A DNA stretch of 64,000 nucleotides from Eledone cirrhosa (lineage: Eukaryota). Below the pieces are notes generated by a model. That model saw only the letters and a program-made list of their open reading frames with translations, was not told the DNA's origin and did no database searches. A program made the position numbers and the translations under genes. The stretch is from positions 6,820,001-6,884,000 of the forward strand of contig OZ024750.1 in the NCBI GenBank assembly GCA_964016885.1, read 5' to 3'. Below are positions 1 through 64,000 of this stretch, one piece after another; the first letter of the stretch is position 1; each line of letters opens with the position of its first letter.

Positions 1-354
1 CTTAACAATCCTGCCTCCATTTTGAAAAAAATTGCTGCACTTATCTTGTGGCAGCGATTTAACCTTTCGTTTTCTATGCATTTGAAAGTATCACTTTTGC
101 CAGTTCATTAATTTTATATAATATAAACTATTTAATATCTGCCTAGTTTAATATCTTTTTTTTTTTTTCATTAATATCATCATAAGCTATAATAAAGGTT
201 TGCTTTTTTGTTTCATTTAGTATAATTAAAATATTTGTATGAGATTTTTCATTGAAAATGTTTGTTCGTGTTTTCGAGTTCACATACGATTAATTGTGTG
301 GTTCTTTCGCGCTTCAGAAAGAAAATATGAAAAGATGTTATTTTATAGATTGCG

Positions 355-397
<43 letters not shown>

Positions 398-398
398 T

Positions 399-438
<40 letters not shown>

Positions 439-483
439 ATATGAAAATATGAAAAGATGTTACTTTATAGATTCACAATTGTG

Positions 484-568
<85 letters not shown>

Positions 569-570
569 TA

Positions 571-2015
571 CAGTGGCGGACTGGCCATGTTTCCCAATGG
601 CAAGTGGGTCCCAGGGGGGCCACAGTAGCATTGATAGAGCCCACAGTAGCATTGCAGGGTCCACTGTAGTATTTTAGCGGCCAATGCTTTACTTTCAAAA
701 AATACCTGGAATCTAAGAGAAAAAATAAAATAAAAAAATAAATAAATAAAACAATTAAGCAATTCACCAGGGAATTACTAGAAACCAAAATATATGATAT
801 GGACGAGGATGTAGTTTATGGAACACCCAAATGGTTTAGAAGTAGACCTTAAGTAGGAGCAATAACATTAAGAAAGAAATGAACGACACCACATGATTTT
901 GTTTTGAAAATTTTGAAAGTAGGTTTATAAGTATGAATTTTCATCAGATTTTCGTAGCTGTCTCTTTGTGGCCTAGCGGTAGGTACTAGAGACAGTGGAG
1001 CTCCTGGCCTAGCGGTAGGTACTAGAGACGGTGGAGCTCCTGGCCTAGCGGTAGGTACTAGAGACGGTGGAGCTCCTGGCCTAGCGGTAGGTACTAGAGA
1101 CAGTGGAGCTCCTGGCCTAGCGGTAGGTACTAGAGACAGTGGAGCTCCTGGCCTAGCGGTAGGTACTAGAGACGGTGGAGCTCCTGGCCTAGCGGTAGGT
1201 ACTAGAGACAGTGGAGCTCCTGGCCTAGCGGTAGGTACTAGAGACAGTGGAGCTCCTGGCCTAGCGGTAGGTACTAGAGACAGTGGAGCTCCTGGCCTAG
1301 CGGTAGGTACTAGAGACAGTGGAGCTCCTGGCCTAGCGGTAGGTACTAGAGACAGTGGAGCTCCTGGCCTAGCGGTAGGTACTAGAGACGGTGGAGCTCC
1401 TGGCCTAGCGGTAGGTACTAGAGACAGTGGAGCTCCTGGCCTAGCGGTAGGTACTAGAGACAGTGGAGCTCCTGGCCTAGCGGTAGGTACTAGAGACGGT
1501 GGAGCTCCTGGCCTTGGGTTCTACTCTGGTCAAGAGATATATGTAATTTTCAGTTTTTATTTTACAACCAATAGAAAAAAATTGCAAAGGTTTAGCACGT
1601 ACCCTATTGCCAACAAGGATCGAACTTTAGACCAGGATCACCACCGTCTATGAGCCCTCCCACTAGGCCACCAAGACAACTACAAAAGTATACTGAAAAT
1701 TGATAATTATAAACCTACTTTCAAAATCAAAGTTAAAAAGATGTGCTGTCGTTCATTGCTTTCCCAGAGCTATTAGTAATATCTAGGGTCGACCTCTGGT
1801 CATTATTGAAAGTCTCTGGATTTCGCAAAATACATAATATGTTTTTATTGGAGAAGGTAAGATATTTTTCCGCAAAAATTTGATTGCACTATTTTGTTCC
1901 CACTTCTGTATTTTTCGAAAATGTTATTTATTCATTATAAAAATTAAATGATAGCATTCTATATGTAGGTGGGACCCCTTCATCTCCTGGCAACCATTAT
2001 TTTTAGACCCAGTCC

Positions 2016-2022
<7 letters not shown>
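571..2022. mobile_element. Non-autonomous hAT-like DNA transposon with terminal inverted repeats
   Basis: Left end CAGTGGCGGACTGG (571) and right end CCAGTCCGCCACTC (2009-2022) give a 13/14 TIR match, with the last base lost into a (CT)n tract. CAG-starting short TIRs are typical of hAT. No transposase ORF is present and the TSD is obscured by flanking microsatellites. Confidence 0.7.
969..1514 (+). repeat. 36-bp tandem repeat, 15 copies, derived from a tRNA-like head
   Basis: Unit TGGCCTAGCGGTAGGTACTAGAGAC(A/G)GTGGAGCTCC starts at 969, 1005 ... 1473. TGGCCTAGCGG resembles a Pol III A box. Confidence 0.95.
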
Positions 2023-2100
<78 letters not shown>

Positions 2101-2206
2101 GGTATGTATGTATGTATGTATGTATATATATATATGTATGTAGGTATGTATGTATATATATATATGTATGTAGGTATGTATGTATATATATATGTATGTA
2201 GGTATG

Positions 2207-2247
<41 letters not shown>

Positions 2248-2251
<4 letters not shown>

Positions 2252-2417
2252 ATGGAGGCGATAAAAGCCAGTTAGACCATTACTTACCAGAGTTCTCGAT
2301 ACTTGGGGTAGTAGAGTGGGTAATATGAAAAATTCGGAATCCCGACGGCTGAGCTCCGGATCTAGCTGTTGAAACGGCCAGAGCTCAACCGTCAACCGTC
2401 AGGGTCCCGAATTGTTC
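2248..2417. mobile_element. Short (TA)n-embedded element carrying a hammerhead 3' half, with inverted duplication (family P2, divergent subfamily)
   Basis: Shares CAGAGT.CTC.ATACTT.GGGTAGTAGAGTGGGTAATA with 30666-30859. Its right part GAAACGG..CCGTC..GGGTCCCGAATT is an imperfect inverted copy of 2331-2360. Confidence 0.65.
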
Positions 2418-2840
2418 ATATATATATATGTGTGTGTTGTTTGTGTGTATTTGAGTGTGTGCGCGCGCGCGCGTACGTGTGTGTGTGTGTGCGTGTGTGT
2501 GTGTCTGCGTGTGTGTGTGTGTGTGTGTGCACAGGAAGGAATGAGAAGGAATGATGTGATTGGGAAATGAGATAAGCTGAGGAGGGTGAGGTGAAGAGTC
2601 AGAATCAGAATGTTGACTAGGGGTGTAGATTGACAGATAAACCTGTCAACCAGGCACAGAAATAAAGGGAGTTCAGTTGACAGGTAAAAATATTGCGAGG
2701 AGAAAATCTATGAAACAATTAGAAGTAACGATACAGTTACGATGTCAAGCTAAAGTCTTGTGAAAAGCAGATGTGATGGTATGTGGTGATATGTGGCAAA
2801 GCAAGAGAAAGTTGGTTGGAACATATATACATATATACAT

Positions 2841-2930
2841 GGTCCCCGGGTCTCACGACGATCTCGTACGGGCGCCATATTGATATATAGCATTTCTAGG
2901 GCATTTTTTTAAACCTGGCGGAATCTATCT
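2841..2930 (+). repeat. Unclassified interspersed repeat (second copy at 45316-45409, opposite strand)
   Basis: TACGGGCGCCATA.TGA...TTTCTAGGGCA..TTT.AAA..CTGGCGGA..CTATCT is shared between the two loci. Confidence 0.6.
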
Positions 2931-2979
2931 TTTCTCCAGGTCTGAATATAGCAGATTTCTTCCAGTGAAGGAAAGAAAA

Positions 2980-3035
<56 letters not shown>

Positions 3036-3213
3036 AGAGAGAGAGGTGTAGAGGAAGAATCGACCCCACTACTTGACTGGTACTTTTTTGTCGACCTTGA
3101 ATGGATGGAAGGTAAAGTTGACATCATATATACTTTAAAACAAATAATTTTGGCAGTTTGTCTATTTGTGAGATAACAGTTTTAACCCTTTTGCATTTAC
3201 ATTACTCTATATT

Positions 3214-3420
3214 GGTGTGAGTAGGTTATGCCTGGAAGGAAGGCTGGCTGGTAAGAGAAGCAGAGGCCGGCAGCCAAAACGATGGCTTGACAAAGTCAAT
3301 TTATGGACTGGACTTGATCTTTGCTCTTTGAATTCTGCTGCTGGTGATCGAACTTTGTGGAGAGAGATATCACATGTTAATCCGCAGCCTGCAAATGGCG
3401 GAGTTTAACGTCACAAGAGA
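3214..3420 (+). mobile_element. RTE-clade LINE 3' fragment (ORF2 C-terminus)
   Basis: Translation LEGRLAGKRSRGRQPKRWLD...AAGDRTLWR matches the RTE C-terminal G.R.RGR...RW.D / A.DR..WR signature. Confidence 0.85.
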
Positions 3421-3507
3421 GATATATACAATTGTATTTTCCCGGTAAGAGATTTTGATATTATTTATTTTGAGAACAATACCTTAATGTCAACTTTGCC
3501 GTTCATC

Positions 3508-3827
3508 CTTAACCCTTTACTATTTAAACCGGCTATATCCGGGCCAGAATTCTCTCACCTCTTTCTACTCAAAGTTGCCGTAACTGGCCGGTTTAAAATG
3601 ATAAACCGGCCAGTTACATTACTCTATATTTACTATTGTAATTTCATGGTAAAGGCTTTACCTTACATAATTATCTCACATAATATCGAATCTATGAGAT
3701 TTTGATATTATTTATGTTGAGAACAATACCTTAACATAAGTATGAGTGGCTAGCTAAGGCCATTTTGAATAGAAAGAGGTGAAAGAATTCTGGCTGGATA
3801 TGACCGGTTTAAATGCTAAAGGGTTAA
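3508..3827. mobile_element. piggyBac-like MITE, rearranged copy (further pieces at 3182-3212 and 3445-3487)
   Basis: TTAA-CCCTTTA..ATTTAAACCGG left end and CCGGTTTAAATGCTAAAGGG-TTAA right end. The internal sequence matches 36085-36303. Confidence 0.8.
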
Positions 3828-3990
3828 GGATGAACGGCAAACTTGACGTCGGTGGGATTTGAACTCAGAAAGCAGAGAGCCGAAATAAATACAACAAGGC
3901 ATTCTATCTGACGTTCTAACGACTCTACCATTCTATCTGACGTTCTAACGACTCTACCATTCTATCTGACGTTCTAACGACTCTACCAAA
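3828..3990 (-). mobile_element. SINE family A 5' part, with internal 29-bp x3 duplication (3901-3987)
   Basis: Reverse complement contains B box GAGTTCAAATCC and TTTGCC.TTCATCC. ATTCTATCTGACGTTCTAACGACTCTACC is repeated 3 times. Confidence 0.75.
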
Positions 3991-4178
3991 TCGTCGTCTG
4001 CATTCCAGATACAGAAGATAAAAGAAACGGAAGTGTTAGTATAAAAATTGTTAGGGTGACTGCGAGCCAGGAAATGATTCTATCAACTGTCAAATGGTGG
4101 AAAATGATTCAACAAGAGAAACTTGTTTTTCACTTTTTTTCTTCTATTTATGCTTCGTTTGCTTCCCGTTGTCCTTCC

Positions 4179-4299
<121 letters not shown>

Positions 4300-4323
4300 T
4301 CCCCCTCTCTCTCTCTCTCTGTA

Positions 4324-4392
<69 letters not shown>

Positions 4393-4442
4393 AGGGTCCT
4401 TCTTACTCTCTCTCCCACTCTCTCTCTGTATATATGTATATA

Positions 4443-4491
<49 letters not shown>

Positions 4492-4954
4492 TTTGTTTCT
4501 TATTTGTAAGGGGTGTTAGATACCTCTCCTAGCCTGTCACGGTTTACTAGCTCTATGCGGACGTTTAAATTGATTAAATAAATAAATAGATGAACAAATA
4601 AATTGTTTGTTGATGTAACATGACACCATGACTAGCAAACAGGGCCACGCATGGACAAACCCTGATAAAATAAGGAGAGAAAGCCCAGAATAATAAGGGC
4701 GGAGTAACGGGAGCATTGTGACAGAAAATGTAAAACTGTCTGGAAACCAGGAAAGGTGGAGTGAGGAGGTTGTGTCTGTCATAGTGTGAAGGGGGGGGGG
4801 GGGGGGGGTTCATCCTGGGAGAGGGGGAGGGGATTGTCATCATGAGAGACAATATCTCCTCCCCCACATCACGGGACATAACATCCGTCCTTCACAGTCT
4901 GAGAGACAAAACCTCCTCCCTTCACATTCTGGTGTCCTTGACCTCCCCCCCCCA

Positions 4955-5137
4955 GGACCACCTCCCTACTCACCACCATCGGCACGGAGGGAGTTGGCTA
5001 CCCGCAGGTGTGACCCCCGCCAGCTGGAATGCCTCTTCCAACGCGTCTCTCTCACCATCCTCCGGGGAAACGCCTTCTCTATTCTGTCCGCCCGGGGCCA
5101 CGGGGCGGCCAGCACGTGGGCCCCCATTTGCTTATAA
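4955..5137 (+). mobile_element. CRE-like (restriction-like endonuclease) non-LTR retrotransposon 3' end
   Basis: Frame from 4982 reads ARRELATRRCDPRQLECLFQRVSLTILRGNAFSILSA...CL* (stop 5135-5137), and a shifted frame upstream reads TSLLTTIG. This fits the IG..L....DPR....LFQR.S..I.RGNA..IL C-terminal motif I recall for CRE elements. It is a GC-rich island next to (GA)n. Confidence 0.7.
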
Positions 5138-5154
5138 TAGTGAGAGATGAGGAA

Positions 5155-5226
<72 letters not shown>

Positions 5227-6319
5227 CACATGAATACACACACTTGATAAGACAACAACAACAACAACCACAATCGTCACATGAGACAGCAATAGGAACG
5301 ACGAGGATAATATATTGACAGTATTAACAGCAATAATTCTCAGGGAGATTCAGTGAAGATGGTGTAGTGAGGGAGAACAACAGTTCTTCTCTTGCCTCTC
5401 GTGGAAAAGTGAAAACTAATATTTTCATTCCTTCCTTAATTTGGAAGATTAAAAGATCTTCAAGAATATTTTGACCGTTTTTGGTTGAAGGGAGATTATG
5501 GAGCCTTAAATACAGAGCATTACCGAACAGATCTGTGGAGTCTTAAATGTAGACAATACGGAACAGATTCAAGATTTGAGAGTAGACGATATCAATCTAA
5601 CAAAGACAGAAGAAAAAAAAGTCAAATTTATAAAAGTTTGTTATTGAACACAATGTACTGTTCAATCAGTCAGAATCTACTAAAATTATTTTACCTATTT
5701 TGATTTCAGGAAACAAATTCCGTAGTAACTAAAATCACATTTATTCTGTCTGTCCATTCTTTGTAATACGGAAGTGTAGTTAGAGAATTTAAACTCTCTT
5801 CTGACATTCTTGACTATCTTTAATCATTTGCTTGACAAAATGTTTATTCAAGCATAGATGTTGCAAGGTTTACAAATAAAATAAGTAAATTATCGAAATC
5901 TCAGATATTGGGTGCTTGCCATTGGCTGTTTTTCTATTCAAATAGTCCAAAATATCAGCTAAACAACATAAATAGAGGTCTGGCTCAAAGAAAGTTCAAT
6001 TCCTGTAAGTTGAGCTGTCCATATTATCAAGTTTTTCCTTAAAATAATTGATTCCTGATGAGCTGTCCTTCGCTTGGTCGTCTTTAGAAGCAACCAAATC
6101 TCCAGCCTTGAATATTAATTGTAGCAGGCGTGTCTGATGAAAACATCAGCCAAAAGAAGAGATTATTATATCTCTGACCTCAAAATACACGCTTGCTGAC
6201 ATTTAGACGAAAGGAGAAATTAATTGTTTTTATTTGAGCCAAGTATCAGTTTATACAACTTCAAAGATCAGTATCAAGTTGTAACTGTACACATTCTTAC
6301 CAACACTCTAACTAGTTAC

Positions 6320-6631
6320 ACTTCTTCTTCTTCTTCTTCTTCTTCTCCTTCTTCTTCTTTTCTTCTTCTTCTTCTTCTTCTTCTTCTTCTTCTTCTTCTT
6401 CTTCTTCTTCTTCCACATCCTCCTCCTCCTCCTCCTCCTCCTCCTCCTCCTCCTCCTCCTCCCTCTTCTTCCTCCTCCTCCTCCTCCTCCTCCTCTTCTT
6501 CTTCTTCTTCTTCTTCTTCTTCTTCTTCTTCTTCTTCTTCTTCTTCTTCATGAGAGGGTCGCTGGGGAGGCAGAGTCCTCAAACACTCCCTCCAGAGGGT
6601 CCTGTCAGAAGCAACCATCTCCCACTGATCC
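6320..6631 (-). mobile_element. RTE LINE extreme 3' end with expanded (GAA/GAG)n tail
   Basis: 6551-6631 reverse complement encodes MVASDRTLWRECLRTLPP, nearly the same as the end of the 23200-23559 copy. The tail 6320-6550 is (GAA)n/(GGA)n. Confidence 0.85.
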
Positions 6632-6827
6632 TTTTACAATTATAAAGTTAAAATATCACCATGCGTCACTTCGCTTTCAGTCACTTCCATGCTTCAAGTA
6701 AATTCTCCCTTTTTTTAGTTGAATACTTGATTGGAATAACAATTTCACGTGACTCATCACTTCAGATAGTATCTTATATTACACTATAGTTATAGTTCCC
6801 TTTAGGTTCACGTCAGATGGTATCTTG

Positions 6828-7171
6828 TATTACACTATAGTTCCCTTTAGTTTCTCAAAGATTGTGTTTGGATATTACACTATAGTTCCCTTTAGGTTCT
6901 CAAAGATTGTGTTTGGATATTACACTATAGTTCCCTTTAGGTTCTCAAAGATTGTGTTTGGATATTACACTATAGTTCCCTTTAGGTTCTCAAAGATTGT
7001 GTTTGGATATTACACTATAGTTCCCTTTAGGTTCTCAAAGATTGTGTTTGGATATTACACTATAGTTCCCTTTAGGTTCTCAAAGATTGTGTTTGGATAT
7101 TACACTATAGTTCCCTTTAGGTTCTCAAAGATTGTGTTTGGATATTACACTATAGTTCCCTTTAGGTTCTC
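6828..7171. repeat. 45-bp minisatellite, about 7.6 copies
   Basis: Unit TATTACACTATAGTTCCCTTTAGGTTCTCAAAGATTGTGTTTGGA at 6828, 6873 ... 7143, with a degenerate precursor copy near 6777. Confidence 0.95.
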
Positions 7172-8689
7172 ACTTCGTGCTTGACAATATATATTAACTA
7201 AAGCTATCGGTTAGATTCCTTCCAAACGCTTGGCCGCTCCAGATTTATTCTCAAGCATGTTGCTTTCTCTGTCAAAGTATATTGCTTTACATAAATGTAT
7301 TTACAGGGTAACTAAAAAACCAAACAGGCTCATGCACACTTTGTGTCTCTGTATAGTCATTTTCTAACCGAGCAATCTTAAATTTCAGGATATGGCAGAT
7401 ATAATGTCTGAAAAGACAACAATACTTCAATAAGGGCTCCAGCCCTGGGTTTTCTGTAGGAAATACAACTATAAGTGTGGCTCGTACAATCAGGTCCAAA
7501 AATGGAAACGGGGCCAGTTGTGTTTGAACCATCCTGTCTCTGTTCCAGATATGTTGAGTTATCACAGAATGAAGATCTGAATCACCTCTAGTTCACAACT
7601 ATATTAGGTTACTCTTCAACAATTTCTTGGCAAAAGAAGTGTAAACACTTTATCATTTATATAATACGTTTGCCATTTGTTGACATAGGTTTTCTGGTAG
7701 TTTCATGCAGCTATTCTCTAATGTTATTACATTTAGGAACCAGAACTTTGACATTCACAGAATATGACCAGACACGTGATGATGAGAGCCTAAAATATCA
7801 CTAATTCGACATATCAAATATTTCAAATCATGAAATTATGTTGTTATTATTGATTTTTTTCTTTTTCGTGTAAAGAACTAATTCAGGTCTGAAAGGGTTA
7901 ATTTATAAACTAAAATAAATAGCAGTTCCCATTAGATGTAAAATTAACAATCCATAAAACAAACTAAATGACCTTCATACTTTCCACTGGTATTTGTAAT
8001 TCGTGTGAATTGAATGTAAAACAATAATGGCATTCTTTTATTGCCATCATTCAGCCGCCTTAGACAAACATCGATGGTCTCTAGCATATTTAAACATTAC
8101 TAATCACCCAATTCTTTTACCAGTATGTATATATTGTTCAATTATCGATCTATAATCGATGCAGCACGCTAAGCTAAATCACTTGAGATAAAGTATATTG
8201 ACACCATATTTTATTATATTTTTATTGAAAACAGAAGGTTATAGCCTCTTTTAAGCTAATATTTCTACTCCATCTTTGTTGTCCTGTCACCAAGAACAAG
8301 ATGGCGATGATATCTTAATGAGGAACGGGGAAGCTCTGGGATTTTAGTGATAGAGTTCAACACTAAGAAGGACACAACGAAAGGGATATTAACACAGTAT
8401 AGTAATCGAAATTACTTTATATAATCAGGAGATGTTAATCATTATAATATAAACAAACATGGGTTTCGTCTTGACGTTTTGTCAGATGCTAGCCAGCTAT
8501 ATGGCAGACATTTTATCAAATGTTAATGGAATCGAAGCCGTAAGTAACAATATTCTATCAACTACATCGAATATGAACGAGAGAGAAAACTACATTATCT
8601 TTTGTTTTTATCTGATAACCTTCAAGTAAAAGATAATGGATAAGTTTCAAAACTAATGGCTACCTTCGATAGGGATTACCAGTTCGGAA

Positions 8690-8955
8690 CAGTTAGTACC
8701 CAGTACGGCCAGGCCTATAGTACCAGTACAGCCTTATCTATAGTATTAGTACAGTCTGACCTATAGTATTAGTAGTCTGACCTATAGTATTAGTGGTCTG
8801 ACCTATAGTACCAGTACAGCCTGACCTATAGTATTAGTACAGTCTGTCCTATAGTATTAGTACAGTCTGACCTATAGCACTAGTACAGTCTGACCTATAG
8901 TATTAGTACAGTCTCACCTATAGCACTAGTACAGTCTGACCTATAGTATTAGTAC
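8690..8955. repeat. About 23-bp minisatellite
   Basis: Unit CCTATAGTATTAGTACAGTCTGA, roughly 11 variable copies. Confidence 0.9.
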
Positions 8956-9422
8956 GTTGGAATTATTTCAAGACTACATATATATAACAAGTTCAAGAAA
9001 TACGTTGAAACTTCTAAATTTTCAATAGATATTTTTATAAGTTCAGTTACTAAGTGATAATAGACTTTTTAATTCCTATAAGTAAAAATCTACCTCTATT
9101 TTAGTGTATATAATCTTTTGTAAAGATATATTATAGTTAGTAAAATAATTTTATTTACGGTTGTATAAGTAATGTTATAAATCATGTGTGGCTTAAAAAC
9201 CATTGATAACTGAATAAATACGAAAAAAAAAAAAAAAAAAATTTAGAGTTATCTAACGTAAATATTTTATCATTTATAAATTTTAATTACGTTTTTAGGT
9301 TTCCATAATTTTAACGTTTTCCCTACAATGTTCAAACGTTATTTTTTACAGCTTCGCTTTCCTTTTCTCTCACTGCGACTTTAAAACATCTCTGGTAAAT
9401 TTGTTTTATTTGTATTTTTATT

Positions 9423-9491
9423 GATTCTGATGAGCTATTCTTGAAGGAATGGATTATTATTCTTGTTAGTCTAGCGAAACGTTCGGAAATC
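9423..9491 (+). ncRNA. Minimal type I hammerhead motif with mutated cleavage triplet
   Basis: GATT / CTGATGA (9427-9433) / GCTA...TAGC / GAAA (9476-9479) C GTTC G GA / AATC. The triplet is GGA instead of GUH. Confidence 0.6.
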
Positions 9492-9559
9492 TATTAAATG
9501 CTTTAACATTAATCCATGAAACAGTTCTAGTCCTGTAGAAGCAATTTTCTATATTAAAT

Positions 9560-9745
9560 AATTGTTTCTACTTTGGGCACAAGGCCAGCACTTACCCCAG
9601 TGCATTATTGGTACTTTATTTTACCGACCTCGTAGGGATGAAAGGTAAAGATTAACCTCGGCTGGATTTGAACTCAGATCGTAAAGAGCCGTAACTCTAT
9701 GTTGTAAAGCATGGCGTCCGACTCTCTACCGATACTGCCAATCCA
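9560..9745 (-). mobile_element. SINE family A (tRNA-derived head)
   Basis: Reverse complement: GGATTGGCAGTATCGGTAGAG (A box) ... GAGTTCAAATCC (B box) ... CTTTCATCCC..GAGGTCGGTAAAATAAAGTACC ... GCTGGCCTTGTGCC.AAAGTAGAAACAATT. Confidence 0.9.
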
Positions 9746-9842
9746 AATAATGATGTTTACACTCTATCAATGTATTGAGTGGTAGTCCCCCCCACCCGAT
9801 TTAACTCGGGATCCACACACACACACATATATATGTATACAA

Positions 9843-9985
9843 TATGAAAAAGATTCAGGACCCCAACGGCTAAGCTCCGGCCGTTTCCACAGCTAGATCC
9901 GAACCAATGCGAGATAGTCGCGGTTGAAATGGCTGTGGTAATAGGTCAGCTGAATCAAGATAAACCTAGGGTTAAACAACAACAA
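9843..9985 (-). mobile_element. Family P2 element, longest copy
   Basis: Reverse complement contains CTAGCTGTGGAAACGGCCGGAGCTTAGCCGTTGGGGTCCTGAATC, matching 45046-45097 and 2331-2417. Confidence 0.6.
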
Positions 9986-11342
9986 ATATCTTTAATAGTC
10001 CAGTAATTTTAGAAAGATATGAATGACATAAAGTCCTCTTTCTTCTTCCACTCCATAAACAACGAAAGAAATCAATTTACTGCAATGTTGAAACATGTAA
10101 AACAAACTGAAAACTTCTGTCGTGTTTTCTATATTTGTTGTTGTTGCTGTTGTGTGTGTGTATGAACGTATGTATGAATATGTATGTGTGTATGAACGTG
10201 TGTGTACCATGTGTATGAATGTATGAACATACGTATGTTTCTTTGTGTGCTTGTATGCGTATGTGTGTATCTGTATGTATGAACGTGTATGTCTGTATGT
10301 GCCTGAATGTGTATGTTTGTTTGTGTGTGTGTGTATGAATATATATCTGTGTATGTATGTCTGTGTGTGTATGTTTGTGTATGTTTGTGTGTGTATATAT
10401 GTGTGTGTATGAGTATGTATGTATTAAATGGAGTGTAAGGATGCATGTTAACCAGTATCAACGTGAAGAAGGTGTTTTCTCTCTTTAGTCTCTGTTGTTT
10501 AATGTAGCTTAAATCAAGAGAAAGATAGACAGGGAAATAGATAGATAGACAGATAGACAGGGAGATAGATAGATAGACAGATAGACAGGGAGATAGATAG
10601 ATAGACAGATAGACAGACAGATAGACAGGGAGATAGATAGACAGGGAGAAAGATAGACAGGGAGAAAGATAGACAGATAGACAGATAGATGTCTTTAACA
10701 CATCAGACCCGCTTCTTACCGTTCCGATCCGTCTACCTCTCCGCCACCACCACCTCTATCTGCACCACCACCTCAACCTCCACCACCACCACCACCACCA
10801 CCGCCACCACTATAACCATCTACACCACCACCACCGCCACCACTATAACCATCTACACCACCACCACCGCCACCACTATAACCATCTACACCATCACCAC
10901 CGCCACCACTATAACCATCTACACCATCACCGCCACCACCACCACTATCACTTTTGCGCCACCCCCACCTTTTCCCTCTCTTAATCATTCCTTCTCTTTC
11001 TCCCTCCCCCTCCCCTCTTTTTCTCTGTCTGTTAATCACTCCTTCTCTTTCTCCACCCTTCTCTCTCTGTTAATCACTCCTTCTCTGTCTCTCTCTCCCT
11101 TCCCTCTCTTTCTATCACTGTCTCTCTCCATTAATCACCCCTTCTTTCATTCACTGTCTATCTCTTTCCCCTCTCTCTTTCTCTTCCATGTATAGTAACA
11201 GGCAATAGAGAGAGAAAGAGAGAGACGTTGACAACCGTACACATCTACCTCCTCCTACTACTTCTATAACTTTACATGGCCTCTAATCTTTCCACACGAA
11301 CATAACATAACCCACCTCCTCTCGTCACATATACCTTTCATT

Positions 11343-11374
<32 letters not shown>

Positions 11375-12489
11375 TACATTGATGTGTACTCACGTTTATA
11401 CTCAGATACACGTTCACATTCATGCATATATACAAATATACACGCTATACAAGTACCCGATAGCCTTGTTAGAGTGATTTCTGCTCCGTTCAGGATAGTT
11501 TGGGCTCCAATTGAAGTGGGTCAGTTAGACTAAAAAAAAGGGGGGAAAGAAACGAAAAAAAAATAATCATAACACATACACATGAAAGAAGTATTAAAAA
11601 ATAAAGTTGTCCCATAAAGGGACACTTTACCTCGCCATTTCCTATCCCTGGACTATGGAAGTAAATCAACCAGATACACAACATTCAACCATTCAATCTT
11701 CGTTGGTGGTACTTCTAGTTACAACAACGATAAGAAAGTAGAGAGGCATCTTTTTATTATTAAAGAAAAAACGACAAACTTTCCTTATATATTTTCCATA
11801 CATACATAGAAGTATATTTATAATGAATACTTCTTTATATTATAAATTCGGTGAGTTATTTTTCTTCATAATATATTATTTTACGATAAGGTTTTCTTTA
11901 AGAAAGAAAAAAAATAATAATAAAACCCCATCTGTTTTAGTCAATTGTCAAAACAAACAAGAAATCTTATGTTAACAGATTTGAAAAAAAAATGTTTTAA
12001 TGTTTATTTTTATAAATTCTTTCATTTGGGTTATTAAAATATTTCATACGTCTCTACTTTTATATCTTTCACAAATTTCCTCTCTTTTAAAAAATATATT
12101 TCCTCACTTATTTCCAAACTTTTAAAGATTTTCCTCAAATTTGTTGTTGCCGGTCTTGACTGGATCACTGCAGTTGTTAGATTAAATTACTTTATATTAC
12201 TTTAAAGCTCCACATTCTGGTTTCAAATACTGACGGAATTCACCTTAATTTTTCATTCGTTTGAGGATAACCCCTTAAAAAAGGGGCTTCCATCATTGTA
12301 TAACTTCTTTTTGTAAAATTGATTCTGATGGTTTCACAGTCAGCGGGGATTCTTTGAGGATAATATATTGTTCATGTATATCAATGTATTTTAAAATATA
12401 ATACAATGTTAACATCAAAGTTATATTCCAAACACCAACTTAATAAATGGCAAAGTTAGCTCAATCGCTTAATGTGGTGTGGTAAATAA

Positions 12490-12590
12490 TGATTTCTATT
12501 TGAGGCACAAGGCCAGCAATTTGAAGGGAAGGAAAAAGTCAATTAAATCGACCCAGTGCATTACTGGTGCTTTATTTATCGACCCCGTAA
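12490..12590 (-). mobile_element. SINE family A 3' fragment
   Basis: GGCACAAGGCCAGCAATTTG...ACCCAGTGCATTACTGGT..TTTATTTATCGACCCCGTAA. Confidence 0.8.
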
Positions 12591-12629
12591 ATAATATTTG
12601 TAAAATATAGTTGACATATTAAAAGTTTT

Positions 12630-12665
<36 letters not shown>

Positions 12666-12695
12666 AGATCAAAAGATGGTTAAAAGAGTTCCATG

Positions 12696-12766
12696 TATTT
12701 TATTATGCGCATTTCAAAAACAAATATCATCTTGAGATGACATTTGCGTTTTCGTCAGATAAAATA
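12696..12766 (-). ncRNA. Minimal type I hammerhead ribozyme motif, intact core (Penelope-type)
   Basis: Minus strand: UAUUUUAU / CUGACGA / 16-nt-arm stem II with one mismatch and a UCAA loop / GAAA U GCGC A UA / AUAAAAUA. Stem I is 8 bp and stem III is the palindrome AUGCGCAU. Predicted cut between 12704 and 12703. Confidence 0.85.
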
Positions 12767-13154
12767 GGGAGACATGATATGAAGGTTAAAAAACACTTGT
12801 GAATAGTGCAGTTTTAAATCAACAAATCAATATATATATATATATACCCGTGTGCTCTGTGAAAGAGATCTCTCTACTGTGCAATGCCCTCTCTCCAAAT
12901 GTGTGTGACTTTCTTCAAATATTAACATACTACCAGGCTTTACACTGTTTTCACAGAAAGGTTATTTATATATAAATTAAGTCCATGAATTATTTACAAA
13001 ATAGTGAAATATGACGGCTGGTTTTCATAACACATAAATTTATTTAATGACTTTCATAACATGTCTCTCAACATAAGATCCGCGTGGAATATGATATAAA
13101 TATGTCATAAAACTTAGTACTTCTTTCTCCTTATATTCTCACACTAAATTGGTG

Positions 13155-14815
13155 CGAGAGTGGTGGTGGTGTAGTGTTGTGTGGAGAGAGCGGTGGTGGT
13201 GGTGGTGGTGGTGTAGTGTTGTGGTGTGATGTGTGGAGAGAGTGGTGGTGGTGTAGTGTTGTGGTGTGATGTGTGGAGAGAGTGGTGGTGGTGGTGTAGT
13301 GTTGTGGTGTGATGTGTGGAGAGAGTGGTGGTGGTGGTGTAGTGTTGTGTGGAGAGAGTGATGGTGGTGTAGTGTGGTGTGGTGTAGTGTAGTGTAGTAT
13401 AGTGTGGTGTGGTGTAGTGTGGTGTGGTGTGGTATGGTATAGTGTGGTGTGGTGTGGTGTGGTATGGTATATATAGTGTGGTGTGGTGTAGTGGTGTGGT
13501 GTAGTGTAGTGTGGTATGGTGTGGTGTGGTGTAGTGGTATAGTGTGGTGTGGTATGGTATATATAGTGTGGTGTGGTGTGGTATAGTGGTGTGGTGTGGT
13601 GTAGTGTAATGTGGTATAGTGTGGTGTGGTGTGGTGTGGTGTGGTGTGGTGTGGTGTGGTATAGTGTGGTGTGGTATGGTATATATAGTGTGGTGTGGTG
13701 TGGTGTAGTGTGGTATAGTGTGGTGTGGTATGGTATAGTGTGGTGTGGTATGGTATAGTGTGGTGTGGTGTGGTGTAGTGTAGTGTGGTATAGTGTGGTG
13801 TGGTATGGTGTAGTGGTGTGGTGTGGTGTAGTGTGGTATAGTGTGGTGTGGTATGGTATATATAGTGTGGTGTGGTGTGGTGTGGTGTAGTGGTGTGGTG
13901 TGGTGTGGTGTAGTGTGGTATAGTGTGGTGTGGTATGGTATAGTGTGGTGTGGTGTGGTGTGGTGTAGTGTAGTGTGGTATAGTGTGGTGTGGTGTGGTG
14001 TGGTGTAGTGGTGTGGTATAGTGTGGTGTGGTATGGTATATATAGTGTGGTGTGGTGTGGTGTAGTGGTGTGGTGTGGTGTAGTGTGGTATAGTGTGGTG
14101 TGGTATGGTATATATAGTGGTGTGGTGTGGTGTAGTGTAGTGTGGTATAGTGTGGTGTGGTATGGTATATATAGTGTGGTGTGTAGTGGTGTGGTGTGGT
14201 GTAGTGTGGTGTGGTATGGTATATATAGTGTGGTGTGTAGTGGTGTGGTGTGGTGTAGTGTGGTTTGGTATGGTATATATAGTGTGGTGTGGTGTAGTGG
14301 TGTGGTGTGGTGTAGTGTGGTATAGTGTGGTGTGGTGTGATGTGGTGTAGTGTAGTGTGGTATAATGTGGTGTGGTATGGTATATATTGTGTGGTGTGGT
14401 GTAGTGTGGTATAGTGTGGTGTGGTATGGTATATATAGTGTGGTGTGGTATGGTATAGTGTGGTGTGGTGTAGTGTGGTGTGGTGTAGTGTAGTGTGGTA
14501 TAGTGTGGTGTGGTATGGTATATATTGTGTGGTGTAGTGGTGTGGTGTGGTATAGTGTGGTGTGGTATGGTATATATAGTGTGGTGTGGTGTGGTGTGGT
14601 GTAGTGGTGTGATGTAGTGTGGTATAGTGTGGTGTGGTATGGTATATATAGTGTGATGTGGTGTAGTGGTGTGGTGTGGTGTAGTGTGGTATAGTGTGGT
14701 GTGGTATGGTATATATAGTGTGGTGTAGTGTAGTGTGGTATAGTGTGGTGTGGTATGGTATATATAGTGTGGTGTGGTGTGGTGTAGTGGTATAGTGTGG
14801 TGTGGTGTGTGGAGA
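13155..14815. repeat. Complex pentamer-based satellite (GTGTG/GTGTA/GTATG/GTATA), about 1.7 kb
   Basis: The + strand is nearly devoid of C and the block GTGGTATGGTATATATAGT recurs. This repeat is the source of the 560-aa HT-rich ORFs. Confidence 0.95.
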
Positions 14816-14837
14816 ATGCAATAATGTGGTACCACTT

Positions 14838-15060
14838 ACTGCTGGAATGGATCTCCGCTAGTTTCGACGATGAATGTCCAGTTGTTTTGTTTTTTTCTCT
14901 ATCAACGCAAAACAGCTTGCTCGTGAAGTTAACGTGTAAGTGGCTGAGTATTCCACAGACACACCTTGTCTAATATATCTTTTATTTATTTATTTTTAAG
15001 TGGTGTGATTTGAGAGAAATTAGGCTGCTATTTCTAGCAGGTCAAGCGACAACATTGAGG
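14838..15060. mobile_element. Degenerate SINE-like repeat segment
   Basis: GCTTGCTCGTGAAGTTAACGTGTAAGTGGCTGAGTATTCCACAGACAC followed by GTGTGATTTGAGAGAAATTAGGCTGCTATTTCTAGCAGGTC. The latter is shared with 15675-15720 and 58703-58750. Confidence 0.55.
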
Positions 15061-15521
15061 CTTCTTGAATGTTTATGTTTAAGTTTTGTTGTATGTGAAG
15101 TATGTTGTATGTTTTTTTTCTTTTCTTTAACTCTCTCTCTCTCTGTTTGTGTGTGTTTATTTGATCTATAGCTTATTTTATCGATTTCAGAGAGGTAAAA
15201 TATAAAGTCGCCCATGACTGTGTTTGAACAACAAAACCAGTATAATCTATTGGCAAATATAAATATTACATCAGCCACTAACATTGGACTTACTCTCAAG
15301 AAATATTTTACTTCGACATTTTATGTTTTGAGTTCAATTCTTGCTGAAGTTGACTTCTCAGAGTGGAATATCTGCCAATCAAAATATATCTAGATTGATA
15401 TACGGATCGTATCGATCTGACTTGTGCCAATTATTGGAAAATATCAATAATACTGGTGCTCTTAACTCTTCGACAATTCGACTGCCTGTGTTTATAAATA
15501 GCTTCTTGTTAAACATCACCA

Positions 15522-15750
15522 GGTTGTTGTTTAGCTCAATACTGGTCCTGATTGAGGCGAACGTATTGACAATGGACATTCCCAGCTGTGACCATCCCGT
15601 CTTTTTTTTATCATAGGTGTAATGTATCTGGGACTGTAGTATCCAATGTCTCCTTCCTTTTCTTTTAGATTATGAAGTGTGATGTAAAGGAGAATTGGCT
15701 ATTATTTCGAACAGGTCGAGAGCGAATGTAAATGCCCTCTCTTTGGTTTG
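15522..15750. mobile_element. SINE-like family C
   Basis: GACATTCCCAGCTGTGACCATCCCGTC ... TCCAATGTCTC ... GGAGAATTGGCTATTATTTC, with a related copy at 58590-58770 and a fragment at 31990-32110. Confidence 0.6.
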
Positions 15751-15765
15751 ACAAGATATTTCAAT

Positions 15766-15945
15766 TAATTGTTTCTACTTTTGGCACAAGGCCAGCAATT
15801 ATCCCAGTGCATTACTGGTACTTTATTTTATCGACCTCGTAAGGATGAAAGGCAAAGTTAATCTCGGCGGGATTTAAACTCAAACCGTCAAGGGACGTAA
15901 CTCTATTCCGGAAAGCATGGTGCCTGACCTACCGATAGTGCCAAT
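15766..15945 (-). mobile_element. SINE family A
   Basis: Reverse-complement match to 16816-17000, including the B box and core. Confidence 0.9.
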
Positions 15946-16204
15946 TAATTATGCTAAACTACTGATGGTCCGTTTTCTTATCTCGGCAGCCATGCATGTA
16001 AATATTTACCAAAATCTGTCAAAATTAGATTCACTTGATCAAGTTTATAGCCTTGTTTCCCATCTTAGTTGCTGCTTGCATTCCTCTTCGTTTCTTGGAC
16101 TAAAAAAATATTTTGTTTCGTTTGTGTTTATTTTACCTGTTTCCCTGTGTCAGCACTAGTGAAGTAGGATTTGAACAAGTATTTTGACAGTGTATATGTA
16201 TATA

Positions 16205-16373
16205 CAGTGAAATTCCGTTATAACGAAATTCACAGGGTATAAAAAAAAATACGTTGTAACGAGATCGACCGAAATAAATCGAAGTTTTGTTTGTTATTAC
16301 CTCGGGGATCGAAAAAAATTCGTTATACTGAAAAATTCGTTATATTGGTATTCATTATAATGGAATTTTACTT
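16205..16373. mobile_element. pogo/Tigger-like MITE
   Basis: TA-CAGTGAAATTCCGTTATAACGAA left end and TTCATTATAATGGAATTTTACTT right end, with repeated internal TTCGTTATA motifs. Confidence 0.8.
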
Positions 16374-16662
16374 TTATATGTTTCCCTGTGTTAGCATTAG
16401 TGAAGTAGGGTTTGAACAAGTGTTTTGACAGCTGGTTTGTCAAACCCATTTTTTTGTGAATAATAAATGACCAATAACTACCAACTTCAAAGATTCCTTT
16501 CATTTCACATCTGTAATCTCTTCTGAGAGTCTCAGATTCTCTCAATATTGCCAGAACCACATGAAGGAAACTTTGCTTTTCTCTTTAAAGCAAAGAAAGC
16601 CTTGAACATCTGTTGAGTCTGTAGAGGTCCCAGGTGTACCCAGATGTGGAGTTATTAATCCT

Positions 16663-16788
16663 CTATTGGTTTAATAAATCTCTTTTGTTCACAGGCATCA
16701 TAGTCTGCTTCCTTGAGAATCTAAAGAATTCTTCTTTTCCGGAGATCTTTAATTCTTCATCTCTCAAAATATTGTCATCCTTGTATCT
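16663..16788 (-). CDS. Candidate terminal coding exon of an unidentified minus-strand gene
   Basis: Acceptor ATGATTGTAG| at 16789, then phase-0 RYKDDNILRDEELKISGKEEFFRFSRKQTMMPVNKRDLLNQ*. The other two frames close quickly and unique sequence follows. No homology recognised. Confidence 0.3.
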   Translation of the reverse strand, partial: RYKDDNILRDEELKISGKEEFFRFSRKQTMMPVNKRDLLNQ

Positions 16789-16815
16789 CTACAATCATAT
16801 AAATACTATTTCTTG

Positions 16816-17000
16816 TGGATTGGCAGTATCGGTAGAGGGTCGGACGCCATGCTTTGACACATAGAGTTACGCCCCTTTCCATTCTGAGTTCAAATCCCGC
16901 CGAGGTTAACTTTGCCTTTCATCCTTACGGAGTCGAGAAAATAAAGTACCAGTAATGCACTGGGATAATTGCTGGCCTTGTGCCAAAAGTAGAAACAATT
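16816..17000 (+). mobile_element. SINE family A, full length
   Basis: A box TGGCAGTATCGG, B box GAGTTCAAATCC, core ACTTTGCCTTTCATCCTTACGGAGTCGAGAAAATAAAGTACCAGT and tail AGAAACAATT. Confidence 0.92.
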
Positions 17001-17207
17001 ATTTCTACTTTAGGCACAAGACCAGCAATTTGGGAGAGAAGGAAGTTGATTAAATCGACCCCAGTGCATTACTGGTTCTTTATTTATCGACCCGGTAAGG
17101 AGGAAATGCAAAGTTAAACCTCGGCGGGATTTGCACTCAGAACGCAAAGGGCCATAACTTTGTGCTGCGAAGCATGGTGTCTGACGCTCCACTGATTCTG
17201 CCAATCC
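17001..17207 (-). mobile_element. SINE family A, long-tail variant, tail-to-tail with the previous copy
   Basis: Reverse-complement copy with an extra GGGTCGATTTAATCAACTTCC segment. Confidence 0.9.
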
Positions 17208-17645
17208 AGTTTTTGCGCTCATTTTTCCATGTTTGCATGGGATAGATAAGTCGTCTCCACTACAGCAGTGTGTGTGTGTGTGTATGTATGAGTGAGTGTG
17301 TGTGTGTGTGTATGAGTGAGTGTGTGTGTGAGTGACGGTGTGTGTGTGTGTGTGTGTATGAGTGAGTGTGTGTGTGTTTGTGTGTGTGTATGAGTGAGTG
17401 TGTGTGTGTGAGTGACGGTGTGTATGAGTGAGTGTGTGTGAGTGAGTGACGGTGTGTGTGTGTGTGTGTATGAGTGAGTGTGTGTGTGTTTGTGTTGGTA
17501 CCTATTTTTGAATCACCTTACATAACTACATCAGTCTCCATGCCTGTGTGTTTATATATGCATATGTGTGTGTATATTCATGCGTGAATCTATATACATA
17601 ATGTATGTATATATGTGTGTGTGTATGTGTATTCATGTATATATG

Positions 17646-17690
<45 letters not shown>

Positions 17691-17771
17691 ATGTATATAT
17701 ATATATATGTATGTGTATGTATATATATATATATGTATGTGTATGTATGTATATATATATGTGTGTGTATG

Positions 17772-17823
<52 letters not shown>

Positions 17824-17863
17824 TATATGTGTATATATATGTGTATATATGTATATATGTGTA

Positions 17864-17924
<61 letters not shown>

Positions 17925-17929
<5 letters not shown>

Positions 17930-18015
17930 TTAAGGCCAGTTAAAACCAGGTACGTACGTTTCGTTAGCTCGCTCTGAAGACCAACTTGTTCAACCTATTG
18001 CCAATGAAAATGAAC
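17925..18015 (-). mobile_element. 91-bp (TA)n-embedded element containing a variant hammerhead fold (17947-17997)
   Basis: Identical to 27573-27663. Minus strand: UAGG / UUGAACAA / GUUGGUC..GAGCUAAC / GAAA CGUACG UA / CCUG. Confidence 0.7.
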
Positions 18016-18017
18016 TA

Positions 18018-18051
<34 letters not shown>

Positions 18052-18091
18052 TATATGTGTATATATATGTGTATATATGTATATATGTGTA

Positions 18092-18151
<60 letters not shown>

Positions 18152-18680
18152 TGTGTATATATGTGTATGTATGTGAATATATGTATGTATATATGTGTAT
18201 GTATGTATGTATGTATATATACTGATTAGCTACATCAGCCTTCGTCTAGATGTATCAATTCAGTTATCTCTACAACTACATCTGTTACAATTTGACACCA
18301 GAGGTCTCCAGCTGTATTTCTATTCTTAGACATTTCTATTTAACACTGATTCCTGTTGGGTCACTCTGAACTATCTTTGGTCTAACTCTATCTCTGGAGA
18401 CCAGTTAATTCACAGACTCGCTTCCTTCTTTCAAATATGTTATTAATTCACACCACACGACCCTGTCATGGTAACCTATTGATAGGTTAATGTAGCAGCA
18501 ATCTTCTGTCCTGACAACCCACTAAATGAATATGTATGTACACACACGTGTGTGTGTGCGTCTCTCTCTCTCTCTCTCTGTATGTATGTATGTATGTACA
18601 CACACAAATGTCCTTGACCTTATGTAACTTGTCAAACATACTTCAACTGTTAACTCTGTGTCTGTGTATATATAGACATG

Positions 18681-18720
<40 letters not shown>

Positions 18721-18723
<3 letters not shown>

Positions 18724-18912
18724 GGAGAAAGTATGACCCCGACGGCAGAGCTCAAGCCGTTTCGACGGCTATTTCTAGACTGAAATAGCCGTCGAAACGG
18801 CTTGAGCTCTGCCGTCGGGGTCATACTTTCTCCTATTACCCACTCTACTACCCTAAGTATTCAGTACTCTGGTGTGTTATGGTCCATCTGGTTTCTTACC
18901 ACAACTCCTCCG

Positions 18913-18914
<2 letters not shown>
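18721..18914 (+). mobile_element. Family P2 element with perfect 55-bp inverted repeat
   Basis: Arms 18721-18775 and 18782-18836, spacer TAGACT. The right arm has GAAA CGGC...GCCG TC and continues into a tail shared with 30666 and 56215. Flanked by (TA)n. Confidence 0.85.
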
Positions 18915-18978
<64 letters not shown>

Positions 18979-19110
18979 GTGAGGTTTTTTTTACAAAATG
19001 AAAAATAACCGAGGTGTCCTACACGAGTGAAAGTATAAAGAAAAAGGGATGAAATCGAAAATGCAACTGAAGTCTTATTTTTAAAAAAAAATATATATAT
19101 TTATTTGGTT

Positions 19111-19148
19111 CCTTTACCGGTTTCGCAGTTCTTCTGTTTTTCAAAAGG
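19111..19148 (-). ncRNA. Minimal hammerhead motif, U3-A8 core variant
   Basis: Minus strand: CCUU / UUGAAAA / A CAG AAGAA CUG C / GAAA CCGG UA / AAGG. Stem III is palindromic and there is an A-C mismatch at the base of stem II. Confidence 0.6.
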
Positions 19149-19293
19149 TGAGTTGAGATGGAGGGTCTGTGACCATTTATGTTAGGCTGTTTATCAATCG
19201 GTAGGATTGATGTTTCAGGTTGGAATGCAATAAATTAATTAAAGCACTCAACATGTACACACACGCGCACACACACACACACACACATACACG

Positions 19294-19346
<53 letters not shown>

Positions 19347-19664
19347 CACATATATGCACTTTCAAATATCGGTATTTGTATCACCTTATATTACTCTCAA
19401 TTTACCTGTCTATATTTACATCTAAATAATAGAATAAGTAAAGAAACATTTTACTTCATTGTCTGAACACTATCCTGGCTCTCTGTAAAGATAAACATGG
19501 CCTCAATGGTTGGAGTTTCTGTGGTACTATAAACCAGCCTTGGTTGTGTAAACTAAAACCAATTAGATATGGTTTAGTCTAGAACCACAGTCAGGTATTT
19601 GGTGGTGTCCTTCTGAAGAGATCAAATTGAAGACACAAGTTCTCTCTTGTAAACTTTGAGAAGA

Positions 19665-20645
19665 TATACATCACTTCTCTATATATTACTATATATACAT
19701 CACTTCTCTATATATTACTATATATACATCACTTCTCTATATATTACTATATATACATCACTTCTCTATTACTATATATACATCACTTCTCTATATATTA
19801 CTATATATACATCACTTCTCTATATATTACTATATATACATCACTTCTCTATTACTATATATACATCACTTCTCTATATATTACTATATATACATCACTT
19901 CTCTATATATTACTATATATACATCACTTCTCTATATATTACTATATATACATCACTTCTCTATATATTACTATATATACATCACTTCTCTATATATTAC
20001 TATATATACATCACTTCTCTATATATTACTATATATACATCACTTCTCTATATATTACTATATATACATCACTTCTCTATATATTACTATATATACATCA
20101 CCTCTCTATATATTACTATATATACATCACTTCTCTATATATTACTATATATACATCACTTCTCTATATATTACTATATATACATCACTTCTCTATATAT
20201 TACTATATATACATCACTTCTCTATATATATTACTATATATACATCACTTCTCTATATATTACTATATATACATCACTTCTCTATATATTACTATATATA
20301 CATCACTTCTCTATATATTACTATATATACATCACTTCTCTATTACTATATATACATCACTTCTCTATATATTACTATATATACATCACTTCTCTATTAC
20401 TATATATACATCACTTCTCTATATATTACTATATATACATCATTTCTCTATATATTACTATATATACATCACCTCTCTATATATTACTATATATTACTAT
20501 ATACACATCACTTCTCTATTACTATATATACATCTATATATAGATATACATCTGCATGTAGATATACATATATATGTATACATCACTTCTCTATATATTA
20601 CTATATATACATCACTTCTCTATATATTACTATATATACATCTAC
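19665..20645. repeat. 29-bp minisatellite, about 33 copies
   Basis: Unit ATACATCACTTCTCTATATATTACTATAT, with 25-bp and 31-bp length variants. Confidence 0.95.
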
Positions 20646-20785
20646 ATATAGATATGTTCCGAACCCTCTTTGGGGTCTTGGGATACAAAATCTTTGTGCA
20701 TTCATCCCATGCCTACCGGGAAAGGTCACAGGCCCATTGCCAGTTTTTACAGCATAAAATACTTAATTGAGCCCTAAATTTCAGA

Positions 20786-21965
20786 CATGGTCTGGCCCTA
20801 TTACCAGCTTTGTGACCCTATATTTCACATCTGGCCTGGCCCTATTACCACCTTTGTACATCTCTATATTTTACATCTGGCTTGACCCCATTCCCATCTT
20901 TGTACAGATCTGTATTTTACATCTGCTCTGGCTCCCATTACCAGCTTTGTGACCCTATATTTCACATCTGGCCTGGCCCTATTACCACCTTTGTACATCT
21001 CTATATTTTACATCTGGCTTGACCCCATTCCCATCTTTGTACAGATCTGTATTTTACATCTGCTCTGGCTCCCATTACCAGCTTTGTGACCCTATATTTT
21101 ACATCTGGCCTGGCCCTATTACCACCTTTGTACATCTCTATATTTTACATCTGGCTTGACCCCATTCCCATCTTTGTACAGATCTGTATTTTACATCTGC
21201 TCTGGCTCCCATTACCAGCTTTGTGACCCTATATTTTACATCTGGCCTGGCCCTATTACCACCTTTGTACATCTCTATATTTTACATCTGGCTTGACCCC
21301 ATTCCCATCTTTGTACAGATCTGTATTTTACATCTGCTCTGGCTCCCATTACCAGCTTTGTGACCCTATATTTCACATCTGGCCTGGCCCTATTACCACC
21401 TTTGTACATCTCTATATTTTACATCTGGCTTGACCCCATTCCCATCTTTGTACAGATCTGTATTTTACATCTGCTCTGGCTCCCATTACCAGCTTTGTGA
21501 CCCTATATTTTACATCTGGCCTGGCCCTATTACCACCTTTGTACATCTCTATATTTTACATCTGGCTTGACCCCATTCCCATCTTTGTACAGATCTGTAT
21601 TTTACATCTGCTCTGGCTCCCATTACCAGCTTTGTGACCCTATATTTTACATCTGGCCTGGCCCTATTACCACCTTTGTACATCTCTATATTTTACATCT
21701 GGCTTGACCCCATTCCCATCTTTGTACAGATCTGTATTTTACATCTGCTCTGGCTCCCATTACCAGCTTTGTGACCCTATATTTTACATCTGGCTTGACC
21801 CCATTCCCATCTTTGTACAGATCGGTTTTTTTTTCATCTGCTCTGGCTCCCATTACCAGCTTTGTGACCCTATATTTTACATCTGGCCTGACCCCATTCC
21901 CATCTTTGTACAGATCTATATTTCACATCTGCTCTGGCCCCTATTACCACCTTTATCTAGACCTG
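20786..21965. repeat. 137-bp higher-order repeat built from three ~46-bp subunits
   Basis: CCAGCTTTGTGACCC recurs at 20804, 20941, 21078 ... 21763. Each subunit is CATCTG..YTG.CYC.ATT.CCA.CTTTGT...TATTT.A. Confidence 0.95.
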
Positions 21966-22270
21966 TCAAATACCAACCTTAACAATAAACAATAGTATTT
22001 ACAGTCACTATACATATATGCAACCCCCAAAATATATTACTAATGTACTAATACTAATACTAAGTACATTTACAGCACACACAAGCTGTTCCTTGTGTTC
22101 GGAGAGACACCATAAAGTCAACTAAGTAATTTTAGATTTCTCTTGTCAAAATGATTAATAATATAAAAGAATAGTTCAGAGGTCACACAGATAAAATGTA
22201 AAACTTGTTGTAAAGTACTTATTTCTTTTAAGAATTAACATGTAATTCAGGTGTGGTCTGTTATATTAAC

Positions 22271-22311
22271 CTTAAACAACAGGTCTTCATAGCTGGGCTT
22301 TGTTTCTTTTA
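22271..22311 (-). CDS. Candidate 41-nt internal exon (phase 1 to 0)
   Basis: Strong acceptor CTTTGTTGTTCTTCCACCAG|, peptide (V)KETKPSYEDLLFK and moderate donor AAG|GTTAAT. Phase-compatible with the 35086 and 16788 candidates. Confidence 0.35.
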
Positions 22312-22332
22312 CTGGTGGAAGAACAACAAAGG

Positions 22333-22639
22333 TATGAGAGTCACTTGAAAAGTTTATAGGCTGACCAAGATACTCTCATGGAATGACTAAATGAGGTTTA
22401 TTTTTCAACATAGTCCCTTGAAATAGTTGAAATTAATGCATGCAAAATTTCACAGCTCTAGCACCACTCCTTCATAGGCTGACCAAGATACTCTCATGGA
22501 ATGATGAAATGAGGTTTATTTTTCAACATAGTCCTTGGAAAAAGACAATGCAGTTATTAATAAGAAGAGTTGAAATTAATGTCACGCAAGATTTCACAGC
22601 TCTAACATCACTCACTCCTTCATAGTCAGCCTCTGAACT
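22333..22639. mobile_element. mariner-like MITE with internal duplication
   Basis: Left end TATGAGAGTCACTTGAAAAGTTTATAGGCTGAC and partial right TIR GTCAGCCTCTGAACT. The block ATAGGCTGACCAAGATACTCTCATGGAATGA...TTTTCAACATAGTCC occurs twice. Confidence 0.6.
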
Positions 22640-22657
22640 GTCCTAATTTGTTTTGCT

Positions 22658-22838
22658 TCAGCAGTATTGGTAGAGGGTCGGACGCCATGCTTTGCAGCAC
22701 AGTTACGTCCCTTTACGGACTGAGTTCAAATCCCGCCGAGGTTAACTTTGCCTTTCATCCTTACGGGGTCGATAAAATAAAGTACCAGTAATACACTGGC
22801 ATAATTGTTGGCCTTGTGCCAAAAAGTAGAAACAATTA
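22658..22838 (+). mobile_element. SINE family A
   Basis: Same head, core and tail as 16816-17000. Confidence 0.9.
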
Positions 22839-23199
22839 TTTATACCAGAAGTAGTTAAATAAATAACTTATAAAACTCGACATAAAAGAAATAAGAAAGT
22901 GTTAGAAATAGGAGAGAGAAGAAAGAAACTATTATGAAATATTTAACAAGTAAGGTGACATTAGTCAAGTCTTAAATAAATACACTGTGTAAGACATACT
23001 TCTTAGATGTAAACTGGATATATTTTTATTGAAATAATGTCAGCAAGGAATGTTAGGAATCAGAAGGATTTTAAAATCGTCTTGATTCTAGTTTTAAACG
23101 TAACCACATATGTTTGGTTTGTGGGTGTATCTTTACAATGAAGACTGATTTGGGAAGTCACAGGAGCTGAAAGATGAGTAGCAAAGATATGTTTTAGAA

Positions 23200-23559
23200 T
23201 GAGTAACGTTACTCGATAAAGTGCGTAACTCAGAGATCAGAGAGTCACTCCAGGTAGAGTCACTACTTCTCCGAATTGAGGGATCACAGCTCCGATACTA
23301 TAGGGGGCATGTGGTTAGAATGTCTCAGGAAAGAATCACTGGACAGATTTTACGGACAAAACCAACAGGTAGGAGACCCAGGGGTAGACCCCGAGCAAGA
23401 TGGTTGGATAACATCCATGAGCTTGGCTGGTCTCACTTGGGGATCCAGCCAGATCAGTTGGAGATGGTTGCTTCTGACAGGGCCTGCTGGACGGAGTGTT
23501 TGAGGACTCTGTCCCCATGACCCTCTCAGGAATAAGTGGCTGAAGAAGAAGAAGAAGAA
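23200..23559 (+). mobile_element. RTE-clade LINE 5'-truncated copy
   Basis: LLDKVRNSEIRESLQVE.LLLRIE.SQLR...GHVVRM.QER....PTGRRPRGRPRARWLD...ASDRACW followed by a (GAA)n tail. Confidence 0.92.
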
Positions 23560-23609
23560 TACACCTGTCACAGGTATGATATACTAAAATGTGAGAATAT
23601 ACCTATACC

Positions 23610-23725
23610 AGTAACACGCTGTAAAGTGGTTGGTAATAGGAAGGGCATCCTGCTGTAGAAATGTTGCCAAACAAAAGGGTTGGGAGGACCCTCGGTTGTG
23701 TCAAAGACATGACAACCTCTCCTGA
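23610..23725 (+). mobile_element. SINE-like family D fragment
   Basis: ACGCTGTAAAGTGGTTGGTAATAGGAAGGGCATCCTGCTGTAGAAA...AAAGGGTTGG.AGGAC, also seen at 28060-28170. Confidence 0.6.
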
Positions 23726-23743
23726 TAATCACATCCACACACA

Positions 23744-23788
<45 letters not shown>

Positions 23789-23932
23789 TATATACATAGA
23801 TAATCACATCCACACTATATATATATATACACATAGAAGCAATCACACACACTATATATATATATATACACATATAAGCAATCACACACACATTATATAT
23901 ATATATATATACATATAAGCAATCACACACAC

Positions 23933-23994
<62 letters not shown>

Positions 23995-24052
23995 AACAAT
24001 CACACACACACATTATATATATATATATACACATATAAGCAATCACACACAC

Positions 24053-24113
<61 letters not shown>

Positions 24114-24170
24114 ACAATCACACACACACATTATATATATATATATACACATATAAGCAATCACACACAC

Positions 24171-24214
<44 letters not shown>

Positions 24215-24388
24215 AACAATCACACACACACATTATATATATATATATATACACATATAAGCAATCACACACACATTATATATATATATATATATATATA
24301 TATCTATATATATATATATACACATATAAACAATCACACACACACATTATATATATATATATACACATATAAGCAATCACACACACAT

Positions 24389-24422
<34 letters not shown>

Positions 24423-24482
24423 AACAATCACACACACACATTATATATATATATATACACATATAAGCAATCACACACACAT

Positions 24483-24514
<32 letters not shown>

Positions 24515-24664
24515 AACAATCACACACACACATTATATATATATATATACACATATAAACAATCACACACACACTATATATATATATATATATATACACA
24601 TATAAGCAATCACACACACACATTATATATATATATATACACATATAAACAATCACACACACAC

Positions 24665-24696
<32 letters not shown>

Positions 24697-24801
24697 AGCA
24701 ATCACACACACATTATATATATATATATACACATATAAACAATCACACACACACACTATATATATATATATATATATACACATATAAGCAATCACACACA
24801 C

Positions 24802-24851
<50 letters not shown>

Positions 24852-24874
24852 CACATATAAACAATCACACACAC

Positions 24875-24906
<32 letters not shown>

Positions 24907-24921
24907 AGCAATCACACACAC

Positions 24922-24965
<44 letters not shown>

Positions 24966-25029
24966 AACAATCACACACACACACTATATATATATATATA
25001 TATACACATATAAGCAATCACACACACAT

Positions 25030-25063
<34 letters not shown>

Positions 25064-25141
25064 AACAATCACACACACACTATATATATATATATATATA
25101 TACACATATAAGCAATCACACACACACATTATATATATATA
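23726..25141. repeat. Compound minisatellite of AA(G/A)CAATCA(CA)n-(TA)n units
   Basis: Many units with a fixed CATATAA(G/A)CAATCA junction and variable CA and TA run lengths. Confidence 0.9.
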
Positions 25142-25587
25142 CCATTTATGAGAGTGTGTTCTAGAGAGTTGGAAGAAAATTATATTGTGTGATCTCAAAA
25201 TTGAATAAAAAAAAAATTAAATTGATAATCCTTAAGACTTAATTAATAATGCTTTTGATATTTAGTAGTGTGTTATTGGTGATAAATATTGATGATGGAT
25301 AGATATATATTGATATATATTAATGATGATGGTGATGATAGATAGATAGATATAGATGATGATGATGATGATGGTGGTGATAGATATAGATGATGATAGT
25401 AGATAGATATAGATGATGATCATATGTAGATATTGATGATGATGATAGATAGATAGATAGATATATATATATATATTGATGATGGTGGTGGTGGTGGTGG
25501 TGATGATGTTGGGGCTGCTATTGTTGAAATTGCACAATTGGTATGTTTAACAGCTACAAGACATACATACATACATACATACATACA

Positions 25588-25673
<86 letters not shown>

Positions 25674-25752
25674 TATGTATGTATACATACTTATATTTAA
25701 GTAACAGCCGTACTAAGAGTGAGAAATGAAATTTCGTTTCATTTTTTCCATT

Positions 25753-25796
<44 letters not shown>

Positions 25797-25809
25797 CACA
25801 CACACATAC

Positions 25810-25852
<43 letters not shown>

Positions 25853-25879
25853 TATATATATATATGTATATATATATAT

Positions 25880-25936
<57 letters not shown>

Positions 25937-25945
25937 TATATATAT

Positions 25946-25990
<45 letters not shown>

Positions 25991-26176
25991 CATACATATA
26001 TATATACATACATACATATATATATAACCCAGAACTTGAAGGAGAGAAGCGATGTGTTGGAGAATGTTAAAACTCTCTCTCTCTCTCTCTTATAAGGTGA
26101 TAGCTTGAAACGTGAGCTAGCGTTTCTCTTTTTAAATATTACTTCACATCTCAGAAGACTTAGCCGCCATCTTAGA

Positions 26177-26600
26177 CGCCACCGTCGACTCCACCGCCGC
26201 CACCCTCGACTTCACCGACGCCACCGTCGACTCCACCGCCGCCACCGTCGACCCCACCGCCGCCACCGTCGACTCCACCGCCGCCACCGTCGACCCCACC
26301 GCCGCCACCATCGACTCCACCGCCGCCACCGTCGACCCCACCGCCGCCACCGTCGACTCCACCGTCGACTCCACCGCCGCCACCGTCGACTCCACCGACG
26401 CCACCGTCGACTCCACCGCCGCCACCGTCGACTCCACCGACGCCACCGTCGACTCCACCGCCGCCACCGTCGACTCCACCGCCGCCACCGTCGACTCCAC
26501 CGACTCCACCGCCGCCACCGTCGACCCCACCACGCCACCGTCGACCCCACCGCCGCCACCATCGACTCCACCGCCGCCACCGTCGACTCCACCGCCGCCG
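26177..26600. repeat. GC/CpG-rich 21-bp minisatellite, about 20 copies
   Basis: Unit CGCCACCGTCGACTCCACCGC, with a GTCGAC site in most units. Confidence 0.95.
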
Positions 26601-27493
26601 AGAGAGATTTTAAAATCACATGATTTGCTCTATATGTGAAGGTGGGGAGGGTAGGCGTGGTGGTGGTGGTGGTGGAGGTGGTGGTGGTGGTGGTGGTGGT
26701 GGTGGTGGTGGTGGTGGTGGTGGTGGAGGTGGTGGTGGTGGTGATCTCTTTGAAGATATATCATGTATGTATGTGTCTGTGTGTTTACACGAGATATCGT
26801 GTGTGTGTGTGTGTGTGTGTGTGTACAGGAAGGGATGTGTGTGTGTGTGTACAGGAAGAGATGTGTGTGTGTGTGTGCTCATGGAAAGGTATGTGTCTGT
26901 GTGTGTTTGTGTGCGTGCACATGAAGAAATATCGTGTATATGTGTGTGTGTGCTCGTGAAGAGATATGTGTATGTGTGTGTGTGTGTGTGCATAAATTGA
27001 TATCGTGTGTAAGTGAAGAGATATCACGTGTGTGTGTACATGATATGTGGTATATGTGTGTGCATGTGATTACATGAAGATAACGTGTGTATGTGTGTAC
27101 ATGAAGAGATATGTGTGTGTGTGAGTATATGCAATGATATCATGTGTCTGTGTGTGTGTATGTATGAAGAGATATGTGTGAGTATTTTCAATGATATGTG
27201 TTTGTGTGTATATATGTATGTGTGTGTGTATGTATGTGTGTATATATGTGTGTGTGTATGTATGTGTATGTGTGTATATGTATGTGTGTATGTGTGTGTG
27301 TGTGTGTATGTGTATGTATGTGTGTATATATGTATGTGTATATGTAAGTGTATATGTATGTGTGTATGTATGTGTGTATGTATGTGTGTATATGTATGTG
27401 TGTATGTGTACCTGTTTTTCAATGTTCTTGTAAGGCTAATACTCTCATTATTTGTTAAAGGTAACTAGATCTCTTTCTTGATTAGTTGTCTAG

Positions 27494-27804
<311 letters not shown>

Positions 27805-27860
27805 ATATATCTTAATGCACGGTTTGTGTATGTATATATTTCATTAACTTTCTTATAATG

Positions 27861-27892
<32 letters not shown>

Positions 27893-28057
27893 ATATATAT
27901 ATGTGTGTGTGGGTGTATATATATATATGTGTGTGTGTATATATATATGTGTGTGTGTATACAAAAGGCAAACGACACAGTACAATGAAGAAATATATTA
28001 GTTTTACGCTTGATATAGTAGGAAAAGAGTCTTAACGTTATATATACACATAGATGC

Positions 28058-28830
28058 TCACACTGTAAAGTGGTCGGTGATGGGGAAGGTATCCAACCCT
28101 AGATAGAAAAGGTGCAAAACAAAGGGTTGGCAGGACTCTTCAGCCAGGTCCAAGACATGGCAACCTCCCTAGAGCTGGTGCCATTCTAAAATGCATCCGG
28201 TGGACTCAATACAGTACAGGAACGTGTGAGAGTTATGAGAGTGAGATACAGATCCTGGGCCCGACTGAGAGGTCAGTGGATCTGATTAAATACTGACTTG
28301 GTTTGTGACATCTTGCCTAAAACACTTGCTAGCAGGGAAAATGGATGTTGAATGATGGTGATGATGATGGTGGTGGTGGTGGTGGTGGTGGTGATGGTGG
28401 TGGTGATGGTGGTGGTGGTGGTGATGGTTATGATGATGGTGATGGTGATTATGGTGGTGATGATGGTCATGGTGGTGATGATAATGGTAGTGATGGTGAT
28501 GATGATGGTGGTGATGGTGGTGGTGATGATGATGATAATGGTGGTGGTGGTGGTGGTGATGATAATGGTGGTGGTGGTGGTGGTGGTGGTGGTGATGATG
28601 ATGATGGTGATGGTGATGGTGATGATGATGGTGATGATAATGGTGGTGATGGTGGTGGTGGTGATGATGGTGGTGATGGTGATTATGATGGTGGTGATGG
28701 TGATGATAATGGTGGTGATGGTGGTGGTGGTGATGATGGTGGTGATGGTGATTATGATGGTGGTGATGGTGGTGATGGTGATGATGATGATGGTGGTGAT
28801 GGTGGTGATGGTTATGATGATGGTGATATA
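28058..28830 (+). mobile_element. SINE-like family D with tail expanded into a (GAT/GGT)n tract
   Basis: Body 28058-28350 ends TGCTAGCAGGGAAAATGGATGTTGAATGATG and runs into trinucleotide repeat to 28826. Reverse 3' fragments lie near 17210, 35420, 36800 and 56043. Confidence 0.6.
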
Positions 28831-29725
28831 ATATACTTTTTAAGATGTAATTCTTTCTACTACATGCCTTTATATATGTGTGTGGTCATGCACACACATA
28901 TGCACGCTCTCACAGACTCACACACACACACACTCTCACACACATACACACTCTCACAGACTCACACACACACACTGTCACGCACACACACTCACAGACA
29001 CACACACACTCGCACAGACACACACACTCGCACAGACACACACACACTCTCACAGACTCACACACACACACACTGTCACGCACACACACTCTCACACACT
29101 CGCACAGACACACACACACTCTCACAGACACACACACACTCATACACACTCGCACAGACACACACATAATGAAATATCTTTGACTATGTGTTTATTACAC
29201 AAATCTATTCTGGCTGGCTTTGACCAGTTGGCAATTGTCCAGATATTTTAACTATTGGCTGTAGCTTAAAGATAGACAGATAGATAGATAGTTGGATAGA
29301 TAGATAGATAGAGATAGATAGATATATAGACAGATAGATAGATAAATAGATAGATATATATAGATAGATAGATAGATTTCTTTATTAGCCACAAGGGCGC
29401 AACAAGAAGATAGATAGATATATAGAGAGATAGAGAGATATATAGTTGGATAGATGGATAGATAGATAGATAGATAGTTATAGATAGATAGATATATAGA
29501 CAGATAGATAGATAGATAGGAAGGGAGATAGATAGATAGCTAGCTAGATAGAGATAGATAGATAGATATACAGATATATATATATATGTATATATATAGA
29601 GAGAGTCAGATAGTCAGAGAGAGAGAGAGCTAGATAGTCAGAGAGAGAGAGAGAGAGAGAGAGAGTTAGATAGTCAGAGAGAGAGAGAGTTAGATAGTCA
29701 GAGAGAGATAGTTAGATAGTCAGAG

Positions 29726-29766
<41 letters not shown>

Positions 29767-30060
29767 ATTGATCACTGGATTCTTTGGTCTTCAGGTTTAA
29801 AAGTAATTCTGATGGTTATCAACCAAGTCTAATGTAAAGATTGCTCTGTTGCTTTTCTCTGGGAAGTGGCAGGCAGTTTTCCTGTCTGGTTACTTTGGTG
29901 AAATACCATAAATGACAGACATCCACCTCTGTGGTCCAGCCCTCTACAACTCCCTCAAGTTTTATTTAGACAGGAGGGAATGTGAAGGTAAAGAGGGAAG
30001 TACCCATCATTCTCTTTTGTTATATATATATAGCTCATTACGTTCTGAGTTCAAATCCGC

Positions 30061-30412
30061 CTGAGGTTAACTTAAGCCAGAAGGCTCAGTTGGTCAGTGC
30101 TAATCTGAGGTTAACTTAAGCCAGAAGGCTCAGTTGGCCAGTGCTAATCTGAGGTTAACTTAAGCCAGAAGGCTCAGTTGGCCAGTGCTAATCTGAGGTT
30201 AACTTAAGCCAGAAGGCTCAGTTGGCCAGTGCTAATCTGAGGTTAACTTAAGCCAGAAGGCTCAGTTGGCCAGTGCTAATCTGAGGTTAACTTAAGCCAG
30301 AAGGCTCAGTTGGCCAGTGCTAATCTGAGGTTAACTTAAGCTAGAAGGCTCAGTTGGCCAGTGCTAATCTGAAGTTAACTTAAGCCAGAAGGCTCAGTTG
30401 GTCAGTGCTAAT
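30061..30412. repeat. 44-bp x8 tandem repeat made of a SINE A / SINE B junction
   Basis: Unit CTGAGGTTAACTT (continues the SINE A fragment at 30040-30073) plus AAGCCAGAAGGCTCAGTTGGCCAGTGCTAAT (end of the adjacent SINE B). Confidence 0.9.
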
Positions 30413-30650
30413 CCTGGTTTCTGTGGCATGAAGCAACTGAGAGTACAAGACTCCACTCTGGACTCTGCCAGTCCATCGCAGGGTTAAACCCCCAGCTATT
30501 GCCAACACTCATTTTCAGCTGAGTTTACTGGAGCAACGTGAAATGAAGTGTCTTGCTCAAGAACACAACACGCAACCCAGGAATCAAATCAAACCCACAA
30601 CATTATGATCGTAAGTCCAACACCCTTACCACTAGGCCACATGCCTCCAC
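30382..30650 (-). mobile_element. SINE family B, tRNA-headed CORE-like SINE
   Basis: Reverse complement: GTGGAGGCATGTGGCCTAGTGGTAAGG (A box) ... TTGTGTTCTTGAGCAAGACACTT (CORE-like block). Confidence 0.85.
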
Positions 30651-30665
30651 TATATATTTATATAT

Positions 30666-30854
30666 AACGAAGGAGTTGTGGTAAGGAACCAGATGGACCA
30701 TAACGCACCAGAGTACTCAATACTTAGGGTAGTAGAGTGGGTAATAGGAGAAAGTATGACCCCGACGGCAGAGCTCAAGCCGTTTCGATCGCTATTTCTG
30801 GACTGAAATAGCCGTCAAAACGGCTTGAGCTCTGCCGTCGGGGTCATACTTTCT

Positions 30855-30859
<5 letters not shown>
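30666..30859 (-). mobile_element. Family P2 element with 55-bp inverted repeat
   Basis: Arms 30744-30798 and 30805-30859, spacer TGGACT. Mirror image of 18721-18914, flanked by TA repeats. Confidence 0.85.
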
Positions 30860-30952
<93 letters not shown>

Positions 30953-31732
30953 GTCCCTCAAAAATATATATATACTTTGATTACCTGTACAGGCAATATT
31001 TATTAGAATGGTGTTGAAGTGTGTATATATATTTTTAAGAATACCCTGTATATATGTATGTGTGTATATATATATATATGTGTTCGTGTGTGTGTTATGC
31101 ATGCATTGTGTCTGTGTGTGTATTATGTATGCAAATATATGTATGTGTGTGTGTGTAGTACGTATGTGTGCGTGTGTGTGTGTGTAGTATGGATATGTGT
31201 GTGTGTAGTATGGATGTGTGCATGTAGTATGGATGTGTGTTTGTATGAAACTGAAGCTTTCAAATCCTATGATAGGTTATCGTCATGCAACACACATAGA
31301 CACATAGACACATAGACTCACACTCACACATACACACATACACACACAATAAACTATGGCTAAATTTTATTTATAAATTCTGTTTAAAATGTTCATCTTT
31401 ATACCTTTCTTTATATAAATATAGTTTCTCCTCCAACACAGAAAGTACTCTGGAAAAATGAGTTAATTTAAATTGAAAGTGGGCTGTCAGAATACATTCT
31501 CGTTTTTCTTTTTCTCTAAATAAAATATGAGCTAAGAAAGTGGGTTATATGTACTGGAGCTTGCTATAGAAAATACTTAATCTAAATATATAAATTTTCA
31601 AGCCACAGCTAATGCAAATAAGCTCTGTTAGAGTACCTGAAATATGAAGTATATGATGTTATTGATTTAATCTTGGCCTATCTTACTTTCTGGTTGAATT
31701 CTCTCTCCACGTTGTTGCAATTGGTTAAATTA

Positions 31733-32022
31733 TTCAGCCTGGGAAAAGTCAGTTCTTGTAAACCAGAGGTCAGTAGTCATTGTTGAGTAGATAGACTTCT
31801 GACCAAAAGACTTTCCAACCAGGACCATCTCAGCCTGGGAAAAGTCAGTTCTTTTAAACCAGAAGTCTGTAGTCATTGTTGAGTAGATAGACTTCTGACC
31901 AAAAGACTTTCCAACCAGGACCATCTCAGCCTGGGAAAAGTCAGTTCTTTTAAACCAGAAGTCAGTAGTCATTGTTGAGTAGATAGACTTCTGACCAAAA
32001 GACTTTCCAACCGGGGCCATCC
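31733..32022. repeat. 96-bp x3 tandem repeat at the edge of a family C element
   Basis: TCAGCCTGGGAAAAGTCAG...CCAACCAGGACCATC is repeated 3 times. Confidence 0.9.
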
Positions 32023-32147
32023 TGTCTGTCTCTATTTTCTGACATACTATAACTATGGCTACATCATCTAATGTTTTCTTCTGTTTTTGAAGGTGGTAGT
32101 GTGTTATATGAAGGATATTCTACAAAATAAGACTAAAGTCTCCAACC

Positions 32148-32400
32148 AAGAAGCTCATCAGGCCAGTGCTTATCCTGGTTTCTGTGGCATGAAGCAACTG
32201 AAAGTACAAGACTGCCCCCTGGACAGGACGCCAGTCCATCGCAGGGTTAAACCCCCAGCTATGGCTGATACTCACTTTTAGCTGAGTATACTGGAGCAAC
32301 GTGAAATGAAGTGTTTTGCTCAAGAACACAACCCGGGAATCAAACCCACAACATTATCATTGTAAGCCAACACCCTTACCACTAGGCCACACACCTCCAT
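32148..32400 (-). mobile_element. SINE family B
   Basis: High similarity to 30382-30650. Confidence 0.85.
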
Positions 32401-32607
32401 AGAGACATTGAAAACCATTTTCTTCACCTAAACACGGATCAGGATTTTCATAAAGGGATCCTTTCTGAGGCAAGGTTTTACTGCTGAATGTCCTTCCTGG
32501 GTCTTCCTTCCTTTTACTTGCCCCTCATGACAATCACACAACACAGTTGAGAACAAAAATACAACAGACATTTCTAATGCTTAAACACCAATAACTATCA
32601 TTGATAT

Positions 32608-33086
32608 TATGGCAGTATTGGTAGAGCGTCAGACACCATGTTTTGCAGCATAGAGTTATGGCCCTTAACGTTCTGAATTAAAATCCACCCGAGGTTAACT
32701 TTGCCTTTCATCCTTATGAGGTCGATAAAATAAAGTACCAGTAATGCACTGGGGGCGATTTAATCGACTTTCCCCTCTCCCAAAATTGCTGGCCTTGTGC
32801 CTATATAAGAAACCATGTACCAGTAATACACTGGAATAATTGCTGGCCTTGTGCCTATATAAGTAGCCATTATTATTATTATTATTGTTATTGGGGGCGG
32901 TGGATTGGCAGTATCGGTAGAGGGTCGGACGCCATGCTTTGACGCATAGAGTTACGGCCCTTGCCATTCTGAGTGCAAATCCCGCCGAGGTTAACTTTGC
33001 CTTTCATCCTTACGGGGTCGATAAAATAAAGTACCAGTAATGCACTAGGGTAATTGCTGGCCTTGTGCCTAAAGTAGAAACAATTA
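32608..33086 (+). mobile_element. Two SINE family A copies (32608-32812 with duplicated tail to ~32865, and 32896-33086)
   Basis: Each has the A box, B box, core and GCTGGCCTTGTGCC tail. Confidence 0.9.
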
Positions 33087-33313
33087 TTGTTCTTGTTATT
33101 ATTAGCACTGTCACATGACATCAGTGAAGAAAGAGTGTTTAGATTCCTAGCAATAAGATCTGCTAATTCCCTTCAAGACATTCCTTTAATTCTAGTTAAG
33201 CTGTCAGGAGTTGAGGATGTCTGACTTTTTGGATGTGAAATGTTAAAGAAGAATTACAAATAGAAATGAGAGATTGCAGCTATTTCAACCAACAGTTTAT
33301 GTACATGTTTGTT

Positions 33314-33347
<34 letters not shown>

Positions 33348-33354
33348 TAGATAG

Positions 33355-33452
33355 TCGGGTGGGGGGGGGGGGGGGGGGGTCAAGTATGAAATTTGTAGAA
33401 GTTTGTAGAAGAAAAACACATTTCTACAAATTTCATACTTGACGACCCAATA
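33355..33452. mobile_element. Miniature Tc1/mariner-like foldback element
   Basis: 22-bp perfect inverted arms GTCAAGTATGAAATTTGTAGAA (33379) and TTCTACAAATTTCATACTTGAC (to 33443). The left terminus is replaced by a G run. Confidence 0.65.
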
Positions 33453-34817
33453 TACATGGTATTACTTCCCCACTTATATTACTGCTATGGTCCAAGGTCA
33501 TTTGACTTTATTAACTAGATTTACCTCTCTTATACACGCACATATATATATATATATATATATATATTGCATGTTCTAGCCCTTCCTCTCTTATACACAC
33601 ATATATATATATATACATGTTCTGGTCCTTCCTCTCTTATACACACACATATATATATATATCTATCACATGTCCTGGTCCTTCCTCTCTCACACAACAC
33701 ACACATATATATCACATGTTCTGGTCCTTCCTCTCTTATACATATATATATATATCATATGTTCTAGTCCTTCCCATATTTTCCTAATGTCAGTAAAACC
33801 AACAATTCTCCATAACACTTGACATTAAGGATTACATTATTACCCTTCAACATTTTCAAAATTATGAGTTACTGCCTAATAAAACTTGTTCTCTTCTGAA
33901 TTTCAAATGAGAGATAAAATTAGTCACGAAGGACGAAAAAATAAAAAGAATATATATTTCAAATGAACAATTTCATCAAATGAAACAGTCTTCCTACACT
34001 CACTACATATTTTCTATTTAAATTAATTGAAACTTAAAATGTACTGTGAAAAGTAGGTTAATTGATATATAGGCTGTGAAAAAGAACACAAAATATAATT
34101 GTACTGTTTAATATAGACTAATTTAAGTAATGGCTGTCTCTATCACAAATTACAGGACTCAGAAAGACTATTTACTTCAGATTTAGATGCATTAAGTGAA
34201 AAAAGTTGAATTTCCCTTTGGAAAAAACACAGCTCTGCTGCTAGTAATTAAAAAAATTTTTTTTATCAAAAGCTCCTATATCTATTTTCATAATCAAATA
34301 AATTGAGTTATGTTGAATTAAATGTTTTTGCTTCTAGAAAACACCTAGAAGAAGTATGAACTGATAGTGAAATAATTTATCTTATTTAATCGCTGTAAAA
34401 TAGATAATTGAATGAAAGGAATCTTAAAATTTATACTATTAAAGATGGCTGACCTTAGAATATCATCAGAAGACAGGTTTTCTCATTTGCAGATGATGTT
34501 GGAATTATTGCTTCCATTTATTTAGACTTGAAGTATTTTATAAGGAAGAAATATTTTCAATGAATTGAGTTAGTATAATGTTGCTGCTACTTTTTGTTGA
34601 GTCCTGAGTCCCCACCCCACCCCACAATAAAAGCTGAAGTCAATACATTAATATTTAGTTCTGACTTTTGATATACCTGTCCTCTCTTCATCAACATAAC
34701 TGTGTTTATATATATATAGGTCCATTTAATTACCTTATAGTGTGACCAATATCTTATATATAAGTCTATTTAGTAACTTAACTACTTCTGTAGAGTGACC
34801 AATATTTTATATATAAG

Positions 34818-35006
34818 AGGGTGGTGGATTGGCAGTATCGCTAGAGCGTCGGACGCCATGTTTTGCAGCAAAGAGTTATGACCCTTTATGGTCTGTGTTC
34901 AAATCCCGCCGAAGTTAACTTTGCCTTTCATCCTTACGGGGTCGATAAAATAAAGTACCAGTAATACACTGGGATAATTGCTGGCCTTGTTCCAAAAATA
35001 GAAACA
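34818..35006 (+). mobile_element. SINE family A with 17-bp target-site duplication
   Basis: AATATTTTATATATAAG at 34801-34817 and 35007-35023 flanks a full copy. Confidence 0.92.
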
Positions 35007-35085
35007 AATATTTTATATATAAGTCCACTTAGTTCACTAACTACATTTGTAGAGTGACCAATATCTTCAGTCATACAATACTCAC

Positions 35086-35208
35086 CGACTGAAGATTTTG
35101 GTGTAGAAGTCTGCACACCATACAGCCATTTGTCACATATATTCACCCCTCCCGGGCTCCTCTGTGGCGGCCCATGGAGAATTTCTAAAGAATATGACAA
35201 GATAATTC
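35086..35208 (-). CDS. Candidate 123-nt internal exon (phase 1 to 1)
   Basis: Acceptor TTCCCTTATTATACAG| and consensus donor G|GTGAGT, with one open frame (G)IILSYSLEILHGPPQRSPGGVNICDKWLYGVQTSTPKSSV. GC is higher than in the flanks. An alternative in-frame acceptor exists at TTCTTTAG. Confidence 0.5.
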
Positions 35209-36084
35209 CTGTATAATAAGGGAAATGAATGATAGATACACATGAAGAATTAAAACAGAAAAAAATTAAAATCTTTCGCTATTATATACATTTATGATTC
35301 TTTACTGAAAAAATAGAAAATGTTAATAAAATTATATTTGAAAATCAATATGTACTCAGTGTCGGACCCGTCAAGGTCTCAAATATGGGACATGTTTAAC
35401 ACATAACATTCTGTGTCATTGCCGTCATTTTAATGTCAGCTTTCTCTGTTATCAATGGTTGGCCGGTAGTAATGATAGGAATATAAGATAAACACGATTA
35501 GACCTCCACCCTTGGATAATAAGGTTTAACTAAACTAACAACGTTTCTATAACTTGGATGAATATTTAACAAGAAAATAATGGGTTATAGTAGATAAGTA
35601 TAATTGATTAGAAACTATTGCTGATTTGTTGTCCTGACAATAAAAATCTTGTCAAACTTAACATAAGTCTTTTATCTCTACTTGAGTTATTAAAAAAACT
35701 GAAGTTCACACCAGTATATTGAGCTCAGTTGTCAAAACCTACAATGTTGAAGTTGATACCAGTATATTGAGTTGAGCTGTTAAAACCTACAGTGTTAAAG
35801 TTGACACTGTATATTGTGCTAAGCTATCAAAACCTACAGTATTGAAGTTGACACTGTATATTGAGCTGTTAAAGCTTACTATGTGTTTGACAATATTCTT
35901 AAGTATTTGATTATCTACTTCCTGTGCTCCAGGTTGTCTCAACTTAAGCTCATTGAAGCCACTTAACAGCAATCTACAATAGATAAGTATCTTATACAGG
36001 GGATGACTTCTCTCACACTAATTCACAGGTAAACTTTAGGAAGGATTTAACTCAAATAAAGCTTTCTTCAGTGTGAAACCTTAA

Positions 36085-36303
36085 CCCTTTAGCATTTACA
36101 TTATTCTATATTTACTATAATGTTTTCAGGGTAAAGGCTTTACCTCATATAATTATCTCACATAATATTGAATCTGAGATTTAAATATTATTTATTTTGG
36201 AAACAATACCTTAATGTAAATATGAGGGGCCGGTTACAGCTGGTTTGAACAGAAAGAGGTGAGAGAATTTTGGCCGGATAAAGCCGGTTTAAATGCTAAA
36301 GGG
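36085..36303. mobile_element. piggyBac-like MITE, intact
   Basis: TIR CCCTTTAGCATTTA / TAAATGCTAAAGGG, with TTAA at 36081-36084 and 36304-36307. Confidence 0.9.
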
Positions 36304-36342
36304 TTAAACATGTAAACTATCTTATTCAACAACATTATAACA

Positions 36343-36700
36343 GGTGGATTGGCAGTATCGGTAGAGGGTCGGACGCCATGCTTTGACGTATAGAGTTACG
36401 GCCCTTGCCATTCTGAGTTCAAATCCCGCCAAGGTTAACTTTGCCTTTCATCCTTACGGGGTCGATAAAATAAAGTACCAGTAATACACTGGGGTAATTG
36501 CTGGCCTTGTGCCTAACGTAGAAACAATTATAACAGGTGGATTGGCAGTATCAGTAGAGGCTGGGACACCATGCTTTGGTCTGAGTTCAAATCCCGCTGA
36601 GGTTAACTTTGCCTTTCATCCTTACGGGGTCGATAAAATAAAGTACCAGTAATACACTGGAGTAATTGCTGGCCTTGCGCCAAAAGTAGGAACAACTATA
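36343..36700 (+). mobile_element. Two head-to-tail SINE family A copies
   Basis: Both are preceded by TTATAACAGGTGGATTGG. The second has an internal deletion before the B box. Confidence 0.9.
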
Positions 36701-36982
36701 ACATGCAAGGTCTGTTGTGGGATATAAACCTATACCTTGTAAATTAGATGTATGTATGGCCTGCTGTTTCTATTGGGTCCTCATGTTACTCGTGGTCATC
36801 ATTGTTTAAGATAACATTCATTTCTGGCATGGGTTGGACAGGTCTACATTACACCTCTCAGTGTATATATTAATGTTGTGTCTGTGTAAGATGTATGTAT
36901 AGCTTGTATGTATTTCTATTGGGGCCTCTCATCTTAGTTACAAGTCAACCTCTAGTTATACTCTATTTTAAAAGGGAAAGGT

Positions 36983-38080
36983 TATAGACATACTGTTCTA
37001 TAGAGTTGTTTGTTCTGTAAACATACCGCTCTATAGAGTTGTTTGTTCTATAGAAATACTGTTCTATAGAGTTGTTTGTTCCATAGAAATACTGTTCTAT
37101 AGAGTTGTTTGTTCTGTAAACATACCGCTCTCTAGAGTTGTTTGTTCTATAGAAATACTGTTCTATAGAGTTGTTTGTTCTATAGAAATACTGTTCTATA
37201 GAGTTGTTTGTTCTGTAAACATACCGCTCTATAGAGTTGTTTGTTCTATAGAAATACTGTTCTATAGAGTTGTTTGTTCTGTAAACATACCGCTCTATAG
37301 AGTTGTTTGTTCTATAGAAATACTGTTCTATAGAGTTGTTTGTTCTGTAAACATACCGCTCTATAGAGTTGTTTGTTCTATAGAAATACTGTTCTATAGA
37401 GTTGTTTGTTCTGTAAACATACCGCTCTATAGAGTTGTTTGTTCTATAGAAATACTGTTCTATAGAGTTGTTTGTTCCATAGAAATACTGTTCTATAGAG
37501 TTGTTTGTTCTATAGAAATACTGTTCTATAGAGTTGTTTGTTCTATAGAAATACTGTTCTATAGAGTTGTTTGTTCCATAGAAATACTGTTCTATAGAGT
37601 TGTTTGTTCCATAGAAATACTGTTCTATAGAGTTGTTTGTTCTATAGAAATACTGTTCTATAGAGTTGTTTGTTCTATAGAAATACTGTTCTATAGAGTT
37701 GTTTGTTCTGTAAACATACCGCTCTATAGAGTTGTTTGTTCTATAGAAATACTGTTCTATAGAGTTGTTTGTTCTATAGAAATACTGTTCTATAGAGTTG
37801 TTTGTTCTGTAAACATACCGCTCTATAGAGTTGTTTGTTCCATAGAAATACTGTTCTATAGAGTTGTTTGTTCTGTAAACATACCGCTCTATAGAGTTGT
37901 TTGTTCTATAGAAATACTGTTCTATAGAGTTGTTTGTTCTGTAAACATACCGTTCTATAGAGTTGTTTGTTCTATAGAAATACTGTTCTATAGAGTTGTT
38001 TGTTCTGTTAACATACCGCTCTATAGAGTTGTTTGTTCTATAGAAATACTGTTCTATAGAGTTGTTTGTTCTGTAGACAA
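36983..38080. repeat. 33-bp minisatellite, about 33 copies, two interspersed unit types
   Basis: TATAGAGTTGTTTGTTC followed by either TATAGAAATACTGTTC or TGTAAACATACCGCTC. Confidence 0.95.
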
Positions 38081-38564
38081 ACCATTCTATATGTAATTAT
38101 ATGTAGACATACTGAACATTTGTGTAATTATATCTTAGAAATAAATTATTAAAATATCATTTGTTATCTTTGATCACTGCCAAATGTGAGTGAACAACAT
38201 AAACTATAAGGTTTCTCTTATGTAAAGCATTACTTTATCGAAACACAAATTTCCTTTGTATGATTGTTCATATACCTGGTAATGCTAGCATATGTCATAC
38301 AAACCCTGGCAGACTGGGGTGTAGAGTCTGTCCCTCCCTTTCCTCTCACCCCTCCCTCCCCCTCTCTCCTTCCCTCCCTTTCTACCTCCTCTCACCCCTC
38401 CCTCCCTTTTCTTCTTTCCTCTTTTCTTTTTCCTTTCCTTTTTTTTTCTTTGTTTCATTTAAATAGTTTTTTTTTGTCTAACTTTACAATGTTATTCTTG
38501 TAATATTTTAAATAAATAATTTGTAGAGAAGAGAAAACACAATTAAACACATTGTCGTCTGCCG

Positions 38565-38972
38565 TAGTCTGTCATATATTGATATAGTCTGTCATGTATT
38601 GATATAGTCTGTCATATATTGATATAGTCTGTCATATATTGATGTCGTCTGTCATATATTGATATAGTCTGTCATATATTGATATAGTCTGTCATGTATT
38701 GATATAGTCTGTCATGTATTGATATAGTCTGTCATATATTGATATAGTCTGTCATATATTGATATAGTCTGTCATGTATTGATATAGTCTGTCATATATT
38801 GATATAGTCTGTCATATATTAATATAGTCTGTCATATATTGATGTCGTCTGTCATTTATTGATATAGTCTGTCATGTATTGATATAGTCTGTCATATATT
38901 GATATAGTCTGTCATATATTGATGTCGTCTGTCATATATTGATATAGTCTGTCATATATTGATGATATATTG
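38565..38972. repeat. 20-bp minisatellite, about 20 copies
   Basis: Unit TAGTCTGTCAT(A/G)TATTGATA. Confidence 0.95.
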
Positions 38973-39097
38973 ATGGCCCATTGGTTAAATAAGAATATGG
39001 AATGTAGGGGGACATAGAAATTATATTTGTGGGTTAAGGTTTAGTTACACAACCAAGGAAACTGAAAACTGTAATAGTAAACCTCAGTCAACATCTC

Positions 39098-39132
<35 letters not shown>

Positions 39133-39187
39133 ACCTCTCAGTTTGTCTGTCTGTCTCTCTCTCTACCCCTCAGTTTGTCTCTCACTC

Positions 39188-39220
<33 letters not shown>

Positions 39221-41048
39221 GTCTGTCTCTCTCTCTCGCTCTTTCTGTTTCTCTGTCTCCCTCTCTCTATCTCTCTCTCTATTGCCCTACTAAAACCCCA
39301 GTATCCAGTTGACATAACCCCCACCCATCCTTCCTCACCCCAGGGGCTGTTATGTGATGCTAGTAGATATGTTACTGACTCACTGAGTCACCCCTCCCCC
39401 TCTTACCCCGTTCCTCCTTTATTCCCCCCTCTCTCTCTCTTCCTTAATTTTTCACCACTGATCATTTTTATGTTACTATCAACTTCTCTCTCTCTTCTGC
39501 CAGATTACCCCCCCCCCCCCCAGTTCCACATATTGTCTGCCCCACCCCCACCACAGATCCTACCTACCTACCTCTCTCTCCCCTTCACTCTTCCCTGACC
39601 CCCAGCACATATCCTCCCTATCTTCCCCCCCCCCCCCCCTTATTCTCTCTTCTCCAACCCCCACCACAGATCCTACCTACCTCTCTCTCTCTCTCTTCCT
39701 TAGTTTCTCTTGCTCCAACAGATCCTACTTATACCTCTCCCCCACCCTTACTTCCCTTACTCCCCCTCCCTCTTCCCCCTCCCTACCTCTCCCCTTCCCT
39801 CCATTCATCTTCTTTTGTCTCAGACAACTCTTTTTCTGCTCCATAGACTTAACAAGCTGAGCCAGGAGCTCGGCTTTAAGTTGTTTTTTCATTCATCTAT
39901 TTCACACTCTGTCACGTGTGTGTGTGTATATGTATATATATATATATATATATAAATATATATGTGTGTGTGTGTGTCAGTCTGTTTGTGTGTATGGGTG
40001 TGTGTGTATATATATATGGGTGCATTGTCGCATATGCATACACACACACACTCTCTCTATCTCTCTCTCTGTCTCTCTTAAATACAGACATTATATTTTC
40101 TCTGTTTGTTAAATATTATACACACTCTCCTGTATTATACACACTCTCCTATATTATACACACTCTCCTATATTATATACACTTTCCTATTATATACACT
40201 ATCCTTCCTAAACAAATGTTTTTCATTAAAAAGTCTTAATACAAACTTCAAGCTTACGGAACTTTCTTTGTGTTCTGACCAAGTATAAACACGTTTAAAG
40301 ATGATGATGATGATGATGATGATGATAGCAGTAGATATGGTAGTGTTGATAGTAGTGGTAGTAGTGGTAGTGGTGGTGGTGGTGGTGGTGGTGGTGGTGG
40401 TAACAATAGTTATGGCGGTGGTGGTGGTGGTGGTGGTGGCAGTAGTTATGATGATGGCGGTGGTGGTGACAATAGTTATGGCGGCGGTGGTGGTGGTGGT
40501 GACAATAGTTATGGCGGTGGTGGTGGTGACAATAGTTATGGCGGTGGTGGTGGTGACAATAGTTATGGCGGCGGTAGTGGTGGTGGTGGTGGTGACAATA
40601 GTTATGGCGGCGGTAGTGATTTATACGACAACCTTTTACAATGTAATTTCTTTGGTTTGAAGAGATCAAACTTAAGATTATATTTATTTCTAAAATAGGT
40701 TAATGTGGATTGATAAATAGGTCATTGTGTCTCATATATATAATTAGGGGCCACTCCCCCCCTCCCCCCACCATATGGAAAGGAAACCCCCAGCTATTTT
40801 CTTTAATGTGATACCTTTGATTTTTATTACAAGTTGCTTGTTTGTTACTTTGGAGGAAGTTTACTGAAACTATTGTTGTTGTTGTTAAGAACCCCCCACC
40901 AACTTCACCAACACCAACCCACACACCTCCCTCAACTAAAGAACAGTTCTTTAAGACATTGACTGAATTACATATTGTCCCAGACGACGTAATCCCTAAT
41001 TTTAAGTCTAGATGAAAAATGGGGTTTAAATCTCTGTATATTTTTTTA

Positions 41049-41125
41049 TGGAGGTGTATAGTGGCTCAGTGGTTAGGTTATTTGGTTCACGATCGTAGGT
41101 AAGGTGAGTTCGTTTCCTGCTCTGC
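41049..41125 (+). mobile_element. tRNA-derived SINE head (family B-like)
   Basis: GTGGCTCAGTGGTTAGG (A box) ... CACGATCG ... GAGTTCGTTTCC (B box-like). Confidence 0.55.
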
Positions 41126-42240
41126 CCTGCACCAGTAGATGGAGTGTTTTTAACAATCAGTTGAATGGTCTTTTGTTGTATAGGATCATGGATCATCTAG
41201 TGATGGCTCATCTAATGAGGAAAATCGAAGTTCAGAACATCTGGTGATAGCTCATCTTCTGAACTAGATGGAAGTTCAGAACATCTGGTGATAGCTCCTC
41301 CTCTGAACAAGATGGAAGATCAGAACATCTGTTGATAGCTCTTCCAGCAGGTACTGTCAGAATCAACCGTCTCCAACTAATCCGACTGGATTCCCAAACT
41401 CATGGATGTTACCCAACCACCTTGCTCGGAGTTTACCTATTAAATCATTATTAAAACTGAAATTTATGATTGAACTATAATTTTAGATGGATCCACTTTG
41501 TTTTAGATATAGTTGCACCATCATTATTATATCCATAATGTTAAACAAAACAAATTTAAAACATATACTGTTAATTACGAGTCATTATAAACGAAATCAT
41601 AACAAATTAATCGTTGTATGAAATTATTTTGCATCTGCGCAATGTTCTCTTAGAAAGCAAGTTTTAAATATTTGCACATAAAACTTCTTGTAAATCATTA
41701 TTACAAGGCTAAATTTCATGTAATTGAAACAATGAATTAAAAAAAACATTTTAGTGGACATGTAACAAGTAAATGAGCAGATTTAGCAAATTATATTAAA
41801 TTATTCACAAATTTGACAACCCTGCTCACGTATTTTCTCGCAACTCTCATAGTTATAAAATTCAGTAAGTAACACGATAATGGTTCTATTAATCGAAATA
41901 TTATTAATAAGCAACTAAAACAGAAAATATAAAACAATATAGATGCAAGATAAAAGCATAAAAACTACAAATAACAAAAAAATATGTGAATATATTGAGT
42001 GCGAAAGGTTGAGAGAGAAAGATCAAAAGTTTTTTTCCTTTTTACTGTTTAATTTAACTTCAAGACAAAAGAATGGTTATATGTACATCAAACTGTAGTT
42101 TCGTGTTTATCAATGAAGTTCTTAAAAGAATTATTGATGGATGTTGCTTATCTTTTTGCCGTTCAAACTGAAAATAGTTATTGATATATGTGGAAGAAAA
42201 TGATAAAATAACTGCTATTATTAATTAATATAATTAATTA

Positions 42241-42457
42241 GGGCGGTGGGTTAGCAGTGTCGGTAGAGGGTCAAACACCATGCTTTGCAGAATAGAGTTA
42301 CGGCCCTTTGTGATCTGAGTTCAAATCCCGCCGAGATTGACTTTGCCTTTCATCCTTGCGGGGTCGATAAAATGAAGTACCAGTAACGGACTGGGGTTGA
42401 TTTAATCGACTTTCCCGTTTCCTGTCAAATTGCTGGCCTCGTGACAAACAGAAACAA
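42241..42457 (+). mobile_element. SINE family A, long-tail variant
   Basis: Head, GAGTTCAAATCCCGCCGAG, core GACTTTGCCTTTCATCCTTGCGGGGTCGATAAAATGAAGTACCAGT. Confidence 0.9.
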
Positions 42458-42660
42458 TAGTTAAGAATGCTTCAATAGAGTAGAGACTATATTAATCTCA
42501 CTAAACTTCTAGAATACCGTCATTTACTAAGTCAAATGTCATCATGAAACTGTTATGTAAGATTTTAGTTATTTTCTCATAAAAAAAAACAAATTTTATT
42601 TCGTTTTCAAATCGTACATGTCGTCTCAAAGCACGTTCCTTAGCCATCAAACATGTATAT

Positions 42661-42716
42661 AGTCCAGAATTAGCCGTCGAAACGGCTTGAGCTCAGCCGT
42701 CGGGGTCTTACTGGTT

Positions 42717-42720
<4 letters not shown>
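42661..42720 (+). mobile_element. Family P2 short copy
   Basis: AGTCCAGAATTAGCCGTCGAAACGGCTTGAGCTCAGCCGTCGGGGTC, with the same 5' end as 56215. Confidence 0.8.
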
Positions 42721-42762
<42 letters not shown>

Positions 42763-42766
42763 CATG

Positions 42767-42822
<56 letters not shown>

Positions 42823-42828
42823 CATATG

Positions 42829-42879
<51 letters not shown>

Positions 42880-42888
42880 ACATATGTG

Positions 42889-42932
<44 letters not shown>

Positions 42933-42938
42933 CATATG

Positions 42939-42996
<58 letters not shown>

Positions 42997-43060
42997 CATA
43001 TGTGTGTGTGTCTATATATATATATTTATATATATATATATATATATTTATATATACATA

Positions 43061-43109
<49 letters not shown>

Positions 43110-43116
43110 ACATATG

Positions 43117-43147
<31 letters not shown>

Positions 43148-43350
43148 TTATATATACATATGTGTGTGTGTCTATATATATATATGTGTGTGTGTGTGCG
43201 TGTACTTGTCTTAAAGCACGTTCCTGAGCCATCAAACATGTATATACAGTAACAATTTGATCAACTTGGATCCTATATCCTGACATAAAGTTATATATAG
43301 ACGGCTGTTCTATACATGACCTTTTAATCGAGGTTCTTCAGTATTTTAGA

Positions 43351-43542
43351 GAATTCTCTCACCTCTTTCTGTTCAAACTGTCTATAACCAGCCGCTCATA
43401 CTGATGTTAAGGTATTGTTCTCAAAATAAATAGTATCAAAATCTCATAGATTTTATTTTATGCGAGATAATTATATGAGGTAAAGCCTTTACAGTAAAAA
43501 TACAATAGTATATATAGAATAATGTAAATGCTAAAGAGTTAA
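43351..43542 (-). mobile_element. piggyBac-like MITE, one end missing
   Basis: Reverse complement of 36085-36270, ending TAAATGCTAAAGAG-TTAA. Confidence 0.85.
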
Positions 43543-44345
43543 GAACAAAAAAAAAAAATCTGTTTTTGTATTTTCAAAGACGTTTTTTTAATCTTTCGAA
43601 AAACGGTAAAAATTGACCTTCATACGAAACATGTCTAGTATCAATGTTTTTAATTTAGACGGCTTCATACTTCCATTAGCCAAATATCTAATATAAATTG
43701 GGCAGATTGGAAGGTGTACTTCGTGTCTAAGAGTTAAAGTAGATCCATATTGTATGATATTTGTTCAACTTCTATCCAGTTTCACTCGCTTTCAGATTTG
43801 TCGTATGTCATCTAGACTGAAAGCAAGTGAGGTATTTTCATTTCTATGTAATAAAACTTACATTGATGTTTTGGAAAATAACCATAAAAGCAAACTTAAA
43901 ACAATGATGTAAGTTAGCCAAGAAGAATATATATATATATATATATATATATGGCTCGATTTTATTCTCTGAATTCTATCTTGAGCTGTTTTTTGAGACA
44001 AGACATATGTTTGATTTTGTATCATGAATGATACAAAATTCATGAATGTAATATATATATATATATATATTGTGTCTGTATGTTTGTTTTTACATTACTG
44101 AATTTAAAATGCAAACATTAAAACCACATTTTTATATTTATAAATTTTATATGATACAAGTTACTTTGGAAAATGAAGGAAAATTGTGTTATTTTTTGTT
44201 GATTTTACGAATAAATTTCATATTTATCACTAACAAGTACCGACTTCGGCAAAATAGCCTGTATTCTCTCTCTCTCTCTCTCTCATGAATATAATATATA
44301 TATATATATATATATTCATCTTGGCTAACTTACATCATTGTTTTA

Positions 44346-44389
<44 letters not shown>

Positions 44390-44768
44390 TTTTATGCAAT
44401 ATACACAAGTGTACAATATAAAATTATTACGACACGGATTGTAAATTTTGACTTCATTTTTTTGACACTTTAGTTGAAAAGTAGTTTACCGTGACCGTAG
44501 TATTACATTATTATTTGGTTCATTAAATCAAGGTCCGTTAAACCAAGAGTTTATTGTAATTATATCTTGAAATTGCGTTGATAGTCTCGGCTGATTGGAG
44601 TTGTTCCGCCATATTCAGGCACCGTGATTCTCTTTGTATTTATATCATTGATAAAGAGCACTCGATTCAGGTAGTTTTGCATCACCCTTTGTCTACACAC
44701 AATGTCTTTCCCCATTCCTGTATATGTATATATATATATATGTGTGTGTGTGTGTCTGTCTGTGCGTG

Positions 44769-44813
<45 letters not shown>

Positions 44814-44824
44814 ATGTATATATG

Positions 44825-44865
<41 letters not shown>

Positions 44866-44874
44866 ATATGTATG

Positions 44875-44905
<31 letters not shown>

Positions 44906-44910
44906 ATGTA

Positions 44911-45039
<129 letters not shown>

Positions 45040-45045
45040 ATATAT

Positions 45046-45097
45046 GAACTGATTCAGGACCCCGACGGCTGAGCTCCGGGCGTTTCGACAGCTAGCT
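45046..45097 (-). mobile_element. Family P2 short copy
   Basis: Reverse complement CTAGCTGTCGAAACGCCCGGAGCTCAGCCGTCGGGGTCCTGAATC. Confidence 0.65.
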
Positions 45098-45149
45098 CCG
45101 ACAGCTATTTGGTCATACTCTAAGTCTAGTCAATTTATTGAATATGGTT

Positions 45150-45184
45150 CGCTGAAAAGATCTAATTAGATCGAAACATGCCCG
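45150..45184 (+). ncRNA. Decayed minimal hammerhead motif
   Basis: CTGAAAA / GATCT AATT AGATC / GAAA CATG CC. There are two core lesions (G8 and U16.1) and stem I is weak. Confidence 0.4.
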
Positions 45185-47054
45185 TTGACTTCTAGACAAG
45201 GCCCACTCCCAATACATTGTTTTAAATTGTTCCAAAAGACTTTGATTAACCGACAGCTATAGGAGTCCTCTTCTGATCAAATAAACACCCCTAAATGACC
45301 TTATTCAGACCTAGAGATGAGATAGGCTCCGCCAGTTTTTTTTTAAAAGGTGCCCTAGAAACTCCGCATGTCAGTATGGCGCCCGTATGACTCCTTAAGG
45401 AGTTACGGGTTAAAAAACAGACGAAACAAAACAAAAATATATGGTTAGTATTCTTTACTAATGAGATGTTTAGCTGCAAATCAAGGTTTGAAATGTTCCC
45501 CTTTATAATAAGTATAGGGTTGCTTAACAACACTTTACCCGCCTTCTCTTGCTATAATTTATTTGAAGTTGGCATATAATAGGCATTGTTTAATTTATTG
45601 AGGTTATAACTAACACCATTGCTGGTCACTTGAATGTATTTCCTTATAATTGTTGTTGTTATTGTTGTTGTTTTAGAGGCGGGGGAGATAGTAATAGGAA
45701 TGGTCTGTTAGCTTGCTGGCGTTTTTTTTTTTTTCGTTGTTGCTTTTTTTTCCTTCTGATATTATTTTTCCGTTCCCAAAATAGAGCCACTAATTAATTT
45801 TCCTATCCTTTAAAATGATTCTCCTCAACCAAGTCAGTGCATTCATCTCTCGTTTAGATTTCCACTGAATCATTTCCTTGCTTGTTTCACTCATTCTAGC
45901 AATTTCTCTTGCCTTTATAGCTCGGCCCTGGGGTCCGGGGTTTGGGGTCTTGGTTCACAATAACAGAGCTCTTTTGTTCTCTCCAGTAATTATTAATATC
46001 AGAAGGGAAAAAAAAAGGGGGGGGGGGGGGGCTTTGAATGTTATGAAAAGAGAAACAACCCATGAGGGGGAAAATATTCCATTGATATTCCATTTATGCC
46101 ATTGTCTGTAAATCTGAACATTTTCCACAAAACATGGTCGCTAATTATTTGAATCCGTTGAACATTTTTTGAAAGACGTGTCTTTTGAGGGCAAATAGAT
46201 TGTATGTAGCCTGGAAGAAATGGTATTTGTAAATGTTATTTAAATATTTAATTAAACTATGTGTTCATTATTGCCTTGAATTATTGTTTTACGAGTAAAG
46301 ATAATCTTAGAGATGTGTTGTTGTTATTGTTGTTGTTGTTGTTCTTTTTTTGCCTTCTTCTTTACCTTCTTTTTTTCTTTTTCTTCTTCTTTGCCTTCTT
46401 TACCTTCTTTTCTTCTTTTTCTTCTTTGCCTTGTTCTTCTTCTTTGCCTTGTTCTTCTTGTTCTTCTTCTTTGCCCCCTTCTTCTTCTTCTTCTTCTTCT
46501 TCTTCTTCTTCTTCTTCTTCTTCTTCTTCTTCTTCTTTACCTTCTTTTCTTCTTTGCCTTCTTCTTTGCCTTCTTCTTCTTCTTCTTCTTCTTCTTCTTC
46601 TTCTTCTTCTTCTTCTTCTTCTTCTTCTTTGCCTTCTTTGCCTTCTTCTTCTTTGCCTTCTTCTCGTAGTGACTAATATATTTTATACCCTGTGTTCTAT
46701 CTCAAGGTTTCAATCTAGTTCCGCTGTTTATAGAATGTTATTATCTTATAAATCATATAAATATTAATGTGTTACCATATAAATAATATATGTGTTTAAA
46801 CAGACAACGAAAGTTATCTGTTTTCAAGAACGGAATTCTAATTAACTTGAGAAACGTTAAAACAACTGGAAAATGTCGTTTAAATACAAAATAATTAAAT
46901 AATTAAATAATTAAATAAATAAATAAATAATCAATCATGTTACACATTATTGAATCATTGGACATTTCTTGGTCACACATTTATAGTAACATGTCTAAAT
47001 CTGGAAAATATTCCATTATTTCTTTATGATGTAAAAGATGAAGGGGGGGGGGGG

Positions 47055-47511
47055 GGGTTGTCAGTAATCGGTAGAGCGCCAGACACGAGGTTTTGCAGCA
47101 TAAAGGTACGTCCCTTTACGTTTTGAGTTCAAATCCCGCAGAGGTGAGATTTTCCCCTTTCCTCCCTGCGGAGGTCGATAAAATAAAGTACCAGTAATGC
47201 TCTGGGGTCGATTTAATTGACCCCCCCCCACCTTCCCCTCACTGCTTTTACCAATATATCCACATACATATAAATAATATATATTTAAAACTAAATTTTA
47301 CCATTTTAGTTTGGAATAATTGTATTTATTTCTTGCTTTCTAATCTTTATTCCAAGGAAGCCAATGTTACGCTCCAGTGATCAAACTGACATTGGATCAA
47401 TGATACACCTTCTGAGTTTCGTTGTTGTTCTCCCCCCCCCCCCCTCCCCGCCCTTGTCTCTCATATCCGTGACACTTTAGTTTCGGAATTGAAATTTTAA
47501 TCTGAAATTTG

Positions 47512-47545
<34 letters not shown>

Positions 47546-47730
47546 GTGGATTGTCAGTATCGGTAGAGGGTCGGGCGCCATGCTTTGAAGCATAGAGTTA
47601 CGGCCCTTGCCATTCTGAGTTCAAATCCCGCCGAGGTTAACTTTGCCTTTCATCCTTATGGGGTTGATAAAATAAAGTACCAGTAATGCACTGGGTAATT
47701 ACTGGCCTTGTGCCTAAAGTAGAAACAATT
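47055..47730 (+). mobile_element. Two SINE family A copies (47055-47230 and 47545-47730)
   Basis: B box and GTCGATAAAATAAAGTACCAGT-type core in each. Confidence 0.85.
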
Positions 47731-49063
47731 ATTATTATTCATTCAATGTTCAGTTTGTTGTTTCTTTCAAATCTGTTTCATGTCGTCATTTCAGTTGTTT
47801 CTATTGGTGGGGGGGGGGGGGGGGGGACTTGTTGAGGACCTAAGTGGCCAGAAGGTTAAAAATGGTAGATTCTTTGGCGGCAAGTGTATGATGGTGGTGG
47901 TGGTGGTGATGGTGGTGGGAGTGGGGGTGTTGATGGTGTTGATGACGATGATGGTGGTGGTGGTGTTGATTGTGTTGATGATGAGGATGGTGGTGGTGGT
48001 GGTGTTGATGATGTTAGTGGTGGGGGTGTTGGTGGTGGTGATGATGGTGTTGGTGTTGATGGTGGTGGTGGTGGTGTTGATGGTGGGGGTGTTGGTGGTG
48101 GTGGTGTTGGTGGTGATGATGGTGATGGTGATGGTGTTGATGGTGTTGATGATGATGATGGTGGTGGTGATGGTGTTGATGGTGGGGGTGTTGGTGGTGT
48201 TGATGGTGGGGGTGTTGGTGGTGGTGATGATGGTGGTGGTGGTGGTGATGATGGTGTTTATGATGATGATGATAGTATGGTCGATTCTTTGGCAAGTGTA
48301 TGATGGTGGTGGTGATGATGGTGTTGTTGGTGTTGATGATGATGGAGATAGTGTTGATGATGATGATGGTGGTGGTGGTTTAGAACAATCCACCGTTATT
48401 AATAATGTTATATCATGTAATGGCCATACTCGATAACGAGGGGGCAGCCATCATATATGTATGTATGTGTGTGTATGTATATGCGTGTGTGTATGTGTAT
48501 ATGTGTGTGTATGTATATGTATGCGTGTGTATGGATATGTGTGTGTATGTATATGTATGCGTGCGTATGTATACGTGTCTATGTGTATATGTGTGTGTAT
48601 GTATATGTATGCGTGTGTATGTATATGTGTGTATGTGTATATGTGTGAATATGTATATCTATGCGTGTGTATGTATATGTGTCTATGTGTATATGTGTAT
48701 GTGCATGCGTGTGTATGTATATGTGTGTGTATGTGTATATGTGTGTGTATGTATAAGTGTGTATGTGTATATGTGTGTATATGTATAAGTGTGTATGTGT
48801 ATATGTATGTGTATGTATATATATGTGTGTGTATGTACGTATGTTCTGGTTTATAATGTTATAATGTCTTACCAATAGAGAGTCGGTTTCTAACATAGAC
48901 ACAAGACTCTTTTATTGGAATTTAGACATCAACTTGGTAGATATGTCTGTGTGTGTGTGTGTGTGTGTGTGCAGGTATAGATGTTATTATGTGTGTGGTT
49001 GTGTATGCTTTGAGTTATATATGTACATGTGTACATGCAGTTATTACATGCAGAACCTTTGTA

Positions 49064-49111
<48 letters not shown>

Positions 49112-49220
49112 TGTGTGTGTGTGTATGTGTGTGTGTGTGAGAGAGAGGGAGAGAGTACAATTAAAATATATATGAATATTTGTGTAAGTATGACTGATGT
49201 GAGTGTGTGTGTGTGTTTGC

Positions 49221-49261
<41 letters not shown>

Positions 49262-49552
49262 ACAGTCGGCGCTGATATGACCGACAGTTCGATTCTCAAT
49301 CACGATATTCCAGGTTCGATTCCACTGCATGCTATCTTGGACAAGTATCTTTTACTATAGTTTCATATACATTATGCGCGCGCGCATGTGTGTGTATGTT
49401 CTTGTATATATATATATATGTGTGTGTGTGTGTAGATATGTGCATGTGTTTCCGTCACTATATGTGTGTATGTGTTCGTGTATAATATAATGTGTGTGTG
49501 TGTGTGTGTGTATAATATAATGTATGTGTGTGTGTGTGTGTGTATAATATAA

Positions 49553-49628
<76 letters not shown>

Positions 49629-50602
49629 AGAGAGAAATGGACTTTATATAAAGGTGTGACGGAGTTGTGTGAGAAATAGAAGACTGGAATGGAGACAGAA
49701 GGCAACAGATTAATAGATGTGTGTGTTTGTATATATATGTGTGTGTGTGTGTGTGTGTGCGTATATATATGTGTATGTGTGTTTGTATATATATATATAT
49801 GTGTGTGTGTACGTATATATATATATATGTGTGTGTGTGTGTAAGTATATATATGTGTGTATGTGTGTGTGTTGTATATATGGTTGCGTATGTGAGTGTA
49901 CGTGTGTGTTTGTATATATGTGTGTGTATGTGTGTACGTATATATATGTGTGTATGTGTGTGTGTTTGTATATGTGTGTATGTGTGTGTGTTTGTATATA
50001 TGTGTGTGTGTGTACGTATATATATATGTGTATGTGTGTGTGTTTGTATATATGTGTGTGTGTGTGTACGTATATATGTGTGTGTGTTTGTATATATGTG
50101 TGTGTGTGTGTTTACGTATATATATGTGTGTATGTGTGTGTGTTGTATATATGTGTGTATATGTGAGTGTTTGTATATATGTGTGTGTATGTGAGTGTAC
50201 GTGTGTGTTTATATATACATATATGTGAGTGTATGTCTGTGTGAATGAATGTGTGTGTATGTGTATGTGTGTGTGAATGAACGTGTGTGTGAAGTAGATA
50301 TTTTGAACACTGAAGGTATGTCCTTGATTGTGTGTGTGTGTGTGTATATGTTGCTGTCTATATGTATATTTGAGAGTGTGTGTGTGTGTATATATATATA
50401 TATTTGAGAGTGTGTGTGTGTATATATTTGAGAGAGTGTATATATATATATTTGAGAGAGTCTGTATATATATTTGAGAGTGTGTGTATATATATATTTG
50501 AGAGAGTGTATATATATATATTTGAGAGTGTGTATATATATATATTTGAGAGAGTGTATATATATATAAGAGAGTGTATATATATATATATATATGAGAG
50601 TG

Positions 50603-50633
<31 letters not shown>

Positions 50634-51771
50634 GAGAGTGTATATATATATATATATAAGAGAGTGTATATATATATATATATGAGGGTGTATATATATA
50701 TATGAGTGTATATATATATATATATGAGAGTGTATATATATATATGAGAGTGTATATATATATATATATGAGAGTGTATATATATATATGAGAGTGTATA
50801 TATATATATATATGAGAGTGTATATATATATATGAGAGTGTATATATATATGAGAGTGTATGTATATATATATATATGAGAGTGTATATATATATATGAG
50901 AGTGTATATATATATATATATATATGAGAGTGTATATATATATATATGAGAGTGTATATATATATATGAGAGTATATATATATATATATGAGAGTGTATA
51001 TATATATATATATGAGAGTGTATATATATATATTTGTGTCTGTTTATTAATTTTGAAGAATAAGATTTTTGGCTTCTGAGTAGAGAGAGTTCTGGTAAAA
51101 TAAATTAGCAACAAGTAACCTTGACTGTAGGTGGCAGCAGTAGTGGTAGTACTATAGTAGAAGTGGTAGTAGTAGTAGTGGTAGTAGTAGTGGTATTATT
51201 AGTAGTTGTAGTAGTAGTAGTAGTACTACTACTAGTAGTTGTAGTAGTAGTAGTTGTAGTAGTAGTAGTAACACTTGGATGGTGTGTGTGAGAGAGAGAA
51301 GGGGATATTATCTCCATCATTCGTTCATCACCACCACCACCACAACCAACCATCACCACCACCACAACCAACCATCACCACCACCATCATCATCATCACC
51401 ACCACAACCATCATTACCACCACAACCATCATCACCACCACCATCATCACCACCACCACCACCATCATCACCACCATCATCACCACCACCATCATCACCA
51501 CTACCACCATCATCACCACCATCACCACCACAACCATCATCACCACCATCATCACCACCATCATCATCACCACCATCACCATCACCACCATCATCACCAC
51601 CATCATCACCACCATCATCATCACCACCATCACCATCACCACCATCATCACCACCATCATCATCATCATCATCATCACCACCATCATCAATATTTTTGTC
51701 ATTAATATTTTTCCCTCGTCAACCTCATTACATCACCATCATCATCATCATCGATATTATTGCCACCATTA

Positions 51772-51866
51772 TTAGCTTTGCCTTTCATCCTTACGGGGTC
51801 GATAAAATAAAGTACCAGTAATGTACTGGGTAATTGCTGGCCTTGTGCCTAAACTAGAAACAATTA
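51772..51866 (+). mobile_element. SINE family A 3' half
   Basis: CTTTGCCTTTCATCCTTACGGGGTCGATAAAATAAAGTACCAGT...AGAAACAATT. Confidence 0.9.
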
Positions 51867-51904
51867 TTATCATTAATACCATCACCGCCGCTGCCATTTG
51901 TTCT

Positions 51905-51975
<71 letters not shown>

Positions 51976-52140
51976 CACTACTACTGCTACTACTACTAGT
52001 ACTACTACTACTACTACTACTACTAGTACTACTGCTACTACTACTACTACTAGTACTACTACTACTACTACTACTACTACTAGTACTACTGCTACTACTA
52101 CTACTACTACTACTACCACTACTACTACTACTACTACTAG

Positions 52141-52182
<42 letters not shown>

Positions 52183-52247
52183 CACTACTACTACTACTAC
52201 TACTGCTACTAATAGTAGTACTACTACTACTACTACTAGTAGTACTA

Positions 52248-52294
<47 letters not shown>

Positions 52295-52337
52295 GCTACT
52301 AATAGTAGTACTACTACTACTACTACTAGTAGTACTA

Positions 52338-52386
<49 letters not shown>

Positions 52387-52496
52387 ATGCAACAATATCA
52401 ACAACATTCAACTTTATTCTATGTGAAAGAAAGGAGATAAAGATGGTTTGGAAGAGAGAAACTCATTTGAATCAACTTAGTCTCTCTCACTGTCTT

Positions 52497-52531
<35 letters not shown>

Positions 52532-52854
52532 TTGAGTCTCCCCCTCTCTCTCTCTCTTTCTGAGTATCTCTCTCTCTTTTTGAGTCTCTCTCTCTTTTTG
52601 AGTCTCTCTCTCTCTTTTTGAGCCTCTCTCTCTCTTTTTGAGTCTCTCTCTGAGTCTCTCTCTCTCTCTTTCTCTCTGAGTCTCTCTCTCTCTTTCTGAG
52701 TCTCACTCTCTGTCTCCCACTCTCTCACTCTCTGACAGACTGCCGGAACTTTATAGTCTACATTGTTTAGAACTGTTTGTGTCTGTTGATCCATTTCCTC
52801 TCCCTTCACCACCACCACCACCACCTATCACCTTGTAGCTCCACCACCACCACC

Positions 52855-52885
<31 letters not shown>

Positions 52886-52916
52886 CCTATCACCTTGTAG
52901 CTCCACCACCACCACC

Positions 52917-52947
<31 letters not shown>

Positions 52948-53694
52948 CTGCCACCACCACCATCACCCATCACCTTCCAACTCCGCCATTTACCAGTCTC
53001 ACCTTTCCCATGTAACGCCCTGCTGCCATCTCCACCATTATTACAATTATCAGTACTGTTATCACATCAACACCACCACCACCACCACCACCACCACCAC
53101 CACCAACACCACCACCACCACCACCAACACCACCACCACCACCACCAACACTAACGCCATTACTAGCAACATCAGTACCATTGGGACTAACACCAACACC
53201 ATCATTACCAACACCAATACCATTGGTACTTGTACCATTATCATTAGGACTAGTACTACTGACACCTTTGGTACCAACACCACCTCCATCACTACTCCAT
53301 CACCACCACCACCATCACTACTCCATCACCACCATCACTACCAACACCACCACCATCACTACTAACACTAACACTACTAACACTACCAATACTCACACCA
53401 TCACTACCAACACCATCACTACTACCACCACCACCACCATCACTCCTACCACCACCACCACCATCACTACTACCACCACCACCACCATCACTACTACCAC
53501 CACCACCATCACTACCACCACCACCACCACCATCACTACTACTACCAACACCACCACCACCACTACTACCACCACCACCATCAACAACACTACTAACACT
53601 AACACCAAAGACCATTGGTACTAGTACCATTACTATAGGAACTAGTACTAACACCAACACCAATGGTATTAGTGTTGGTACCAATTATCATATA

Positions 53695-54585
53695 ACCCCC
53701 AACACCCCCCTACCTGTACCAACACCCCCCTACCTCTACCAACGCCCCCCTACCTCTACCAACACCCCCTACCTCTACCAACACCCCCTACCTCTACCAA
53801 CACCCACCACCCTATTTACCTCTACCAACACCCACCACCCTATTTACCTCTACCAACACCCCCCTACCTCTACCAACACCCCCTACCTCTACCAACACCC
53901 CCTACCTCTACCAACACCCCCTACCTATTTACCTCTACCAACACCCCCGTACCTCTACCAACACCCACCACCCTATTTACCTCTACCAACACCCCCTACC
54001 TCTACCAACACCCCCCTACCTCTACCAACACCCCCTACCTCTACCAACACCCCCTACCTCTACCAACACCCCCCTACCTATTTACCTCTACCAACACCCA
54101 CCACCCTATTTACCTCTACCAACACCCACCACCCTATTTACCTCTACCAACACCCCCCTACCTCTACCAACACCCCCTACTTCTACCAACACCCCCCTAC
54201 CTCTACCAACACCCCCTACCTCTACCAACACCCCCTACCTATTTACCTCTACCAACACCCCCTACCTATTTACCTCTACTAACACCCCCGTACCTCTACC
54301 AACACCCACCACCCTATTTACCTCTACCAACACCCCCCTACCTCTACCAACAACCCCCTACCTCTACCAACACCCCCTACCTCTACCAACACCCCCTACC
54401 TATTTACCTCTACCAACACCCCCTACCAACACCCCCTACCTCTACCAACACCCCCTACCTCTACCAACACCTCCTACCTCTACCAACACCCCCTACCTCT
54501 ACCAACACCCCCTACCTATTTACCTCTACCAACACCTCCTACCTCTACCAACACCCCCTACCTCTACCAACACCCCCTACCTCTG
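53695..54585. repeat. C-rich 19-20-bp minisatellite
   Basis: Unit CTCTACCAACACCCCCTAC, with CCTATTTA insert variants. Confidence 0.95.
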
Positions 54586-55684
54586 CCACCACCACCACCA
54601 CCACCATAACACCTCCAACATCACTATTAACCACAACACCAACACCATCACCCACAACAACCAGATGCTACTGATATGACTTTTAAATGTTTTTATTATA
54701 TTCTGCCGAGGGCTTTTCTTCTTTTCATTCTCTGCCAGTTTAAGTGTAGACACTTCTACATATAGATAGACAACAGACACACTTATTTCAACATATATAC
54801 ACACACATATGTATAGAATTATATACACACATAGTTTATGTGGCCTGGACTCCTTAACACAATACAATACACGTATGTATACAAATATATATACTCGTAA
54901 CCCCCACACGTATGTATACAAGTATATATACATGTAACATACACTCATGTATGTATACAAGTATATATACATGTAACATACACATGTATGTATACAAATA
55001 TATATACACGCAACCCGTACCCGTATGTATATAAATATATATACATATAACACACATACCCGGATATATACACACGTAACACACGTATGCATATAAATAT
55101 ATATACACCTAACACACACACACCTATATATGTATATAAATATATATACACCTAACATACACACCCGTATATATATATAAATATATATACACCTAACATA
55201 CACACACCCGTATATATATAAATATATATACACCTAACATACACACGCCCGTATATATATAAATATATATATATACACCTAACACACACCCGTATGTATA
55301 CAAATATATATACGCGAAGCATACACACCTCATGTGGCCTGCACACATTTTAACACACATCACACCATACACACTACACACACATCACAACACACACATC
55401 ACACCACACTACACACACACTATTGTTGCTTCAGTTTTTCTTCGTTATGAATGAGAAGTCTCTTCTCACTAATAAACAACACAACTAGCTACACCTCATA
55501 ATATATATTTAGACTGTTTCACAACACTAAAACTACCCCTCTCCGCCTATTTCTGACCGATTCTTCCTCCCTGCCAAGCCCAAGAAGAAACTGTAAGCCA
55601 CATTAGACAACCGTTTGTTGTATATATATATATATATATATATATACACCGTCTACATACATACGTATATATTTGTAAATATAT

Positions 55685-55750
<66 letters not shown>

Positions 55751-56009
55751 TGATTCTGCAGAAAGCGATCGTCACGTTGAAATATTTTTTTGGTGTGGAG
55801 AATCTGTTCCCTCTTGACTAGGATATTTTTCGTTTCTTTCATCTGTTTATCATACTGGAATTAAAGAAGAAAAAAAATTGGTAAGATTTTGGCGCATATG
55901 TTTTTATATATATTTATATAGATAGATATAGATAGGAAGTAATCAGATGATTTCAAACGAGTGAAACAGTTCTAGTCCTGTAGAATTTTTTTTTGTGTAT
56001 GTATATATA

Positions 56010-56042
<33 letters not shown>

Positions 56043-56180
56043 ATCATCATTACTGTTTCACGTCCATTTTTCCACGCTAGCATGGGTTAGACGAATTGTC
56101 CAGATGTGAGCCAAACCAGAGCAGTTGACCGTCTCCTGTTGACACTGGACACACACACACATACTTGTGTGTGTATATAT

Positions 56181-56211
<31 letters not shown>

Positions 56212-56214
56212 TAT

Positions 56215-56353
56215 AGTCCAGAAATAGCCGTCGAAACGGCTTGAGCTCTGCCGTCGGGGTCAAACATTTTCCTATTACCCACTCTACTACCCTAAGTATT
56301 GAGTACTTTGGTGCGTTATGGTCCATCTGGTTCCTTACCACACTTCCTTCGTT
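56215..56353 (+). mobile_element. Family P2 element without inverted arm
   Basis: AGTCCAGAAATAGCCGTCGAAACGGC...CCTTCGTT between TA repeats; matches 18782-18914. Confidence 0.85.
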
Positions 56354-56549
56354 ATATATATATAAGCAGAAGGGATATTCAATTTATTGGTAATTCAATA
56401 AATATAAATGTTTATAACTGATTTAGAGCACTCAACAGAATTTCTGGAGTATAATATACAATGATATTAAATATGTGACTTTCCAGGAATAACTTGAGCC
56501 GTTAAGGTATATTATCCTTGGTTATGTCAAATATTTATAAAATATCTTG

Positions 56550-56610
56550 TATTTTATCTGATGAGAGCGTACCAAAATTTTGGTACCCTTGAAATATATA
56601 TAATAGAATA
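56550..56610 (+). ncRNA. Minimal type I hammerhead ribozyme motif, intact core
   Basis: UAUUUUAU / CUGAUGA (56558-56564) / GAG c GUACCAA..UUGGUAC c CUU / GAAA U AUAU A UA / AUAGAAUA. Predicted cut after 56602. An extra 12-bp helix (56531-56542 with 56618-56629) extends stem I. Confidence 0.85.
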
Positions 56611-56654
56611 AATATGGTTTTATAAATATAGTTTCCATTTATTTAATATCATTG

Positions 56655-56999
56655 TATATATATATATATATATGCCGTGTGTATGTGTGTGTATATATAT
56701 ATATATATATATGCCGTGTGTATGTGTGTGTGTGTATATATATATATATGTGCCGTGTGTATGTGTGTGTGTGTATATATATATGTGTGCCGTGTGTATG
56801 TGTGTGTATATATATATATATATGCCGTGTGTGTGTGTGTATATATATATATATATGTGCCGTGTGTATGTGTGTATATATATATATATATATGCCGTGT
56901 GTATGTGTGTGTGTATATATATATATATGCCGTGTGTATGTGTGTGTGTGTATATATATATATATGCCGTATGTATGTGTGTGTATATATATATATGCC

Positions 57000-57033
<34 letters not shown>

Positions 57034-57036
57034 GCC

Positions 57037-57072
<36 letters not shown>

Positions 57073-57117
57073 GCCGTGTGTATGTGTGTGTATGTATATA
57101 TATATATGCCGTGTGTA

Positions 57118-57149
<32 letters not shown>

Positions 57150-57160
57150 GGCCGTGTGTA

Positions 57161-57208
<48 letters not shown>

Positions 57209-57240
57209 GTATGTGTGTGTATATATATAGGCCGTGTGTA

Positions 57241-57318
<78 letters not shown>

Positions 57319-57348
57319 GAAATACTATATATATATATATGCCGTGTT
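56655..57348. repeat. Compound minisatellite GCCG(TG)n(TA)n
   Basis: About 20 units, each anchored by GCCGTGTG. Confidence 0.9.
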
Positions 57349-57493
57349 TGTAATGAGTTAGAGGAATTGTCATGTTCTGAGACCAGACAAACAGACAGAC
57401 TCGCTAATATGTTCCATTGTGCTATAGTTTCTACGGTTGGATGCCCATGCTAATGCCAACCACACCGTCTCTCTCTCTCTCTCTCTCTCTCTC

Positions 57494-57880
57494 TATTAAT
57501 AAAAGGAATTCCAACTTTGTCTGATTTACTCGTTTTATTTACAATCCTTTAAAATTTATAATGGTATTATAATGAAATAGTATGATAGAATATTAAATGT
57601 TAAGTGTTAATTGAACAAGTACTTCCATGCTTTCGCAATCTTCAGGTTCATATTCTGTGGTGACAGTCAAGTTTACAATTTTCAACTGTTGAAAATTGTA
57701 AACTTGACTGTCACCACTGAATATGAACCTGAAGATTGCGAAAGCATGGAAGTACTTGTTCAATTAACACTTAACATTTAATATTCTATCATACTATTTC
57801 ATTATAATACCATTATAAATTTTAAAGGATTGTAAATAAAACGAGTAAATCAGACAAAGTTGGAATTCCTTTTATTAATA
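57494..57880. repeat. 387-bp palindrome (193-bp arms, 1-nt centre, 1 mismatch) with hammerhead-like motif in each arm
   Basis: Centre T at 57687 (TTTTCAAC-T-GTTGAAAA). The only mismatch seen is 57656 against 57718. Motif at 57724-57762 (+) and 57612-57650 (-). Confidence 0.95.
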
Positions 57881-59192
57881 TAATCTTCTATACACAATCA
57901 TACACACGCGTCTATATATCTATCTATATATATATACACATGCCTGCTACATTTTTTGTATACGTATAGATTTATATATTAGCTTGATTTATTCTTATGA
58001 GGGAAAACAAGCCATCTGCTGTCTTTATATGTTATTAGTAAAAAATTATAGAAACTCAATTTTTCGTCACTAATGCTCTCGAGAAATGCATGAACGACTC
58101 AACATCTCATTTCTAATTTTTTTTTACAAATTTCACCTGTTGTCTTTCGGAAGAAACCATTCTGGTTATTTTCATATGATAAATACCAGTAATTTATTGC
58201 AACGATTCCTTCTCTGTGAAATTTCACCTGATGTCTGCTTAAGTCACAAGGATTTATTAAAGCTGTTGTTCGTGTCGTGGTGGTGGTATTGCTAGTGGTG
58301 TTATGGTGATGGTGTTGGTGTTGTGTGATGGTGGTGTCGTGGTGGTGTTGGTGTTGTCGTGGTGGTGGTATTGCTAGTGGTGTTGTGGTGGTGTTGTGTG
58401 ATGGTGGTGGTGGTGTTGGTGTTGTCGTGGTAGTGGTATTGCTAGTGGTGTTGTGTTGGTGTTGTGTGGTGATGGTGATGCTGGTGATGTTGCTGGTGTC
58501 GTGGTGATGTTGCTAGTGATGGTGATGTTGCTAGTGATGGTGATGGCAGTGGGAGCTAACTATATTTACATTCTCTGGTGAATTTTTGTTGGCTAGTTCC
58601 CAGGTCATCACTGAACCAAAGCAAAGACATTCTAGTCGTGACCATCCTGTCTTAGTAGATACGCAGCACTTACATTATCGAATGTCTCTTGTTTTATATA
58701 AGGTGTAATTTGAGGGAGATTTTGACTGCTATTTCTAACAGATTGAGTGACCATATCAAACCAGCTTTGTTGGTTCACAATGAATCTAGTTATACGTTTC
58801 GTCCCTGCCGAGGGTCAGTCTTCTTCTGTAATCCTCAAATTAAATACCAGTAATACACTAGGAACCTTCCATACGCACTCCTCTCCTTTCAAAAATGCAT
58901 AACAATTGTTGTTGTTATTGTTAACGCGTTTGGCCATCACTGCTTGCCACTAAATTCTGCGATTTACCTACCATTCCTAGTAACCCATTTAACTTATGTT
59001 TAAATTCTTCGTGAAGCGCATGAGTACCGCGGAATCTCATTTCTATTTACTATAAATAAACCTGGGTTAACGAGTCTTTGGAGAAAAGACAAGCGCCACA
59101 ACACCTCAAAAAATGTAAACATTTGCCCATGTGAATAAAATATAATAAAATAGATCTGTCTATTAATTATTACAAATAACATTGTAGCTGAT

Positions 59193-61522
59193 CCGTGCTT
59201 CTTCTCTCATCCTCTGTCAACTATGAAGGCCTTAAGTATTTAATAAAAACAGTATTTGTCACAGACTTAACCGTGCTTCTTCTCTCGTCCTGTCAACTAT
59301 GAAGGCCTTAAGTATTTAATAAAAACAGTATTTGTCACAGACTTAACCATGCTTCTTCTCTCATCCTCTGTCAGCTATGAAGGCCTTAAGTATTTAATAA
59401 AAACAGTATTTGTCACAGACTTAACCATGCTTCTTCTCTCATCCTCTGTCAGCTATGAAGGCCTTAAGTATTTAATAAAAACAGTATTTGTCACAGACTT
59501 AACCGTGCTTCTTCTCTCGTCCTGTCAACTATGAAGGCCTTAAGTATTTAATAAAAACAGTATTTGTCACAGACTTAACCATGCTTCTTCTCTCATCCTC
59601 TGTCAGCTATGAAGGCCTTAAGTATTTAATAAAAACAGTATTTGTCACAGACTTAACCATGCTTCTTCTCTCATCCTCTGTCAGCTATGAAGGCCTTAAG
59701 TATTTAATAAAAACAGTATTTGTCACAGACTTAACCGTGCTTCTTCTCTCGTCCTGTCAACTATGAAGGCCTTAAGTATTTAATAAAAACAGTATTTGTC
59801 ACAGACATAACCGTGCTTCTTCTCTCGTCCCCTGTCAGCTATGAAGGCCTTAAGTATTTAATAAAAACAGTATTTGTCACAGACTTAACCATGCTTCTTC
59901 TCTCGTCCCCTGTCAACTATGAAGGCCTTAAGTATTTAATAAAAACAGTATTTGTCACAGACTTAACCGTGCTTCTTCTCTCGTCCTGTCAACTATGAAG
60001 GCCTTAAGTATTTAATAAAAACAGTATTTGTCACAGACTTAACCGTGCTTCTTCTCTCGTCCCCTGTCAACTATGAAGGCCTTAAGTATTTAATAAAAAC
60101 AGTATTTGTCACAGACATAACCGTGCTTCTTCTCTCATCCTCTGTCAACTATGAAGGCCTTAAGTATTTAATAAAAACAGTATTTGTCACAGACTTAACC
60201 ATGCTTCTTCTCTCATCCTCTGTCAGCTATGAAGGCCTTAAGTATTTAATAAAAACAGTATTTGTCACAGACTTAACCATGCTTCTTCTCTCATCCTCTG
60301 TCAACTATGAAGGCCTTAAGTATCTAATAAAAACAGTATTTGTCACAGACTTAACCGTGCTTCTTCTCTCGTCCTGTCAACTATGAAGGCCTTAAGTATT
60401 TAATAAAAACAGTATTTGTCACAGACTTAACCATGCTTCTTCTCTCATCCTCTGTCAGCTATGAAGGCCTTAAGTATTTAATAAAAACAGTATTTGTCAC
60501 AGACTTAACCGTGCTTCTTCTCTCGTCCCCGGTCAACTATGAAGGCCTTAAGTATTTAATAAAAACAGTATTTGTCACAGACTTAACCGTGCTTCTTCTC
60601 TCGTCCCCTGTCAACTATGAAGGCCTTAAGTATCTAATAAAAACAGTATTTGTCACAGACTTAACCGTGCTTCTTCTCTCGTCCCCTGTCAACTATGAAG
60701 GCCTTAAGTATTTAATAAAAACAGTATTTGTCACAGACTTAACCGTGCTTCTTCTCTCGTCCCCTGTCAACTATGAAGGCCTTAAGTATTTAATAAAAAC
60801 AGTATTTGTCACAGACTTAACCGTGCTTCTTCTCTCGTCCCCTGTCAACTATGAAGGCCTTAAGTATCTAATAAAAACAGTATTTGTCACAGACATAACC
60901 GTGCTTCTTCTCTCGTCCCCTGTCAACTATGAAGGCCTTAAGTATTTAATAAAAACAGTATTTGTCACAGACATAACCGTGCTTCTTCTCTCGTCCCCTG
61001 TCAACTATGAAGGCCTTAAGTATCTAATAAAAACAGTATTTGTCACAGACATAACCGTGCTTCTTCTCTCGTCCCCTGTCAACTATGAAGGCCTTAAGTA
61101 TCTAATAAAAACAGTATTTGTCACAGACTTAACCGTGCTTCTTCTCTCGTCCCCTGTCAACTATGAAGGCCTTAAGTATCTAATAAAAACAGTATTTGTC
61201 ACAGACTTAACCGTGCTTCTTCTCTCGTCCCCTGTCAACTATGAAGGCCTTAAGTATTTAATAAAAACAGTATTTGTCACAGACATAACCGTGCTTCTTC
61301 TCTCGTCCCCTGTCAACTATGAAGGCCTTAAGTATTTAATAAAAACAGTATTTGTCACAGACATAACCGTGCTTCTTCTCTCGTCCCCTGTCAACTATGA
61401 AGGCCTTAAGTATTTAATAAAAACAGTATTTGTCACAGACATAACCGTGCTTCTTCTCTCGTCCCCTGTCAACTATGAAGGCCTTAAGTATCTAATAAAA
61501 ACAGTATTTGTCACAGACATAA
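59193..61522. repeat. 78-bp satellite, about 30 copies
   Basis: Unit CC(A/G)TGCTTCTTCTCTC(A/G)TCC(T/C)CTGTCA(A/G)CTATGAAGGCCTTAAGTATTTAATAAAAACAGTATTTGTCACAGAC(T/A)TAA, with 76-bp variants. Confidence 0.97.
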
Positions 61523-63567
61523 GCTCACGTAAGAACCGTGTCTATAACTCCGTTTCAACTCCCGGTTAAAGCTATTGTGTTTAAGAAAAAAAAAACACAC
61601 GATGCACTGCACATGAAAACAGCAGAAGGTGCGTAAATTAAGAAATATCAATCAACGGTAATAATTATTTATCATTATCAATTATTATTAATTATTATTT
61701 AATATTTGTCATAGTATAATTATTAGTATAGTTATTAAACTAGCTGGCTGTATTTGTCTTTCTCTGTCTGATAGAGGCTGTGTGCATGTGTGATTCTGTA
61801 GTAAGAGAAAAGGCGGCGGCGGCGGCGAGTGTACCATGTGCAAGATGTGATAGTTAAAGGGAGGGGGGAACATGCAACATTAAGCCTAAAGACTGTTGCA
61901 GCAGCAGCAGTAACACTAGCAGCAGCAGCAGCTTATTACGGTCGCACTGTGCCAAACTCGAAAGACAGGAATCCTGCTTTGTTCTGTAAGCAACCTATTT
62001 TATATATTCTCTCAACTTGATGCTCACATTGTATCCTATTCCAGATATATAGTTCTTCTTCTTCTGTGAGAGAAAGTACTAAACACACGCGTATATACAT
62101 ACACACACACACACACACACATGTATACACACGTACACACACACACACACATGTATACACACGTACACACACACACACATGTATACACACGTACACACAC
62201 ATGTACATACACTCGTACACACACACACACATGTATACACACGTACACACACACACACACATGTACACACACTCGTACACACACATGTACACACACACAT
62301 GTACACACACTCGTACACACACATGTACACACACAATCACGTTCACACACACACACACACACACATATGTGTACACACACATGTACACTCACACGTACAC
62401 ATACGCACACGTACACACACACACGTTAACACGTACACACATATACACACACATACATGTATGCACAACACATGTACGTACACACATACGTATACACACA
62501 CAACACACCTACGTACACACATACGTGCTCATATACACACACACACAACACATACGTACCCACATACGTACCCACACGCACAACACACGTACGTACACAC
62601 ATACGTACTCATATACACACACACACATCTACATGCACACGTACGTACACACACGTACACACACACACAGATATATTAGTGTAGAAACACACACATTCAG
62701 CCTTACACCAACCAGTTCTGTCTTATATTCTGTCTCAGAGAAACCCGCTCAATAGAAAGTTTCAAGTTTGTGTTGTATTTGTTAAATATTAAGGCCTGGA
62801 TATTGAGGCCCTGGCTTGGCTGTGTCTTAATGACCCAATAAGGGGCTGGTGATGATGAGGGCTAGATTGATGGTGGTGGGGGTTATAGTGGTGGTGATGG
62901 TGGGGGTTATAGTGGTGATGGTGGTGATGGTGAGGGTTATAGTGGTGGTGGTGATGGTGATGGTTATAGTGGTGGTGGTGATGGTGATGGTTATAGTGGT
63001 GGTGGTGATGGTTATAGTGGTGATGGTGATGGTGATGGTTAGAATGAGGATAGGGGTAATTACAGTGACGATAATGAGGGTCAGTGATGATAATGGTGAT
63101 TAGGGTGATTGTGATGGTTATAGTGATGGTGATGGGGGTGATGGTTATAGTGATGGTGATGGGTGTGATGGTTATAGTGATGATGATGGTTATAGTGGTG
63201 GTGATGGTGATGGGGCTTATGGTGATGGTGATGGGGGTGATGGTGATGGTTATAGTGATGGTGATGGGGGTTATAGTGATGGTGATGATGGTTATAGTGT
63301 TGGTGATGATGGTTATAGTGTTGGTGATGATGGTTATAGTGTTGGTGATGATGGTGATGGTCAGTGAGGATAATGGTGACTAGAATGATGATAGTGATTG
63401 CTAAAATGATGAGAGTGATGATGACAACGATGATGATGATGATAACCGCAATTATTCACAAGGACAATAAAAACGAAAATAAAAATTCTAGAAACAACAA
63501 AATTGAGCATCAATAAGGAGGGAGTTGTAACATAAGAGGATTTCATTAATATTACTGTTAACACTAA

Positions 63568-63650
<83 letters not shown>

Positions 63651-63685
63651 TATAAGTATTAATAAAATAGATGTTCTTTTGATCA

Positions 63686-63749
63686 ATTACATTTTATTAT
63701 ACATATTTCGGAGGTACAAACAGTACGTCCTCATCAGACAAAATATAAT
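63686..63749 (-). ncRNA. Minimal type I hammerhead ribozyme motif, intact core (left arm)
   Basis: Minus strand: AUUAUAUUUUGU / CUGAUGA / GGA c GUAC UGUUU GUAC c UCC / GAAA U AUGU A UA / AUAAAAUGUAAU. Confidence 0.85.
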
Positions 63750-63841
63750 GATACATGACATACCCTGAGGTGTTAAATGGTTAAGATTTAATCAAGGTAG
63801 TAAATCTTAACCATTTAACATCTCAGGGTATGTCATGTATC

Positions 63842-63904
63842 ATTATATTTTGTCTGATGAGGACGTACTGTTGTACATCCGAAATATGTATAATAAAATG
63901 TAAT
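63842..63904 (+). ncRNA. Minimal type I hammerhead ribozyme motif, intact core (right arm)
   Basis: 12-bp stem I with two G-U pairs, CUGAUGA at 63854-63860, GAAA at 63881-63884, triplet AUA. Predicted cut after 63892. Confidence 0.87.
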
Positions 63905-64000
63905 TGATCAAAACAACATCTATTTTATTAATACTTATATTTTAATATTAATAACTCCTGAAAATTATTTTTTCCGTTGAGTGCTTCCAATCTACTGTAA

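Follow-up and report, generated by a model that had tools for sequence, protein, structure and literature searches.

The foldback at 63642–63948 in the analysed DNA of Eledone cirrhosa most likely represents the inverted structure already known from insertions of Penelope-like retrotransposons (PLEs), left behind as a by-product of insertion. The DNA analysed (hereafter, the window) comprises 64,000 nt of the + strand of contig OZ024750.1 (6,820,001–6,884,000; assembly GCA_964016885.1), a setting of dense microsatellites and dispersed repeats that is non-coding as far as tested. The two arms of the foldback are identical at 145 of 149 positions (three substitutions and one indel over 149 alignment columns) and are separated by ten unpaired bases (Table 1). 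The RNA of 63642–63949 is predicted to fold into a single hairpin (−215 kcal/mol; z, −32.6), which was matched by none of 100 shuffled sequences. The alignment of the arms and the positions of the cores agree with the original prediction of twin inverted arms of ~149 bp, each having an outward type I hammerhead motif.

Arms, hammerhead motifs, and flanks

The core CUGANGA ... GAAA ... NUH is present in both arms together with stems I and II. Stem I contains 12 pairs, stem II contains seven pairs with one internal mismatch, and stem III consists of an 8-nt self-complementary word. A degenerate pattern, itself fitted to these motifs, has four matches in the window and none in 100 shuffled sequences. 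Among the four related motifs of the window, the very short palindromic stem III is formed by three different self-complementary words, and the stem II mismatch is found by eye at the fourth position in all four (for example, 63864/63877), so that it may be a conserved structural feature. Related solo hammerhead motifs are located at 56543–56654 (+) and 12660–12830 (−). The solo motifs at +56558 and −12758 have a longer stem II and palindromic stem III words differing from the word of the arms. These motifs end in (TA)n at 52 nt (+56558) and 43 nt (−12758) past the cut site, the corresponding distance in the left arm being 52 nt, and the motif at 12758 is bordered by (TA)n to its left and right alike.

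No match was obtained in the whole window with Rfam at the gathering score, and a search of 63500–64000 at E ≤ 10 gave 15 sub-threshold matches, with generic hairpin models on top and no hammerhead among them. The hammerhead family that the Rfam model search had been expected to return was therefore found at neither level, which weakens membership in Rfam Hammerhead_1 and leaves the motif call standing. The designation as a minimal type I ribozyme is correct for the type I core, but the variant is that with a small palindromic helix III and not the helix-III-less minimal motif (PMC4209133). A microRNA precursor was considered and rejected, the best Rfam match being a generic hairpin match of 60.4 bits against a cut-off of 90. 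The search for tRNA likewise found none. Outside the window, the exact arm motif had no match in the metagenome collection, and the degenerate hammerhead pattern had none in viral contigs. The seven matches of the degenerate pattern in metagenomes were dismissed as chance, with six of them lying inside long frames of gene-dense contigs; none of the seven has stem I complementarity (by eye) or similarity to the window.

The left (TA)n tract contains one short repeat of the outer end of the arm near 63607–63617. No open frame starting in the arms was found by eye, and no target duplication is visible at the locus, where the window ends inside the right extension. The earlier statement that no coding remnant accompanies the foldback holds for the left side only; on the right side, the family sequence runs through 63949–64000, where the window ends, and past that point a longer element may follow on from the right arm. 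Also by eye, a splice-donor-like word is seen at 63828, and an acceptor-like pyrimidine tract at 63965–63979 in the extension. PLEs keep introns in the 5′ UTR, and the ribozyme motif might lie within an intron.

Table 1. Positions in the window of the foldback, its hammerhead motifs, and its flanks
Feature	Positions	Strand	Basis
(TA)n tract adjoining the left arm; likely insertion target	63570..63641	.	Sequence
Left arm: inverted 5′-truncated copy of the 3′ end of the repeat, pLTR-like	63642..63790	-	Alignment, family depth
Type I hammerhead motif, left arm; C3 63737, G12 63709, predicted cut 63698/63697	63686..63749	-	
Junction: loop 63791–63800 and half of the family hairpin 63788–63794	63788..63801	+	Loose ends behind 63801
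Right arm: direct 5′-truncated copy of the same 3′ end	63801..63948	+	Alignment, family depth
Type I hammerhead motif, right arm; C3 63854, G12 63881, AUA, predicted cut 63892/63893	63842..63904	+	
Self-complementary stem III word; two pairs as monomer, up to eight (two G-U) as dimer	63884..63891	+	
One-sided family extension (tail or start of element body), right arm only, reaching the window end	63949..64000	+	Family depth

Repeat family and junctions

The family was surveyed by comparing four of the 12 listed sequencing runs (X1, X5, X6, and X10) with 63642–64000 at 85% likeness. Organism A is represented by the X1 contigs and by the X10 RAD reads, the latter from a separate study; the window itself may have been sequenced from the X1 sample, which is hence not counted as independent. 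Matches were found in 1669 X1 contigs and 1591 X10 reads of organism A and in three records each of organisms B and C, including a 273-nt contig of organism B that matches 63642–63801 with four other letters and one gap. Summed depth is not equal to copy number, and repetitiveness was judged from the count of distinct contigs, by which the arms are shown to belong to a highly repeated family.

Most copies of the family continue single-armed through the centre (292 X10 reads, nine X1 contigs, and one X5 contig past 63801), and the loop therefore belongs to the left arm. The summed depth of X1 drops from 121,250 at 63942–63953 to 21,089 at 63990–64000 without vanishing, and therefore most copies end near 63948 and some extend, the copy in the window by at least 52 nt. 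The extension is covered by X1 contigs spanning 63889–63998 and 63910–64000, and by 237 X10 reads at 63990–64000. Altogether, the depth profile, the loose ends, and ten joints reveal 5′-truncated copies with a common 3′ end, which an inverted copy adjoins head to head. Pile-ups of X10 read ends at 63685–63688, 63902–63905, and 63969 were examined as ribozyme cuts and discarded; they lie at or beside AATT words and are taken to be RAD restriction ends.

At 63653/63937, both arms have the minority letter, with the other letter found in 151 of 221 and 50 of 71 X10 reads, respectively, and the same applies to 63656/63934 (183 of 225 and 67 of 72 X10 reads); such shared minority letters are expected from one template or one subfamily. 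Stem II is short in both arms, whereas the loose ends at 63717 and 63873 reveal a further subfamily in which it is long. As for the four differences between the arms, the family reads have the other letter at 63770 (394 of 405) and 63914 (57 of 60) and leave the letter out at 63718 (194 of 239). The letters at these three positions are thus rare in the family and private to one arm. The fourth difference (63713/63877) consists of two different letters that are both common in the family, which would also be compatible with two templates.

In the family copies, the letters beyond 63801 complete the reverse complement of 63788–63794, yielding a hairpin with a 7-bp stem and a 6-nt loop; a stem of this size would arise by chance close to any one position with a probability of ~0.02. 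The other half of this hairpin is shortened at the present locus, which has four bases fewer than a clean fold-back product. In ten of the 13 joints listed, the left arm passes on one strand into the right arm or its extension, as expected of other head-to-head insertions; of the remaining joints, one is an internal skip and two connect opposite strands. Each joint is a single contig with 20–30 letters on the short side at 85% likeness, flagged as uncertain and weak alone. The break points of the head-to-head joints vary between copies, and five of the ten fall at 63796–63801 (binomial probability, 1.6e-4 if uniform over ~165 positions). In four joints, the direct part starts at 63969–63979, outside the mirrored arm. 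Among the records listed, no read or contig bridges this exact junction with at least 31 letters on each side.

Other foldbacks and repeats in the window

A census of low-mismatch foldbacks revealed four in the 64-kb window versus none in each of three resampled controls. The foldback at 57494–57880, with a sequence unrelated to that of 63642–63948, has 193-bp arms with one mismatch and a 1-nt centre. Each of its arms contains a hammerhead-like core facing outward (+57729 and −57645), in which A13 is replaced by G. It is flanked by (CT)n on the left, and by ~30 nt followed by a TA-rich tract on the right. The third foldback family (18721–18836 and 30744–30859) is located in (TA)n and has 55-bp arms and a 77-nt one-sided extension. 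No hammerhead core was detected in it under a relaxed scan. With respect to the extension, the 6-nt loop of one full copy is reversed compared with that of the other (flip/flop). The full spans of this family are 18721–18919 and 30664–30859, with a degraded copy near 2250–2424 and half copies at 56209, 42661, 45007, and 9819, mostly in (TA)n. Because the same geometry is found in a family without a hammerhead and in a family with a non-consensus core, it is independent of a working ribozyme. Judged from the geometry, the family of 57494–57880 may be a PLE, and the third family could be the end of a hammerhead-less PLE.

The window also contains many copies of a dispersed repeat of ~190 bp, which may be an octopus-type SINE (9547–9754, 15756–15945, 16816–17208, 22661–22842, 32610–33088, 34825–35022, 36345–36699, 42247–42463, 47055–47733, and 51771–51868). 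The copies at 16816–17208 form an inverted pair, and in one organism C contig the repeat is linked to the arm. A motif of the dispersed repeat had nine matches in viral contigs. A 78-bp tandem repeat at ~60000–61600, with units 96–99% identical, has a 404-codon open frame, and satellites of 137, 99, and 96 bp are found elsewhere in the window. A short repeat present in two copies (23383–23491 and 41343–41437) has no Pfam match; it may resemble the C-terminal portion of the reverse transcriptase gene of LINEs. Finally, the 150 longest of the 210 non-repetitive frames (566 frames of at least 45 aa in the window) were searched against Pfam, giving no RT/GIY-YIG domain and nothing at the cut-off; nine weak sub-cut-off matches were obtained in eight of these frames.

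Probable origin of the foldback and predicted state of its hammerheads

The locus closely resembles the inverted pLTR of endonuclease-bearing PLEs, which, in the consulted sections of Craig et al. (2021; PMC8557442) and Arkhipova et al. (2013; PMC3846280), has head-to-head arms with the 3′ ends outward, a one-sided extension, a (TA)n flank, and a short junction palindrome. The same sections describe PLE insertions with an inverted 5′-truncated copy at the 5′ end, a 30–40 bp one-sided tail, and (TA)n targets (PMC8557442), and palindromes at head-to-head junctions that are read as self-priming (PMC3846280). In the present window, (TA)n terminates the left arm as well as the two solo motifs, the family hairpin of 7 bp occupies the junction, and the arm length is near the 180–220 bp reported for pLTRs. 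Unlike the published structures as excerpted, the locus has no ORF between the arms, and its extension of at least 52 nt, up to the window end, exceeds the reported tail. The earlier assignment to PLEs is thus consistent with every structural feature tested, but a link to an RT/GIY-YIG frame was not obtained among the frames of the window that were searched. Part of a study of Octopus vulgaris describes 31 recently active Penelope-like families in that species (PMC13282606).

The motifs themselves are comparable to the PLE hammerheads described in the consulted part of Cervera and de la Peña (2014; PMC4209133), sharing the type I fold with an intact core, the palindromic stem III word, G-C at 10.1–11.1, and many dispersed copies. 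That part also mentions the variant whose helix III is small and palindromic, as well as dual minimal hammerheads placed on opposite strands at a distance of ~100–700 bp. The motifs of the window differ from those hammerheads in the long stem I and in the stem II mismatch, which is at the same place in all four. Beyond the remark on opposite strands, the literature surveyed gave no account of twin-hammerhead foldbacks lacking an ORF. Non-LTR retrozymes, as excerpted from Li, Clavereau, and Pollet (2026) and Cervera and de la Peña (2020), are likewise non-coding and PLE-related with a type I hammerhead, but they consist of head-to-tail tandem units with two sense ribozymes, whereas the two motifs here are on opposite strands with no dimer in cis; with no tandem array at the locus, a non-LTR retrozyme was rejected. 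The Anolis Poseidon element PAc (Frangieh et al. 2024; PMC11167929) also has an AT-rich target, and its two RT starts explain a one-sided tail. Its hammerhead is not needed for insertion, and its ORF starts inside the hammerhead, unlike the arms described here, in which no start of an open frame is seen by eye.

Based on these likenesses, the following course of events may be proposed. The PLE protein, which in the case of PAc cuts and extends both strands of AT-rich DNA and has two start sites accounting for the tail (PMC11167929), would cut the AT-rich target and begin copying the element RNA close to the 3′ end of that RNA. The nascent cDNA would stop at the short hairpin located ~60 nt upstream of the hammerhead core, fold back, and copy itself, and trimming of one end by the endonuclease would leave the extension on one arm. 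The hammerheads would be passengers of the copied end, in line with the finding that hammerhead mutants still insert in vitro with insertion unaffected (PMC11167929). From the orientation of the loop, the antisense strand would be the one folded. Since the extension cannot derive from a simple fold-back starting at the left flank, either an outer start site with subsequent trimming, or priming of both target ends with the two strands meeting at the hairpin, would have to be assumed. Within the PLE reading, we lean slightly toward the fold-back of one cDNA, which the shared minority letters favour. Priming from both broken ends, joined at the hairpin, is a less probable route, favoured by the four joints starting at 63969–63979, and repair by the host at a later stage is unlikely. 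The formation of inverted one-tailed PLE insertions is called unresolved in the consulted sections of PMC8557442 and PMC3846280.

Explanations other than a PLE insertion were weighed against the same evidence. It is very unlikely that a solo copy was inserted first and that DNA repair by the host, or a fold-back during replication, produced the inversion at the short hairpin afterwards. The break points do cluster at the hairpin, and fold-back inversions through single-strand hairpins have been described in yeast (excerpts of PMC7467729), but the mirrored region ends at the main 3′ end of the family (depth drop at 63948–63954) without including unique flank, 57494–57880 likewise takes in no flank, and three families show the geometry in one window. 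Short, non-coding, inverted arms in many copies, together with the one centre shared by two copies of the third family, would also be expected of a MITE or foldback DNA transposon, or of a hammerhead SINE or retrozyme, moving as a two-armed unit. Such a unit, highly improbable overall, is largely refuted for the family of 63642–63948 by the mostly single-armed continuation (292 reads), varied junctions, asymmetric ends, and lack of a tandem array. A fold-back artefact of the assembly or library is hardly credible: although no record listed bridges the junction and inverted PLE structures are reported to trouble assemblies (a section of PMC8557442), the arms differ at four places, three of them rare in the family reads, the outer flanks differ, and other head-to-head joints are found in independent short-read contigs.

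The original prediction had further proposed that read-through RNA masks the ribozymes and that cleavage depends on the start site of transcription. Transcription from either side makes the antisense arm first. When + strand RNAs with a common end at 63990 were folded, the probability of stems I and II was 0 for starts left of 63680, with a cost of 71 kcal/mol for forcing the hammerhead, and ~0.8–0.9 for starts at 63760–63830, with a cost of ~2 kcal/mol. The folding model thus supports the masking, and read-through RNA is predicted to bury the hammerheads in a 149-bp duplex. Control of cleavage by the start site follows only weakly from this: the predicted accessibility shifts with the start, but an RNA started at the centre contains one motif and has no partner in cis. 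Moreover, a monomer must spend 2.8 kcal/mol to close its stem III, and the 8-nt helix of a dimer provides only −2.2 kcal/mol. In the consulted part of PMC4209133, the related helix-III-less minimal motif does not cleave when single and cleaves at a low level in dimers, and one PLE hammerhead cleaves only with its protein (PMC11167929). With one motif, a costly stem III, and a cis partner that is antisense only, cleavage would therefore need another RNA of the family or the protein.

A regulatory switch maintained by selection, in which the ribozyme is masked in read-through RNA that serves ADAR or Dicer as a substrate while RNA started near the centre cleaves itself, is accordingly very improbable. 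An octopus source of the DNA bears on this only through the likelihood of ADAR editing. The sharp change in modelled accessibility, the antisense-first order on either strand, and the internal promoters that PLE ends can hold (an excerpt of PMC2377424) are in its favour. These points are countered by the single sense motif per strand without a cis dimer, the poor energetics of stem III, the inactivity of related motifs as monomers or their dependence on protein, the recurrence of the geometry without a hammerhead, and the junctions that differ between copies; no sign of conservation was obtained for the locus. The predicted masking follows from the geometry itself, and nothing in the evidence points to selection for it.

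A broader role may be imagined for such structures, though we consider it doubtful. The genome would contain very many tiny resolved PLE foldbacks, with junctions fixed by hairpins of the family, the tail on either arm, and priming at both ends. Since transcription always reaches the antisense arm before the sense arm, these foldbacks could not cut host pre-mRNA. They would thus persist within genes from which solo sense copies are removed, forming a standing pool of long dsRNA for editing or small-RNA silencing of their parent elements.

Most likely, the locus is a further case of the known inverted insertion of PLEs. As the expected footprint of a known class of retroelements, a single locus matters little alone. 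It does call for caution in annotation, in that such palindromes escape the hammerhead models of Rfam yet score against microRNA models. The short foldbacks, the break points clustered at a hairpin, and the loop found either way round in the third family provide material with which self-priming and two-ended priming could be separated computationally.
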